The position numbers were made by a program, and so were the translations under genes. Below the pieces are notes generated by a model, which searched no databases, was not told where the DNA came from, and saw nothing but the letters and a program-made list of their open reading frames with translations. A DNA stretch of 64,000 nucleotides, taken from the NCBI GenBank assembly GCA_963667175.2, contig CAXXXF010000014.1, positions 128,001-192,000 on the forward strand, in the 5' to 3' direction. This DNA is from Candidatus Latescibacterota bacterium. Its GTDB lineage: Bacteria > Latescibacterota > UBA2968 > GCA-2709665. This document shows, piece by piece, positions 1 through 64,000 of this stretch. Position 1 is the first letter of the stretch; each line of letters begins with the position of its first letter.

Positions 1-52
1 GTATCCTGGATGGTGCAGGAAAGGTCCGGCCCTAGGAACGGCGAATTCACAC

Positions 53-85
53 TTGACAGACGTAATATTACATTGTATTATTACG
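53..85 (+). promoter_or_regulatory. sigma70-type promoter overlapped by palindromic operator-like sites
   Basis: TTGACA (53-58), 17 nt spacer, TATTAT (76-81). Perfect palindrome GTAATATTAC (62-71) and inverted repeat CGTAATA (61-67)/TATTACG (79-85). Confidence 0.7.
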
Positions 86-124
86 AAGTAATGAAATATC
101 GTTAAATTCAGTAAAGGATAGAGC

Positions 125-1822
125 GTGGACCTCACGATTGCGGAATTATCCCGCGCAACTGGCAAGAGTGGAAACTACCTCCGTCAGCATATTCATCGAA
201 AGCATCTGAAGGCGCACAGGAAGGGTCGGAGGGTTTGCGTTTCGGTTGACGAGGCGGTGCGTTGGGCGCGTGAACGGGGGCTTCCCCTTGATCTACCGGC
301 AAACGTTGCGATCACGTCTCAACCCAAACAAGATCGTACCGCCCGAATCACAGTGCTTGCGATCCTGGAGTCCGCCGCAGTGGCGAGAAACCTATTTACG
401 CTCCTGCGCCACAGACGCTCTGACGCGTTGGGTCCCTGGGCTGGCGAGCCTGACGGAACCTGGCATAGCAGCGACCTCGGGCAGGAAATATGGCTATTCA
501 CATTCGATGCTCCGCTGACGCGCTGCCAGGAGTTGGTGGATGAGATCTTCGAATCTGGCACGCTGCAGATCGAGGACACTGCAGTCCATTTCGATCTCGA
601 ACCCCACCCAAGATGCCACTGGGCTTATCGAGATGACCGACCACTGAACGACGCTTCTGTGCGCAGCCCGTTCTCAAGACATAGTGCGGAGGTAATTGAG
701 TACTGGAGCTTTGTGCCGGATGTTCGCTCACGGTGGTTGGAGATGCTTAAGACGCAACGCGGTAAGCTTGAGTCCCGACTTAAATCGATACCGTTCCCCC
801 TCGTCCGCGGTCCGGACCGGATCGGAAACCTGATGATCGCCGGCGCCCTGGACGAGATTACGTGTGACTTGTCAGCAAATCGTGATGGAAGCCTCCGGTT
901 CCACTTCGACGCAGTCAATTTACACGAGAAATATCGCGCTGAGATTTGGGCGAGCCATAGCGGGGATGATGTGCTTCGGAAGGAAACACCCGTCACGCCT
1001 GGCCAAACCACTATAGAAGCCACATCCGATGTCGACGATATTGGCTTTGCGGTTTACCGTTCGACTGACGGTCAGTGCATAGATCTGATGCACGTACGTA
1101 TTGTTCTGGAGGTCCAAATTCAAATGTCGGTCGAGTCCGGTCGGACCCTACGCCATCAGATAAAGCAGGGGCCGGTCTTTTGTGTCACTCTTCCAGGCGA
1201 TCACTCCGCAACAACGGTTGAATCAGACCACGAGAGGAGCGGACTCGACAAACGTATCCGACGCCATTGGCTGGAGCAAAAGGCGTACGAACAAGAAACC
1301 ATTGCACGCCGCGACCGCAATTTCGCCCGGTTTGGTCCTGACGAGTTCGACGAAGCCGTCAGCCATTTCATTGGGTTGCTGCGTCAAAACCACGATAATA
1401 ACGACCCGGTATATTTAGCTGACCCGTACTTTATGAATCCGGCCGCAAAATCGAATTGTACAAAGCTATACTTGGAAATGTTCGCAGCGACAAAGGACCG
1501 GGAACTTAGAATTCTCTGCACAGCCAACGAGTGCCTCATAGCATCGCAGTGGTGGTGGTCGGATTTCCCCGATGAGATAACCTCACACATAAGAGTCCGG
1601 TCGTTCAGAAAACCCAATGACAAAAAAGGCGCATTTCACGATCGTTTTCTCATCACGCCCACGCACGAGACTCTCATCACTCACTCTCTAAACGGCTGGG
1701 CGACAGATGGTGTAACGTTTGCGGGCCTTCCATATGAAATCTATCGCAACGAAGCATTACACTTTTGGTCAATGGAAATAGAATCCACGAACACAGGACT
1801 CTTCGTACGGGAAGTCTGCTGA
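125..1822 (+). CDS. N-terminal excisionase/MerR-like HTH fused to a VPA1262-like protein with C-terminal PLD-like nuclease domain
   Basis: N-terminus LTIAELSRATGKS..YLRQHI..KHLKA.RKGRR..V is HTH_17-like. C-terminus has YLADPYF...FHDRFLI...HSLNG, the HDR variant of the HKD/PLD fold. GTG start with AAGGA RBS. Confidence 0.75.
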   Translation: MDLTIAELSRATGKSGNYLRQHIHRKHLKAHRKGRRVCVSVDEAVRWARERGLPLDLPANVAITSQPKQDRTARITVLAILESAAVARNLFTLLRHRRSDALGPWAGEPDGTWHSSDLGQEIWLFTFDAPLTRCQELVDEIFESGTLQIEDTAVHFDLEPHPRCHWAYRDDRPLNDASVRSPFSRHSAEVIEYWSFVPDVRSRWLEMLKTQRGKLESRLKSIPFPLVRGPDRIGNLMIAGALDEITCDLSANRDGSLRFHFDAVNLHEKYRAEIWASHSGDDVLRKETPVTPGQTTIEATSDVDDIGFAVYRSTDGQCIDLMHVRIVLEVQIQMSVESGRTLRHQIKQGPVFCVTLPGDHSATTVESDHERSGLDKRIRRHWLEQKAYEQETIARRDRNFARFGPDEFDEAVSHFIGLLRQNHDNNDPVYLADPYFMNPAAKSNCTKLYLEMFAATKDRELRILCTANECLIASQWWWSDFPDEITSHIRVRSFRKPNDKKGAFHDRFLITPTHETLITHSLNGWATDGVTFAGLPYEIYRNEALHFWSMEIESTNTGLFVREVC

Positions 1823-3963
1823 TGATTAAGAAGGGCCATACAGAATCCTTGCTGCCTGAAGAAGCTAAGGCCGTAGTTTGGCGGATCTTCGGCGAAGGTG
1901 AATCGCCACTGAAGGGCCGGTCAACTTTCAGCCTGATCAAGCCAATGATCGAGAAACACGTCCCTTTCCACAATCAGAATAGTGCAATTGCTGAGATCCG
2001 AGGCTGGTTTGAGTCCTACGGCGACCGCCACTGGCTCAAGTCTGAAATGGGCGAGCAGGTTGCAGTCTTGATCCTGGAGGGAATGAAAAGCGAGCGTTCC
2101 GAGAGCGCTGTCTGGGCGGTCGGCTCTATCGAACCCGATCTGGCCGCACGCATAATACGTGCCGGATGGCGCCCGCAGGAATTCGACTCGTTCGTCGATG
2201 CCACATTCAAGGCATTAAAGAAGCTATGCGATCGAAACAAGGTTCTCGACGCGGCACGCTTTCCACGCTTATCGAATCAGAATTCCAACGACGGGAGGGT
2301 CCCAACCAACGCGGTAGTGCGCCCGGGATGGCTCGCAATCTTCCAGCACCTCGACAGCCATGGTTTTGAACTCGTATACGAGGGTTTACAGCGCACCGCC
2401 GGCAATTTAATCGACCTTATATTCGACATGATGCCAGAGGAATTCGAATCCCTGCTTGGGAGGCTTGGGCACCCTGTAATGCAGGCCCGAGCGGCCAACC
2501 GCGTAATCGGAAGAACTCGAGTAAAGCAAAACCGGAAGACGCTGCAGTGGATCAAAGACGATTCCAGCGACATCCTGGTCGCACTGGCAATTGTCCATAC
2601 GTTAAACGCCGTGAACAGGCTGGATGAAGATCTCAGATACGCCGAACGCAGTAACGCAGAACACTACAATTGGAGTACCGAACTTCGCCCGCCAAGGGAC
2701 GATCTCGATTCAGCTGGAGTCGGCCTGATTACAGGTATTACTGATCGCCTGGCGGATTTCGAACCACTTCGGTGCACGCGGTGGATCGGAGAATTGCTTG
2801 GTACCGCGCCCAACATAATCCATCGAGGGGAAAATAACGAAGTCCCGAAGCGTATTAAGCAGCTTGAAGAGGCGTGTACTAAGTTGCTCGGACGCCTGTT
2901 CCGTGAATCCTGGTCTGAGGAACTGAAAGACGAACTTTGCAACGGTTTGCAGCTGGCAGGTCGAGGGACTTGGTCCCGGCATCTGGCAAGTATTGCCTGG
3001 GAGATCCGAGACGTTAAGCCTGAACGCGCAGCCGAAGTCGCAATAGCGGCTCTTCACGAAGGCGAACGACAGATCGCCGAGCAGATGAAGGAGAATCGAA
3101 TATTCCTGTACTGGAATGACTGGGAATACAGAGCGTGGATCCAAGGTCTTGGCGCTGCGCTATCGCTGTCCAGCGATGAGCTTCACCTGCCGACGTGGCT
3201 TTCGGCACGGTGTCGAGCATTGCCCTTGAGCGTTTGGGACGCAGAGGAGAATCACGAGGTCTTTCATTGCGCCGAGCGGGCTGCTCAGACCTGGTTCCTC
3301 GTTGCGTTCTCTGCGATTCCGTACCTTAATGAACTCGGCCGCTGCGTAGATCCAAATGAAGTCCGGGAACTCGCGGAAATGTGCTGGAACCACTGCGATT
3401 TCGCCAGTCTGTACGTCCGCAGCCAACCGGAAACGTCATTCGTATCAGAGTACGTCGTCCGTCTCGCCGTCGAATATGGCCATCCAAGCGATACCTGGCT
3501 CCTGAATCAGGCACGAAATCGAGGGGTCGGACCTCGCGCCTTGTGGGCCCTGATTCACCAACGAGACCAAAAGATCGCCCGGGACGGCGGAACAGCCGCC
3601 CATTATGGCCAGACGATTACAATTGAGCTTCTTCGAATCGCCGCAGATCGATTTCGCAGTGAAGGGACTTTTGACCTTGAAGAACTACGATTTTGGGGCC
3701 AATTGTGGCTTTTGCTTGGAGCCATCGATGAGTCAGAGCAGACAGCGATAGAGATCAGTTCGTTTCCCGAAAACCTTCTCGACCGTACCGACAATCTGCT
3801 GGTATTGAAGCTGCTCGCCACGGTGGCCAATCAAAGGAGGCTGTTACCCAGATTACGAGACGATGCCACGACGCTCTACCGGCAACTCTGGCCCGGTACG
3901 TACACACCTGCCGAGGAACGTGAGGACCGTACGGAGATTGACGAGCGATTCAATCGAAAGTAA
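1822..3963 (+). CDS. hypothetical 713-aa alpha-helical protein, translationally coupled to the upstream gene
   Basis: Long ORF. In-frame ATG at 1822 overlaps the upstream stop (TGATG). Leu/Ala/Trp-rich helical composition, no catalytic motif recognised. Confidence 0.75.
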   Translation: MIKKGHTESLLPEEAKAVVWRIFGEGESPLKGRSTFSLIKPMIEKHVPFHNQNSAIAEIRGWFESYGDRHWLKSEMGEQVAVLILEGMKSERSESAVWAVGSIEPDLAARIIRAGWRPQEFDSFVDATFKALKKLCDRNKVLDAARFPRLSNQNSNDGRVPTNAVVRPGWLAIFQHLDSHGFELVYEGLQRTAGNLIDLIFDMMPEEFESLLGRLGHPVMQARAANRVIGRTRVKQNRKTLQWIKDDSSDILVALAIVHTLNAVNRLDEDLRYAERSNAEHYNWSTELRPPRDDLDSAGVGLITGITDRLADFEPLRCTRWIGELLGTAPNIIHRGENNEVPKRIKQLEEACTKLLGRLFRESWSEELKDELCNGLQLAGRGTWSRHLASIAWEIRDVKPERAAEVAIAALHEGERQIAEQMKENRIFLYWNDWEYRAWIQGLGAALSLSSDELHLPTWLSARCRALPLSVWDAEENHEVFHCAERAAQTWFLVAFSAIPYLNELGRCVDPNEVRELAEMCWNHCDFASLYVRSQPETSFVSEYVVRLAVEYGHPSDTWLLNQARNRGVGPRALWALIHQRDQKIARDGGTAAHYGQTITIELLRIAADRFRSEGTFDLEELRFWGQLWLLLGAIDESEQTAIEISSFPENLLDRTDNLLVLKLLATVANQRRLLPRLRDDATTLYRQLWPGTYTPAEEREDRTEIDERFNRK

Positions 3964-4137
3964 GCGGCCATTTGAGTTTTGTTTGACTATCGCGAAGAAG
4001 AGCCAACGGAAGCTGGAGGGGGGAAAGGAATTGTGCCTATATTGATTGGAAGAGAACAGGCTAAGCGCGGCTTCGCTGTACTCGGCCGCAACCAAATAGA
4101 TCGAAGTGAACGACTGAGCCCGTTTGACGTCGCAATC

Positions 4138-4198
4138 ACTCCCCCCTTGAGGGGGAGTCGCAGAAGCCGAGCCGTCAGGCGACTGATGCGGTGGGAGG
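4138..4198. repeat. REP-like palindromic element
   Basis: Hairpin ACTCCCCC-CTTGA-GGGGGAGT (4138-4158) followed by a GC-rich tail, intergenic. Confidence 0.5.
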
Positions 4199-4275
4199 AT
4201 TACAACGCGTGAACGTGGGCAATCTGCACGAATAAACATGCACGCACTTTGCGTTGAAGTCTTACTGTAAGACTC

Positions 4276-4495
4276 TAACCTCAATTCGAAAAAAGACAAG
4301 CGAAAAATCAGCCACAAAAAGCACAAAAGACACGAAGGGCATGGCTGCGAAACGGCGTGTAGAGGTCGTCCGAAGGCAGGTTTTCTCCGTTCACGTCCAG
4401 TGACCTGAAGGTTCCTGAAATTCTGACGTCAAATCGCCTTGATTCACCTGCGTTTATTCGAATTCACGTTCCCGAAGAACTTCGAATCAAGGCTA
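4276..4495. mobile_element. MITE-like element, family A, copy 1
   Basis: Imperfect terminal inverted repeats TAACCTCAATTCGAA / TTCGAATCAAGGCTA. Left half is similar to 21848 and 44673 (CACAAAAAGCACAAAAG motif). Confidence 0.65.
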
Positions 4496-4690
4496 ACCTT
4501 AATTCGTCGATAATATCCGGTCAAAAGTATAGCTAAGCCAAGTGAAAACAGCAATTTCTTCCGTTGAATTGCGGCGTTCTTCCGTCCACATCCAGTGAGC
4601 TGAAGAATTACCAACTCGTGACATCAAATCGCCTGTGTTCTTACGGATATATCTCAGCGGGAACGGCATGAATATTTCGCATTAAGGCTA
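4494..4690. mobile_element. MITE-like element, family A, tandem copy 2
   Basis: Ends TAACCTTAATTCG / CGCATTAAGGCTA. Shares the TA at 4494-4495 with copy 1. Internal block TCCGTyCACrTCCAGTGAsCTGAAG...TGACrTCAAATCGCCT is shared with copy 1. Confidence 0.6.
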
Positions 4691-4730
4691 ATCACGTAAT
4701 AGCACCAAAACCGTCGACATCAACTACAAC

Positions 4731-5651
4731 ATGCCAATCATCTTTGTACCAGGAAAACAGACACTACAATTCTACACGGGAACCGTTGCGTATCAGATTC
4801 CCGGGATTTATCGTAGTGATGCTGGTGGACATCCGATAGAGCATATAGTCTACCAAGATTCGAACGGATACAGGGCAACGATTGTAAGCGGCCTCGTCGC
4901 GTATCTCAGGAAAACCAACTGGTCGGCGAATTATGATATAGATCAGCGGTTCGTGAGAACAGTCGACAAACGAAAAGTTGAAAACAACACATTATTTCTT
5001 GTAGAAGAGCATAAAGAAGAGTTACGCGGATTTCAATTGGAAGGGTGTTTCCAATACCCAAACGACGAAAAGGACACCATACGATTTCATAGGTCGGCAT
5101 CCAATCTCGGTGCTCCAATCGTAAAGACGAAGACGCCAATCCGAAATGCAGTCAAAGTGGCAACTCGCATTGCATTCGGCATGTGGGACATGGACTTCAT
5201 CGAGTTTGTCAGTTCAAGGTGCTATTCTACAGATGGCAAATATCTCGTATACGAGGAGAGTCAAATCGAATCTGAAACCGCTGCGTATCGAGCCTATCCG
5301 CGCAGGGCATATCAGGTGGTAAATTTGGAGTCTGATGGTATTATGACGCACGCCGCGCGTACGGAATCACTATTGTCAAACATAACGGGCAAAAATCTGG
5401 AAGGGTTGTTATCTGCGTTGCAGATTGTTTCTTCCAACGACACCTATCGGAATTGTATGCAATTTGTGTGGCTTTACGAGCAATTGAAGAAATGTATGAT
5501 TCAACTGAATGAACAAAACGTCATTGACAAGTGGGTAAAGGACCATCGAAATGAAATAGCCCACGCAGACGTGAATTACGTAGACCCTGAGATATTTCGT
5601 GAGTTACAACATTTGGCACTTAAAATCGTCATGCGGGAGAAAAAGACCTAA
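4731..5651 (+). CDS. hypothetical protein with C-terminal HEPN-like RX4H motif
   Basis: 306-aa AT-rich ORF. RNEIAH (5547-5564) lies in a helical C-terminal domain preceded by F..LYEQL, the usual HEPN arrangement. Confidence 0.6.
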   Translation: MPIIFVPGKQTLQFYTGTVAYQIPGIYRSDAGGHPIEHIVYQDSNGYRATIVSGLVAYLRKTNWSANYDIDQRFVRTVDKRKVENNTLFLVEEHKEELRGFQLEGCFQYPNDEKDTIRFHRSASNLGAPIVKTKTPIRNAVKVATRIAFGMWDMDFIEFVSSRCYSTDGKYLVYEESQIESETAAYRAYPRRAYQVVNLESDGIMTHAARTESLLSNITGKNLEGLLSALQIVSSNDTYRNCMQFVWLYEQLKKCMIQLNEQNVIDKWVKDHRNEIAHADVNYVDPEIFRELQHLALKIVMREKKT

Positions 5652-5783
5652 ACACGTGAGTACGATTGGGTTATTCTGAATTCGGCACAGTTGTAGATGA
5701 GAGATCAATGCACATGCCCGCGATGGTCGAACAACAACCTTGTCGATATTCCTGAACCGGATCGATTAACAATAAAATCTGAG

Positions 5784-6407
5784 CTATACGTCGCTCGGCT
5801 CTAATGGATCAACAGGTTTGTACTCGTCCTCGCCAAGGCTGGGAAGTTCCACGCCCTTGACGATCTTCTCACCAGCATTCATAACTGCCCTAAAGTTTTC
5901 CTTGATAATCTCCGTTCCCTCTGTACTGTCCCTATTTCCACCAGCAAACTGCCGAAGCGCAAAAGCTGCCTGGAATGCTTTCAAAAATGCTTGTCTCGCA
6001 TCAGCATCCAGGTACAGGCAGTTTCCTTGCCACCATTCCTGACACTCTAAAGCGACGCTACCTACCTCATCTTTGTTCAATACCGACCGGAGTTTCCGCC
6101 AATGCGTGTATGCTTGTTGATGAGTTTCGAGACGACGATCAAGCGCGGCAATGCTGAGTTGGTGTTTTCGCTTCGCCTGCTCGACGAGAAGGCGGTTCTG
6201 CTGAACAATCTCTTCCATCCGCTCAGAGTATACAGAGCGAACCTTTTCAATTTTGTCGGTGATCTTTGCTATATCTTGTTTAGTTGCAAGGTTTTCACCT
6301 TTCTTCCGTGCGTAGGGCGTCACGTAATTCCTTAAGATGAACAGTACTAAAATTACGAAGATACCGACAAGCTGAAGAACATCAAAATACACCGACCAGT
6401 CGCTCAT
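5784..6407 (-). CDS. membrane-anchored hypothetical protein (N-terminal TM, KGENLATKQDI coiled-coil)
   Basis: ATG at 6407 with GAGGGG RBS. Hydrophobic N-terminal helix followed by KKGENLATKQDIAKITDKIEKV, a motif typical of an accessory-genome family. Confidence 0.7.
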   Translation of the reverse strand: MSDWSVYFDVLQLVGIFVILVLFILRNYVTPYARKKGENLATKQDIAKITDKIEKVRSVYSERMEEIVQQNRLLVEQAKRKHQLSIAALDRRLETHQQAYTHWRKLRSVLNKDEVGSVALECQEWWQGNCLYLDADARQAFLKAFQAAFALRQFAGGNRDSTEGTEIIKENFRAVMNAGEKIVKGVELPSLGEDEYKPVDPLEPSDV

Positions 6408-6689
6408 GGCAAATCCCCTCGTGTTTTGCGATCTGCTTTCAGATCTGAAGCAACTTTGCACAATTGATTTTCAGGTCGCCATTGTAGGAAAGAGCGAACT
6501 CACCCGCGATTTACCAACCTCAGGACAGGTATTAAGGTTCCGAAGCCCACAGATTGAACCTTCAGGGCGATAGCAGATAGGTACGTTTAATCGCCATCTT
6601 CGCATAGCCCGGTTCGTGATATACCTCACGCATCCTCAAAGCCAATACAGAATCGCGTTGGATCCAAGTCGGCATGTGTGTTGGCGCGA

Positions 6690-9530
6690 TCAGGTCCACG
6701 TGTCAATCCTCGTCTTCTTGCCTCCATGGACGCTTGGTTCGGCGCACCATTGGTTTCGCAAAATGGTGAGCGGTTCGAGAGCTTCTTCGGGTAGGTGCAA
6801 CAGATCCCGCAGGACGGCGCGGTCGAGGTCCTGTCGCACGTCGTCGCAATACGCCTCATTGGCCGGCAGGAATTCCTTTTCCTTGAACTGCTCAAAGATA
6901 GCCTCAGCCTGAGACAACTGCTCTTTGTTTAGAGAGCGAGGATCCAGGACCGTCAATCGCGGCAACTGAGTAATCGTCAGTCGTGCGCGGCCCTGCTGCT
7001 GTCGAGTTCCGATCCACCAGAAGCAGAGGAGTCCGAGCGTCGTGTTCGACCACAGAACCAGTGGAACGGCCCATTCCTCTCGCTCCAATATGAAGTTGGG
7101 CCATGCTGTGCCGCCGATCGCTTTGGAGGGCGTGAGGCATGCCGTGAGGCTTTGCGAGTTGATTCTGAAATCGAGATTGAAGTGTAGTTGCGAAGCCGTC
7201 CGATTCCAGACAGATACTGCTTGTTCTTCGCGGCCCTGGCGCACTTCGCCTTCGCTATCGGGAGGAACAACGAGGCTTCGTTCGCGGTTGGCATCATGGC
7301 CCCACAACGCCGGATATTCTGGTATTCCCTGGACAGGGACGATTTCAAACGGTCCACGTGGAACTCCGTCACTGCCCTTTCCTGAGATGTCGAGGTGGTA
7401 TAACCCTTCCTCGCCAAGTGAGCCGAGCCGACTCGTGAAGACCGGCGCGGAGAAACCTTGGGGCAGCCGGAGGGTTTTTTCCAACAATCCAAGAGCGGTG
7501 TTGGCGAGCGCGGTTTCGCGAAGGGATGCGCAACCGCCGTGTTTCAATGGTGCGACGATATAGGTACCGATGGTCTCTTGGTCGCCCACGCAGATGCGAC
7601 CTTGCCGAACGTGCTGAGAGACGCGACGTATTGCCCGTGCTATCTCAATGGCTTCCGCAATGCTGCGCGGTCGATGATAGAGATTCACGAAGAGTGTATT
7701 CTCTAATCCTTCTTGTCCTTCGTGGCATTTGGTGGCCACGACGAGGGCCTCGGCCATACCCGTATCAGCCGAAAAGGCCCGGTCCTTATTGCCGTAAGCA
7801 GAGATGGTAAGCACAACTACGGTCCTGTACTCGAGTTCTAGCAATCGACGTGTCCCCTGCCACGAGCTACCGATCACACACGCCGCAGGGAGCACCAGCG
7901 CAAGGACGCCACCCGGCCTCGCCTTTGTGTGCGCGAGATCTACAAAGTTCGAAGCCAACCCTGCATTGCCATGGCCTGCCAGGTGTCCGCTCTTCTTTAG
8001 CTTGGCGCAAATTCTCTTTAATCGCGTGCTCATTTGCCGCTGTTCCTCTTCGCTCGTATCCAATCCGGCAAATGACGGCACCGGCACCGATCCTTCGATA
8101 TTCTCGTGGTTGGTTGGTCGTGTAAACGGAGGATTCATAATCACCAGATCCGCTGTTTCTCGAGGGAGGTTCATGTCTTGACTCAACTCCGTTGCCACAT
8201 CCCCCTTTTTGCCGTGTGCCACCGTGGCGCCTGTCCCAAACAGTGACGGCGCAGTGTCATCCTCAATCAGATCAAGCGCCCCCAGCGCCATCCTATGGCG
8301 CTTTTCCTGACTCTGCTCTCCGTAAGGCAACGCGTGGACGCGTGTCTCGCCAAAGGTCGTGCCGGGATGCGCGCTGGACAGCATGGATGCGGTAAGGTGC
8401 GACGCAGCTGGCATAATGTCCGCCGCGATGAGGGCATTCTCCATCATGTCTCGATGCAGCGCCTGATCGGCGACCTGGAGACGAGTGAGCGCGTCAGCAT
8501 TGGACCAATCTGTTTCCGAGTCCAATCGGGATACCGCCAACTCCGCGAGCAGAGCGGCAGAAGTGGGAAGCGTGTAGAACGTGGCGAGAAACTTTCGGTC
8601 GGCGATCAGCGTTTGGAACATCCGACCGGAAAGGTCGTGCAGGGTTGTCGCACCGAGACCCGCCAGATCGCTGGCTGCCTGAGCGAGGCGATTCAACACC
8701 GCGTTGGCCGTACCATTGGGAATCGGCAGAAGCAAGTCTGAGGCGATGCGGAATATCGGATAGTAATTGATGTGATCGAGGATATGTTGCCAGCAGGCGA
8801 GCAAACGACTCTTGCTGACGTCGTTTCTCCCCGGAATTCGCAGTTGGTCGATTGTGGCAATCTCGTGGGCCTCCACAATCGCTGTGTGAAAGACAAGCGC
8901 GTTCGCGACGATTGCCATCGCCATGCGCGAGGTTTGTTCTCCATCCTCCTGATGAAGGGAATCCGCCATCTGCGCCAGCGCATTCGCGCCCGCGGACTCC
9001 CGCAACTTGTGGGCGGCTTCGCCAATGCTCTGCTCCAGAATGCGGGTTCCCTTAGCCAGTAGCCGTTCGGACAGCGAAACGTTCTCGATGAACGTGGCGA
9101 GGTCGTCGATACTTCCGGAGAGCCATCCCGCGATCGGCCAACGCAACGGCCTGTCCTTCTCTTGTAGAGAATACGTGCAATAACGGTACTCAGCGGTCTC
9201 GATCCGGTCCTTGAGGTCCGCCTGAGGCGCCTGGCTCAGGTCTTTTGGTATCTGGACGGCAATGGTCTGCTCAATCGGGTCTCCTGCGTACTTAAAACGG
9301 AATCCCAAGCGTTTCCTGGCGTCTTCTTCTACGGTACGGGCCGGTTCAAATTCGGTTTCGAGGACGACCGGGACGCCTCCCGGCGGTCGAATTACCACGT
9401 CCGGCTGGAGGCCAGGTTCCCGGAGTACGTTCGTTTGTTCCGCACTTGTGCGGTCGCGCCAGCGCGGATGTTTCGAGCGCAGTGCATTGGAGAGTTCGAA
9501 ATTGAAGGCGATTTCGCTTGTTTGGGGCAT
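6690..9530 (-). CDS. Type IIG/IIC-like restriction-modification fusion (endonuclease-like N-terminus + amino-methyltransferase + TRD); motif I apparently deleted
   Basis: N-terminal PDVVI..VVLETE, motif X FYTLP, catalytic motif IV MNPPF, GGVLALVLP, and AFSADT. No DxxCGxG motif found. Confidence 0.8.
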   Translation of the reverse strand: MPQTSEIAFNFELSNALRSKHPRWRDRTSAEQTNVLREPGLQPDVVIRPPGGVPVVLETEFEPARTVEEDARKRLGFRFKYAGDPIEQTIAVQIPKDLSQAPQADLKDRIETAEYRYCTYSLQEKDRPLRWPIAGWLSGSIDDLATFIENVSLSERLLAKGTRILEQSIGEAAHKLRESAGANALAQMADSLHQEDGEQTSRMAMAIVANALVFHTAIVEAHEIATIDQLRIPGRNDVSKSRLLACWQHILDHINYYPIFRIASDLLLPIPNGTANAVLNRLAQAASDLAGLGATTLHDLSGRMFQTLIADRKFLATFYTLPTSAALLAELAVSRLDSETDWSNADALTRLQVADQALHRDMMENALIAADIMPAASHLTASMLSSAHPGTTFGETRVHALPYGEQSQEKRHRMALGALDLIEDDTAPSLFGTGATVAHGKKGDVATELSQDMNLPRETADLVIMNPPFTRPTNHENIEGSVPVPSFAGLDTSEEEQRQMSTRLKRICAKLKKSGHLAGHGNAGLASNFVDLAHTKARPGGVLALVLPAACVIGSSWQGTRRLLELEYRTVVVLTISAYGNKDRAFSADTGMAEALVVATKCHEGQEGLENTLFVNLYHRPRSIAEAIEIARAIRRVSQHVRQGRICVGDQETIGTYIVAPLKHGGCASLRETALANTALGLLEKTLRLPQGFSAPVFTSRLGSLGEEGLYHLDISGKGSDGVPRGPFEIVPVQGIPEYPALWGHDANRERSLVVPPDSEGEVRQGREEQAVSVWNRTASQLHFNLDFRINSQSLTACLTPSKAIGGTAWPNFILEREEWAVPLVLWSNTTLGLLCFWWIGTRQQQGRARLTITQLPRLTVLDPRSLNKEQLSQAEAIFEQFKEKEFLPANEAYCDDVRQDLDRAVLRDLLHLPEEALEPLTILRNQWCAEPSVHGGKKTRIDTWT

Positions 9531-9941
9531 GGAAAATCCTCACTTGCTGAATTCATTGCCACTTCTTCGCCGCTTCCGAAGCAGCGCCCGGACGACGAGT
9601 TGTTTCGCGTAAAACGAGGCGACCGTGCCAAAAAGGTGTCGCATTTCGCAACAGTGGCGCGTCCGTCCGGCTTATCGTTTTTGTCCGCGCGACTTTGTGT
9701 GCGTTGAAGATAGTCTTGGAGGCATCTCGACACAAGCGCCAAAACCGCTTGCGGATCGTGATTTCTCGCCAACGGCCGCTAAAGATGTGCCACATCTACC
9801 AAAGGGTCTGTCGCTTTTGCCAACAAACCGTTTCCAATCTCATCCCAAATCAATGTCTATGTTAAATTTAGTATCTAGCGAGGCTTCGCCTCAGACGCCA
9901 GGACGTGCTGTTGCGTAAGAGTGTTTGTGTAGATAAAATAG

Positions 9942-9996
9942 GCCCCAGTTGAGCGGCGGTAGTCCTTTTAGGGACCCCCGATTATTTAACCGGGGC
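9942..9996 (-). terminator. hairpin directly downstream of 9997-10254
   Basis: GCCCCAGTTGA ... TTAACCGGGGC inverted repeat abutting the stop codon, followed by a T-rich tract on the minus strand. Confidence 0.4.
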
Positions 9997-10254
9997 TTAT
10001 TCCTCTACAAGCTGTTTTGCCCAGTCCGTTATTCCCGTAAGCAAGTCTCTTTTTACGTACTTTATCATTAACTCGACTGATAGGCTTGTATCGGCATATT
10101 TCGACAAATCGACGGGAATTGGAAATTCGTAGGGAGTGTCGATGCCGACCAAATGGCCGTGAAACACAACTATTGCCTCGTGTTTTTGCAATCCAAGATT
10201 AACGGTCACATTATTGACTCTTATCGTGGATGGCGTTCTTGTTCGTTCGGGCAT
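9997..10254 (-). CDS. hypothetical protein (85 aa)
   Basis: ATG at 10254 preceded by AAAGGAG. Shorter than the 129-aa ORF-track call. Confidence 0.6.
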   Translation of the reverse strand: MPERTRTPSTIRVNNVTVNLGLQKHEAIVVFHGHLVGIDTPYEFPIPVDLSKYADTSLSVELMIKYVKRDLLTGITDWAKQLVEE

Positions 10255-10379
10255 TTGGATTCTCCTTTCGAGTTCTGGACAGGTTAGTGTTTCGGTCGCA
10301 CGACGAAGCGGAGGGTCGTTATTGATCTGTTGACGGGCTCTGCTCAATTGCGGACAGTTTGGAGTATATATAATATAGG

Positions 10380-10408
10380 TTGACAAGAGACAACGAGATT
10401 TCTATTGT
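10380..10408 (+). promoter_or_regulatory. sigma70-type promoter
   Basis: TTGACA-17 nt-TATTGT directly upstream of AAGGAGG RBS and ATG 10423. Confidence 0.6.
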
Positions 10409-10422
10409 TTCAAGGAGGCACC

Positions 10423-10599
10423 ATGAAAACAGCAAATGACCTGATTGACCACGTCATCAAGAGAAAAGACGCCGGTGCCGTCGTATAAGAAGTGTTCAAA
10501 AAAGACAAACCGGAAGAAGAGGAGGTCGTCGAAATACCAGATGCAAGAACCCTCATATACAGCTTCATGAAGGAAAGATCATCGAAGAGGCCTAGGTAG
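10423..10599 (+). pseudogene. small ORF interrupted by an in-frame TAA
   Basis: Promoter + AAGGAGG + MKTANDLIDHVIKRKDAGAVV*(10486-10488). The frame then stays open as EVFKKDKPEEEEVVEIPDARTLIYSFMKERSSKRPR to TAG 10599. Confidence 0.45.
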
Positions 10600-10637
10600 G
10601 AAAAACCAACCTACAGGATGACTACGGTGGAGGGAAA

Positions 10638-10922
10638 ATGAGCAAAATTGACATTCGTGGACCGATACGAATTGGCGGGGAAGAATGGCCCAGAGAATAT
10701 TCAGCGCCAGACTTCCACCCAATGACAAAGTTCTTTGTTGCCAAAATGACGGAGTTGGATCCTCAATCTGAAGTTGGGCTAGTTTTCGGTTATGGTCTTA
10801 GAGAGGACAGTCGGGAAGACATGCTAACACATCGCCATATAGGATTTTATGCGTCTAAGGAAGATATGATCGCAATTGCACATAAGATCATACAAGATCT
10901 TGGTGGACGAAATAGCGATTGA
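10638..10922 (+). CDS. hypothetical protein (94 aa)
   Basis: GGAGG RBS, ATG start, globular composition. Confidence 0.65.
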   Translation: MSKIDIRGPIRIGGEEWPREYSAPDFHPMTKFFVAKMTELDPQSEVGLVFGYGLREDSREDMLTHRHIGFYASKEDMIAIAHKIIQDLGGRNSD

Positions 10923-11174
10923 AACGACTCAGTCGAGACCCAGATCGCCTAACCCCCTGACAGGATCACGGGACATTTCACATTTGCATCACGCAATACC
11001 TCAATATATGGTCTGATATCTCCATTTGTTGAACGTCATCCGCCAAGGCGGGGAGTCCCTGCAGTGCCTCTGATTCCTGTCGGTATCGCCCCCTAAGCGT
11101 CACAGTTCCGGACAACCGTCTTGTGGGGATTCCCGGGCGTTTTTTGCCTCTATTAAGCCTGTTTCTAATATAAC

Positions 11175-11202
11175 TTGACAATTAGGACAATTGCCATATA
11201 TT
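11175..11202 (+). promoter_or_regulatory. probable promoter of the two-gene TA-like operon
   Basis: TTGACA-16 nt-TATATT with tandem GACAATT repeats (11177-11183, 11186-11192). Confidence 0.45.
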
Positions 11203-11269
11203 GATTTTTACGAAAAGACAACCTCCGTATTATGAGTTTGCGACAACTCACTAAATCAGGAGTAGACAA

Positions 11270-11752
11270 ATGGCTACCTTAACGTTACCTGCGCCTGACA
11301 TTACTGAGTCAAAAATGAACTGGCGTTATCGTACCGTGACGCATGAGCAAATTAAAGAAATCGAAGAAAAACGACAAATGATCAATAAAGATATTCGTAA
11401 TTCTAGAGTTTTTCGTGACCAAATGAGGGAGTTTTACGAGGCTTTAAAACCCGATCCTCTCGGTTATATTAGAAACCACACTGAAGATGAACCTAATGAA
11501 TTAGTAGTATGGATTCGCAAATGCGAAGATGCGTATAAGGACCTTCATCGGTTTTTCGAATCCTTAAGGCCTGAGTATAGGCGTATGAGTTCGACATTAG
11601 GCAAAAAACTACAAACCATTATTGACCTCACCTATGAGATAGTTGCTTTTCTACAAGAAATACGCTGGTGGATCACTGTTGCTCTCGCTAATAAACAACA
11701 GCGTAGACCTAACAATTCCGCTAAGGTGACACTTGCTAATCTTTGGGATTAA
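11270..11752 (+). CDS. hypothetical helical protein, putative antitoxin
   Basis: AGGAG RBS. Ends 3 nt before a RelE-like gene. No recognisable RHH/HTH/Phd signature. Confidence 0.7.
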   Translation: MATLTLPAPDITESKMNWRYRTVTHEQIKEIEEKRQMINKDIRNSRVFRDQMREFYEALKPDPLGYIRNHTEDEPNELVVWIRKCEDAYKDLHRFFESLRPEYRRMSSTLGKKLQTIIDLTYEIVAFLQEIRWWITVALANKQQRRPNNSAKVTLANLWD

Positions 11753-11755
11753 TTT

Positions 11756-12058
11756 ATGAAATTTATCCCACCAGTTGATGTATATATTGATGAAAAGACA
11801 AAAAAGAAATTAAATAAACTCGGCCGCAGTAACAAGGTTATCAAGAACCAAGCTGAGAGATTTATACAGGAAGTCGAGGAAGGCAAGATGTTACCAAGCC
11901 GTCATTACGGACATATGTTCGACAATGTATGGAAGGCCCGACTAAATCAACAATATCGAATTGGATTTTGCATTTGTGATCCCGAAGAAGAAATCACTTC
12001 AATAAATATCATCGAGGTCGATAATCACGATGAATTTTATGCGCTTTTAAATCCATAA
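11756..12058 (+). CDS. RelE/ParE-superfamily toxin-like protein
   Basis: 100 aa with VYIDEKTKKKLNKL...VWKARLNQQYRIGF...IIEVDNHDEFY, the typical RelE-fold pattern. Confidence 0.7.
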   Translation: MKFIPPVDVYIDEKTKKKLNKLGRSNKVIKNQAERFIQEVEEGKMLPSRHYGHMFDNVWKARLNQQYRIGFCICDPEEEITSINIIEVDNHDEFYALLNP

Positions 12059-12084
12059 TCTCTCCTTATCACATCAACCAGAAA

Positions 12085-12122
12085 AACAGGGAGAGGCGAC
12101 TTGCCTCTCCCTGTTGCATTTT
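12085..12122 (+). terminator. intrinsic terminator
   Basis: Perfect 13-bp stem AACAGGGAGAGGC/GCCTCTCCCTGTT, 5-nt loop, T-rich tail. Confidence 0.75.
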
Positions 12123-12228
12123 AGGCTTAGGGACTCTTAGTTATAATCTCCGAATATATGTTACCTTACAATAGTGCGCAATCCGTCTTGTAGAACTGAA
12201 CACCATCATCACAACGATACTGAGCAAG

Positions 12229-12303
12229 TGTCGCGAAACGCAACAGTTGCAGGTTTCGGTTTTCCCTTTGTGTCTTTGTGGCTTCGTGTGAGGATTGCGT
12301 TGG
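12229..12303. repeat. dispersed repeat family B, copy 1
   Basis: TGTCGC..ACAGTTGCAGGTTTCGGTTTTCCCTTTGTGTCTTTGTG..GTGAGGATT, nearly identical to 14039-14107. Confidence 0.8.
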
Positions 12304-12352
12304 TGGAAGCCCGACGTAACCGCTGCGCCAGGCCCCCCGGCAACCTCCCTAA

Positions 12353-12381
12353 CAGCCCGTTGATAAAGTCCATCCGGACTG
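12353..12381. mobile_element. minimal remnant of MITE family C
   Basis: CAGCCCGTTGATAAAGTCCATCCGGACTG flanked by CTAA/CTA. Ends match the element at 57837-57990. Confidence 0.55.
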
Positions 12382-13942
12382 CTACAGCATCGACCGGCGC
12401 AATTTCGGATGCGCCTTCAGGTAGGGTCCACCGCTGCTGACGCCGACGATCTCGTCGCCGCGCCAGCGAAACGTCACCGTCTCCTCTTCGGCGGACTCCG
12501 TCCCGCGACAGCTCCTCCTCCTCGTACTCGGGAAGAGCGAAGCGCATCTGGCTGGTCGTAGCCCCATCACCCTGCGCCACCACCACGAACCCGTTCTCCA
12601 CCGTTGCCTCGACGGGCCGCCCGTCGACGGTCACCGAGCAGGTCGCCTCATCCGCCCAGCCCGGGAAGCGCAGCCGCAGCTCCTTTCCGGTTCGGTTGAC
12701 CACGGTGACCCGGCCTTCGTTTTCGTCGCGCTCCGCCTTCACCCCCACCTCCGGCAGATCGCGGTCGAAGTGAAAGTGAAAGTTGACGCGCACGAACTCT
12801 CCCTCGACGTCCACGGTCCGGGTCCAGAGCTCGATAAGGCTGTGCAGGGCAGCTGCGGTGAAATCCGTGACGCAGGTCTGGCCGCTGACGTGGCCGACAG
12901 AGCCGCCGATAGCGCCCACGAAACGGTTGGGAAGGTCGCGGTAGCAGTCGCGGGCATCGGCTGCTTCGGCCGGCCGGATCGGAACCGGTTCCCGGATCTG
13001 CGCCGGGAACAGCCGGGCTCGCGCGATGCGCTCGGCATCGTCGAGCAGTCCGGGATCGGCGAACCGGTCCCAAAGCAACAGGGCGATATGGGCGATATCC
13101 CCGGCCGAGGCGACGTCGCCGCCGTAGCGGGCGCCGACGTCGTGGGTGATGAACCCGGAGCGGGTGATCAGCCCGGATACGGCCTCCCGGTAGGTCCTGT
13201 AAATCTGCTCCTGGCGTTCAAGCGAACCCTGGAGCGCGGCCAGCATCAGCAGGCCGCGGAGGGTGTTCAGGTACGAGTGGGTGTGGTGGCCGCAGCCCCT
13301 GGCGAGGCTGCCGTCCGCGTTCACCAGGGTTCCGAAGTGGAAATCGCCCAGGCGCTCCGCCTCCTCGAGTGCGGCCGGATCGCGGGTGGCCGCGTGGAAA
13401 CAGAGCAGGCCCTCGATGGCGCGGCCGTGGGTGTAGGCCGGGGCGGCGCTTTCGCCGTGCTTTGCCCGCGCGGGTCCGCCGTCGAACGAGAACTCCCACG
13501 CCATCAGGTCCCGGCTGGCGCGGCTCATGCCCTCAATCGCGCGGTTGCCCCATTCGGCGGCGCGGCCGCTGCCGCGGCATTCGACAAGCAGTCCGAAGGA
13601 CAGCATGGTCTCGCGGTAGGAGTGGATGTACCAGGTCGCCGGGTCCCGGGGGTCGACGTCCTCGAGGAAGATGCCGCTGGCGTTGTCGGACAGGCGCCGG
13701 CTGTTCTCCAGCATCGCCGCTTCCATCTCCTCGGGGATCTCGAAGCCGGCGGCGCGGTCAAGCCGCAGCATGGCGTTCCACCAGCGTCCGACGTTGTGGC
13801 CGGTGCAGTATGGACGAAACTCGTACCTGGCGCCCAGTTCCGCGTCGACGGCCATGTGCCAGTACGGCAGGTAGCCGTCGTCGCGCGACAGACTGCCGAG
13901 AAGGTTGCGGCCGGAAAGCAGCAGGCGGTTTTCAACGTTCAT
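12382..13942 (-). CDS. GH127/DUF1680 (beta-L-arabinofuranosidase)-like glycoside hydrolase; one frameshift near 12505
   Basis: Helical-barrel motifs (HNVGRWWNAM, HTHSYLNT) and C-terminal LRLRFPGWA beta domain. The natural C-terminus continues in the 12382-12570 frame (VTFRWRGDEIVGVS). Confidence 0.6.
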
Positions 13943-14038
13943 GGTGTGTGGTCGACTCCCAACTTGATCGATCGTTCCATGGTACCGCTCGCGCGACAGA
14001 AATCCGGAACACCGTCACTGTGACCGATATTCGGGATA

Positions 14039-14107
14039 TGTCGCAAATTGCGACAGTTGCAGGTTTCGGTTTTTCCCTTTGTGTCTTTGTGTGAGGATTT
14101 CGTTTGG
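14039..14107. repeat. dispersed repeat family B, copy 2
   Basis: Direct repeat of 12229-12303. Confidence 0.8.
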
Positions 14108-14143
14108 TGAGAGCCGGACGTAACCCCTGGTCGATGCCCCGGC

Positions 14144-16149
14144 TTAGCTGTCCAAAATCCGACGGCGGCCGTCCTCGAGCCGGTCCCAGCTCCTCGATGC
14201 ATCGGGGCCCTGCGCTTGTTCTGGCGTCTCAATCCGGCCAGGTACTCTTGCCATTCCCCCTCGCGACCGGACCGGGTGAGCACGTTTCTGACCTGGCGCA
14301 GATAGGGAACCGCCTCCCGGTATCCCGCCGGTTTTACCCGGGCGATCTCCGCCTCCGCCAGGTCCTTCCAGATTGCCACCGAACGGTTGGGATGCGTCGA
14401 TGCGATGGCCTCGGCCACGTCGTCGTCCAGATAGTCACCGTGCATCCAATATGGAGCTTCGGATCGGCTTTCATAGTCGTACCACTTCACAACCTCGTCC
14501 GGCTTCTTCTCGGCAATGGCCAGCCGGATCAGCGCGTCGACCATCGGCGCCTCAACCTTGTCGCGTGGCGCCGGCATTTCGACTTCCGGAGCGGGAAGGG
14601 GCCAGTCCGTCTCCGGGTCGCTCTTGCGCTTCCTGCCGCTACGAGGGCGCCGGCCGGTTTGCAGATAGTGCCGGCCCCACGCCTCGACGCCCTCCCCAAC
14701 CCCCTGCCCGCGGGCGGCATTGCACAGAGCCAGGAATCCCTCCGAGTCGGGACTGGCGAAAAATTCCTCCGCCTGTATGGCCAGCCCGGCGAGCGGATTG
14801 CCGCTGTGCTGGTTGATTGTCCGCAGTCGCTCTCGAAGCTCCGCTTGCAGTCCTGGATACCTGTCCTGAAGCGCCTTGAGCCCCTGCCGGCACCAGCGCC
14901 GCGCCTCGTCCCACGCGCCTTCGGCCATCAGGCGGTCCACCAGGCGATTGTAGGTGAGGGTGATGGGGGCTTCGCGCTTGCACAGAGGCAGGATCTCCTC
15001 CTCCCTTCCAGCCTTTTCCATAGCTCTGATGAGCCAGTCGACGACGTGGTCCCGTTTGTAGTCAGTAGAACGTCCGTCGTCTACGGGAGGTTGCTCGCGG
15101 GCATCCAGTCGCTGGGCCAGGCGGTCGCACACCTTCGACCAATCGCGTCTATCATAGTCTTCAACCCAGAGATTTGCAAATCCTTCGGAGCAGAGTTCGT
15201 ACTCGTCCGCCTGTGCCATATCCAGGACCCATACGATCCGGTCCGAGGGCGACATGGAACACCTGTCCAGTGCCCGGAAAAGAACGTCGAGGCAGGCGCC
15301 GATCGCTTCGCTCGACTCCCCCTCGTGCTCGTATTCCAGCGCCCGAGTGCCGGCGGCAAGCAGTTCCGGTCCCAGTCGCACGGCAGCGTCAACCTGTCCG
15401 GACGCCACCAGCGCCTGAAGCATCGCCTTGAGTCGCTCCGTGTTGACCGCCTGGGTCCCGTAGTGATGGTCGTCCCAGGCGGGTTCCTCCAGGGCCGCGA
15501 TTTCGGAGCGGATTCTCTGCAGGACTTTGCGGGTCTGTCCCGAGGTCAGACTGCGGCGGTCTTCGAGCGATTGGCGCACCTCGTCGTGCGCTTCGGCGAG
15601 TTCCAGCAGCAGTTCTGCAAGGTCGTCCCTGCTATGCTCCTGCAGGTAGGCGCGCAAGGAAGCATTCCGGGATTGCCCGGATCCGAAGCTATCGGAACGT
15701 GTCTCGACGGGCGCCTCATCCGGGTCCTCCGCGTCGAATGCCAGTTGCTCGTCGTCGTCGTTTTCCGTGATCGCGTCCAACTGCTCAAGGCGCGGATCGT
15801 CTGCCTCTACCCGGCCGACGGCGGTTCCGGTCTTTGCCGTCTCCAGATATTCCACCACGACAGCCACCGCGTGTTTGCACGTTGTCCAGTAGGGACAGGT
15901 ACATTCGCATATCAGGTCCTCGCTTCCCTCGATGCTCACCCTTGTCGCGTAGCGGCGACTGCCCGCCACCCAGGCGACCAATGCGCCTTCTTCGTCGCGC
16001 CGCAGTTCCCGAACGGCCCCCTTTCTCTGATAGGACCGGCCCCGGGCGACGATGCGACTGCCGGCCCATTCCTCCAAGTCGTCCCACGTCAGTTCCGAAA
16101 AGGGGTCAGTGGGCTGCTCGGGTTCAGTCTTTTTCGTTCGTGGAGCCAT
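14144..16149 (-). CDS. SWIM zinc finger family protein; two +1 indels near 14185-14210
   Basis: RG..Y...G.V...V.GS..Y...CECTCPYWTTCKHAVAV SWIM motif followed by helical repeats. Removing two extra G gives NKRRPRCIEELDRLEDGRRRILDS* ending at 14144. Confidence 0.85.
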
Positions 16150-16393
16150 CTCGTTCCGTTACTCCTTTTAAAGGGGAATTACACACGTAACGCCATTGAT
16201 AGCATGAAACGAAACTTTCGTAGATGGACAGGATGAAAACGAAAACCAGGAAGCGCGACAAAGACGCGAGACTTGCTTTCAAAGTCAAACGCCCCTTCCG
16301 CGCTTCGAATTCTCGCACGTTTGATATTTACCCTTGACATGACTTGAAAGCCTGTATACTTTTCCAGTTAAATAACAGCTGGAGTCGGATGCC

Positions 16394-16630
16394 ATGATTA
16401 GAAAAATCCTCAATAACGATCACTTCCAACTGGTCACCTTTCTATTTCTTCTGATCGGTGCCATGTGGACACTTACCACCAGACTTGAGGACAGAATGAA
16501 CGCTCGCTTCGATAAAGTTGATGAACGCTTTGATAAGATCGAAACACAACTGAGCGAAATCAACAAACGGCTGAATTCCTTCGGTGAACGTATTGCCAAA
16601 AACGAAGCCAGATTAGACGCCTCGATGTAA
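16394..16630 (+). CDS. small membrane-anchored coiled-coil protein
   Basis: GGAG RBS, N-terminal TM, RFDKVDERFDKIE heptads, upstream TTGACA at 16334. Confidence 0.7.
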   Translation: MIRKILNNDHFQLVTFLFLLIGAMWTLTTRLEDRMNARFDKVDERFDKIETQLSEINKRLNSFGERIAKNEARLDASM

Positions 16631-17019
16631 GCCCCTCCTGTGCCTACCGCCCTTCAGGTCACGCCTCGAATTCCTTCATTGAATTGACCCAATTGCCTGA
16701 AATAGCCACAGGGGAACTGCGCGCAAACAACGCCCTGGAAGCTCCTTCCGGCGCGTCGTAGACATTCATGTCCTCGTCCATCACAGCCTTCCTCGACTGA
16801 TCCCTGCCGCAACCTCCGCGAACGTCCGCTTCTTCCCTGTCTCATAACGGTCCGTTGAGACAGACCATCGCGTCTCCAGCCGAATATTACATTGAACAGG
16901 CGCAAAAGACAAGAAACACCTGATGGCCGCTGAATCCGTCACGCAGGTCCCGTCGATCGTTTGCCTGTCAACCGCCAATCGATATCCGACGCGTTTGGAC
17001 GAGAGCAGGTCTCCGGTCC

Positions 17020-17317
17020 CGGCGAGGTTCTCCTGACGGCGAAGGCGTCGGACCCGGACGGCGACGCACTGAGGGTCGAGTCGGTACCGGCCCCGTCGCA
17101 CGGGATGGCGCAAATCGTCGATGACTGCGTGTCGTACACCCCGGCCGAGGACTACTATGGAGAGGACCGGTTCGCCTACGTGGCGACGGACGGCAACGGC
17201 GGGACGGCGTCCGCCAATGTCGTGGTGACGGTGCGCCCGGTGGCGGACGCCCCGGCGGTGGCGGCCGCGATCCCGGACCAGACGCTCGAGGAAGGCGGCC
17301 GCGACGGCGGCGACTGA
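17020..17317 (+). pseudogene. fragment of a cadherin-like/Ig-like (tandem-95) repeat adhesin
   Basis: SDPDGDAL..V..P.HG..YTPAEDYYGEDRFAYVATDGNGGTASANVVVTVRPVADAP..IPDQTL: one repeat plus the start of another, with no signal peptide or credible start. Confidence 0.7.
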
Positions 17318-17429
17318 CAGACGGGAAGGGGCGTGGAGGTGGCCGGCGGCGCGCGCTTCGCCTTCGGACGCGTACGACTGGAGGCGCAGGGCAGGCCAGC
17401 CGGGGTGAGGGTCTACCCTCTCTCCACCC

Positions 17430-18155
17430 TTAAATCTCTCCTGAACGCTTCTCGAAGAATGCCCTGACGTCGACGAGTTGCTTCGCGTAGAAGGCGGCGT
17501 CTTCGCTGTCGCGGGATTGGAGGACGGCAACCGCCGTATCGAATTCCGATTCGCCGGTGTCGTTGTCTCCCGACAGGATTTTCGTCAGCCCGATGTATCC
17601 GTCGAGCATGGTCGCCTGGTCCGGATTCCCGTCGTCCGACGCGCTGTGGTCTCTGGCGGCTCCAAATACCGACAACGCCTCCGCGTACGACCCATCGGCG
17701 ATCAAATGGGCGCCAAGAAACCAGCACGTAAACGCGAGTTGAGCGTCGGTCGGGTCCAGTTCACGCAGCTGCCTGACGCTATATCGGGCGAACGCGAGCC
17801 CCTGCCGCGTCTGGTCCGCGGAAATCTCCACGTCCGGTTCTTCCCAGCCGATCCAGGTGAAGGATGCGGCATTGGTGGCCATCTTCTTGGCGGCGAATCG
17901 AAACTCCCGTGCGGCATCGTCCTCGATGCCGTCGTTCGCGCACGCCCGGGCGAGGCAATGGTGAATACCGGCGTTCGCGAAGTGGATCACCTGATCGATG
18001 GATTTGGCTTTCCAGTAGCCGTCCAGGACCAGGTTTCCAAACGCCTCGGCTACGTCGGACGCATCCCCGAGCCCAAGCACGTATTCGCTTGCGGCATAGA
18101 GGTCCTTCTCCTCAACAAGAGTCCGGACGTTATCGAATATAAATTCGCGCTCCAG
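17430..18155 (-). CDS. hypothetical TPR-like helical protein
   Basis: 216-aa ORF. Frame is open upstream to a CTG near 18155 preceded by AGGA. Ala-rich helical repeats. Start uncertain. Confidence 0.65.
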   Translation of the reverse strand: MEREFIFDNVRTLVEEKDLYAASEYVLGLGDASDVAEAFGNLVLDGYWKAKSIDQVIHFANAGIHHCLARACANDGIEDDAAREFRFAAKKMATNAASFTWIGWEEPDVEISADQTRQGLAFARYSVRQLRELDPTDAQLAFTCWFLGAHLIADGSYAEALSVFGAARDHSASDDGNPDQATMLDGYIGLTKILSGDNDTGESEFDTAVAVLQSRDSEDAAFYAKQLVDVRAFFEKRSGEI

Positions 18156-18231
18156 GTTACGTCCTGCTCGGATTGCCCCGCTTCCTGCCGATTGACCGTC
18201 GTGGGACCTCGCCGCAAACTAACAGTTTGCT

Positions 18232-19944
18232 CTACACGTTCCGGCGCCAGGCTTGAAACTCCGCCAAGGGCATCGCATTGAGTACATCTTCAGCCGTCAG
18301 TCCGCCCTTTCGGCCACAGCCCAGGCCGTGGTCCATCTGCTCCAGGCCCTCCACACTGTGGGCATCCGTATTGATGGCAATTTTCACGCCTCTTTCCAGC
18401 GCGTATCCGATATGGCGCCAGTCCATGTCCAGCCGCCGCGGATTGGCGTTCAGCTCAATGGCCGTATTGGACTCGGCCGCCGCGTCGATAACGGCGCGGT
18501 GATCCAGCGGATACCCCTCGCGAGCCAGCAACAGACGGCCCGTTGGGTGCCCCAGAATGTGCACGTGAGGGCTGCGCACCGCGCGCACGATCCGCTCGGT
18601 CGCTTCGGCCTCGGTCATGCCGAACCTGGAATGCACCGACGCGACGACAACGTCGAACTCCGCCAGGAATTCGTCCTCGAAGTCCAGACGCCCGTCGCCC
18701 AGGACATCCACCTCGATCCCCTTCAACACCCGGACGTCCGCGAGTTCCGCGTTGACACGCTCGATTTCCTCCCACTGGGCGCGGACCCGGTCCTCCGTCA
18801 GGCCGTTCGCGTATGCCGCCGCCTTGCTGTGGTCGCATATCCCGATATACGCGTATCCAAGATCCGCCGCAGCACTCGCCATCTCCATCACGTCCGCCCG
18901 GCCGTCGCTGTGCCGGGTATGCACGTGAAGCGTCCCCAGCAATTCCTCGCGTCTCACCAGCCGGGGAAACCCTCCGGCCGCGGCCCGTCGGACCTCGTCT
19001 TCTCCCTCCCGCAGTTCCGGTGGGACTTCGGCAAGACCCACCGCCTCGAACAGCGCCGCCTCGTCCTCACAGGGGATCCGGCGATCGCCGTCGAACAAAC
19101 CTCCTTCGTTCAGTCTCAATCCAGCTTTCGACGCCCTTTCGCGCATCCGGGCGACGTGCGATGCGCTGCCCGTCACGTGATGAAGCGCAGCCGAATACGC
19201 CTCCTCCTCGACGATCCACAAATTCGCGCGCATTCCGGAGTTCAACGCAACACGCAGCGGCATTGCTCCGGTTTCCAGGACTTCCTCCACCTCCCCGTAC
19301 CCCGCAAATGCTGCGGCAAGCCCTTCCGGATCCTTTGCGCACGCCACCAGGTCGATATCGCTGTGCGTTTCGCAGCGGCGCCGTATCGTTCCCGCCACGG
19401 CCAGCCGGTCCACGGTCGCCCGGTCCTCGAGATAGGCCTGAATCTTCTTCGCTTCATCGCGTGCGTTATTGCATAGAAACTGGCCGCGGTGCTTCTGCAT
19501 GTATTGAATGCCGTTCGCGATCCGTTCGGCGGTTTTCCTGCCGAAGCCGCTCATCGATTCCAGTTCACCGGAGTCGCAGGCTCTGGAGAGCGCATCGACG
19601 TCCACAATGCCCAGTTCTTCATAAATCGCCCGTACTCTCTTCGCCCCCAGCCCGGGAATCTCCGTCATCTCCATCAGCCCTTCCGGTACGGATGCCTTCA
19701 ATTCCTCCAGACCGGGAAGACGCCCCGTCTCCACGAGTTCGCCGATGCGTCCCGCGAGTCCCTTCCCCACGCCCCGGACCGTATCCAGCTTTCCCTCGGC
19801 TGCCAGTGTCGCTACCGGTTCCCCGTGGGAATCGATTGCCCGGGCGGCGTTGGCGTACGCGCGTAGGCGAAATCCACTCTCGCCGTTCAACGCCATCAAT
19901 TCCGCCATCTCTTCCAGGATCTCCGCGACGTCCCGGTTGTCCAT
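18232..19944 (-). CDS. polX: DNA polymerase X / PHP 3'-5' exonuclease (non-canonical polymerase site)
   Basis: FRLRAYANAA, HhH motifs GVGKG/PGLGAK, GTIRR..SDIDLV, PPELRE. PHP motifs HVHT.HSDG, DHS, GIE, HPTGR, NTDAH. ATG at 19944 with GGAGG. Confidence 0.92.
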   Translation of the reverse strand: MDNRDVAEILEEMAELMALNGESGFRLRAYANAARAIDSHGEPVATLAAEGKLDTVRGVGKGLAGRIGELVETGRLPGLEELKASVPEGLMEMTEIPGLGAKRVRAIYEELGIVDVDALSRACDSGELESMSGFGRKTAERIANGIQYMQKHRGQFLCNNARDEAKKIQAYLEDRATVDRLAVAGTIRRRCETHSDIDLVACAKDPEGLAAAFAGYGEVEEVLETGAMPLRVALNSGMRANLWIVEEEAYSAALHHVTGSASHVARMRERASKAGLRLNEGGLFDGDRRIPCEDEAALFEAVGLAEVPPELREGEDEVRRAAAGGFPRLVRREELLGTLHVHTRHSDGRADVMEMASAAADLGYAYIGICDHSKAAAYANGLTEDRVRAQWEEIERVNAELADVRVLKGIEVDVLGDGRLDFEDEFLAEFDVVVASVHSRFGMTEAEATERIVRAVRSPHVHILGHPTGRLLLAREGYPLDHRAVIDAAAESNTAIELNANPRRLDMDWRHIGYALERGVKIAINTDAHSVEGLEQMDHGLGCGRKGGLTAEDVLNAMPLAEFQAWRRNV

Positions 19945-20048
19945 TACGCCTCCGTTATCAGCATTCGGGCGGTGGTACGTATCTCTGACGCGCAGCCGTT
20001 CGCTCAAATCCGCACCTGAACCGCGCGGTTGCTCCTGAACGCGGCCGT

Positions 20049-20624
20049 CTACTCCGGCGCCCCGGCCCGGGTACGTCCGACGTCATCCAGCAACAGGTTG
20101 TTCTTCCGGATATAGAAGGGGGTGAGGGCAAATGTGATCATATTCACCACCAGACTCAGTATCGCAAGGACCTCGTGCAGGATCTGATAAAACGTGCGGC
20201 CGCCTTCCCCGCCGCTCCAGAGCAGGTCCGCGTGCGCGCCGCCGCCGATCATCGCCGCTGCCATGATCAGCAGAATGCCGAACGTCAGCAGGTAGAAGAA
20301 ACCGCCTTTGAACGCGCGGGCGCGGGCCAGAAACTCAGGGTCCAGGCCTCGCTCCCTGACCTCGGCCTTGATCGCCGAGCCCGTGCCCATAAAGTAGAAC
20401 ATCGTCGTCGTCTGTGTCAGAACCGTGAGAAACGCGGCCAGAAGGCCCACCTTCAGGTGGGCGCCCACGCTAACGGACATCCAGTCGAACCGCGACGCGT
20501 ACCCCATGCCGAAGCTCATCAGCAACAGGGGAATATTCACAACGAGCATGCCCAGAATGGCCGCCTGCATCGTCGTCGATCTTACGCCTTCGGAAGCGCC
20601 CGACCGTTGTGACTCCGTTTCCAC
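20049..20624 (-). CDS. integral membrane protein (about 4 TM)
   Basis: Four hydrophobic helices with His residues. Likely GTG start at 20624 after GGAGG/AGGA. Confidence 0.7.
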   Translation of the reverse strand: METESQRSGASEGVRSTTMQAAILGMLVVNIPLLLMSFGMGYASRFDWMSVSVGAHLKVGLLAAFLTVLTQTTTMFYFMGTGSAIKAEVRERGLDPEFLARARAFKGGFFYLLTFGILLIMAAAMIGGGAHADLLWSGGEGGRTFYQILHEVLAILSLVVNMITFALTPFYIRKNNLLLDDVGRTRAGAPE

Positions 20625-20789
20625 TCCTGACCTCCAGCCTGTGAATGCCAACCCGTTTACACCGGTCGCAGCCGCCCGCACCCGGCGCGAACCCCTCACG
20701 TGATTTTTATGGACATTCGGGTCGAAGACTTTATTTTCTATGGAATATAGACAGAGAAGGCAACGCCGTCAACTTCCTCACGTCAGCAG

Positions 20790-21836
20790 ATGCCTCAGCA
20801 TACGCCCATGGCGCAACGGTTGAACGCGGCCATTGCCGGACTGGGCCGCGCCGGATGGTCGAAGCATTTCAAGGATCTCAATGACGCGCCGGAATTTCAT
20901 CTCGACGCCGTCATCGACCCGCTCCCGGAACGCCGTGAAGAGGCGGCCGCGCTTTCCGGTTGCCGGACCTACGGGACCATGGACGCTTTCTGGCGAAGGG
21001 AACGCCCGGACGTGCTTGTTGTGGCGACCCCCACGAGGCTTCACGAGCGTCACGCCCGGAGGGCGCTCCGCGAAGGCTGTCACGTGATCCTCGAAAAGCC
21101 GATGACCACCACGCTGAAGTCGGCGGACCGCATTGTCGATGAAGCGGAACGGAACGGCCGCCGCGCGCTCGTCTACCAGCCGCATCGCCTTTCAGCGGAA
21201 ACGCAGACGCTCAAAGGGATCATCAATAGCGGGATCCTCGGCCCGGTCTACCTCATCCGCCGGTCGCTGACGCGTTACGTGCGGCGCAACGACTGGCAGA
21301 GCCTGCGAAAAAACGGCGGCGGCATGCTCAATAACTACGGCGCCCACTACATCGACCAGTTGCTGTATCTTTCAGACGGCACGCCCGTTTCAGATATCCG
21401 ATGCAACCTGTGGGCGGTCGCGACGCGCGGAGACGCGGACGACGTGGTCAGAATCTGGCTCAAGACCGAAGAGAACCAGCTACTCGATCTGGAAATCAAC
21501 CAGGCGGCGGCCCTGCCCCTTCCGCCCTGGCACGTCTGCGGGCAATACGGAACCCTCGTACAGTCAGAGAACGCCTTCCACATACGGTACTACGAGCCCG
21601 ACCAGGCGCCGGCCCTGGCCGTCATCGAAGGGGCTGCGCCGGGGCGCAGCTACGACAACCAGGACCGACTCCCCTGGCGGGAAGAGGCCGTGCCGATTCG
21701 TCCTGAAGCGCAACTCGACTTCTACGCGAACGTCCATGAGACGTTATCCCGAAACGCGGCGCCCCACGTCAAGCCCCATGAATCGCGTGAACTGATACGG
21801 GTCATCGAACAATGCCGAAAACGGGCTGTATTCTGA
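20790..21836 (+). CDS. Gfo/Idh/MocA family oxidoreductase
   Basis: AIAGLGRAG, VATPT..H, HVILEKP, GGGMLNNYGAHYIDQ. Confidence 0.9.
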   Translation: MPQHTPMAQRLNAAIAGLGRAGWSKHFKDLNDAPEFHLDAVIDPLPERREEAAALSGCRTYGTMDAFWRRERPDVLVVATPTRLHERHARRALREGCHVILEKPMTTTLKSADRIVDEAERNGRRALVYQPHRLSAETQTLKGIINSGILGPVYLIRRSLTRYVRRNDWQSLRKNGGGMLNNYGAHYIDQLLYLSDGTPVSDIRCNLWAVATRGDADDVVRIWLKTEENQLLDLEINQAAALPLPPWHVCGQYGTLVQSENAFHIRYYEPDQAPALAVIEGAAPGRSYDNQDRLPWREEAVPIRPEAQLDFYANVHETLSRNAAPHVKPHESRELIRVIEQCRKRAVF

Positions 21837-21847
21837 GAAGCTGTTTT

Positions 21848-22021
21848 TAACCTCAATTCGAAAAAGATAACCGCCAAATCAGCCACAAAAAGCACAAAAG
21901 GCACAAAAGGTATAGACGCCAATCGGCGTGTGTCGTAACGCCGTGACCCTGCAGAGTTTTCCTTGTCATTCGACGATACGCCCTGTAACAGATTAGCTGT
22001 TTTTGTGGATGATTCAGGTTG
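21848..22021. mobile_element. MITE-like element, family A
   Basis: Starts TAACCTCAATTCGAAAAAGA..ATCAGCCACAAAAAGCACAAAAG. Aligns over about 170 nt with 44673-44835. Confidence 0.75.
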
Positions 22022-22091
22022 TCGCCTTTTTCGTATTTTTCGCGTGTTTCGCAGTTTCTGATTTTTCTACGTCGTTTCTGAAAGGAGAGCG

Positions 22092-23157
22092 ATGCGCAAG
22101 TCTTCCCGTGCGTTTCTCGAAGCCATGCTCAATGCCCCGGGTCCATCCGGATACGAGGGTCCCGTTCGTGAGGTCTGGACGGCGGAAACGAAGAAAACGG
22201 CGGACAAGGTCACGGTCGACGCGCACGGCAACGCGATTGCCGTGCACAACGCCAAAGGCAGCCCGCGAATCATGCTGGCCGGACATATGGATGAACTGGG
22301 ATTTCAGGTCAACCATATCGACGACAACGGGTTCATCTACGTCAACACCATCGGCGGCTTCGACACGAATATCGTCCCGGGCAGGAAAGTCCGCATCCAT
22401 ACGTCATCCGGCGCCGTCCCGGGCGTCTTCGGCAAGAAACCGATCCATCTGATGACGGCGGAGGACCGGAAGAAAACGCCCGGAGTCCATGAACTCTGGA
22501 TCGACGTCGGCGCCGCAGACGCGAAAGAGGCCGGAAAAATCGTCGACGTCGGCGACCCCGTCACCTATGATCCCAATTTCGAAGTGATCCGCGGAGACCT
22601 GGCCGTCTCCCGCGCCTTCGACAACAAAATGGGCGCCTATATCGCGGCGGAGACCCTGCGCCGTGTCGCCCGCTCCGCGAAACCGTCCCGGGCCGCCCTG
22701 TTCGCCGTTGCCACGGTCCAGGAGGAGATCGGCCTGCGCGGCGCAAAAACCAGCGCGTACGGCATCGATCCGCATCTCGGTATCGGCCTGGACGTCGCCT
22801 GCGCGACCGATCACCCCGACGTCGACAAGCGCCGCGACGGCGACCTCAAGGTGGGCGCCGGGCCCGTCATCGCCCGCGGCGCCAACGTCAATCCGGTTGT
22901 CTTCAAGCGCCTCGTGGCCGCGGCGCGAGAGGCGGACGTGCCGGTTCAGATCGAAGCCGCGTCCGGCGGAACCGGAACCGACGCGAACGCCATACAGCTC
23001 ACACGCGCCGGCGTGGCCACCGGGCTGGTCAGCGTGGCGCTGCGCTATATGCACACACCCGTGGAAATCCTGTCTCTCAAGGACCTGGACCGGACCGTCG
23101 CCCTGCTCACGGAATTCATCCTGGCGATCCACACCGAAAACCCGGTTTATACCGTAA
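22092..23157 (+). CDS. M42 family metallo-aminopeptidase; frameshift near 23130
   Basis: GPSGYE, AGHMDELG, AFDNKMG, TVQEEIGLRGA, GTGTDA, RYMHTP. True end ...TPKTRFIP* at 23157. Confidence 0.9.
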
Positions 23158-23180
23158 TGCGCAGCGAATCCGGAGGCAAA

Positions 23181-24045
23181 ATGAAACTCTCCTGCACGTC
23201 TGTCATGCTGCCCCGATGGGATCTGGACCGCACGTTCGAAAAGCTGGCCGAACACGGGTACGACGGCATCGAACTGCGTTGCCGCTACAACCCCGGCGAC
23301 GATAGCGGAGGCCCCCTCATTCTGGGGCCGCCACCTCTCGGACGTCAGCCCCGATAACGTCATCCAAAAGGCCGAAGCGATCCGGGCCGCCGAAAGGCGT
23401 ACCGGGATACAGGTGATCGCCCTGGCCCCGAACGTCACGCTGGAAGACACCGACGTCGTGGAGAAACTGTTCCGCGGCGCGGCGGCGCTGAACCCTGACA
23501 GCCCGCCCATGATCCGCATCGGCGCGCCACGGCACGACCGGACGCAGCCCTACTGGCCCCAGTTCCTCAACGCGCGAGCGGGTCTCGCGAACCTCGCTGA
23601 AACCGCCCGGGATTATAACGTCAAAATTCTCTACGAGATTCACGTGGGCACCGTCGCCGTCACCTGTTCGCGCGCCATCGAACTGCTGCGCGACCTGGAG
23701 CCGGAGCATATCGGCGCCATCTACGATGTTCCGAACATGCTCCGCGTGGGCCTTGAAGACACCAGAATGGGCATGGAACTGCTCGGCCCCTATCTCGCGC
23801 ACTGCCACGTCGGAAACGGCAAACCCGTCTCCACCGGGCGCGACGGCACGGGCGCCCTTGAATGGGAATGGGACTTCGCCGACCTGAGGGAAGGGATTGC
23901 CGATATCGGCCAGATCATCCGCGATTTCAAAGACGTCGGCTACGCCGGGTACCTCTCGCTGGAAGACTTCGGGCCCGGCGACGACGACGCCAAGCTTGGC
24001 GAACAGGGCGCCTATCTGAGGCGGCTGCTTGAGAAGCTGTCTTAA
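23181..24045 (+). CDS. sugar phosphate isomerase/epimerase (xylose isomerase-like TIM barrel); frameshift near 23312
   Basis: GGAGG+ATG 23181, GYDGIELR, then in the other frame YEIH, YDVPN, HCHV, GYAGYLSLED. Confidence 0.85.
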
Positions 24046-24086
24046 AATCCCCAACGGCCTTCGCCCGGCTGCAAGGAGCACCGCCT

Positions 24087-25349
24087 ATGCCAGAACCTGA
24101 GTCCCGTGACCGACCCATCCGGGTGGGCGTCATCGGCGTGGGACGGGGCCGGAGCTTCGCCCGGGGCGCGACGGACGCCGTGGGAATGAAGCTCGTGGCG
24201 CTTTGCGACACCTGGAAGGAGAAGCTCGAACAGGTCGGCCGGGAATACGGGGTGTCCCACCTACACCGACTACGACCGTTTTCTAGAACATGAAATGGAC
24301 GCGGTCATCCTGGCGAACTACAGCCACGAGCACGCGCCCTTCGCAATCAAGGCGCTTCAGGCGGAAAAACACGTGATGAGCGAAACCGCCGCGTGCAAGA
24401 CGCTCGCCGAAGGCGTTGCGCTGTGCCGAGCGGTGGAAGCAAGCGGCCGCATCTACATGTTCGCCGAAAACTACCCCTTCTCCTCGGCAAACCAGGAACT
24501 GCGCAGGCTCTACCGTAGCGGAGAGATCGGAAACGTCACCTACGCCGAAGGCGAATACAACCACGCAGCCGAGGAAAACTGGCGACTGGGCATCTCCCCA
24601 GGCCTGAACCACTGGCGAAACTGGATTCCGCCCACGTACTACTGCAGCCACGCGCTCGCGCCCCTGATGTGCGTCACGGGGACCATGCCCGTTTCCGTCA
24701 ACGCGCTGTCCATCGTCGAAGAACCCACCCAGTCGCCGTATCGCGTGCGCGTGGGAGACCAGGGCGGTCTGATCCTGGTCCGGACGGACAACGGCGCCGT
24801 CTTCCGGATCCTGGGCCTGCAGCTGAGTTCCATCCACCGGGTGCGCTACGAAATTCACGGCGAACGGGGTCTCATCGCCACCGCTGAACCCAACCACTGG
24901 AGCTGCGTCCGCGTTCATCACGAAGACTGGCTGCGGACCAAAGGTCAGCCATTGGACCGGACCTACACCGCCGACTGGCCCGAACACGGCGATCTCGCCC
25001 GGAAGGCGGGGCCACGGCGGCGGGGACTTCTGGACGAATTTCCACTTCGCGCGCGCCATCCGATCCGGCCGTCAGCCCTATCTGAACGTGTACCGGGGCG
25101 TGGCGATGGCCGCCGTCGGCGTGCAGGCCTGGCGCTCCTGCCTGGAGAACGGCGCTCCGTTTCCGATTCCCGATTTCCGGCGGAAAACGGCATGCAGGCC
25201 CTACGCGGAGGACCACTGGTCGCCCTATCCCGAAGACGCCGGCCCCGGCCAGCCTCCCCCCAGCACCCGGGGCTACGTGAAGCCGGGCCCGGACGCCATC
25301 CATTCCGCTCGCGCGCGCTGGCGAAAGCTGGGGGTACGATCGCTTATGA
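24087..25349 (+). CDS. Gfo/Idh/MocA family oxidoreductase; three +1 indels (~24257, ~25010, ~25333)
   Basis: RVGVIGVGRG, HVMSE, YMFAENY, YAEGEYNH, PPTYYCSH, GHGGGDF spread across three frames. Confidence 0.85.
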
Positions 25350-26364
25350 CCGGATCGAAATCAGACGTTGTCATCACGGATTTCATTTCCAATCCCGATC
25401 TCGAGAGGGAAATCCTTCGCGGCGTTGCCGACGTCAGGGTTCTGAACGCGACCCGGGAAGACGAACTCGCGGGCCGGATCGAAACCGCCCACGCGATCAT
25501 ACCCTACCACTATATCGTCATCTCCGAGCTGACCCTGAACCGCCTGCAGAACTGCAAAGTCATCGTCCGGGGCGGCGTCGGCTTCGACAATGTTGACGTG
25601 GCCCGCGCGCGCGAACGGGGCATTCCCGTCTGCAACGTGCCCGATTACGGCACCGAAGACGTGGCCGATGCGGCCGTGGGCATGGCGGTTTCGATGATCC
25701 GGGGCGTCGCGTTTCTCAACTCCCGGCTGCGCGCGGCCCAGGGACCCTGGTCGCCCTCCCAGGCCGCGCCTCTGCAGCGGATCCGCGGCAGCGTTTTCGC
25801 GATTATCGGTCTGGGCCGGATCGGCACCGCCGCCGCCCTCCGCGCAAAGGCGCTGGGGATGGACGTGTGTTTCTACGACCCGTATAAGCCGGACGGATAT
25901 GCCAAGGCCCTCGGAATACGTCGCGTGGAAACCCTGGAGGACACCCTCGGCCAGGCCTTCACGCTCAGCATCCACTGCCCGCTGACGGACGAGACCCGCC
26001 GCCTGATCGACGCCGAAGCCATCGCGCGCATGCCCGACGGCGCGTACCTGGTGAACACCGCCCGCGGCGCGATTGTTGACACGTCGGCGATCCCGGACGC
26101 CGTCGCGTCCGGTCGTCTGGCCGGGGGCCGGGATCGACGTTTTCGAATGGGAACAGCTCCATGAGGAAGACCCCGCTCATCGTCGCCTGGCGGGACCCGG
26201 CCCACCCCGCGCACCATCGCGTGCTCCTGACGCCGCATTCCGCCTTCTACTCGGAGCAGAGCCTGACGGACCTGCGCGCCAGCACCGCCGAGACCTGCAG
26301 AAAGGCCCTGCTGGGCCAGCCGCTCAGAAATATCGTCAACCCTCCGGCAGGCAGAGGATCGTAG
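25346..26364 (+). CDS. D-isomer-specific 2-hydroxyacid dehydrogenase (CtBP-like); indels near 26125-26175
   Basis: GVGFDNVD, NVPDYGTEDVAD, GLGRIG, HCPLTDET, LVNTARG, LTPHSAFYS. ATGA overlap with the upstream gene. Confidence 0.9.
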
Positions 26365-26428
26365 CTGTTCGATCTCCACGGTTCCACCGATCGCCCGTGC
26401 CTGAAAGCGGAAAGGACCCGTCGACACC

Positions 26429-27934
26429 ATGCCATCCGATCAGAACATCCTCCTGCTTACCGACGGTCCCGGCGGAACGATCGCGTCCGATCTCGACATT
26501 CTGTACCCGGGCAGGGTCAGACGCCTGAACTTCGTGAGCGACCCTCACGACGAGGGCGTTCTCGGCGAGCATGAATTCGTCATCACCGTGATGAACGACG
26601 GGCGAAATCTGCGGATGCTGGACTACAATGCCGTCACGGCGTTCGCGGAATCCGGGGGGACAGGTCATCTCCTGCCTGTTCGAGTACGCGCGCAACCGCG
26701 GCCTGCACTTCAGCAAAACCCACGTGCAGGACCGGATCCGTCCGGAGATGCGAATCGAAATCGAGAACGACGTGACCCGCGGCTATGCCGCGGGCGACGC
26801 CTTATGGTGGTACGGCACCGTCACCAGCGCGCCGGACCAGACCTATGCAAACCAGATGTTCCAGCGACAGGTCCTGGGCGTGGACACCTCCGGAGACGTC
26901 ACGGTTCTGGGCATCTCCAATCTGAACAGCGGCGCCGTTATGCTGGAAGAGAAAGTCGGAGACGGCCGCATCGTGGCCATGGACCTCGTATCGCCGGTGC
27001 GCCCGTGGTACAATTCCTGGGGAAGCACGAACAAGTACCTCTTCCTCGGCAACGTCGTCAACAACGCCGTCCGTTACGGAAAACACTATCCGGAACGCCT
27101 CTCCTACGACGGTTTCGTCGACCTGATGTTCGACGTCGCGGATCAGTACCCCGACCTCCACGTCGAGGACGAAGGACGTTCCAGCGACGGCAGGCCGATC
27201 TATTCGCTGAACATCGGCGATGAAGCCAGCCCCACGATGAATTTTGGCGCCGCGATACACGGCTGGGAGTGGGAGAACGCGTACGGCCTGCTGCGCCTTG
27301 CGGAAGTCCTGTGCCGGAATCCGGAAGTGGAAGGGATGGACATCCGGAGCCTGCATTTCAAGATCCTGCCGGTGCAGAACCCGGGAGGATTCGACCGGTT
27401 CACCCGCCAGAATTCGAGGGGCGTAGACCTGAACCGCAACTTCGACTGCAACTGGGAGAACTTCCAATACACGCAGGGACGTGCGGATGCCCTGGGACTA
27501 CAATTACATGGGCGCCAATCCCGCGTCCGAACGGGAGACCCCGGGTCATCCAGCGCATCATCGACCGCTGCCGGCCGCTCTGCGTGATCGACTTCCATAC
27601 GGCCGATTATATCATGATGCTGCCCCACAAGGGAGACGGCGAACTGCTCGCAGCGATTCACGCCGATATCCGGGACCGTCTGAAAGACCGTTATCTGACC
27701 CAGAAACCGTACGCCGGCGCGTACCAGCAGGTCAATATGGACCGCATTACCGGATTCCGTCCACCCGAACCCTATTGCATCTCCTACGCGGCCGAGCGCG
27801 GCACGCCGGCCGCCTTCCTCATCGAAATGTCCGGCAATCGCGACGACGTTCACGCCCTCGTGATGAATACGGACACGGTCGTCGAAGTATGCCTCGCGGC
27901 CGTCAGGCAGTGTCTGCGAACCCGAAGCCGGTAG
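26429..27934 (+). CDS. M14 family zinc carboxypeptidase-like protein; three indels (~26655, ~27477, ~27540)
   Basis: GRSSDGRPI, IHGWE, NPGG, NSRGVDLNRNF, GANPASERE, IDFH, FLIE. Confidence 0.8.
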
Positions 27935-27981
27935 CCCGTAGCGACCGACAGACGGCTCGCCCGAATCAAAGGAGGCCCGCA

Positions 27982-28986
27982 GTGAACATCACCGAAGTCG
28001 ACCTCTTCGAAGTGGAAGTCCCGCCCATACCGCCCATTGCCAGATACCATCCCAAAATCTACTCCATCACGTTGTGTCGCATCCACACCGACGGCGGCAT
28101 CGAGGGCATCGGCGAATGCCAGGGCGAACCCGCCCAATTCGCCGAAACAGCCTCCGCGCTCACCGGGCAGGATGCCCTTTCCCTGGATCCGTTCGCGCAT
28201 CCCGATCCCTTCACGTGCGCGCTCCTGGACGTCGCCGGACAGGCCTGCGGCATCCCGCTCTGGCGATTCTTTGGGGAAAAGGTCCGCGACCGAATCCCCG
28301 TTTCCTACTGGTCCTGCGCCATGCAGCCCGATGAGACCGCGGCCGAAGCCGGGATCGGCGCCGGTCTGGGCTTCACCAACCACAAGCTCAAGGCGCGCCC
28401 GTGGAACATCGTGGAAACGGTCCGGCTCATGAAAGAGGCCGCCGGACCCGAATACACCGTCGGCGTCGATCCCAATACCGCATTTCAACGACCCAGCGTC
28501 GCCGCGCGCCTGGCCGGAGAACTGGAACCCTTCGGGACGGTCGCCAACTTCGAAGATCCCGTGCGAAAGAACAACCTGGACTGGTACCGACTCCTGCGTG
28601 AAAAGACCCATATCCCCATCGCGCTGCACCTGGGGCCACCTGGAGGGGTATTGAACGCGCTGAAGGCCGAATGCATCGACTACGTCAACCTGGGGGGGCC
28701 GGCGCAGCAGGTGAAGAAGGCCGCCGCCCTCGCGGAGGCCGACGACGTGCCCTGCTGGGTGCAGATGGGAGGGTTGTGCCTGGGCGTCCTCGCGGCCTAT
28801 TCCGTGCACGTACAGGCCACCATACCCAACGCGACCCTGCCATGCGACGAACTGCCGTTCACCCGCGTGGCCGACGTCGTGGACGGCGCCCTGGTCGTAG
28901 AGGACGGACACTTCATCCTGCCCGAAGGACCGGGCCTCGGCGTGAAGCTGGATATGGCGACGGTGGAAAAATACCGCACGGGCTGA
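27982..28986 (+). CDS. mandelate racemase/muconate lactonizing enzyme family (enolase superfamily)
   Basis: AAGGAGG+GTG 27982, GIEGIGE, KLK, VDPN, FEDP, PGLGV.LD. Confidence 0.9.
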   Translation: MNITEVDLFEVEVPPIPPIARYHPKIYSITLCRIHTDGGIEGIGECQGEPAQFAETASALTGQDALSLDPFAHPDPFTCALLDVAGQACGIPLWRFFGEKVRDRIPVSYWSCAMQPDETAAEAGIGAGLGFTNHKLKARPWNIVETVRLMKEAAGPEYTVGVDPNTAFQRPSVAARLAGELEPFGTVANFEDPVRKNNLDWYRLLREKTHIPIALHLGPPGGVLNALKAECIDYVNLGGPAQQVKKAAALAEADDVPCWVQMGGLCLGVLAAYSVHVQATIPNATLPCDELPFTRVADVVDGALVVEDGHFILPEGPGLGVKLDMATVEKYRTG

Positions 28987-29011
28987 ATCTCAACCATCAC
29001 CGGAGGTAACC

Positions 29012-29350
29012 ATGCTTCAACTCACGCAAACCGTCCTGGCGTTATACGGCGTCCTGCTGATCGCGGGCGGCGTGATGGGCAAGCTCAAGTCGGACAGTTC
29101 GGTCTCGCTCGCCGCGGGCGGCATCAGCGGTCTGGTTGCGCTCTACGCCTATTGGACCGGGCTGACCGATCCGGCAACGGGTTTACTCATCGGACTGATG
29201 CTTTCCCTGCTGCTTACCGGGATTTCGCTGAGCCGGTTCATCAGGACCCGAAAGCTGATGCCCGCGGGCGTTTTGCTCATTGCCAGCATCCTCACGGCCG
29301 CCCTCCTGTCGTATTCGCGAAATCAGCTCGGCGTGACCGGCCCCGTATGA
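29012..29350 (+). CDS. TMEM14 family membrane protein
   Basis: LYGVLLIAGGVMG..K..S..SLAAG..SG, RF..TRK.MPAG. GGAGG RBS. Confidence 0.8.
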   Translation: MLQLTQTVLALYGVLLIAGGVMGKLKSDSSVSLAAGGISGLVALYAYWTGLTDPATGLLIGLMLSLLLTGISLSRFIRTRKLMPAGVLLIASILTAALLSYSRNQLGVTGPV

Positions 29351-29368
29351 ACCGGGAGGTACGCATCC

Positions 29369-30571
29369 ATGAAGATCGTCGACGTCCACGTGCGGGAAGT
29401 CTCGGTTCCGCGCATCTACACCACCTATGCCGCAGACCCGCAGGGCCTTCAACCCGACGAGGACCTGAGTCGATCCAGATACCAGATTCTGGAGTTCTTC
29501 ACGGATACGGCGCACGTCGGGCTGGGCGAAGTCCCGGACATTGCGGACCGCATGAACCCTCTCGCGGGCGCCGATCTGCGCGATTTCCTCTTGCGGGAGT
29601 TGAAGGACGGAGACGTCGCCGATCGCCACGCGCTGCACACACGCGTCGCCGCGGAACTGCCGGCCGGCATTCACCCGGAGCTCCGGGGTCTCATCCTGTT
29701 CGGCGTGGAGATCGCGTTGCTCGACCTGGCCGGGAAACATTACGGCGCACCCCTGTACGAACTCCTTGGAGGACGCCGTCACGAACGCGTGCACGTCTGC
29801 TGGGTCGCCTATATGCGGCGGGGCCTTTCGCTACGCGAAGAGCTCGACGCGCTTGAAGAGGAAATCCGGACCATGGTCTCCCGGGGACTACGCGCATTCA
29901 AGCTGAAGGTCGGCGAGGATCATTCACGCGACCTGGACCGTATCGCGCGCTTCCGCGAGGTTGCGGGCCCCGACGTCTATCTGAAGGCCGACGCCAGCGG
30001 CGCGTGGGAAGAGGACGAGGCCATTGCAAAGATCCGGGATATGGCCGCGGCCGGCATCGACGCATGCGAAACCCCTGTGGTCGCGGTGAATCGCGCCGTG
30101 GCCAACGACGATCCTGAGCGGATCAACAGGAACGCCGATGCAGCGGCCTGTTCGCTGGCCCGCGTCAGGAAACAGACCCCCGTCCGGATTATCGAACACG
30201 TGGCGGATCTCGACGATGGCTTCTCCACGGCGCTCGTACGCCGCCGGGCAGTGGACGTCTTCAACCTGATCCCTTCCCAGGCCGGCGGCATCCTGCGCAG
30301 CCAGCGCCTGATCCACGTCGCGCAGGCCGCCGGAATCCCCGTGCTGCTGGGCAGCACCGTGGAGATGGGACCCGGCACCGCCGCATTCGTGCACCTCGCC
30401 GTGGCTTCCGAAAACGTTACCGTTCCCTCGGACCTCGTCGGGCCCGCCCTCCTGGTGGACGACGTCTGCAAGACGCCGTTCAGGTACCGGGACGGTACGC
30501 TGGAACCCTTCGAAATGCCCGGGCTGGGCGTTGAACTCGACGAAGAAAAAATGAAAAAATGGGCGGCCTGA
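29369..30571 (+). CDS. mandelate racemase/muconate lactonizing enzyme family (enolase superfamily)
   Basis: VGLGE, ALLDLAGK..G.PLYELLGG, FKLKVG, ADA, ETP, PGLGVELD. Confidence 0.9.
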   Translation: MKIVDVHVREVSVPRIYTTYAADPQGLQPDEDLSRSRYQILEFFTDTAHVGLGEVPDIADRMNPLAGADLRDFLLRELKDGDVADRHALHTRVAAELPAGIHPELRGLILFGVEIALLDLAGKHYGAPLYELLGGRRHERVHVCWVAYMRRGLSLREELDALEEEIRTMVSRGLRAFKLKVGEDHSRDLDRIARFREVAGPDVYLKADASGAWEEDEAIAKIRDMAAAGIDACETPVVAVNRAVANDDPERINRNADAAACSLARVRKQTPVRIIEHVADLDDGFSTALVRRRAVDVFNLIPSQAGGILRSQRLIHVAQAAGIPVLLGSTVEMGPGTAAFVHLAVASENVTVPSDLVGPALLVDDVCKTPFRYRDGTLEPFEMPGLGVELDEEKMKKWAA

Positions 30572-30586
30572 CAATGGGGGCGACGT

Positions 30587-31000
30587 TCATGACGATGCGG
30601 ATTTGCGGACGCCGAATCCCAACCCTTCATCCTCACAGAATTTCCGCAGTTTGCGTACCGCGCCACCGACCTTCCGCCCGCCGCGGGTAATGCCGAACAG
30701 GTGCTGGCTGACCACGCGCCTGGATATTCCCATAATCTCGGCGATTTCGCGCTGGGTCTTCCCGTGGCAGAAATACAGCAGCGTCGCCTCTCTCTGTTTC
30801 TCCGTCAGACAACCCGGCGCCGCAGCGAGAATCCGCAGCGCCGCTGCCGCGACCCGGTCCTCCCACGTGTATCGCAGCCGCCTGTCTTCCAGCGACTCGA
30901 ACCAGAGGCCGTCCTCGTTGGGAACCTTTTCCAGTTCGCGCTGTTCCAGCCGTACTTCCCAGAAATCCGGATGATACATAAGCTCGATCATCTCCTCCAT
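30587..31000 (-). CDS. stand-alone sigma-70 region 4 HTH protein
   Basis: LTEKQREA..LYF..GKTQREIAEIMGISRRVVSQHL. No region 2. Start uncertain (31000/30991/30979). Confidence 0.7.
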   Translation of the reverse strand: MEEMIELMYHPDFWEVRLEQRELEKVPNEDGLWFESLEDRRLRYTWEDRVAAAALRILAAAPGCLTEKQREATLLYFCHGKTQREIAEIMGISRRVVSQHLFGITRGGRKVGGAVRKLRKFCEDEGLGFGVRKSASS

Positions 31001-31287
31001 GTTACGTACAGACCGCACGTACGGGCACAAAAAAACCACGGGACAAAACCCTACCCGCGGCTCCGGAGAGGCAATCGAGTTGCGAAATAACCGGCTGTGA
31101 ATCCCTTAGAAACCCTCACGAGGCGGATAGGTCGGGTGAAACGTCGCGGTCAGCCTCATATCTCGCCTCCCTTCTCGTCGTTTTCAGATGAATCGCGGGA
31201 ACGTGAAAAACCCAAGCACCCTCGGGCGCTCATGTTGCGTGAGACAGCCTCCAACCTATACACAATCCCGGATGCACTTCCGGAACG

Positions 31288-32622
31288 TCAACCGTCGTTC
31301 CGGTTGCTCTCCACCTGCGACTTCCGCGCTCTCAATGCGTCCCACCAGTCCATCAATTCCCTGATGCGCTGCTCGTATCCCCGATCGGTGGGCCGGTAAT
31401 ATTCCCGTCCCTCCAGATTCTCCGGAAGATGGCTCTGCGCCACGAATCCCTCCGGATCATCATGCGCGTACCGGTAGCCCCGTCCGTATCCCAATTCCTG
31501 CATCAGACCCGTCGGCGCGTTTCTGAGGTGCATCGGCACGGGCAGATTCGGCTGTTCCACAACGTCCTTCCGTGCTTTGCCGTAGGCCGCGTAGACCGAA
31601 TTGCTCTTGTCCGCGGTGGCCAGATAGACGGCTGCGTGCGCGACGGCCAGATCGCCTTCCGGGCTTCCCAGAAAATCGTACGCGTCCTTTGCGGCCAGTG
31701 CAATGGAAAGCGCCCGGGGGTCCGCGTTGCCGACGTCTTCCGACGCGAACCGGACCATGCGGCGGAGGATATAGTGCGGGTGTTCGCCCGCTTCCATCAT
31801 GCGCGCCAGCCAATATAGCGACGCGTGCGGATCGCTGTCTCTCAGGCTCTTGTGAAGCGCCGAAATCAGATTGAAGTGTTCCTCGCCGCTCTTGTCGTAC
31901 AGAAACGCCTTGCCGCCCATCGCCGCCCGGACAGACTCCGCGGTTAACCGTTCGCCCGGGCCCAGGGACGCCGAAGCCATTTCGAGTACATTCAGCGCGC
32001 GTCGGGCGTCTCCCTCCGCCGCGCCCGCAATCGCCTCCAAGGCATCGGCGTCGGCGCTGACGTCCGGCAGCCCCCGCCCGTCGCCGGCAAGCGCTGCGTC
32101 CAGGATATCGCATATTGCAGGGATATCCAGCAGATTCAGTACGAACACCTGTGTGCGCGAAAGCAATGCCGCGTTCACCTCGAATGACGGGTTTTCAGTC
32201 GTGGCGCCGATCAGACTGATGGTACCGTCTTCGACGTGCGGCAGAAACGCGTCCTGTTGCGCCCGATTGAACCGGTGAATCTCGTCGATGAACAGGGTGG
32301 TCCGCCTCCCCGTCCTGCGCTCCCCCTTTGCGCGGGCAACGATTTCCCGCACCTCTTTCACCCCGGAGGTTACCGCGCTGAACGCCACGAACCGGCTTTT
32401 CGTGGACTCGGCTACAAGACGCGCGAGCGTGGTCTTTCCCGATCCGGGCGGTCCCCAGAAGATCATCGACGGCGCCCGGTCGTCTTCGATCAACTTGCGA
32501 AACGGCGCCCCCGCCGCCGTGAGATGATCCTGTCCGCGGACCTCGTCCAGGCAGCGCGGCCTCATGCGGTCCGCAAGCGGCGCCTCCGGTTCGAGCGCAG
32601 CGAACAGATCATCCCCACCCAT
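31288..32622 (-). CDS. rarA: replication-associated recombination protein A
   Basis: PLADRMRP, WGPPGSGKTT, FIDEIHRFN.AQQD, GATTENPSF, ISALHKS.R.SD, ASEDVGNADP. Confidence 0.96.
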   Translation of the reverse strand: MGGDDLFAALEPEAPLADRMRPRCLDEVRGQDHLTAAGAPFRKLIEDDRAPSMIFWGPPGSGKTTLARLVAESTKSRFVAFSAVTSGVKEVREIVARAKGERRTGRRTTLFIDEIHRFNRAQQDAFLPHVEDGTISLIGATTENPSFEVNAALLSRTQVFVLNLLDIPAICDILDAALAGDGRGLPDVSADADALEAIAGAAEGDARRALNVLEMASASLGPGERLTAESVRAAMGGKAFLYDKSGEEHFNLISALHKSLRDSDPHASLYWLARMMEAGEHPHYILRRMVRFASEDVGNADPRALSIALAAKDAYDFLGSPEGDLAVAHAAVYLATADKSNSVYAAYGKARKDVVEQPNLPVPMHLRNAPTGLMQELGYGRGYRYAHDDPEGFVAQSHLPENLEGREYYRPTDRGYEQRIRELMDWWDALRARKSQVESNRNDG

Positions 32623-32893
32623 AGCTTCTCCTCGGCCGGGCCGACAGCGACTTCAGCTTTCGCACCAGGACCCTCTCGTTGACACGGAAAGCGAACAACT
32701 CTTCGCCGTTCACCTGTACGACGGGAACCCGTTCGCTGTATCGCGCGGCCAGTTCAGGATCGCTGTCGACGTCGACGATCTCCAGCCGAAACGCGACACG
32801 CCTTCCGGCCGACTCGATGCGCCCTTTCGCGACGTCGCACAGATGGCAGTCGTTTCTGGATAGGAGCCGGACCACGGGAAGGGTTTCGGACAT
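32609..32893 (-). CDS. glutaredoxin-like protein (DUF836 type)
   Basis: SRNDCHLCDVA...VDVDSDPEL..RY..RVPVV. Confidence 0.85.
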   Translation of the reverse strand: MSETLPVVRLLSRNDCHLCDVAKGRIESAGRRVAFRLEIVDVDSDPELAARYSERVPVVQVNGEELFAFRVNERVLVRKLKSLSARPRRSYGWG

Positions 32894-33197
32894 CGGCTGT
32901 GACCACGTGCCGGCCAGTTCGGACACGGTTGAAGACGGACGGAAGGGATGGTACCACGATCGACGCAATCTGCTGAAAGTTAACCCGAAAGCCGATACGG
33001 GTCAAGCGGAACAGTCGCGTGAATCCCGGCCCTGATTTCTCTTGTTCCCCATTGAATAAGCCATATCTTGATTCGCCACCGGGCCCGTCTCCGCCGCCGT
33101 CGAAGGCCTCGCGGAGACGCGTGACAACCCGTGAGGAGCGCCCGGCGAACGGACCGCCCGGCAACCGCGTTCGGAGGTTTCCCGAAGGAAAACAGAA

Positions 33198-35357
33198 ATG
33201 GGCGAAGCGGAAATTCGCGAGCGTTACGGATGGGCGGAAATCTGCCCGGACCGCCCGGTGACGGCCGGCGCAACCGGCACGTGGCGTATCGTCTATCACG
33301 CCGGCCGCTACGGCGTGGATGACGGCGGAGTCATTAAGATCGCGTGGCGTGACGTCAGCGACTGGGAAGCGCCCCGGTTCGACCATCCGGCCGCGCCGGG
33401 GTACGCCTCGGTATCCACCACGGGACCCGCGTCACTCCGCCCCGCCTTTGAAAAACAACGCTACGTGCGGCCGTGGCGCCGGTGCGTCACCATCGACGTC
33501 TTCGACGACTCGCTTGCCGAAGGCGACACGGTCACCCTTATCCTGGGAGACACCTCGGGGGGATCGCCGGGCATCCGCGCGCAGACCTTCTGCAAGGACC
33601 GGTTTGAGTTTCGCGTAGCCGTCGACTGGTGCGGCGCCTGGGTCTACGTGGACGTGCCTTCGCCCGCCGTACCGATCGTCAGCGGCGCCCCCCGCAAGCT
33701 TGTCGCGGTCTGCGCCTCGGAAACCGCGCCCGGCGAATCCGCCTGGGTGGGAATAAAGGCGGAGGACGCGTGGGGGAACCCGTGCCGGGACTACACCGGG
33801 GAGGTCGAGGTGGATGCCGACGGCCTTGCCGGGCTCCCGGAGACGTTCCGCTTCTGCCCGGAGGATCGGGGAACCCGCCGGTTCGACGACGTCCGCGCCC
33901 CCGGACGCGGCATCTTTCGCATCGGCGTTTCCGACGGGCGGCTGGGCCTGAAAGCCGTAAGCAATCCGCTGCGGTGCGTCGAAAACGGGACGGGGCGCCG
34001 TCCATTCTGGGGCGACCTGCACGGACAGAGCGAAGAGACCGTGGGAACCAACCCGGTAGCGTCGTACTTTCGCTTCGCGCGGGAGTCGGCCTTCGTCGAC
34101 TTCGCGGGACATCAGGGGAACGATTTTCAGATCACCGAAGCCGTCTGGGAGGAAATCAAACGTCAGGCCAATACGCAGAACGATTCCGGGCGGTTTGTCA
34201 CGTTCGTCGGGTACGAATGGTCGGGAAACACCCCGGTCGGCGGCGATCACAACGTGTATTTCCCCGGCGACACCGGTCCCCTCCATCGCTCCAGCCACGT
34301 CCTGATTCCGGACAAATCCGACGCCCATACGGATTGCCTGCACGTAACGGACCTTTACGGGGCGATGAAGGGAAGAGACGTCCTGCTCGTGCCGCACGTG
34401 GGCGGCCGATACGCCGATCTGGACTGGCACGACCCCGAGCTCGAGCGACTGGTCGAGGTCTACTCCGAATGGGGGGAATTCGAATGGTTCCTCAGGTGGG
34501 CCCTCGAAAACGGCTATCGGGTGGGGTTCACCGCCGGAAGCGACGACCACAAGGGCAGGCCCGGCGCCGCGTACCCCGGCAGCGGCTCGTTCGGCGTGTA
34601 TGGCGGGCTCACGTGCGTCTTCGCAACCGAACTCACCCGGGGCGGGCTGTGGAAGGCGCTGAAAGCCCGGCGCTGTTACGGTACCACGGGTCAGCGGATC
34701 CTCGTGAACGTCACCGCCGACGGACACCCGATGGGCTCGGACCTGAAGGCGTCGGTACCGCCGGAAGTCGCGGTCGACGTGATCGGCACGGCGCCCATCG
34801 AACGCGTGGAGATATTCAGAGGACTGAAGCGGGTATACCACTACCCCGAGACCATACCCCGGTCGCGAGATCGAATCCGCATTGCCTGGTCGGGGCAGCG
34901 CATCCGTGCGCGAAATCGCCTGGTTCGCTGGGACGGCGGCCTCACCCTTACGCAGGGCAGGATACGCGACGCCGAAGGATATGCCTTCGATTCGGCTTCA
35001 GAGGGTATTACCAGTGTATCCGACCATTCCGTGACCTGGAAATCCGTCACCACCGGTGATGCCGACGGAGTCATACTCAGCGTCGACGGTCCGCCCCGGG
35101 CAGCCATCGACTTCAGGACGAACGTCGTGTCCCATACCGTCACGCTCGGGGAACTCGCGGAGGGACCTGTCCGGATTCCCGCGGGCGGAATCGATATTGC
35201 CGTTGTCTTCGAGCAGGCGCCGGCAAACGCCGGACTGGAAGCAGCCTTCACCTGGCGAGAGCCCGAACTCCAGGACGGCTGCCATCCCTACTGGGTCAGG
35301 GTGACCCAGACCGATGGCGCCAAAGCCTGGACGAGTCCCATCTACGTTAGCACGTAA
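33198..35357 (+). CDS. DUF3604 domain protein (PHP-like metallohydrolase)
   Basis: FWGDLHGQS.ET.G, HQGNDFQI, GYEWSGNT..GGDHNV, PHVGGRYA, GSDDHKGRPG, AWTSPI. Confidence 0.85.
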   Translation: MGEAEIRERYGWAEICPDRPVTAGATGTWRIVYHAGRYGVDDGGVIKIAWRDVSDWEAPRFDHPAAPGYASVSTTGPASLRPAFEKQRYVRPWRRCVTIDVFDDSLAEGDTVTLILGDTSGGSPGIRAQTFCKDRFEFRVAVDWCGAWVYVDVPSPAVPIVSGAPRKLVAVCASETAPGESAWVGIKAEDAWGNPCRDYTGEVEVDADGLAGLPETFRFCPEDRGTRRFDDVRAPGRGIFRIGVSDGRLGLKAVSNPLRCVENGTGRRPFWGDLHGQSEETVGTNPVASYFRFARESAFVDFAGHQGNDFQITEAVWEEIKRQANTQNDSGRFVTFVGYEWSGNTPVGGDHNVYFPGDTGPLHRSSHVLIPDKSDAHTDCLHVTDLYGAMKGRDVLLVPHVGGRYADLDWHDPELERLVEVYSEWGEFEWFLRWALENGYRVGFTAGSDDHKGRPGAAYPGSGSFGVYGGLTCVFATELTRGGLWKALKARRCYGTTGQRILVNVTADGHPMGSDLKASVPPEVAVDVIGTAPIERVEIFRGLKRVYHYPETIPRSRDRIRIAWSGQRIRARNRLVRWDGGLTLTQGRIRDAEGYAFDSASEGITSVSDHSVTWKSVTTGDADGVILSVDGPPRAAIDFRTNVVSHTVTLGELAEGPVRIPAGGIDIAVVFEQAPANAGLEAAFTWREPELQDGCHPYWVRVTQTDGAKAWTSPIYVST

Positions 35358-35525
35358 ACGGGTCCACCGAAAAACGCCAAATGATAAAAAAACCCTTGAC
35401 CTGCACAGGGCAGGCTTATATTATCGAACCCCGGCTCGCGCCGTAGACCCTGGCGCCCCTTTGCCCGGGGTGTATCGAACCTGTCTGTGCGTGGATTTCG
35501 AGCGAATGAAGGAGGGCCGTCATCA

Positions 35526-37115
35526 GTGTCAGCCAAGTTTGAGGAAGCCGCTGTCGTCGGGCAGCCGGAAGCCGATGCCGCGGCCGTCAACATATTGAAA
35601 AAAGGAGGCAATGCAGTTGATGCAGCCGTCACCGCCGCCCTGCTCGCCTGCGTGGTGACGCCGCACCACACCGGAATCGGCGGCTACGGCGGGGCCCTCA
35701 TGGTCTATATGAACGGTGAAGTCGGGTGCGTCGACTTCAATACCGTCGCGCCCGGCGCCGCTACCGGAAGGATGTTCCAGGTTGCCCGCTCCGACGGGCG
35801 CTTCGGGTCGCTGGTCAGGAACCGGGCCAACGAGATCGGCTGCCTTGCGGTCTCCGTTCCCGGCGTACTCGCCGGACTGGCTGCGGCGCTTGAAAAATAC
35901 GGGAAGATTCCGCTGGATCAGGCGCTTGCTCCCGCCATTCGGGCATGCAATAACGGCTTTCGGGTTTCGCCCGAGTACGCAGACGCCGTCGCGGAGAATG
36001 AAAAGCGCATCCGCGCGTCGCGGGATACCGAACGTCTGCTGATGGTCGACGGTTCATTGCCCACCACCAGGGACAGGGCAGCCAATCCGAATCTGGGCCG
36101 GATCCTCGAACAGGTCGCGAAAAACGGCGTCGATGAGTTCTACCGGGGAAGAATCGCGGGACGAATTGTCAAATATATCCGGGAAAACGGCGGCATACTG
36201 ACGGAAGACGACTTCGCGGACTTCCGGGCCCGCCACGTCGAACCCGCCCGCGCGTCCTGCCTCGGTTTCGATCTCTACACCGCGCCACTGTGTTCCAGCG
36301 GCCTTACGGTACTGCAGATGTGCCGCGTTGCGGAAGTTGCCGAACTGGACCTCTGGGCCCGCGACGCCGCACGCCTTGCCCACGGCCTGACCGAAACCAT
36401 CCGCGCCGCATGGCTGGACCGCTACCGATATTTCGGCGACCCCGCATTTGTCAACGTACCCCTCGAAACCCTGACTTCCGACGTCCAGATCGGTGCGACG
36501 GGGCGCGAAATCGCGGAGCACGTGTCGGAGGGAACGCGCGGGCAGGCACTCCTGCGCCCGCTTTCGTACGGCGGCACGACCCACGTCTCTATTGTGGACC
36601 GCGACCGGAACATGGCTTCCCTGACCCTGACCCACGGACCGGGTTTCGGTTCATTTGTCACCGTACCCAGAATGGGGCTTATCATGAACGCCGGCATGTC
36701 CCGCTTCGATCCCGGCTCGGGACTGCCCAATTCGGTGGACGCGGGCAAGTCGCCCGTCAACAACATGTGCCCCATGCTCATCCTCAGCGACGGGGAGCCG
36801 GTGATGACGCTCGGTGCGTCGGGAGGAACCCGCATTCCTTCCTCGCTGTTTCAGGTGCTCGCAAGGCGACTGGTGCTCGACGAGGACCTCGACTGGGCGG
36901 TCAGCGCGCCAAGAGTACACTCCGAGGGCAACGAATGGGTCGCCGTTGAAGAAGGGTTTGGAGAAATCGCGCCCGACTACCTGAAGTCGGAGGTCAAATA
37001 CACACTGGGCAGGGGGAGTGCGGCCGCCAACGTACGGGCCATCGAAATCACCGAGGACAACGAGCTTCTCGCCACTCTCGATCCCAGAATCCGGGGGAAG
37101 GAGAAAGGGCTCTGA
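35526..37115 (+). CDS. ggt: gamma-glutamyltransferase family Ntn-hydrolase
   Basis: GGNAVDAAV, GIGGYGG, VSVPG, FYRG.IA, GTTHVSIVD nucleophile, GASGG..I. GTG 35526 after GGAGGG. Confidence 0.88.
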   Translation: MSAKFEEAAVVGQPEADAAAVNILKKGGNAVDAAVTAALLACVVTPHHTGIGGYGGALMVYMNGEVGCVDFNTVAPGAATGRMFQVARSDGRFGSLVRNRANEIGCLAVSVPGVLAGLAAALEKYGKIPLDQALAPAIRACNNGFRVSPEYADAVAENEKRIRASRDTERLLMVDGSLPTTRDRAANPNLGRILEQVAKNGVDEFYRGRIAGRIVKYIRENGGILTEDDFADFRARHVEPARASCLGFDLYTAPLCSSGLTVLQMCRVAEVAELDLWARDAARLAHGLTETIRAAWLDRYRYFGDPAFVNVPLETLTSDVQIGATGREIAEHVSEGTRGQALLRPLSYGGTTHVSIVDRDRNMASLTLTHGPGFGSFVTVPRMGLIMNAGMSRFDPGSGLPNSVDAGKSPVNNMCPMLILSDGEPVMTLGASGGTRIPSSLFQVLARRLVLDEDLDWAVSAPRVHSEGNEWVAVEEGFGEIAPDYLKSEVKYTLGRGSAAANVRAIEITEDNELLATLDPRIRGKEKGL

Positions 37116-37239
37116 GGCGCTCGCGACTATCCGTCATCCGGCCCGGCCACCGATGCCGGCGCCGGTGGATTCCACGAGCGACCTGAACGTCCGCAAAGAT
37201 TCATTATAAATAACTGGAAAATAAGGATATATTTACGGA

Positions 37240-38364
37240 GTGAAGACGTACCCCTTTGGCAGCGGCCGTCCCGATCCGGCCTCCTTTCCCAATCGGGGCC
37301 TGGCGGATGCGGCCCTGCGCATTCTGCCGGAGCTGGGCGACGAACTGGCGTCTTATCCCGGTTTGCTCGGGTACGAGCCGCTCAGGAAACTGATGGCTCA
37401 ACGGTTCGCGCGCCGGGAAGGCGTCGTCCTGCCCGTCGATCAAATCGCACTCACCACGGGCTCCATGCAGGCGGTAACGCTCGTGGCTCAGGAATTCGTC
37501 GAGTCGCCCGGCGACGTGATCGTGCTCGAGGAATACTCGTACTCGGGCACCCTGAGCGCCTACCGCAAGGAGGGGGCCGAACTCGTCGGCGTCCCGCTCG
37601 ACGAACACGGCATGCGGATGGACGCCCTCGAGCGTACCCTCGACAAGCTGGTGTACCGGAACAGAAAACCGAAATTCATCTACACGCTGGCAACCTACCA
37701 GAACCCCACGGGATCGATCATGCCGGTCGATCGACGCCGGGAACTTCTGGACATTGCGGGCCGTTACGGGATACCGGTGGTTGAAGACCACTGTTACGCC
37801 GACACCGTCTACGAAGACCGCCACGAACCCGCCCTGTGGACACTCGAACGTGATACGCCGGTGATTCACATAGAGTCTCTGTCCAAAATCCTTGGGCCCG
37901 GTGTCCGTCTCGGCTATCTCGCGGCGCCCCGACGTCTGCTCGACCGGATTCTCCAGTACCGGCGCGACGGAGGAGCCAGTGCGCTCAGCGCGGCCATCGT
38001 CTGCGAATATTTCAGAGAAGAACTCTGGTCGCACGTGGACAGAATCAACGCCATCGTCCGGAAGAAACGCGATCTGATGTTCGACATGCTCTCGCGTTTT
38101 CCGGACGCATTCGAGTGGTTCAGCCGTCCCAGCGGCGGTCTGTTCATCTGGGTCAAGCTGCCCGACGCCACCGATACCGTCGCATGTGAGCAGCTTGCCG
38201 AATCGATGGGAATCGACTACGCGACCGGCAAGGCATTCCACGTGTACAATATAGACGTGCCGTACATCAGACTTGCATTCGGCTTCGCAACGCACGACGA
38301 CATACGCGCCGGCATACCCGTACTGGCCGATTGCATTCGCAGAAGCCGCAAACTGCCGGGTTGA
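37240..38364 (+). CDS. PLP-dependent aminotransferase class I/II (2-aminoadipate/aromatic type)
   Basis: G.P.P..FP, TTGSMQA, YQNPTG, EDHCY, SLSKILGPGVRLG, PSGGLFIW. Confidence 0.9.
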   Translation: MKTYPFGSGRPDPASFPNRGLADAALRILPELGDELASYPGLLGYEPLRKLMAQRFARREGVVLPVDQIALTTGSMQAVTLVAQEFVESPGDVIVLEEYSYSGTLSAYRKEGAELVGVPLDEHGMRMDALERTLDKLVYRNRKPKFIYTLATYQNPTGSIMPVDRRRELLDIAGRYGIPVVEDHCYADTVYEDRHEPALWTLERDTPVIHIESLSKILGPGVRLGYLAAPRRLLDRILQYRRDGGASALSAAIVCEYFREELWSHVDRINAIVRKKRDLMFDMLSRFPDAFEWFSRPSGGLFIWVKLPDATDTVACEQLAESMGIDYATGKAFHVYNIDVPYIRLAFGFATHDDIRAGIPVLADCIRRSRKLPG

Positions 38365-38401
38365 ATGCATTCCTCGAGGCCACGTCGCAGGAGGCCCTGT
38401 C

Positions 38402-39196
38402 TTGAATACGAACGCAGCCGTGCCCCGGCCCGCGCCAATTCCGGGTGTCCGTCACCTGGTCGCCGTCGCCAGCGGCAAGGGCGGCGTGGGAAAATCCACC
38501 ACAGCCGCCAATCTTTGCGTTGCGCTGGCACGTCAGGGCGCCGCAGTGGGTCTCATGGACGCGGACATCTACGGCCCGAACGTTCCGATCATGATGGGCA
38601 TCGACGGAACGCCGGACATGGATCCGAACGGCGGGATTGTTCCCCTCGAACGCTACGGTGTCAAAATGATTTCCCTCGGTCTGATCACCGAAGCGGGCGC
38701 TCCGGTGATCTGGCGGGGTCCGATGCTGGCCAAAATGGTATTGCAATTCCTCCGGGACGTTGCGTGGGCGCCGCTGGACTTTCTCCTGATAGATCTGCCG
38801 CCCGGAACGGGCGACGTTCAGCTAACCCTGATTCAGTCCGCGCGCCTTGACGGCGCCGTCATTGTCACAACGCCGCAATCCGTGGCGCTCGAGGACGTGC
38901 GCCGCGGCATCCGGATGTTCAACACGGTGGACGTACCCGTTCTGGGTATCGTCGAAAACATGAGCGAATATATCTGCGGCAGGTGCAATACCCGGACCGA
39001 TATCTTCGGGCAGGGCGGCGGCAGAAAAATGGCCGCTGAATACGACGTGCCTCTGCTGGGCGAAATCCCGCTCGACACGCGGATACGCCGGGGCGGAGAT
39101 ACCGGCGCCCCCGTTTCGGCCGTCGATCCCGAATCCCGGATCTCCCGGCGTTACGCCGATATTGCGTCGAGCGTCAGAAAGGCCGTGGAGAGTTAG
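38402..39196 (+). CDS. mrp: Mrp/NBP35 (ApbC) Fe-S cluster carrier ATPase
   Basis: VASGKGGVGKST, DADIYGP, WRGPM, DLPPGTGD, VTTPQ, ENMS..CGRC. AGGAGG+TTG 38402. Confidence 0.93.
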   Translation: MNTNAAVPRPAPIPGVRHLVAVASGKGGVGKSTTAANLCVALARQGAAVGLMDADIYGPNVPIMMGIDGTPDMDPNGGIVPLERYGVKMISLGLITEAGAPVIWRGPMLAKMVLQFLRDVAWAPLDFLLIDLPPGTGDVQLTLIQSARLDGAVIVTTPQSVALEDVRRGIRMFNTVDVPVLGIVENMSEYICGRCNTRTDIFGQGGGRKMAAEYDVPLLGEIPLDTRIRRGGDTGAPVSAVDPESRISRRYADIASSVRKAVES

Positions 39197-39424
39197 CGCG
39201 TCGGACGTCCGTCCCATGAGGCTGGGCCGTCGAAAGAATGGCGGCCCATTGGCTTTTTTGCGAAACATCCGGCATCACTGAAGCGTCAAAGACGGCGGGA
39301 GATTTCACCCGAACCGGCATCGCATGAACCGGCGCCGTACCAGGCGAAGTTTCGGCGGCGATGCAGCCTCGCTGCCGCATGCCGCCGGGAGTGTCCACAC
39401 ATCGTCCGGAAGGATATACGGATA

Positions 39425-40618
39425 ATGGAAAGCCGCATCATAAGACGCTTTGGTTTACTGGCCGTGGTTTTCGCGTGCGGCGCACTCACCGGGTGCGGCG
39501 GCGAAAAAGCTGAGGGCGAGAGCAAGACCGGCGCCGCGGCCGACTCCGCAAAGACCGACTCGACGGCGACCGACACGACCAAAGCCGCAAAAGAGAAAGG
39601 AAAAAAGACGCCGGAAGGCGTTCCCGTAAAGGTGCATCGTGTTCAACGGGGCGCCATTTCCTCATACCTGCTCTACCATGCCAGGGTGGAGGCTGAAGAA
39701 ACCGTGGACGTTTACGCCCACGGAAACGGGCACGTCAAACGCGTGCTGGCCGAAGAAGGCGACCGGGTCCGGGTGGATCAGGTCCTCGTCCGCCTGGTCG
39801 ACGACGAACTCAAGCTCGCCGAAGCGGAAGCCAAAGTCGCGTACCTCAAGCTGGAGAACGACTTCAATCGTCAAAAGAAAATCTTCGACAAAAACCTGCT
39901 CTCCAAAGAAGAATACGAACGTAACGCGTTCGACCTGCAACAGGCCAAAATCCGGTGGCAGCGGGCCGAGCTGGATCTGGACCACGCCCTGGTTCGATCT
40001 CCGATAGCCGGCGTCGTGGCGGAACGGATCGTCAGATTGGGCGACCGTATCGGTCCTTCAACCAGGCTCTATGCCCTGGTCAATATGAACAGCCTGATCT
40101 CCAGAGCACACGTACCGGGAGGGGACCTGCCCAACGTCTCAGTCGGGCAGCCTGCGCGCATCACCACGAATCTCTTTCCCGATGTCAATTTCCCCGGGCG
40201 CATTATTCGCATCAGCCCCGTTGTCGATCCGAACAGCGGTACGTTCCGGGTAACGCTGGCGATCAACGACGCGAAGGAGAGGTTGCGGCCCGGAATGTTC
40301 GTCACGACCAGAATCGTCACGGCCACCCACGAAGAAGCATTGCTGGTGCCCAAACGCGCGATCGTCCACGATGACGGATATCCTCACGTTTTCGTGGTTC
40401 AGGACAGTACCGCACGCAAAATTCAGCTCGACCTGGGGTTTGAAGACACCCAGCACCAGGAGGTGCTCAGCGGCGTCTCGCAGGGGGACAGCATCGTGGT
40501 TGTCGGCCAGAACGGCCTCAAGGATCAGGCCCGGGTCCGGGTGATCGAAGGCACGGGCCTACGCATTCCGGCCACACCGGATACCACGGAGCAAGAGCCG
40601 CAGGAAACCACGGACTAA
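39425..40618 (+). CDS. RND efflux periplasmic adaptor (MFP) lipoprotein
   Basis: Lipobox LTGC, EEGDRV, VRSPIAGVV, ISPVVD, LRPGMF, VVVGQ. Confidence 0.92.
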   Translation: MESRIIRRFGLLAVVFACGALTGCGGEKAEGESKTGAAADSAKTDSTATDTTKAAKEKGKKTPEGVPVKVHRVQRGAISSYLLYHARVEAEETVDVYAHGNGHVKRVLAEEGDRVRVDQVLVRLVDDELKLAEAEAKVAYLKLENDFNRQKKIFDKNLLSKEEYERNAFDLQQAKIRWQRAELDLDHALVRSPIAGVVAERIVRLGDRIGPSTRLYALVNMNSLISRAHVPGGDLPNVSVGQPARITTNLFPDVNFPGRIIRISPVVDPNSGTFRVTLAINDAKERLRPGMFVTTRIVTATHEEALLVPKRAIVHDDGYPHVFVVQDSTARKIQLDLGFEDTQHQEVLSGVSQGDSIVVVGQNGLKDQARVRVIEGTGLRIPATPDTTEQEPQETTD

Positions 40619-40664
40619 GCGGCGTCGACGCGCGGCGGCGCCGCTGATCGAGGACTCAGAAGGC

Positions 40665-43600
40665 ATGGACGACGAATCCGCAGGCGCCGGATCACGAAAT
40701 CCCGCTTCCCGCGCCGGAACCCATACTTCCCGCACGTTCGAAATCACCACCCGGAGGCCGGTGGCCATTTTTATGGTCGTCCTGGCCATCGCGGTCTTCG
40801 GCTATATATCCTACCAGCAACTGCCGCTCACCCTGATGCCGGACATCTCCTATCCCACCCTCACCATCCGCACGGACTATCCCGATACCGCGCCCGAGGA
40901 AGTTGAAAACCTGATTTCCAGGAGAATAGAACAGCGGCTGGGGGTCGTCAACAACCTGGCCAGCATCGTCTCCATTTCCCGGGCGGGAATGTCGGACGTC
41001 ATCCTGGAATTCGGCTGGGACACGGACATGAACGACGCTGTACAGACGGTGCGGGAAAACCTGGATCGGCTGAACCTGCCCCGGGGCGTCAACAAACCGC
41101 TCATCCTGCGTTACGATCCGACGCAGGATCCGATCATGCGGATCGGCCTGTACGGCGATGCCGACCTGTACGCGCTGCGGCTCATCGCCGAGGAAGAGAT
41201 CAAACAGGCGCTGGAGGCGATGAAAGGCGTTGCCGCGGCCCGGGTGCACGGCGGTCTGGAAGAAGAGATCCGCGTCGAAATCAATGAACGGCAACTCGCC
41301 CTGATTGGGCTTGGCATCGGCGACGTCAACCGGCGGCTTCGTGAAGAGAACGTCAACCTCGCCGGCGGCAGCCTTCTGGACGGCCAGACCCAGTATATGG
41401 TCCGCACGCTGAACGAATTCCGGACCGTCGACGAAATCCGCAACCTCGTCATCGGACAGAAAAACGGCGCCGATATCCGGCTCAAAGACGTCAGCCATGT
41501 TGTCCGAGGTCATAAGGATCGGGAGATCATTACCCGTGTCAACGGCGTGGAGAGCGTGGAAATCGACGTCTTCAAGGAAGCCGACGCCAATATCGTCGCC
41601 ACCGCGCAGCGGGTACGCGATCGACTGTTCGGCACGCCGGAACAACTGGCCTACGTGAAGCGGCTGAATGCCGGAGAGATCGAGCCGGCGGACGCCGCCA
41701 ACCGGGCCGCGCAGGTGCGGCAGTTCGTCAAGCTCAAGGAAATGACCGGCTACATTGCCTATTCGATGCCGAAAGACATGCAGGTGGAAGTGCTTTCGGA
41801 CCAGTCGCTGTTTATCGAGCGATCGGTCGACGAAGTCAAACAGACCGCCGTCATCGGGGGCGTACTTGCCATCCTGGTGCTCTATATCTTCCTGCGAAAT
41901 CCTTCCCATACGGGCATCGTGAGTCTGGCGATCCCTATCTCCATCATCGCCACGTTTGCGCCCATGAAGCTGTTCGGCGTCTCGTTGAACATCATGTCGC
42001 TGGGAGGCATGGCGCTGGGTATCGGCATGCTTGTCGACAACTCCATCGTCGTACTGGAAAGCATCTTCCGGTGCCGCGAGGAGGGAGACGACGTCGTTAG
42101 CGCGGCGGTGAGAGGCGCCGGAGAAGTCGGAGGCGCAGTCTTTGCCTCCACGCTCACCACGGTCGCGGTCTTCTTTCCGATTGTCTTCGTCGAAGGGGTG
42201 GCCGGCCAGGTCTTCGGAGATATGTCCCTGACCGTGGTCTTTTCGCTTCTGGCGTCACTCGCTGTCGCGCTGTTCTTCATTCCCATGCTGGCATCCCGCC
42301 GGATCCGCATCGGCGAACCCGGAAGCGGACGCGCGGGCTCGTCCGCGGGCGGCGTGTTCAACTCGGAATTGCTGCGGTTCCGATCCCTCGTTCGTCTCAA
42401 GGCGCTCGCGGGCGAACGGTCCCTGACACAGGTCCCCTTCGTGGTGCTCAAGGGCCTCGTCTATCTGCCGTGGCTGGTCTTCGAATGCGTCTGGCGCACC
42501 CTCTGGGTGGTACTCGCGATCGTGATTGTCGTTCTAAAGGCGGCCTGCGTGATCCTCGCGCCCATCCTGTATTTTCCCGCCGCCGTCCTTGTCCTGAAGA
42601 TCAGGAAAAAACCCGCGCACGCATGGCGGAATCTCTGCGCGTGGACCCGAAACCCGGCGCCGTTCGGATCCGGAATTGCCCGGGCCATCTGGCACGATCT
42701 GCTGGTATTCAATGCCCCCGTCGCGTTCGGCGAAGGACTCGCCGGCTGCGTACGATGGACGTGGCGCGCCGCCGGACGTACATGCCGGTGGCCGTTACGC
42801 GGCAGCCGTCTCGGTATCGTCCCGCGTGTTCCCGCGGCCCTGGCCGGCGTTCTCCTGCTGGTCCTGCTCTTCGGACTCGGACCTTGCTATTTCATTCTGC
42901 GATTCGTGATCTTCCAGACGGTCTCGCTGCTGGGAAAACTCCTGATCCTGCTGCTGATGACAACCTTTCCGGCCGGGGTTACGGTCGCGGCTCTGCTGGC
43001 CGCCGTCGCCCTTCCCCTGATCGCGCCCGCAATACACGCCTTTGACGTCGGCTTCGGCGCCATCAGCCGCGCCTATCCTCCGGTGATCCGCTGGGCGCTG
43101 AATAACCGGCTCACCATCGTCTCTATGGCCCTCCTGCCGTTCATTCTGTGCTGGTACTTTCTGGCGCCTCATATCGGCCGCGAACTCATTCCGGCCGTTC
43201 ACCATGGCGAATTCGACCTGGAACTTTCCATGCCCGTGGGCACGCCCCTGGAACGCACCGAGAAGACCGTTGCCGACGTGGAATCACGGGTTCTGAATGA
43301 GCGGGACGTTGCGCGCATTGCCACCGTCGTTGGGGTGGATAAGACCTCCGTATCCACCTCCGACCAGGGAGAACATACCTCGAGGGTCACCATCGTCGTA
43401 TCCGACGAGGCGTCAAACGGCGCAAACGACGCAGGCCGGATCTGGCAGGACGTCCGCACGTTTCCCAATAGAGTATGGGCGGGAATTTCCGGCAACACGC
43501 TACTGGCGAAACGGGAGGCGGACCTCATGTCCCGGCTGCGCGACAGGCTGGGCGACCTCCCGCAGGTTACGGTCGATTTTTCGCGTCCGGCGCTTTTTAC

Positions 43601-44666
43601 GTTCAAGACGCCGGTTGAGCTGGAAATTCGAGGCTACGACCTCGCCAGCCTCGCCAGCCTGGGACGTAGCGTGGAACGCGCCCTTTCGGGTATCCCGGGG
43701 CTTTACGACGTGAAATCCAGCCTCCAGCGCGGGAATCCGGAAGTGCAGATCGTCTACCGCAGGGACCTGCTGGCTTCGTACGGCCTCAATCTGCGCAGCG
43801 TTGCCACGCTGGTTCGGGAAAAAGTGCAGGGCGACGTGGTCACCCGGTTCCGGGAGGCCGACCGACGAATCGACGTTCTGGTCCGCGTGGACGAAGCCGA
43901 TCGGTCCGGCGTATCCGATTTGAAGCGGCTGGTGGTCAACCCGGATGGCGAAGCCCCCATCTACCTTTCCGCCGTCGCCGATATTCAGGTTCGGGAGGGC
44001 CCGAGCGAGATCCGGCGCATCGACCAGCAGCGGGCGGTGCTGATATCGGCCAACGTGGCGGGCATCGATCTGGGGACGGCAACGGGGCTGATCCAGCAGG
44101 CCCTGGAGAAAGTCGAGATTCCCGGGGACGTCTCCTTCGTTATCGGCGGCCAGAACCGGGAGATGCAGACCTCCCTCCGGAGCCTGATTTTCGCGCTGTG
44201 CCTGGCCGTCTTTCTGGTCTACATCGTCATGGCCTCCCAGTTCGAGTCCTTCGTCCATCCATTTGTCATCATTTTCACGATTCCACTGGCGCTGATCGGC
44301 GTTCTCGTCGTCCTCTTCGTGACCGGAATCTCGTTCAGCGTCGTGGTCTTCCTGGGTCTGATCATGCTGGCCGGTATCGTGGTCAACAACGCCATCGTTT
44401 TCGTGGACTACATCAACCACCTGCGCGCCGGCGGCCGGTCCAGGACCGATGCGATCGTACAGGCCGGCTCGGTGCGGCTGCGCCCCATTCTGATGACCAC
44501 GGCAACCACCGTTCTGGGACTCCTGCCCATGGCGCTGGGTCTGGGCGAAGGCTCGGAAATCCGCACGCCCATGGCCATCACAGTGGTCGCCGGCCTGATC
44601 AGTTCGACCGCGCTCACGCTCATCGTCATCCCGACCGTCTATTCCCTGCTGGATCGGGGGGACTGA
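40665..44666 (+). CDS. RND efflux permease (AcrB/AcrD/AcrF family) with large insertion
   Basis: RRPVA, LMPDISYP, PEEVE, NIMSLGG.ALGIGMLVDNSIVVLESI, ASQFES, GIVVNNAI, RLRPILMT. 1333 aa. Confidence 0.93.
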   Translation: MDDESAGAGSRNPASRAGTHTSRTFEITTRRPVAIFMVVLAIAVFGYISYQQLPLTLMPDISYPTLTIRTDYPDTAPEEVENLISRRIEQRLGVVNNLASIVSISRAGMSDVILEFGWDTDMNDAVQTVRENLDRLNLPRGVNKPLILRYDPTQDPIMRIGLYGDADLYALRLIAEEEIKQALEAMKGVAAARVHGGLEEEIRVEINERQLALIGLGIGDVNRRLREENVNLAGGSLLDGQTQYMVRTLNEFRTVDEIRNLVIGQKNGADIRLKDVSHVVRGHKDREIITRVNGVESVEIDVFKEADANIVATAQRVRDRLFGTPEQLAYVKRLNAGEIEPADAANRAAQVRQFVKLKEMTGYIAYSMPKDMQVEVLSDQSLFIERSVDEVKQTAVIGGVLAILVLYIFLRNPSHTGIVSLAIPISIIATFAPMKLFGVSLNIMSLGGMALGIGMLVDNSIVVLESIFRCREEGDDVVSAAVRGAGEVGGAVFASTLTTVAVFFPIVFVEGVAGQVFGDMSLTVVFSLLASLAVALFFIPMLASRRIRIGEPGSGRAGSSAGGVFNSELLRFRSLVRLKALAGERSLTQVPFVVLKGLVYLPWLVFECVWRTLWVVLAIVIVVLKAACVILAPILYFPAAVLVLKIRKKPAHAWRNLCAWTRNPAPFGSGIARAIWHDLLVFNAPVAFGEGLAGCVRWTWRAAGRTCRWPLRGSRLGIVPRVPAALAGVLLLVLLFGLGPCYFILRFVIFQTVSLLGKLLILLLMTTFPAGVTVAALLAAVALPLIAPAIHAFDVGFGAISRAYPPVIRWALNNRLTIVSMALLPFILCWYFLAPHIGRELIPAVHHGEFDLELSMPVGTPLERTEKTVADVESRVLNERDVARIATVVGVDKTSVSTSDQGEHTSRVTIVVSDEASNGANDAGRIWQDVRTFPNRVWAGISGNTLLAKREADLMSRLRDRLGDLPQVTVDFSRPALFTFKTPVELEIRGYDLASLASLGRSVERALSGIPGLYDVKSSLQRGNPEVQIVYRRDLLASYGLNLRSVATLVREKVQGDVVTRFREADRRIDVLVRVDEADRSGVSDLKRLVVNPDGEAPIYLSAVADIQVREGPSEIRRIDQQRAVLISANVAGIDLGTATGLIQQALEKVEIPGDVSFVIGGQNREMQTSLRSLIFALCLAVFLVYIVMASQFESFVHPFVIIFTIPLALIGVLVVLFVTGISFSVVVFLGLIMLAGIVVNNAIVFVDYINHLRAGGRSRTDAIVQAGSVRLRPILMTTATTVLGLLPMALGLGEGSEIRTPMAITVVAGLISSTALTLIVIPTVYSLLDRGD

Positions 44667-44672
44667 GGGATT

Positions 44673-44835
44673 TAACCTTAATTCCAAGAAGATAACCGCT
44701 AAATGAGTCACAAAAAGCACAAAAGGGTTCGGCGCCAAACAGCGTGTGTCGAAACGCCTTGACCCTGCAGGGTTTTCCTTGTCTTTCGGCTATACGCCCT
44801 GTAACGGATTCGCTGTTTTTGTGCCTCTTGTGGCA
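44673..44835. mobile_element. MITE-like element, family A
   Basis: Aligns with 21848-22010 (GACCCTGCAG.GTTTTCCTTGTC.TTCG..ATACGCCCTGTAAC). Confidence 0.75.
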
Positions 44836-44864
44836 AATTGCCTTCTAATAAGTCCATCCGGGCT

Positions 44865-44894
44865 GCCTGCCTGTGCGTTCGCACGCAGACAGGT
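44865..44894. repeat. REP-like palindrome
   Basis: GCCTGCCTGTGCG-TT-CGCACGCAGACAGGT, same family as 57899-57930. Preceded by AAGTCCATCCGGGCTG, a family C end remnant. Confidence 0.65.
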
Positions 44895-45165
44895 GTCCGA
44901 CCCTTGTGACCGAGTGACGGCGTTTGCATGGCAGGTTCCGTCGATTCCCGACGTCCGTGACGTGTCGCGGGTCCCCATTCACGGAAGTTTTCACTTTCCT
45001 TTTCTGCTGAATTCTGTTTTCTTTTTTTGTCGTCATCGGCTCGGGGAAGCGGTTTGCCGGTAACTTTTCCTGTTTTGCGTTGTCTAAGTGAGTGACCGCT
45101 ACGTCGAGAATATGGGAAAAGCCGATTACGACGTTCTTCCATGACGTCGAAAGGGTTTTGACGAG

Positions 45166-46563
45166 ATGATAATTGGTGCGCCCGGTACGTCGCGTCTGTT
45201 GAGAATAGCGCTGCTGTTCACCGTTGCTTCCATGCTCTCGGGACCGCTGGTGGCTGAGGAAACGGCGCCCAGAGACATGCATCTCAGCCTCGCCGAATGC
45301 ATCGAAATCGCTCTGGGCAACAACTCGGCGATTACGCAATCCCGCTTCTCGCGGGAGATTGCCGTTGCCCGGATCGACCAGAATAGAAACAACTTTCTGC
45401 CGTCGCTGAACAGCAACTATCGCATCTCCAGAAGCGTAACCGGCCCCAGGGAAGGCGCAATCTTCGATGCGACAACGCAGACAATCGTCACCACCCTGGG
45501 CGAAGACCGCGTGGGTGGGTCTCAGTCCGTCGGGTCGAGTCTGAACGTTACCATATTCAACGCCGCCGATTTCGCGAATCTCTCGGCCAGCAAGAAGTCG
45601 GCGCGTGCGGCTGAGTTGGACCTTTCGGTAACCCGGCGTCAGACGACTTTTCTGGTGAAACAGCGATATTTCATCCTTCTCCAACGTATCGAGCAACTGG
45701 AACTGGCGAAGGAGCAGGTGAGCTATTCGGAAGAGGACCTGCGCCGCGAAAACACAATGTATGAAATCGGTTCCTCCACCATCGCCGAGGTTCTGAGCAC
45801 CGAGTCGCAGCTTGCGGGCGATCGCGTGACGCTCATCGCCAGGGAAAACGAAGTTGCCACCGCCCGCGCCGAGCTTGCGTTTTCTCTCGGACTCAGTCCC
45901 GACGTCGTTATTTTTCCGACGGAGAAGACGTTTTCAGTCTCCCCGCCCCCGGTCGCATACCAGGAAACGATGAATCGCGCACTGGCGGGAAGTCCCGAGA
46001 TCCAGGCACAAAAACACAGAATGCTCGCAAGCAGGGATCAGCTGAGAGCCACCAGATACAGCGTTCGCTTTCCGAGCATTAGCGGAAGCGCAGGTTACGG
46101 TTGGCAGTTGAACCGGGGCGAGAATTTCGCGGGCGTGGAGGATCTCTTCGTCAAGAACTACTCTTACAGTGCGGGCATCAGCGTCAGCGTGCCTGTTTTC
46201 AACCGGCTGGCTACGGAAAACAACGTCAAGATCGGAAAATTGGAATACCTGAGGAGCCGGGAGCAACTCGACCAGGCGAAACGTCAGAAAGCCATGGATA
46301 TCAGGCTGTCGTTTCTGAACCTCGAACGGCTTCGCCGGAGCGTCACCGCAAACGAAGCGGCCGTGAAATTCCGCGAAGAAAATTTCAGGCTTCAGGACCA
46401 GAGATACAACCTGGGAGGCGGCACGTTTCTCGAACGCCAGCAGGCGCAACTCCAGCTCTTTTCGGCCCGAAACCAGCTTGTGCAGGACAGATTCCAATAC
46501 CAGATCGAACTGGCTCAGCTGGAACTGCACGTCGGCGGGCCGCTCGTTCAGAACGACGAGTGA
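45166..46563 (+). CDS. TolC family outer membrane efflux protein
   Basis: Signal peptide, LSLAECIEIAL.NN, FLPSL, two OEP repeats, RYNLG..T.LE...AQ. Confidence 0.9.
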   Translation: MIIGAPGTSRLLRIALLFTVASMLSGPLVAEETAPRDMHLSLAECIEIALGNNSAITQSRFSREIAVARIDQNRNNFLPSLNSNYRISRSVTGPREGAIFDATTQTIVTTLGEDRVGGSQSVGSSLNVTIFNAADFANLSASKKSARAAELDLSVTRRQTTFLVKQRYFILLQRIEQLELAKEQVSYSEEDLRRENTMYEIGSSTIAEVLSTESQLAGDRVTLIARENEVATARAELAFSLGLSPDVVIFPTEKTFSVSPPPVAYQETMNRALAGSPEIQAQKHRMLASRDQLRATRYSVRFPSISGSAGYGWQLNRGENFAGVEDLFVKNYSYSAGISVSVPVFNRLATENNVKIGKLEYLRSREQLDQAKRQKAMDIRLSFLNLERLRRSVTANEAAVKFREENFRLQDQRYNLGGGTFLERQQAQLQLFSARNQLVQDRFQYQIELAQLELHVGGPLVQNDE

Positions 46564-46606
46564 ACTGAAGTTGCGCCACACACTTACTCGACCCCCGGAG
46601 GACGTC

Positions 46607-47077
46607 ATGCACATCCGTTGTCGAACCCGCGCGGTCGCCGTCTCGGTCGCCGTCACCGCGTTATGCGTCTCAGCGGATCCGGCCCGGGCGCAGATGAAAA
46701 CCAGAGACTTCCTGTACTCCAAAAAGCTCTACGGTGCGCTGTCGCTGGGTGCGAGCATCTGGTTTTTCACCGAGGCGCACGCAGCCAGGAAAGACGCAAA
46801 CGACGCGTACGAACGGTACAGAACGACCACTTCCTCCCAGACGGCGGGAGACCTCTACAGCGAGAGCAAATCCGGCGATACCAGGGCCGCCATCATGTTC
46901 GGGCTCGGCGTCGGAACCCTGGCGTACTCGGTCCACCTCTTCCTTTCGGATGAAGACGAGGAACTTCCGCCGCCGGAAAAGCGGAACAACCTGGTCGAAA
47001 TGAAAGGCGTAGGCCTGCGCGTCAACGGCGACCTCAAAACCAGGGGCGTCCGTTTGAACCTCAACAAGGCGTTTTGA
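46607..47077 (+). CDS. exported/membrane hypothetical protein
   Basis: GGAGG+ATG 46607, signal peptide ending A-R-A, two hydrophobic helices around ANDAYERY, C-terminal Phe. Confidence 0.7.
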   Translation: MHIRCRTRAVAVSVAVTALCVSADPARAQMKTRDFLYSKKLYGALSLGASIWFFTEAHAARKDANDAYERYRTTTSSQTAGDLYSESKSGDTRAAIMFGLGVGTLAYSVHLFLSDEDEELPPPEKRNNLVEMKGVGLRVNGDLKTRGVRLNLNKAF

Positions 47078-47288
47078 CTCTCCTCTCACCGCGCATTCCT
47101 TCCAGTCCACTGTATTTTCCTTCGCTCGTGAATTGGGATGTATTGGATTCCATGCTCAGTTCCCCTTTTGTGAATAGATGTAAATATTCCTATCTCTTGT
47201 ACGCGCACCATTTCATCCCTTGCAGTCCAGTCCATTGTCTCAAGCATAGGCCAATCCGCCGACCGATCGCCGCTTTGAATGGAATCGT

Positions 47289-47573
47289 ATGTTCGATTGG
47301 GATCCAGCCAAAGCAGCGAGCAATCTACGGAAGCACAACGTCAGCTTCGAACTTGCCGCCACGGTGTTCGTGGATCCACTTTCGAAGTCGATTCCCGACC
47401 AGGATCAAAGCGAGTTCGAGGAGCGGTGGATAACCGTGGGCATCGCTCGAAACGGTCAGTTGTTGGTCGTATCCCACACCTATGTCGACAGCAGCGGGGA
47501 GGTGTCCGTGCGTCTCATTTCAGCTCGCGCAGCCACCCGTAAAGAGCGACGCCAATACGAGACCGACGAATGA
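47289..47573 (+). CDS. brnT: BrnT family ribonuclease toxin
   Basis: FDWDPAKAASNLRKHNVSFE.A..VF.DP...EERWITVG...LLVVSHT...RLISARAAT.KER..YE. Confidence 0.93.
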   Translation: MFDWDPAKAASNLRKHNVSFELAATVFVDPLSKSIPDQDQSEFEERWITVGIARNGQLLVVSHTYVDSSGEVSVRLISARAATRKERRQYETDE

Positions 47574-48856
47574 AGACCGAATACGACTTTTCAAAGGGCA
47601 AGCGCGGCAGGTTTTTCAGCTTAGACGCTAAGATGAGCTTACCCACCTCGGATGAGAAGGTTGTATGGGTTGGTCCCGACGGTCCGCTTGGCGGGTTCAT
47701 TGACCAGCAGACGAGGAAGACCCTCGATGCCTATCGCGAGCATCCACATCTGGTAACCGAGCATTCCAACCAGGAATACGACACCGCCCACGGAGGATAT
47801 ACTCATCGGCAACTCTTCGAACTCGTGCAGAACAGCGCGGATGCCCTGCTTGACGCTCCGAAAGGAAAGAGCATCCTGATCCGCCTGACGAGACGTTTCC
47901 TCTACTGCGCCGACGACGGAGATCCCATCGACGAGGACGGTGTCGTAGGGCTCATGTTCGACCGCCTGTCGAGCAAACGGAACACCGCGGCCATCGGCAG
48001 GTTCGGGAAGGGTTTCAAATCGGTCTTGAGGATAACGGATGCTCCAGAGTTCTACAGCCGGTCCGGGTCGTTTTGGTTCGATAAGACGCGTTCGGAGCGA
48101 CAAATAGCTGAGGTCGCGCAGGCCGAGCGATACCCTGTGCTGCGTTTGCCCGAACCCATCGATCCCTCCCATGAAAGGGATTCCGACGAGGAAATGCAGG
48201 AACTGATGAGTTGGGCGACGAACATCGTTCGACTGCCGCTGAAGCCCGGCGCGCATGATGGCCTCGCCCAACAAATCAGGGAGTTTCCACCCGAATTTCT
48301 GCTTTTCGTCGATCATGTCCGTTACCTGACCCTTGAATGTGAAGGAGTCTCCCGAAGTTTCACGTTGCAGCATCGGAAGGAGGAGTTCCATCTCGATACC
48401 GGCGACGAGACTTCGCGTTGGCGGCTTTTCAACACAACCCATACCCTTTCTCCCGATGCGCAAAGCGACTGGGGCTTGAACGAAGACAGCGGCAACGTGC
48501 CGGTCTCGTGGGCGGCGCCGCTGGATCGACTGGATCGCCCCGGACATTTCTGGGCGTTCTTCCCGACACATACCGCGAGTCTCGTGGCGGGTATTCTGAA
48601 TGCGCCGTGGAAAACAAACGAAGATCGTCAGAATCTGCTGCCCGGGCCGTACAACAATGAACTGATCGAAACGGCGGCACGACTGATTGCCGACGAATTA
48701 CCCCGACTCTCGACGCAGGAAGACCCCGCTCGCCACCTGGATGCCCTCCCCCGCAGACAAGAGGCAGGTGACTCGGAACAGAGTGTTCTCCTTCGCGACC
48801 GGCTGTTTGACCATATGCAGGAACGAGAGATCGTCCCCGATCAGCAAGGTAGATAG
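47570..48856 (+). pseudogene. BrnA-type antitoxin N-terminal peptide fused to sacsin-like GHKL ATPase domain; C-terminally truncated
   Basis: MKTEYDFSKGKRGRFF..DAK..LP, then ELVQNSADA, DDGDP, IGRFGKGFKS, AFFPT, LNAPW...DRQ. TAG at 48854-48856 with the frame open a further ~25 codons up to a MITE end. Confidence 0.8.
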
Positions 48857-48923
48857 TGCACCGTCGAACAACTCATGCATCCGACTCGCGAATTAATGGA
48901 CATCACAGACACGGCTTCCTTAG

Positions 48924-48937
48924 CAGTCCGTTGATAA
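48924..48937. mobile_element. single terminal repeat of MITE family C
   Basis: TTAG-CAGTCCGTTGATAA, matching the ends at 12353 and 57837. Confidence 0.5.
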
Positions 48938-49007
48938 GGCACGCCCTCCTGCAATCTGCCGTGTTTAAATTCGGACGGGACGGGATGAGGCGGGGACAGG
49001 GTTTTCA

Positions 49008-49169
49008 ATGCGCCTGCTTGCTCGCATCCTTCAACTTGCCGGGCTGATCTATATGGGTTTCGGCCTGTTTGTCGGCCTCTACGAAGAGGACATCGGCCGG
49101 GAGGTGCGCTTTGCGATCATCGGCGGTCTGATCTTCACGGCCGGCTGGCTGCTGCAGAAACGCGCGTAA
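49008..49169 (+). CDS. small two-TM membrane protein (53 aa, below the ORF-track cutoff)
   Basis: MRLLARILQLAGLIYMGFGLFVGLYEEDIGREVRFAIIGGLIFTAGWLLQKRA*, host-like codon usage. Confidence 0.65.
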   Translation: MRLLARILQLAGLIYMGFGLFVGLYEEDIGREVRFAIIGGLIFTAGWLLQKRA

Positions 49170-49239
49170 ACGTGAACAGGGCTGTACCTGACACCCGTTG
49201 GCTATTCGAGCATCGGGCGGCGGCCCCGTCGTAAATCGC

Positions 49240-49268
49240 TTGACAAAACCGGCGCCGTCTGCTAATCT
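49240..49268 (+). promoter_or_regulatory. sigma70-type promoter
   Basis: TTGACA-17 nt-TAATCT with extended TGn. Confidence 0.65.
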
Positions 49269-49321
49269 GAACGGACCGACGCTATCCGCACCCGGCGAAA
49301 CCCGAAGAGGAGACCGATTGC

Positions 49322-49768
49322 GTGGCCAGACAACGGCGCAGACAGATGTCGGTTCTGTTCATACCCGACGACGGATCGCGCACCTTTGTGTTCAAGCTCG
49401 GTACCTGGCCGCTCAGAGCGGCGGCCGGCGCGATTCTCCTGCTGCTCGTCATGCTGATCCTGGAATTCGCGTTCATCTGGAAGATTCAGGAGTGGAGACA
49501 GTCGGCGCAGACCCTGAAGGCAGAAAACAGCCGGCTGAATGAGGAAGTTGCACGCGTGGAGGAACTCGCGCTTACCCTGAAGCGAATCCAGGGAACCAAT
49601 CAGAAACTGCGTCAGATGCTGTTGCCTGACGCGGGGCCGGCGCAGGCTTCCTTCACGAATGCGGTTTCTTCCGGACGCCGGGAGGAGAACGGAAAGCTGG
49701 GCGCGCCCGTCGCCAGCGCGGTCAAGGGCGCTGCCGGGGCACCCCGCGATTCCGTGAATTCCAGATGA
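49322..49768 (+). CDS. TM + coiled-coil protein resembling the N-terminus of bactofilin-associated M23 peptidases
   Basis: SVLFIPDDGS.T..F, TM helix, LKAENSRL coiled coil. No HxxxD/HxH M23 motifs. GAGGAG RBS. Confidence 0.7.
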   Translation: MARQRRRQMSVLFIPDDGSRTFVFKLGTWPLRAAAGAILLLLVMLILEFAFIWKIQEWRQSAQTLKAENSRLNEEVARVEELALTLKRIQGTNQKLRQMLLPDAGPAQASFTNAVSSGRREENGKLGAPVASAVKGAAGAPRDSVNSR

Positions 49769-49905
49769 ATACAGGACGTCCGGCGTCCGGTTCCCGACCT
49801 TTCCGCGACCTCCCCGTTCCATCCGCGGGACGTTGTGATTCCCAACGCGGGGGAATGCCACTTGGACAATCTTCCAAAACAGAAGACATGTGAGCGGACA
49901 TCCGA

Positions 49906-50328
49906 ATGTTAGCGTTCAAACAAAAGCTGGAAAAAGAAGCCATTAAAACGGTGATCGGCAAAGACACGGTGATGGAAGGATCGGTTACGACGGATGAAAG
50001 CATCCGCCTGGATGGAACGCTCAAGGGCGAACTGCATGCATCGGGCACCCTTGTCATCGGTCCGTCCGGAAGGGTGGACGCAGAGGTCGTCCGGGTGCGT
50101 GACGCGGTGATAGGCGGGGAAGTTACCGGAAAACTGGAAGCCGACGGGAGCGTCAAGCTGGAAGCCAGCGCCGTCTTTACGGGTGACATCGCCGCACGTT
50201 CCATCGTCGTGGAAGAGGGCGCCATTATCAAGGGGAAGTGCGCCGCCGGAAACGAAGTTTCGTCGCCCGCGGCGATTGAAAACCAGGAATCTCAGCCTGG
50301 CGAAACAGGGAATGAATCCTCGACCTGA
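49906..50328 (+). CDS. bactofilin (polymer-forming cytoskeletal protein)
   Basis: TVIGKDT..EG......IRLDG..KG......LVIG.SG.V...V.GGEV.G...GDI....IVVEEGA...G.C. Confidence 0.92.
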   Translation: MLAFKQKLEKEAIKTVIGKDTVMEGSVTTDESIRLDGTLKGELHASGTLVIGPSGRVDAEVVRVRDAVIGGEVTGKLEADGSVKLEASAVFTGDIAARSIVVEEGAIIKGKCAAGNEVSSPAAIENQESQPGETGNESST

Positions 50329-50366
50329 CACGAAGGCGTGTCCTGAGAAACCGGCTATACACAAGT

Positions 50367-50403
50367 AACAGGCGTTCGCGGTTCCCGTCCGCAAACGCCT
50401 GTT
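50367..50403. terminator. bidirectional terminator-like hairpin between convergent genes
   Basis: AACAGGCGTTCGCGG / CCGCAAACGCCTGTT. Confidence 0.6.
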
Positions 50404-50437
50404 TCATTTTGTCAGCCCGCAGAGTTCGAACTTCAGT

Positions 50438-51739
50438 TCAACGTTTGATCTGAAACCTTCCGTCGGGAACGAGCCGCCTCGCATTCTGGCGGCTCAGTTT
50501 GATCTCCAGAAACACGTCGTTTCCCCTATAGGTCGTATTCAATATTTCGCCCACCCGATACAGTTCCGAGAGGAGCTTTCCTTCCGCCTGCGGAACCCGC
50601 AGTTGCATCACCTTGCGTTCGCCCTCGAGACGGTCGTAAATCGCCCACCGCAGATCGTCCAGCCCCCGGGCTTCCTGTGCTGAGACCCAGACGCCGTCCG
50701 GATACCCGGCCCGAAGTCGCCTCTGCATAGACGGATCGTGAAACTGATCGATCTTATTGAATGCCATCAACGTGGGGTACTCCGCGATGCCCAGTCCCTG
50801 GAGCGTTTCATGCACCGCCTCGATCTGCTCCTCGCACATTGGATGGCTCACATCGACAACATGCAGTAACAGGTCCGCATCCACCGCCTCCTCGAGGGTG
50901 CTTCTGAACGAAGCGACAAGGTGATGCGGCAGCTTACGTATAAACCCGACCGTGTCGGTCAGCAGGACTTCCCGATTGTACCCCAGATAGACCCTTCGGG
51001 TCGTGGATTCCAGTGTTGCGAACAATCGATCTTCCACGAACACGTCGGCGCCGGAAAGTACGCGCATCAACGTCGATTTTCCGGCATTCGTATAGCCCAC
51101 CAGGGAGATACGGAACGTATCCGTTCGCTGCTTGCGCCCCAGCACACGCCGCCGGGCGATCCTGTTCAGCGCTCTGGTCAAAACCCCGATACGGCTCCGC
51201 AGCGCCCGGCGGTCCACCTCCAGTTGGGTTTCTCCCGGACCCCGGGTGCCGATTCCCCCTGTCGTCCCGCCGTGGCCGGCCTGGCGCGACAGATGCGTCC
51301 ATCGGCGCGTCAGCCGCGGCAACAGGTAGTTGAGCTGTGCCAGTTCCACCTGAGTCTGAGCCTCGCGTGTCTTGGCCCGTCCCGCGAAGATGTCCAGAAT
51401 CAGCCGGCTCCGATCGATGACGTTGGCGCCCGCCACTTCCTCGAGGTTCTTGAACTGGGCGGGCGACAGGTCGTCGTCGAAGATCACGACCTGCGCCTGG
51501 AATTGCTTCACGCGGAGCGCAAGTTCCTCAGCCTTGCCCCGACCAATAAAAAAAGCCGGATCGATGCTTTCCCGCTCCTGCACCATCCGATCCACAACCC
51601 GCGCGCCCGCAGTGTCCGCCAGTAACGCAAGTTCATTCAGCGTGTCGTCCGTATCCCAGGATGAATTGCCCGGAAGCGCCATGCCCACCAGAATTGCGCG
51701 TTCCGGCTCCCTTGAGGTGATGATTTCATGCACCGCCAA
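50438..51739 (-). CDS. hflX: GTPase HflX
   Basis: LILDIFA.RA.T.EA..QVELAQL.YLLPRL, RGPGETQLEVDRR, GYTNAGKST, DTVGFI, NKID. Confidence 0.96.
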   Translation of the reverse strand: MAVHEIITSREPERAILVGMALPGNSSWDTDDTLNELALLADTAGARVVDRMVQERESIDPAFFIGRGKAEELALRVKQFQAQVVIFDDDLSPAQFKNLEEVAGANVIDRSRLILDIFAGRAKTREAQTQVELAQLNYLLPRLTRRWTHLSRQAGHGGTTGGIGTRGPGETQLEVDRRALRSRIGVLTRALNRIARRRVLGRKQRTDTFRISLVGYTNAGKSTLMRVLSGADVFVEDRLFATLESTTRRVYLGYNREVLLTDTVGFIRKLPHHLVASFRSTLEEAVDADLLLHVVDVSHPMCEEQIEAVHETLQGLGIAEYPTLMAFNKIDQFHDPSMQRRLRAGYPDGVWVSAQEARGLDDLRWAIYDRLEGERKVMQLRVPQAEGKLLSELYRVGEILNTTYRGNDVFLEIKLSRQNARRLVPDGRFQIKR

Positions 51740-51781
51740 TAGATCAGTCCCCTTCCGGGCCGGCGCGGCGCGCGCCGGACG

Positions 51782-52558
51782 TTACTTGCGGGATCCGGAT
51801 TTTCGGTCTGCGCCGGGCGAAAGAGCCTGGAGCTGATCCCGAAGCTGGGCGGCGCGCTCGAAATCTTCAATGGCAACCGCCTCGCTGAGTTGCTCCTTGA
51901 GGTCCTGAAACAGAGGCCTGGGTCGATCCTTTCGGATTTCTTCCGCCCATTCCTTCAAAAATACCACCTCTTCGCTGTCTTCCACGAGGTCGGGCCTGTC
52001 GTACTCTTTGAAGAACCCCTGGATCTCTTCGATGCCGTTGTGGATTTCCAGGAGTGCCCGATCGAAATTCTCGTCCTCGAGTTCCTGCAGGACCACCGCA
52101 CGTATGCGATGTCCGATCACAAAGGGCCTGTATTGCTCAAGGACCATGCTATCTTCTTCTTCACGCGCGTGTTCCTTGACGAAGTCGAACATATCGAGGT
52201 TTCGCTGAGCGTCATCCTGAGCAAGTCGATATTCTCCCAGTTCAAGAAAGCTGATCCGTCGATGGTAATACTGGAGCCCTTCGACCTGAAGTGACAGGCA
52301 GACGTCCGGATCGAGCCTGTACGTCTTCGTGTCCTCCGGCGACGTCCGCACTTTCTCCTTGTAGTAATGGAGCAGCGACTCATAACCGTGGGGGCGCTGT
52401 CCGTCCGGTCGGCCCGCGACTTCCATCTGCAATATTCCCATCTCCACGCGAAGCTGGATTTTTTCCTCGCCATCCGTCCCCTTGATGCGTCTCACACAGA
52501 GTTTGTCCGGCTCGTACGGCCAGCTTTCCAGAAGTGGCTGAATGTCATCCATCCCCAT
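51782..52558 (-). CDS. UvrB/UvrC-motif-containing protein
   Basis: QLRVEMGILQME..GRPDG.RP.G, C-terminal L.EAVAIEDFERAAQLRDQL. GGAGG+ATG 52558. Confidence 0.85.
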   Translation of the reverse strand: MGMDDIQPLLESWPYEPDKLCVRRIKGTDGEEKIQLRVEMGILQMEVAGRPDGQRPHGYESLLHYYKEKVRTSPEDTKTYRLDPDVCLSLQVEGLQYYHRRISFLELGEYRLAQDDAQRNLDMFDFVKEHAREEEDSMVLEQYRPFVIGHRIRAVVLQELEDENFDRALLEIHNGIEEIQGFFKEYDRPDLVEDSEEVVFLKEWAEEIRKDRPRPLFQDLKEQLSEAVAIEDFERAAQLRDQLQALSPGADRKSGSRK

Positions 52559-52632
52559 ATACGTCTTCCTCCAGCTTCCCACGGGTGAGAGCGGCCCTTC
52601 GAACTGCAACCACGATACCGGAACTCTCTGTG

Positions 52633-52661
52633 ATTTTACCATAACGCCTCACCGTTGTCAA
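52633..52661 (-). promoter_or_regulatory. sigma70-type promoter for the UVR-motif gene/hflX
   Basis: Minus strand TTGACA-17 nt-TAAAAT with TGn. Confidence 0.65.
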
Positions 52662-52817
52662 GGTATTTGACCCTGGAAACAGGACAAGCGCGCCCCGGCG
52701 GAAGCGTGGTTGGGCAGCCGGTTTCCGCAGACCCGTTACGATGGAATCTGCGCAGGCTGACGCGGGGGGACGGGTTGACCCTTCGATTCGACGGGGACAA
52801 GTCCCGCGAACGGGACG

Positions 52818-54113
52818 CTACAGTGCGGCGACCACCGACCCTACCGCCGAGCGCACCTGACTCAGTTCCTCTTCGCCATGGGTCAGGCCCACGTACCATC
52901 GGCCGTCCGGCAACAATTGAACGCCCGCCTCCAGCATACCGGTCCTGAACCGGGCATAGAGCGCCATGTCCGTCTCGGTGAGGTCCCGATACTGAACGGG
53001 GGGAGACAGTACTCCGAAGTGAACGTTGAAGACCGTGCCCGCGCCCGACGTGCAGACGTCGATTCCCCGGGCAGCCGCAGCCGCCTCGATAGTCCGCCGA
53101 ATCGCGTACCCGTGCTCATGCATCCGGTGGAAGGCCCGGGGATCCGCGCTCAGGATCGTGACCGTCGCGAGGCCTGCGGCAAGATTGACCGTGCTTCCGT
53201 TGTACGTCCCCGCGTGGATGGTCGCGCCGTTCCTGAGCACGTCGAACATCCTCCGCGAACCCGCCACCGCGGAAAGCGTGAACCCCCCGGCCAACGCCTT
53301 CGCGTAGACCGAGAGATCGGGGGTCGCGTCGAAATATTCCCGGGCGCCACCGAGAGCGAGGCGAAACCCGGTTATGACCTCGTCAAATATCGAAACCGCG
53401 CCGTTGCTTCGACACAGATCGACCATTCCCTGAAGGAACCCGTCCGAGGGCATGATGGATCCGGAATTGGCCAGCACCGGCTCGGTGATGACCGCTGCAA
53501 TCTCCGACCCCCGTTCGGAGAACAGGTTTTCCAGCAGATCCAGCCGGTTCCATGGCAACGTGACGGTCTCCGCGTATTCGGCCGCCGGCTGGCCGCCGCA
53601 GGCGGGCACGACCCTGGGTGATTCCGGATTCCCGAGCGCTTCGTCGGATTCGTGATAACTCACCAGAACGTTGTTCAACCATCCGTGGTAATGTCCCTCG
53701 AATTTGACAAACCTGGTACGACCGGTCGCGGCGCGCGCGAGCCTCAAGGCCGCCTGAACGGCCTCGGAGCCCGTATTGGAAAAAATCACCTGGTCAACGC
53801 CCGGGAGTGTTTCCACCAGCAGTTTTGCGAACGCAACCTCGCCCGGATGCTGGGCCCCGAGGGTGTATGAATTCCGAACCGCCGCCGTCACGGCCGCGTT
53901 CAGTTCCGGGTGATTCGAACCGAGAATCAACGGCCCCCACGCCAGGGTATAGTCCAGCAGTCGGTTTCCGTCCACGTCGTAATAGTACGGCCCCTCCGCC
54001 CGCTCGAAGAAAAGCGGCGGCGACGTCACGGCGCGCCTCATACCCGACGACACACCCATCGCGAGGTATCGGGAACTCGCCTTGAAAAGCGCTGTGGATC
54101 GAACCGTTTTCAT
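52818..54113 (-). CDS. class III PLP aminotransferase (glutamate-1-semialdehyde aminomutase-like)
   Basis: DVDGN..LDY..AWGPLILG, NTGSEA, KFEGHYHG, IFDEVITGFR, YAKALAGG, HAGTYNG. Confidence 0.88.
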   Translation of the reverse strand: MKTVRSTALFKASSRYLAMGVSSGMRRAVTSPPLFFERAEGPYYYDVDGNRLLDYTLAWGPLILGSNHPELNAAVTAAVRNSYTLGAQHPGEVAFAKLLVETLPGVDQVIFSNTGSEAVQAALRLARAATGRTRFVKFEGHYHGWLNNVLVSYHESDEALGNPESPRVVPACGGQPAAEYAETVTLPWNRLDLLENLFSERGSEIAAVITEPVLANSGSIMPSDGFLQGMVDLCRSNGAVSIFDEVITGFRLALGGAREYFDATPDLSVYAKALAGGFTLSAVAGSRRMFDVLRNGATIHAGTYNGSTVNLAAGLATVTILSADPRAFHRMHEHGYAIRRTIEAAAAARGIDVCTSGAGTVFNVHFGVLSPPVQYRDLTETDMALYARFRTGMLEAGVQLLPDGRWYVGLTHGEEELSQVRSAVGSVVAAL

Positions 54114-56755
54114 CGTGTGCCATCCGCTCCCGGCGCATCGATTCGAGGTTGGATATCACAGGTCGGACAAACGCGCCGCAGGTGGTCCCGCCGCGCCTTC
54201 CAGACCTCTATTGCCGGCACGAAGAACGAGTCCGCCCGGCCCACTTTCCCGCGGCGCTGTTTGCCCCGGCGATCAAGCGCCCTGTTCAGCTTCCCCGGCG
54301 GCACCGGACACAGCGCCGACCTGAACGCCAGCCCCCTCACCTGCCGCACGCCCCCGTCCGCCGCCACGACGTTGTAGACATTGCCGAACGGGTCGATGCA
54401 CCCGCAGGGAACCGATAACTCGGCCACATGGTAGGCTGTCGTGGCATTGTGGTCGACGCCAAGCAGCAGAACGTGCCCGTTTCCGTGTACGAGCTGGCCG
54501 ATGGGGCTGTGAGGCGTCCACAATCCTTTCTTTCCGTGATCCCTGCAGAAGGTCTCGGCTCTGGGACCCACCGCCGCCACCGCGTGCGTGGAATGGTCGC
54601 TCCTCACCACGTCGGGACGCCGCCAGAACGCATCGGGGATGGCGCCGTTGGTCGTGGGTGTGGTCATCGGATTGTACACCCGTGCGGCCCGGTGGTGAAA
54701 CGAGGGCATCATCAGCGTGCCGCGCTTTCCGATAACCTCCAGCAGCGCCTCGATCACCGCATCCGCGCCGCCCGCCACGTGCCCGATGGACGACAGGGAA
54801 CTGTGCGCCATCACGTCCATGCCCCGGATCAGGCCCAGCGAGCGGAGGTCCGCCACAAGGCGTGCGCGCGTCACCCGTTCCGACTTCTCGATAAGCTCTA
54901 CGTATCCCAGTTCAGCGTGCGCTTCGAAGTAAGCGACGACGCTCGCCACCTTCACTTCGTTGCCGGTCTCGCATGCCACGGCCTGCGAAATCTCCTGAAT
55001 CGTCCGGTTGCCGTCCGCCCAGAACAGCGCCCAGGGAGAAAGCCCTGTTTTGCTGATACGTCCGGCGATCTCCGGCGGCGTATTTTCCCCGATAGGAGAC
55101 AACACACGGGTGCGCCTCGGAATCCGGTCCGCGCCCTCGACGCGCCTTCGGCGCGGACGTCTCCTTCCCCGGGCGGCATCCGCCGCGGACTCCCGCACCT
55201 CGCGCTCGTGCCCGGCGAACTGCTCCAGGACGTCCCGCCTGCGCCCGCCCCACATCCAACGATGAAGCTTCTCCAGGTTCACGCGATGCTGCTCGCGTTC
55301 GTATTCGACCTGAGCAACCGACAGGCTCCCCGACCCCAACCTCCCAATCGTCCGCGCGGTCTCCGCGGCGGCCACGTCGACGATATCCTCCGTGCCTGCG
55401 TCCGCCAGCCAGTACAGATACCCCGCCATCGCCGTCGCGCACGCCGCCAGTCCCCTGGCGCTCAACAGAGCCGGCGTGTCCGCGGACGAATGGTAGGCGT
55501 CAAATCCCCGCCCGCGTTTGTGGTGGTGCGTGGTGAGCCAGGGACACGGAAATCCATACTTCGGATCCCCGATGAGCGTGTCTGAGGTGGGCTGGAACGG
55601 CTCCATCGACAGGCGATAGCCGGGGTTTCGCAGCTGCAGTGTTTCCGTCAGGATCGTCTCGCCCAGCCGGTCCACGAAACCGGCCGACATTGGAATCGAG
55701 GCATGCCACTCGATGCGGCCGCCGCAAACCGAGGGCTTGCTTCCCACCGAATCGATCACAACACCGGCAAGAGGAGTCTGCAGGCGCTGTGTGTCCTCCA
55801 GATACTTGAAAAATCCGTGACACTCGTAGGCGTTCATCAGACGTATCGTGCGTCTGGGCCGCGCCAGCTCACCGGCTGCGATATGTTCCTCGAGGACACG
55901 CGCAATTTCCATGCACAGCGCCACCCCCGACGCATTGTCGATTGCGCCGGGTTCCGCGCTGTGCGCGAGCGCCCACACTTCATCCTGTGGATCGGCGTCA
56001 CCGTGCACCACCCCGCTCACCTGATCGTGCGTTCCCTGGTAGTGACGAATGTCCACGTCTGTCCGTACGGTCAATGCGCCGTGCCTGCGCAGCAGGCGGC
56101 GCAGGCGTTTTCCCTGGTTCTCCGATAGAACCAGGCCGACCATCTGGACGGCCGCATCCTGAATGGGGACGCCACCCCACCCGAATTTCGTCCACGCGGT
56201 CGCGTCGGGCAGATTCGGTACGGGATGATCGGCGACCACCCCCGCGGCGCCGGCCTCTGAGAAGGACCGCAACATGCCGCGCGGATCCATGCGCGTCAGA
56301 ACCACCTTCCCTGCCAGTCCGCCTCTGGGAATCCGGGTCAGGGCCTCCTTTGAATCCACGACAGCCAGCTCGTTTTCCATCCCTCCCGGCGGCGTGGCGT
56401 CGCTCCACTGAATGACGTGCCACGGATTCTCCCTGTAATCCAGGACACGCGTTTTCACCGGTCGAATCACGTCCATCGTCGCGGAACGCACGTCTGCGGC
56501 CTTATGAATGATCCATCGCCCCGATCCGATGGCTCCGCCGGTCCGCATGGTGTGCACTTCCGCCCTTGCGCCCGATTCCTCGTAACGACGCACAAGTAAC
56601 GCCGTGGTGTCCGCGAACCGGTCGAATGAATTCCACCGGTCGGTAGCCACAACCTCGCGCACGTCCTGCAGAATCCGTCGTCCGTCCGTCTTCCCGTGCA
56701 GAAGCGGCAACACCGTCTTGCAGAAGTTGACAACCGATCCCGGACGAGCGGTCAT
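54110..56755 (-). CDS. fusion of DUF4910/M28-like metallopeptidase (PA insert, winged helix) and AAC(3)/YokD-family acetyltransferase
   Basis: M28-type AHSAEPGAIDNASG, YE, IDSVG, YHSSADT. AAC(3)-type AHSSLSSIG.V.GGA, GTLMMPSF, GAIPDAF, RSDHSTHA, LLLGV...TAYHVAE. Single open frame. Confidence 0.85.
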   Translation of the reverse strand: MTARPGSVVNFCKTVLPLLHGKTDGRRILQDVREVVATDRWNSFDRFADTTALLVRRYEESGARAEVHTMRTGGAIGSGRWIIHKAADVRSATMDVIRPVKTRVLDYRENPWHVIQWSDATPPGGMENELAVVDSKEALTRIPRGGLAGKVVLTRMDPRGMLRSFSEAGAAGVVADHPVPNLPDATAWTKFGWGGVPIQDAAVQMVGLVLSENQGKRLRRLLRRHGALTVRTDVDIRHYQGTHDQVSGVVHGDADPQDEVWALAHSAEPGAIDNASGVALCMEIARVLEEHIAAGELARPRRTIRLMNAYECHGFFKYLEDTQRLQTPLAGVVIDSVGSKPSVCGGRIEWHASIPMSAGFVDRLGETILTETLQLRNPGYRLSMEPFQPTSDTLIGDPKYGFPCPWLTTHHHKRGRGFDAYHSSADTPALLSARGLAACATAMAGYLYWLADAGTEDIVDVAAAETARTIGRLGSGSLSVAQVEYEREQHRVNLEKLHRWMWGGRRRDVLEQFAGHEREVRESAADAARGRRRPRRRRVEGADRIPRRTRVLSPIGENTPPEIAGRISKTGLSPWALFWADGNRTIQEISQAVACETGNEVKVASVVAYFEAHAELGYVELIEKSERVTRARLVADLRSLGLIRGMDVMAHSSLSSIGHVAGGADAVIEALLEVIGKRGTLMMPSFHHRAARVYNPMTTPTTNGAIPDAFWRRPDVVRSDHSTHAVAAVGPRAETFCRDHGKKGLWTPHSPIGQLVHGNGHVLLLGVDHNATTAYHVAELSVPCGCIDPFGNVYNVVAADGGVRQVRGLAFRSALCPVPPGKLNRALDRRGKQRRGKVGRADSFFVPAIEVWKARRDHLRRVCPTCDIQPRIDAPGADGTR

Positions 56756-56776
56756 GCCTGGTCTCCATTGTTAGAT

Positions 56777-57832
56777 TTACGCCACGGCGCCCGTGTCCGA
56801 CACCGATACGCCCAGTTCTTCAGCCACGGAACGGATCTCCGACCACGTCGCGTCCTCCAGGCACACCCCTTCGGACTCCCGTTCCCTTCGCGTCTCCGCT
56901 TCAATCTCTCCCGGCACGTAGATCGTCTCTACCCCTGGCATCTTCGGCGACGATTTCACCCAATCGATCAGTTTCCCCACCTCCGACTTGAAATCGTCCA
57001 CGTCCACGAAGCTCTCGATCTTTATTGCCAATGCAAGAAATCCGCTCGCGCCCCGCGTGGGCGCCTCCGTACTGCATCCGGCCCAGGAAAGTCCGCCCGC
57101 GATGGCGTCGATCATCATTGCCAGACCGTATCCCTTATGGCCCACCGGGCCTCCAAGGGGCAGCATGGCCGCGTTTCCGGCGTAGAATTCCTCGGGATCG
57201 GTGACGGTGTTTCCATCCAGGTCGACCATCCAGCCTTCGGGCAATCGTTGTTTCCGCAAACGGCAGATGTCCACCTTGCCGCCTGCCACCATGCTGGTCG
57301 TGATATCCAGCGTCATGGGCGGCCCGTCTCCGGTGGGGACGCCGATCGCGATCGGGTTGGGGGGCAGCCGCCGGGCAGTGCCGCCGAAGGGCGCCGCGAA
57401 CCGTCCTCCTCCGTTCAATATCAGGATTCCGATACAATCGCGCGCCGCGGCAACGGACGGAAAGTCGCCAAGCCTGCCGATATGTCCGGACCGATGGACC
57501 GCAACCGCCCCGAGCGTGTGCTCAAGGGCGCGGTCTACCGCCATGCGCATGGCGATATTTGCCACCACGATACCGATTCCGCCGCCCGCGTCGATGGTCA
57601 GGGAAGCCGGTGTCTCCCGAACCACTTCATGGTTTCCGGCGGGCTTGATCGCCCCCTCCCTCACGCCGCGCGCATAGCCAGGCATACGATGGATACCGTG
57701 GGAGTCGTGTCCCATCAGATTCGCATCCACGAGATGATCGGTTACGATCCGCGCCTGGTCTTCCGGCAGCCCGGCGGCGACAAATACCGCGTACCCGCAT
57801 TTTCTTAAGGTTTCATGCGACAAAATCGGCAT
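56777..57832 (-). CDS. Ldh_2 family (malate/L-lactate/hydroxycarboxylate) oxidoreductase
   Basis: L.GHDSHG, HIGRLG, APFGG, NPIAIG.P, LDITTS, GHKGYGL, YVPGE.E. Confidence 0.92.
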   Translation of the reverse strand: MPILSHETLRKCGYAVFVAAGLPEDQARIVTDHLVDANLMGHDSHGIHRMPGYARGVREGAIKPAGNHEVVRETPASLTIDAGGGIGIVVANIAMRMAVDRALEHTLGAVAVHRSGHIGRLGDFPSVAAARDCIGILILNGGGRFAAPFGGTARRLPPNPIAIGVPTGDGPPMTLDITTSMVAGGKVDICRLRKQRLPEGWMVDLDGNTVTDPEEFYAGNAAMLPLGGPVGHKGYGLAMMIDAIAGGLSWAGCSTEAPTRGASGFLALAIKIESFVDVDDFKSEVGKLIDWVKSSPKMPGVETIYVPGEIEAETRRERESEGVCLEDATWSEIRSVAEELGVSVSDTGAVA

Positions 57833-57836
57833 CTAA

Positions 57837-57990
57837 CAGTCCGTTGAAAAAGTCGCTCTGCAGGCGAGGTCGAGTCATTGTGGCCGAAGACAAGGCGCGC
57901 CTGTCTGCGTGCGGACACGCACAGGCAGGCAACGCCGTATTTCGGCCACAAGGGCCAGACGCAGCCCGGTTGGACTTTTTCAACGGGCTG
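57837..57990. mobile_element. complete MITE (family C, 154 bp) with nested REP-like palindrome
   Basis: 18-bp TIR CAGTCCGTTGAAAAAGTC / GACTTTTTCAACGGGCTG (1 mismatch), flanked by CTAA/CTTAG. Internal IR TTGTGGCCGAA/TTCGGCCACAA. Palindrome at 57899-57930. Confidence 0.85.
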
Positions 57991-58022
57991 CTTAGTTCCT
58001 TGAAGGCGCCGTTCGCCTCCGG

Positions 58023-60011
58023 TTAATACAAATATCGGTCGCGGAGGAACCCAGCTATCTCGGCAACGGTTGTCTCCGTACCTCGAATCGCATCGTGGAC
58101 GCGAACGTGCCACGGTTCCGGTCCCAGCGCCGCCCGCCAGTTCCGGATCGCCGAAACGTTGTCCCGGCCCGCCTTCTCGAGCGATCCGAGCGCGGCATGC
58201 AACTGTGTCTGGACGTCCGCGTCAGCCAGGTCGCACGTCGCCACCTGTTCCGCGACGCAATAGATGCACCGGGCCAGTTCCACGTAGGTCATCACCACGC
58301 GTGTCTCATTGGCGCGATGCGGACGCTCGAATTCAGAAGCGATCCGGATTGCCTGACGGCACGCGTCGGCCTTTTGTTCAAAGGCCCTCTCATCTTCAAA
58401 ATAGCGGAACATGCCCTCGCCGAGATACGGCCGCTCTTTCCGCCGAATCATCTCAGCCGCTTTGCCCCAGGAATAACAGATCGGAAAATCCGAATCGTAG
58501 ACGTCGAACGCCACGGGCCCCGTCCGTTCCGACCATTCCCCGAACGCGTCGGCGTCCCGATACCCTTCCCGCGTGGCCCACGCGGCGGCGAACTCCCTTT
58601 CGCTACGTCCGTTCAGGTTCCACGAATACTCCGCCAGGGCCGCGACGTTGTACCCGCACGTCTCCTTGCCCTTGGTGACCCACGCCATCATTCCGTAGGC
58701 CCCGCTGTATTGCCTGCGAATCAGCTGCCCCACGTAGTCCCGGATCCGATGCGGTGACGACTGTGGAACCTTGAATTCAGGGGTATCCACCCTTCCGTTC
58801 GCGTTGATCGGCACGTCGTAGCTGGCGATCCATCGACCCTGCGAGGCAAGGTGATCCAGAAGCGGGTTGGCCGCCAGATCCCGGGGCAGGTGCGGCACGC
58901 GCTCCATTTCGGTTGCGCAGGCGCGTTCGATCTTGACCTCTCGCGGCAACTCCGCCACGACCCGGTAATCCCGCTCAGACGTCGTGGTCGAAAGAAACAC
59001 GCGAATGTTGAACTTGGGATACCGGGGACGAATCCGCTTCCAGGCGTCGACGAACGCCCTGGCTTCGAGCACAAACTGCCCGCGTGACGTGCAATCACCG
59101 CATTCACACTGGGCGGGCCGCTCGGTCAGCCAGCAGCCCACCTCCAGCGCGCCCTGGGATGCGATGTCCGACATCCACTCGGCCAGAATGTCCACGAGCA
59201 GAGGATTGGACGCGCAGGGCGCTCGATGCTGTTTGCCTTGCTTGTGGGCAAAATACCGCCCGGCCAGCGCGCCGTCGCCCTTGCCCGCCAACTCGGGATA
59301 GGCGCGGTACAGGCCGCGTTCGTGCAGGAAATTCAGATGGGTGATCATCGGCACATAGTGAAATCCCAGCAAACGCGCCTTTTCCATCAGAGCCGTGTCG
59401 ATCCTGGCGCGGTTGGCTTTCCCTCGCACCACCCTGGACAGTTCCGTGGTGGCCATTTTGCCGTAGTTCAATTTCATCGACGCCATCCACGGAATCCACT
59501 CCTCCGGCGGTGGAAAGTTCCACATGCCGCGTTCGTCCAGATCCGGCCAGTCGGTCACCGAAACGAGCGGAACGCGGATGCTTCCGGGCGTCAGCATCGG
59601 ATCCAGCAGTTGGCAGAGCGTCCGTGCCGCGTACGAAATTCCGGGTTCGGACAGCGCGGCAAGCTCCAGGCGCCGCCGACCCGCCGGCCGGATCGTATAT
59701 GCCTGATCGCAATTCGGCAACCCCCGCAGCAGATCCGCGTCCGGACCGCCTTCCACCAGCCCGATCGAGACTTCGAAAGCGGTGCCCGCGGACATCGCGC
59801 CCTCGCCGGTGGCGCCCGCCTGCGCAGCGCCCTGCGCTGCAGGCAGGCAAAGGCGTTCCAGCATCGCGGCCGCATGCGTCTCGACCGCGCCCGCTCCGGG
59901 CCTTACCGCAATCGAAACCTGTTCGGGCCGACATTCAATTTCGCCCTGGATCGCGATCTCGTGAGGCAGTGGCAGCAGGTGACGCTTCCACTGCTCGTAT
60001 CGACTTTCCAT
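58023..60011 (-). CDS. glycoside hydrolase family 20 domain-2 (zincin-like) containing protein
   Basis: LLPLPHE, QAYTI, G..YAARTL.QL, VTDWPDL.ERG, WMASMKLN, YPEL, CECGDC. Confidence 0.7.
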   Translation of the reverse strand: MESRYEQWKRHLLPLPHEIAIQGEIECRPEQVSIAVRPGAGAVETHAAAMLERLCLPAAQGAAQAGATGEGAMSAGTAFEVSIGLVEGGPDADLLRGLPNCDQAYTIRPAGRRRLELAALSEPGISYAARTLCQLLDPMLTPGSIRVPLVSVTDWPDLDERGMWNFPPPEEWIPWMASMKLNYGKMATTELSRVVRGKANRARIDTALMEKARLLGFHYVPMITHLNFLHERGLYRAYPELAGKGDGALAGRYFAHKQGKQHRAPCASNPLLVDILAEWMSDIASQGALEVGCWLTERPAQCECGDCTSRGQFVLEARAFVDAWKRIRPRYPKFNIRVFLSTTTSERDYRVVAELPREVKIERACATEMERVPHLPRDLAANPLLDHLASQGRWIASYDVPINANGRVDTPEFKVPQSSPHRIRDYVGQLIRRQYSGAYGMMAWVTKGKETCGYNVAALAEYSWNLNGRSEREFAAAWATREGYRDADAFGEWSERTGPVAFDVYDSDFPICYSWGKAAEMIRRKERPYLGEGMFRYFEDERAFEQKADACRQAIRIASEFERPHRANETRVVMTYVELARCIYCVAEQVATCDLADADVQTQLHAALGSLEKAGRDNVSAIRNWRAALGPEPWHVRVHDAIRGTETTVAEIAGFLRDRYLY

Positions 60012-60326
60012 CCCTCAATTACCCCATGGTGTCCTGTCCCAAAAACACCTCGCCATTCGGCCGAATTCGGGCAACGTATTTCCGGGACAGAACACTGATC
60101 GCACGTCAACTCCGCATTGACGACGTTTGAGGATTGTCGAAGAAACCCGCCCGGACCACGGCCTTGTGCGCGGCCGCGAACCGCCCGTCGGCCGCCGGCG
60201 TGGTCCCACGGGTACGCGCTGTCGCACCGGACGCAGACGCGGTATATGATTGCAACGGGAACCCGGAAAGTCAAGCCATAACAGCAGGACGATTCGACGG
60301 AACTCATCGCTGATTTCAGGAAAACC

Positions 60327-60369
60327 TTGACAGCCCGCGACCCGATGCTTAACATTGTCACATTGACAA
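60327..60369 (+). promoter_or_regulatory. sigma70-type promoter of dut-ispH with downstream palindrome
   Basis: TTGACA-17 nt-TAACAT, then TTGTCA-CAT-TGACAA (60355-60369). Confidence 0.6.
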
Positions 60370-60394
60370 ACCGGCCACGAAAGGAAGCGCGACA

Positions 60395-60841
60395 CTGAGC
60401 GAGTCAGTCAGGAAAATCCAGGTCAGACGAGTGGACCCGACGCTGCCTCTGCCGCGCCATCAGACATCGGGTTCGGTCGGATTCGATCTGCTCTGCCGGA
60501 AGGACATGGTCGTCCCGCCGGGCGAAATCCGTCTTGTTCCGGCCAATCTCATCGTTGCGGTACCTCCCGGTTACATGCTCCTTCTTGCAGCCCGCAGCAG
60601 CCTGCCGCACAGAAAGGGCCTGATGGTACCGAACGGCGTGGGCATTGTCGATCAGGATTACCGGGGTCCCAATGACGAGATCCACGTCCAGGTCTACAAC
60701 TTTACAGGTCGTCAGGTGAGGGTCCAGCGCCTCGAACGGCTCGCACAGGGGATTTTCGTCCGTATCGTCCAGGCCGACTGGACAGAGACCGAAACCCTCG
60801 GCGCGTCCGACCGGGGCGGATTCGGGAGCACCGGACGCTAA
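60395..60841 (+). CDS. dut: dUTP diphosphatase
   Basis: SVGFDL, ARSSL, NGVGIVDQDYRG, RLAQG, RGGFGSTG. Frame is open upstream to CTG 60395 after AAGGA. Confidence 0.95.
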   Translation: MSESVRKIQVRRVDPTLPLPRHQTSGSVGFDLLCRKDMVVPPGEIRLVPANLIVAVPPGYMLLLAARSSLPHRKGLMVPNGVGIVDQDYRGPNDEIHVQVYNFTGRQVRVQRLERLAQGIFVRIVQADWTETETLGASDRGGFGSTGR

Positions 60842-60912
60842 CGGTACGGATAAGGCGGCCCCCCGGCTTATTGCTTGCCGGACGGGTCCGATTCACAGGC
60901 CGGAGCCGAGTC

Positions 60913-62136
60913 ATGGCACGCCAGTTCGACATTCCCGACTTCTACAAGAGTCCGGTTATCTCACGCGTGAAGGCGTTCAGGCAGATGCAGGACATGCGCA
61001 AACGGGACCTCTCGCCTTCAGTGCTCGACTTCGGCCCGGTACGGTTTCTGCTGGCCCGGCATTTCGGGTTCTGCTTCGGGGTGGAGAACGCAATTGAAAT
61101 CGCTTACAAGACCCTGGACGAGCACCCGGATCGACGCATCTATTTCCTCAACGAGATGATTCACAATTCGAACGTCAACAACGACCTGAAGGACAGGGGC
61201 GTGGAGTTTATTTTCGACCCGTACGGGATGCAACTCATCCCATGGGAGCATCTTTCTCGGGAAGACATCGTTGTGGTGCCCGCGTTCGGCACCACGTTGG
61301 AGATTCAGGAGGCCCTTGCCGCCCGCGGTATCGACGCCTACACGTACAACACGACGTGCCCCTTTGTGGAGCGGGTCTGGAACCGCAGCGCCAAACTGGG
61401 CGATTCAGGATTCTCCGTGGTCGTGCACGGTAACGACACCCACCAGGAGACCCGCGCCACCTTCTCCCACAGCGTCCGAAACGCGCCTACGGTTGTTGTC
61501 ATGGACGTGGAGGAGACGCACATCCTCGCCGACTTCATCCGGGGCGCCTCAGACCATGAAGCTTTTTTCGCACGATTCGGTCACAAGTGCTCCGAAGGCT
61601 TTGACCCGGACCTGCACCTCGATCGCATCGGAATCGTCAATCAGACCACCATGCTGGCTGCCGAGACGAGGCAGATCGCCGAGGTCATCCGCGAAGCCCT
61701 CGCGGACCGTTATGGTGAGGAAAACCTGCAGAATCACTACGCCGACACGTCGGATACGCTCTGCTACGCGACCAATGAAAACCAGAACGCGACCTACGCC
61801 CTGATCGACCAGGATGCCGACCTGGCGCTCGTCGTCGGCGGTTACAACTCGTCCAACACGTCGCACATTGTGGAGCTCTGCCTCGAACGGATGCCCACCT
61901 ATTTTATCAAGGACGCTGATGAGATCCGTTCGGAATCCATGATCCGCCACTTCAACCTTGAAACAAAAAAAACCGCCTTGACGACGGACTGGATTCCGGG
62001 AAATCGCCCCTTGTGCATGGCGCTGACGTCCGGCGCCTCCTGCCCGGACGCCATTGTCGACGCAGTGCTGTTGCGCGTCCTTTCCTTTTTCGAGCCCGCC
62101 CGCTCCCTCGACGACGTCCTCGCCCGCTACGCATGA
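60913..62136 (+). CDS. ispH: 4-hydroxy-3-methylbut-2-enyl diphosphate reductase
   Basis: FGFCFGVENA, EMIHN, TCPFV, NQTTM, TLCYATNENQ, GGYNSSNT, GASCP. Confidence 0.95.
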   Translation: MARQFDIPDFYKSPVISRVKAFRQMQDMRKRDLSPSVLDFGPVRFLLARHFGFCFGVENAIEIAYKTLDEHPDRRIYFLNEMIHNSNVNNDLKDRGVEFIFDPYGMQLIPWEHLSREDIVVVPAFGTTLEIQEALAARGIDAYTYNTTCPFVERVWNRSAKLGDSGFSVVVHGNDTHQETRATFSHSVRNAPTVVVMDVEETHILADFIRGASDHEAFFARFGHKCSEGFDPDLHLDRIGIVNQTTMLAAETRQIAEVIREALADRYGEENLQNHYADTSDTLCYATNENQNATYALIDQDADLALVVGGYNSSNTSHIVELCLERMPTYFIKDADEIRSESMIRHFNLETKKTALTTDWIPGNRPLCMALTSGASCPDAIVDAVLLRVLSFFEPARSLDDVLARYA

Positions 62137-62151
62137 CCCGTCCATCGCCGT

Positions 62152-63384
62152 TCAGATGGATGTCAACGGCCCGAGCGCGACCATCGCCGCTTCCCCATCC
62201 AGCGGGTAACGCTCCAGGTATTCGGCGACCCGTTTCGGCGTCACGGCGTCGATCTCGGCCAGCTCCTCTTCCAGTGTTTTCAGCGGCGTACCGGTACTCA
62301 GGCTTCCAACGACCTGTGAGAACCGCCGGAGGCCGTGCTCGCCCCCGATCACGAGGGCGGTCGCCTGTCTGGTTCTGGACCTCGCAAGGGCTTCCTCATC
62401 CACACCCCGCTTAAGGGCGTCGATTTCCCGCCGCACGATTTCCAGCACCTGCGAGACGTTCTTCGGATCGACCGAGGCGTACACGTAAAACAGACCGGTA
62501 TCGCTGAACCCGTAAAAATCAGCCGACGCCTCGTCAGCCAACCCCTGCTGGACGACCGACCAGAACAGACGGCTGTTGGTGGCCGCGCCGAGGTAGTGGG
62601 AAAGCAGACCGGCGGTCGCAGACCATTCATCGGATTCGCACGGCGCGGGATAGGCCATGGCGATATGCTCCCGAATCACGTTCGGGCGCTCCAGAACACG
62701 CCTGCAAGGCCGAAATTCCGGCGCCGCCTGCTCCCGAGCCGCCTCACTCGGTTTCCAGGCGCCGCATTGGACGTCAGCCACGCGAATCATCTCGTCACGG
62801 TCAAATCTGCCGGTCACGATGAACGACATGTTGTCCGGCGCGTATCGATCCCCGAAATATTCTGACATCTGCTCCCGGGAGATCGACCCGACGGTGTGCT
62901 CGGTGCCAAGTACGCTCTGTCCGAGCGGGTGACCCGCGAACGCTTCCTGAATCAGTTCGTCGATAATCAGCGCGTCGGGCCGATCGCGGTACATCGCGAT
63001 CTCTTCGAGGATGACTTTCTTCTCCACGTCGAACTGGTCTTCCGGCAGCGTCGACCGCATCATGTCGGCCAGAATTTCCGCCGAATTCGCGGCCCGTTCG
63101 CTCTGAACCCAGTGAAAATAGGCCGTGCCCTCCCACCAGGTATACGCATTCCACATGGCGCCCAGATCGTCGACGTCGAGACTCAGCTGGCGCCAGTCCC
63201 GGCTTGCCGTTCCCTTGAAGCACATATGTTCCAGAAAGTGTGACACGCCGGCCAGGTTTGCGGGTTCGTCGCGCGAGCCGGTATGAACGTAGAATCCCAG
63301 TGCTGCGGAGTTTATCCTGGGAATCGCCTCAAATACCAGTTGAAGACCGTTATCGAGCGCGTGGGTGGAAAACGTTGACTGCAT
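62152..63384 (-). CDS. M16 (pitrilysin) family zinc peptidase, active subunit
   Basis: GSRDE...GVSHFLEHMCFKGT, NAYT, EKKVILEEI.MY.D. Confidence 0.92.
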   Translation of the reverse strand: MQSTFSTHALDNGLQLVFEAIPRINSAALGFYVHTGSRDEPANLAGVSHFLEHMCFKGTASRDWRQLSLDVDDLGAMWNAYTWWEGTAYFHWVQSERAANSAEILADMMRSTLPEDQFDVEKKVILEEIAMYRDRPDALIIDELIQEAFAGHPLGQSVLGTEHTVGSISREQMSEYFGDRYAPDNMSFIVTGRFDRDEMIRVADVQCGAWKPSEAAREQAAPEFRPCRRVLERPNVIREHIAMAYPAPCESDEWSATAGLLSHYLGAATNSRLFWSVVQQGLADEASADFYGFSDTGLFYVYASVDPKNVSQVLEIVRREIDALKRGVDEEALARSRTRQATALVIGGEHGLRRFSQVVGSLSTGTPLKTLEEELAEIDAVTPKRVAEYLERYPLDGEAAMVALGPLTSI

Positions 63385-63405
63385 GGAAATCTCCCGTCGT
63401 TCTGC

Positions 63406-64000
63406 TCAGGTACGCTGTACGTCCAGGGCTCTCGGCCCCAGTGTAACAAGCGTGGCCGGCGACGGCGGAAACGCATCGAGACAGGCTGGCACCCGGTCCA
63501 GCGTCACGCCGTCAATCCCTTCCGCAATCTGGTGAATGGAACGCGGCCGCCCATCCAGAAACAGGCCGTCCATCATACTGCCCACGCGGCCTTCCGGCAA
63601 ATCGCCGGTCGTGAACAACTGACCCTTCAGGACGGTCTTCGCCCGGTCGAGTTCGGCCTGCGTCACGTCCTCCGCGAGCCGCCCGACCTCCCGCCGGCAC
63701 ACGGAAAGGGTTTCATCCGCGCGTTCGGCCGTGGTGCCGGCATACAGCGCAATCAGACCGCCGCCCCGACGCGCCCGATAAGAGGCCGAGACACTGTACG
63801 CCAACCCCCGCTTCTCTCTGACCTCCGTGAACAGCCGGCTGGACCCGCTGCCAGAGAGTACGGACACCGCCAACTGGGCGGGATAGTAGTACTCGTGGCC
63901 CCGTGGCGCGGCTTCAAAAAGAATGCCGATGTGGGCCTGCTCGGACTCCTTGGGACGGTGTACGGACCGATCCGCCACGGATACCGGTTGTGGATTGCCG
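63406..64000 (-). CDS. M16 family peptidase partner subunit (5' end outside the window)
   Basis: QAHIGI, LSG..SSRLFTEVREKRGLAYSV. Adjacent to the active M16 gene. Confidence 0.88.
   Translation of the reverse strand, partial: GNPQPVSVADRSVHRPKESEQAHIGILFEAAPRGHEYYYPAQLAVSVLSGSGSSRLFTEVREKRGLAYSVSASYRARRGGGLIALYAGTTAERADETLSVCRREVGRLAEDVTQAELDRAKTVLKGQLFTTGDLPEGRVGSMMDGLFLDGRPRSIHQIAEGIDGVTLDRVPACLDAFPPSPATLVTLGPRALDVQRT

Follow-up and report, generated by a model that had tools for sequence, protein, structure and literature searches.

The feature under study lies on the plus strand of the window, the whole 64,000-nucleotide stretch of Candidatus Latescibacterota DNA analysed here, and consists of two overlapping genes. 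The first is an intact brnT (47289..47573), which encodes a 94-aa predicted RNase toxin of the BrnT family covering the full PF04365 profile; its TGA stop codon (47571-47573) shares two bases with the ATG start codon of the gene behind it, in the tetranucleotide ATGA (47570..47573). The second open reading frame, ORF2 (47570..48856), encodes 428 aa, begins MKTEYDFSKGKRGRF and ends at a TAG codon (48854-48856). It contains an antitoxin-derived N-terminal tag, MKTEYDFSKGKRGRFFSLDAKMSLP (codons 1-25, 47570..47644), assigned by hhalign to free BrnT partners, followed by a variable linker (codons 26-32, 47645..47665) without conserved columns between F15 and W33 in alignments A1 and A3. The remainder (codons 33-428, 47666..48853) is predicted from NF047352, PADLOC TmtA, the AF2 model and Foldseek to be a GHKL ATPase and transducer module of the Hsp90/MORC/sacsin type. 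The sequence-only reading of this DNA had described the intact brnT, the ATGA overlap and the in-frame run from an EYDFS-type start into a sacsin-like ATPase, all of which were recovered. The end that it gave, 48937, needs correction: the frame stops at the TAG, and 48937 is the last base of a TGATAA that follows the TAG after another 25 decayed in-frame codons. Upstream of brnT, the interval 47076..47288 on the plus strand includes the left end of the inserted island (homology to the empty site of the same-genus genome G012 stops at 47075), and a deletion scar with the island right end occupies 48938..48967, without strand, flank homology to the empty site resuming at 48968.

The brnT product matched the BrnT_toxin profile PF04365 at positions 1-77 of 77 (E 9.3e-26), with 90.4 bits in the profile search and 89.8 bits in a genome-wide scan, the curated cut-off being 34.5 bits, and it was similar to PDB entry 7vd7, labelled 'toxin' (E 3.6e-17). 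Pairwise dN/dS values of brnT ranged from 0.18 to 0.25 in 10 within-genus pairs, and 37 Tiamat-linked BrnTs showed 9 invariant and 19 nearly invariant columns. As previously proposed, no separate brnA is present in the window: no PF14384 match was detected there, and the sole match in the genome (C14:109835-110008) lies ~18 kb before the window start.

ORF2 contains the motifs ELVQNSADA, DDGDP and IGRFGKGFKS, and it matched the NCBIfam profile NF047352 P_loop_sacsin (E 1.5e-16, residues 80-162) as well as the PADLOC TmtA profile PDLC03964 (E 6.8e-53, residues 43-423, profile positions 12-400 of 1538). Its AF2 model (pTM 0.82) was folded confidently up to a helix at residues 403-416, and the top Foldseek matches of this model were Hsp90, GRP94, MORC2/3, GyrB and sacsin SR1. 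ORF2 can be regarded as a predicted defence-type GHKL ATPase of the sacsin/Tiamat kind. Full-length homologues with the same N-terminal peptide and an upstream brnT, which the sequence-only reading had suggested searching for, were found at the same site in three genomes of the genus and have 1505-1506 aa. In the full-length relative, ResIII (1085-1264) and Helicase_C (1372-1469) domains make up an SF2 helicase C-terminus, the match to the TmtA profiles is confined to residues 41-516 at most, and the identity profile shows a long, fast-evolving middle region. The canonical Tiamat PD-(D/E)xK nuclease (NOV_C/DUF3883) was not found in the truncated window copy or in the full-length relative, and in the latter DUF3684 gave no Pfam match at E up to 0.01. 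By its domain content, the intact gene 2 product would be Tiamat-like and not a canonical nuclease Tiamat, with four predicted parts: a ~25-residue tag, the GHKL ATPase with its transducer, the fast-evolving middle and the SF2 helicase. This large defence NTPase is probably dimeric.

The window copy is a truncated remnant of that gene: its codon 429 is a premature TAG, and a deletion has removed sequence further on. Where the TAG stands, the three full-length proteins of the genus have K-L, and the decayed remnant beyond it (48857..48937, plus strand) can still be aligned with G013 as far as about 48915 (RELMDITDTAS against RELTDASDKAP). Compared with the full-length copies, ~1,080 codons (~3.2 kb) are missing, comprising the variable middle region and the helicase. 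Within the genus, codons 1-426 evolve with a dN/dS of ~0.2, including in pairs with truncated copies. Contigs of run X1 together cover the entire stretch, and two records from a second study bridge the brnT/ORF2 junction (X2 record 10) and span 48785-49054, with the TAG and the deletion junction, at 0 differences (X4 record 28). Since contigs from two studies confirm the joins, the brnT/ORF2 join is not an assembly artefact, and the chimeric join that the sequence-only reading had allowed for does not apply.

An EYDFS-type N-terminus had been described as typical of BrnT partners, and among 30 unselected brnT partners of the same phylum 29 have [EH]Y[DN][FL]x...RG close to the N-terminus, regardless of what comes after it. 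These 29 of 30 loci, and not a curated definition, are the basis for using the EYDFS...RG[KR][FY] segment as a mark of BrnT partners; 10 of 26 small brnT partners matched PF14384 BrnA. Comparison of the tag by hhalign with two sets of free BrnT partners, both chosen for carrying the motif (A4 and A5, motif-bearing sequences only), gave Prob 96.9 and E 1.7e-10 over 18 columns for the first set, and Prob 99.1 and E 5.5e-19 over 30 columns for the second. The proposed profile check of the N-terminus thus yielded a relationship to motif-selected free partners and, at E up to 1, no match to PF14384 for either the 428-aa ORF or the first 50 residues alone. Nothing was found for residues 1-50 in Pfam, no candidate for residues 1-40 in a word-based homologue search among short proteins, and no usable match for residues 1-30 in the ESM Atlas. 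By the profile alignments, the tag is homologous to the first ~25-30 residues of the free BrnT-partner RHH antitoxins.

The RHH part of these free relatives (PVHLD/PVYLD onward) has no counterpart in ORF2. Because gene 2 joins the antitoxin tag to an ATPase-helicase, the DNA-binding and dimerising RHH domain of the antitoxin appears to have been replaced by a large defence NTPase. Residues Y5, F7 and G13 of the tag are invariant, and E4, D6, S8, R12 and F15 are conserved at 90% or more. In 56 sequences from many phyla, codon entropy at the conserved tag residues was ~1 bit at the third position and ~0 at positions 1-2; the tag is under purifying selection at the protein level. Folded without BrnT it had a pLDDT <50, that is, it is disordered alone, and the alignments of most untagged homologues start at query residue about 30-33.

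The spread of the fusion was examined in the genus and beyond. Four other genomes of the genus carry it (three full-length, one broken copy), and eight same-genus genomes show an empty site, with both flanks 199-353 bp apart and no island. A set of 80 loci, biased in that it holds the best 80 of 283 matches in genome_contigs to the first 428 residues, included 55 loci with the tag, distributed over many phyla. A BrnT match was found directly upstream in 50 of these 55 (41 whole or nearly whole, 9 partial) and in 1 of the 25 untagged loci of the same set; the tag co-occurs near-exclusively with brnT. The supposition that the fusion might exist only in this contig was not borne out. All 55 tagged loci have an NTGA overlap (ATGA 50, GTGA 3, TTGA 1, CTGA 1). 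A BrnT-anchored scan of metagenome contigs recovered mostly free brnTA pairs, with fusions recognised by eye in 2 of 80 loci (L132 and L134). No relative was found in the viral contigs searched; plasmid matches comprised 20 records, all with <60% identity, and the best 15 of these 20 start at query residue 33 or later and do not show the tag. At one locus (L069), BrnT and the tag occur naturally in a single frame.

Fusions of related design were also detected. In three loci of Dehalococcoidia (L090, L093 and L095), a TIGR02683 RelE/ParE toxin gene (E about 1e-37) is followed by a fusion of the same ATPase to positions 2-52 of the 89-position TIGR02684 antidote profile (E 5e-10 to 2e-8); in the tree, these loci group together (98 SH-aLRT) and separately from the tagged clade. 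As neither the fold family of the toxin nor the tag is related to BrnT or EYDFS, this fusion is of independent origin and parallel to the BrnT fusion. In a further locus (L114), the BrnT-partner motif heads a PbeA-like PLD-helicase after brnT (PADLOC E 1.1e-108). An N-terminal extension of ~90 aa in L079 resembles BrnA/DUF4415 by eye only; comparison with the free partners gave no significant similarity (Prob 0.8, E 0.072), and no Pfam or NCBIfam match explained it. The truncation, the SF2 helicase end instead of a nuclease and the RelE/ParE parallel are features beyond those of the sequence-only reading.

Structure prediction of BrnT with the tag, another of the proposed checks, gave weak support for an interaction, with a score of 0.32 against 0.00 for the best control. 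The runs agreed in at least 82% of contacts, with a partner pLDDT of at least 49. Of 80 solved complexes, 58 attained the mark used for this score, as did 2 of 110 mismatched pairs; both of these mismatches, but only 7 of the 80 solved complexes, did so at 0.60 or under. A sequence search of the PDB found no BrnT-antitoxin complex with an EYDFS-type motif.

The locus shares features with several known systems. As in BrnT/BrnA, whose prototype is from Brucella abortus (PF04365/PF14384), the toxin gene precedes a partner gene that overlaps its stop codon, and the partner begins M-K/R-x-E-Y-D-F-S...R-G-K/R-F. In contrast to BrnA, whose RHH is described as C-terminal in the passage cited (PMC11980606), the partner here has neither RHH nor PF14384 match and continues in its intact form into a predicted ~1480-aa GHKL ATPase-helicase. 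The N-terminal sacsin/Hsp90-type GHKL ATPase with transducer and the long variable middle are like those of Tiamat (TmtA). The exchange of the nuclease for an SF2 helicase is like that of the Tiamat-like type III-A class, which the text of the preprint describes as an ATPase, a DUF3684-type core and a UvrB-like SF2 helicase (bioRxiv 10.64898/2026.09.30.754977); this likeness follows that text and not the preprint's HMMs, the ATPase and the SF2 helicase being present in the full-length relatives. Unlike Tiamat and Tiamat-like genes, this one carries an antitoxin-derived tag and lies directly after a toxin gene. According to the same text, Tiamat effectors can come in trans from a neighbouring gene, and the neighbours that it lists are helicases, methyltransferases and nucleases; BrnT and DUF497 have 0 occurrences in its main text (bioRxiv 10.64898/2026.09.30.754977).

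The TIGR02683/TIGR02684 (upstrm_HI1419/dnstrm_HI1420) fusions share with this locus a toxin gene followed by the N-terminal half of an antidote at the head of the same ATPase family, and differ from it in toxin fold and tag; that version is absent from the window. RtcR-associated CoCoNuT type IV restriction systems have also been described with BrnT-like toxins directly upstream (eLife 2024, PMC11090510); the defence proteins there are different, and the cited passage names no antitoxin tag on the downstream protein. No report of a brnT followed by an antitoxin-tagged Tiamat-like ATPase was found in the literature searched.

Toxic effectors held on an NTPase until triggered occur in PARIS (AriA/AriB), in Hachiman (HamA/HamB) and in PrrC with EcoprrI, CapRel(SJ46) is a fused toxin-antitoxin sensor, and PsyrTA has a helicase-type antitoxin. 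The likeness to these systems lies in the proposed logic, in which a partner silences a toxin until a phage cue arrives; to our knowledge, none of them tethers its toxin through a transplanted type II antitoxin segment. We also know of no output for Tiamat-like proteins that lack a nuclease.

With moderate confidence, we propose that the locus is a degraded copy of a two-gene module that is conserved and has spread horizontally, and in which the tag silences BrnT and BrnT is the releasable effector. The tag would dock BrnT on the ATPase and keep it inactive. With the usual nuclease missing from this Tiamat-like type, its effector may be BrnT: a phage cue to the sensor/helicase part, or the disabling of that part, would free or activate BrnT, which would then cleave RNA and arrest growth. 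In the window, where the sensor and helicase parts are gone, BrnT and the 428-aa tag-ATPase would survive together, most likely as a TA-like addiction pair that no longer defends.

A broader reading is offered tentatively, as possible and slightly on the doubtful side: short N-terminal segments of type II antitoxins could be portable docking tags, repeatedly moved onto large defence NTPases, with a small RNase toxin as the releasable effector of the sensor. It would take in at least the BrnA tag on the Tiamat-like protein, the BrnT-partner motif on the PbeA-like PLD-helicase and the TIGR02684 half on a Tiamat-like protein. On this view, truncated copies, the one in the window among them, would be kept because the toxin still has to be silenced by the tag-ATPase stub.

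The large gene is broken in 15 loci; 11 of these retain a whole or nearly whole brnT next to the tag-ATPase, and 9 have their first stop within codons 418-432, as does the window copy. A whole brnT beside a broken large gene fits addiction as well as an effector role, and the tagged protein could simply be the antitoxin of BrnT, the toxin enforcing retention of the island or gene with no sensing or antiphage part and the helicase-ATPase defending, if at all, by its own means. The low dN/dS in pairs with truncated copies is in keeping with this. In 14 of the 55 tagged loci, only part of brnT or none was detected, and 10 of these 14 keep an open large gene, indicating that the large protein can be retained without BrnT; degraded or absent toxin genes beside an open large gene are also what would be expected if the toxin were dispensable. 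Against plain addiction, the Tiamat-like type found here does not carry a nuclease effector itself, and three different toxin/antitoxin-tag pairings on defence NTPases suggest more than hitch-hiking. We consider plain addiction unlikely as the whole account, while giving it real weight, and the two roles can coexist.

The order of the genes, toxin first with translational coupling through ATGA, and the retention of the tag where the RHH repressor domain is lost could also mean that the tag brings active BrnT to RNA engaged by the helicase-ATPase, forming a targeted RNase complex and not a latent toxin. Combinations of helicase and RNase near Tiamat-like genes are indeed described in the preprint's text (bioRxiv 10.64898/2026.09.30.754977). 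We judge this improbable, as the motif-bearing protein sits in the antitoxin position in free BrnTA pairs and BrnT left uninhibited would presumably be harmful to the cell. That the tag is an inert peptide left when a deletion joined the 5' end of a brnA to an ATPase gene, or that the locus is a chimera or chance product, accords with the pseudogene-like state of the window copy and was rejected as very improbable, given the contigs of two studies, the fusion in 55 of the best 80 of 283 loci, and key tag residues that vary little or not at all among 56 sequences of many phyla, at saturated synonymous change.

Tagged ORFs should not be annotated plainly as 'ATP-binding protein' or 'hypothetical', nor the upstream brnT as an orphan toxin. 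The tag is short and easily mutated, full-length natural genes are available in several same-genus genomes, and the RelE/ParE version is a built-in independent replicate. The recurrent truncation just past the ATPase domain is a natural experiment on what silences the toxin. The pairing of brnT with an antitoxin-tagged Tiamat-like ATPase, maintained across dozens of bacteria, suggests how a suicide toxin might be linked to a phage sensor. If this is true, a tag of ~25 residues would replace the DNA-binding domain of the antitoxin and tether the toxin to a sensor ATPase-helicase, the module would supply an output for Tiamat-like proteins without a nuclease, and it would show a route by which type II toxins join antiphage immunity.

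The window contains an intact gene for a BrnT-family toxin (brnT, 47289-47573, + strand; 94 aa), which matches PF04365 over the whole profile (E 9.3e-26). The brnT stop codon (TGA) and the start codon (ATG) of the following ORF share the ATGA at 47570-47573 (+ strand), as described in the sequence-only reading. This ORF (47570-48856, + strand; 428 aa) has an N-terminus that reads MKTEYDFSKGKRGRFFSLDAKMSLP and, as also proposed there, runs into a GHKL/sacsin-like ATPase. The N-terminal ~400 positions of the PADLOC TmtA (Tiamat) profiles match it from about residue 43, the best being PDLC03964 (E 6.8e-53, profile 12-400 of 1538), and NCBIfam P_loop_sacsin matches at E 1.5e-16. The AlphaFold2 model, based on a 46-row alignment (mean pLDDT 81.3, pTM 0.82), is folded between residue ~39 and its final helix (403-416), with pLDDT below 50 at residues 1-6 and 8-29; its Foldseek neighbours are Hsp90/GRP94, MORC2/3, GyrB and the sacsin SR1 domain. 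The gene end had been placed at 48937, which is a TGATAA 25 in-frame codons beyond the actual stop, the TAG at 48854-48856 (+ strand).

Comparison within the genus showed that the window copy is a decayed remnant. The DNA of window positions 46400-49400 was searched against 41 related genomes, including the window's own, and the inserted stretch (the island, 47076-48967) was found at the same site in four other genomes of the genus, with 79-81% nucleotide identity. At this site, eight genomes had the flanks without the island, 199-353 bp apart, one had the left flank alone at a contig end, and one gave no match. Three of the four island-bearing genomes carry brnT followed by an ORF of 1505-1506 aa with the same N-terminus, and the window TAG aligns to a leucine codon of these full-length proteins; behind it, about 60 bases are still alignable and then ~3.2 kb are gone. 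The fourth (G007) has another TAG, at codon 432, plus a later internal deletion. Contigs of two studies bear out the brnT/ORF join and also the junction with the TAG and the deletion, which X4 record 28 (from the second study) spans with 0 differences, indicating that the join is not chimeric. In the full-length G003 copy (L019:8100-8110) the brnT start codon is AGG in place of ATG, no alternative start (ATG, GTG or TTG) lies in frame shortly before it, and the remaining brnT is open.

In the 1505-aa relative, TmtA profile matches are confined to the N-terminal third (residues 41-516 at most), and the C-terminal part contains ResIII/DEAD (residues 1085-1264) and Helicase_C (residues 1372-1469) domains. 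It shares the N-terminal ATPase with canonical Tiamat, but has a C-terminal SF2 helicase instead of the nuclease; since a PD-(D/E)xK nuclease is absent, it fails one defining feature of that system. This architecture probably corresponds to the Tiamat-like type III-A of a 2026 preprint (bioRxiv 10.64898/2026.09.30.754977), a class described as having an SF2 helicase where Tiamat has its nuclease. The three full-length copies of the genus share 68-94% protein identity in the ATPase region, 46-82% in residues ~400-850 and 74-98% in the helicase region, a pattern that would suit a variable recognition region. Two other loci of the window's genome, L002 (G000:C3:197339-197599) and L003 (G000:C4:123761-124072), match the TmtA profile just over its last ~100 positions; their open frames are 1196 and 355 aa long and may encode further proteins carrying a DUF3883-type nuclease.

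By sequence, the EYDFS-type N-terminal peptide (the tag) is of antitoxin ancestry, as had been suspected from its resemblance to BrnT partners. The motif [EH]Y[DN][FL]x...RG lies near the N-terminus in 29 of 30 partners of the best same-phylum brnT loci, irrespective of what follows it; the partner kinds seen were BrnA-type RHH proteins, a 'VNxALR' type without a Pfam family, and large proteins, and 10 of 26 small partners matched PF14384. One 213-aa partner (L110) has no family. Three more brnT loci in the window's genome agree less well with the motif rule: the partners in L005 and L006 lack EYDFS, and in L007 (G000:C15:538826-542011) a 66-aa toxin fragment adjoins a 75-aa partner (…PEYRRGDLGPGVRGKY…) that has PEYRRGDL. 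Profile-profile comparison of 37 Tiamat-like N-termini with 26 free partners, from which L005, L006 and L125 (no motif), L131 (incomplete) and three large partners were left out, gave Prob 96.9 and E 1.7e-10 over 18 columns. The same N-termini matched 22 RHH antitoxins encoded beside the closest metagenomic BrnTs (66 aa each, one cut at 64) with Prob 99.1 over columns 1-30 vs 1-30 and E 5.5e-19, a value partly built in because these antitoxins were selected by regular expression for the motif and P[VI][HYR]L. The match stops at the RHH strand onset (PVHLD/PVYLD) of the free antitoxins, so what was grafted is the stretch preceding the RHH.

The combination of brnT with a tagged Tiamat-like gene is a conserved module. 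A HMMER search of 1.84 billion representatives returned 2813 relatives at E up to 0.001, and most homologues of ~1540 aa align from query residue 30-33, indicating that residues 1 to ~25 are an add-on. The peptide was present in 8 of the 150 best clusters, seven with an M[KR]xEYDFS start and one (P0004) with a VYDFS variant behind a 14-residue leader. When one genome per species was scanned, 283 relatives were obtained and the best 80 kept; 55 of these carry the peptide at the start, all 55 with NTGA at the start codon and 50 with a BrnT profile match directly upstream (39 end-to-end, 2 without the first 7 profile positions, 9 partial). These loci, together with the four same-genus islands, contradict a fusion limited to this contig. 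The profile search found no upstream BrnT in the other five (L041, L047, L061, L082, L089); L041 has a HicB-like antitoxin upstream (2586-2840) and L089 a hicA-hicB pair (2252-2646). Only one of the 25 untagged loci has an upstream brnT, the SAR202 MAG locus L079 (153-3390), whose Tiamat-like ORF bears a different N-extension of ~90 aa (…DDEIDTTDIPEVRDWSGAVRGLF…) that by eye resembles BrnA/DUF4415, with no significant match from Pfam, NCBIfam or hhalign.

According to record titles, the hosts belong to Latescibacterota, Gemmatimonadota, Alpha- and Gammaproteobacteria, Acidobacteriota, Binatia and Spirochaetia. In a quick ML tree built from the ATPase region (SH-aLRT support only) these phyla are intermixed, indicating that the module moves horizontally, and the peptide label requires 4 changes on it vs 21.6 for shuffled labels. 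No relative was found in viral contigs; the best 15 of 20 plasmid records all align from query residue 33 or later, so that the peptide is not shown there.

Other arrangements were seen among these loci. In L069 (2623-4257), brnT and the Tiamat-like gene share one reading frame (…ERRQYETGP-MKQEYDFS…), a natural single-chain toxin-tag-ATPase, frameshifted near residue 404. Untagged Chloroflexota Tiamat-like proteins carry strongly basic N-tails of 30-60 residues (K/R runs, e.g. MAKRKKRNRKQ…; L074, L077, L078, L080, L083, L087, L088, L091, L094, L097, L099, L100); in the subset whose upstream region was inspected, no toxin gene was present. Untagged Actinomycetota Tiamat-like genes in L096 and L098 are preceded by a 365-aa HTH_3 plus Peptidase_M78 (ImmA/IrrE-like) protein (1679-2773 in both), a regulator type frequent in defence islands.

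Convergent designs were found. In three Dehalococcoidia MAG loci (L090:2566-7236, L093:2533-7194, L095:2524-7185), which form one clade within an untagged Chloroflexota group in the quick ML tree, a TIGR02683 RelE/ParE-family toxin (E 4e-37 to 9e-38) precedes a Tiamat-like protein starting with positions 2-52 of 89 of the cognate antidote TIGR02684/PF21716 (E 5e-10 to 2e-8); these first ~50 residues are the antidote's N-terminal half, and its C-terminal half is missing. This is a second toxin/antitoxin-tag design on the same ATPase family, independent of the BrnT one. In L114 (3-1460, - strand), the gene after brnT joins a partner-type N-terminus to a PbeA-like PLD plus SF2 helicase protein (PADLOC E 1.1e-108). 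The brnT partner in L130 (1766-3250) begins with the EYDFS peptide and is at least 495 aa long, with weak PD-(D/E)xK and PDC-S26 matches.

In the literature on Tiamat/TmtA, BrnT/BrnA, DUF497 and phage defence, no description of this arrangement was found in the portions of main text covered, and the main text of the Tiamat preprint (bioRxiv 10.64898/2026.09.30.754977) does not mention BrnT or DUF497. Gerdes 2025 (PMC11980606) describes BrnT-BrnA fusions with RHH or HTH domains, unlike the present one, and the CoCoNuT paper (PMC11090510) reports BrnT-like genes directly upstream of a defence system.

The tag is constrained, and selection acts on it at the protein level: across 56 sequences, entropy at codon positions 1-2 is ~0 at E4, Y5, D6, F7, S8, R12, G13 and F15, while third positions of the conserved codons reach 0.95-1.65 bits (Y5, 0.3), and residues 16-32 vary freely. 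Within the genus, Nei-Gojobori dN/dS was 0.18-0.25 for brnT and 0.14-0.26 for codons 1-426 over all 10 pairs, which include both truncated copies and cannot isolate the time since truncation.

A stop within the examined stretch was found in 15 of the 55 tagged loci, of which 11 retain a whole or nearly whole brnT. Several broken copies have in-frame nonsense codons with homology persisting downstream; others have deletions linking residues ~420-650 to the last 35-140 residues. The first stop falls at codons 418-432, just past the helix that closes the ATPase module, in nine of the 15 (L023, L030-L032, L049, L054, L061, L066, L069) and in the window. Breaks before about residue 416 would be ranked out of the sample, so the count covers later ones; query choice does not explain the clustering beyond that residue, because later breaks are equally findable. 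The clustering may reflect a mutational hot spot, or else selection through toxin addiction or for a clean domain end; the truncated pair probably survives via addiction. Plain addiction, in which the tagged protein is merely the BrnT antitoxin and the toxin enforces its retention, accounts for the decay pattern equally well and is a plausible, if less likely, reading.

The predicted complex of BrnT with tag residues 1-45 hints at binding: it scored 0.32 vs 0.00 for the best control, at a mark that 58 of 80 solved complexes and 2 of 110 mismatched pairs attain; at 0.60 or under, only 7 of those 80, plus both mismatches, reached it. Contact agreement between runs was at least 82% and partner pLDDT at least 49; no solved complex with an EYDFS motif was found by sequence. 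The tag probably silences BrnT, keeping it inactive on the Tiamat-like protein. More tentatively, this nuclease-less Tiamat-like protein could act as a sensor that would release BrnT as its effector.
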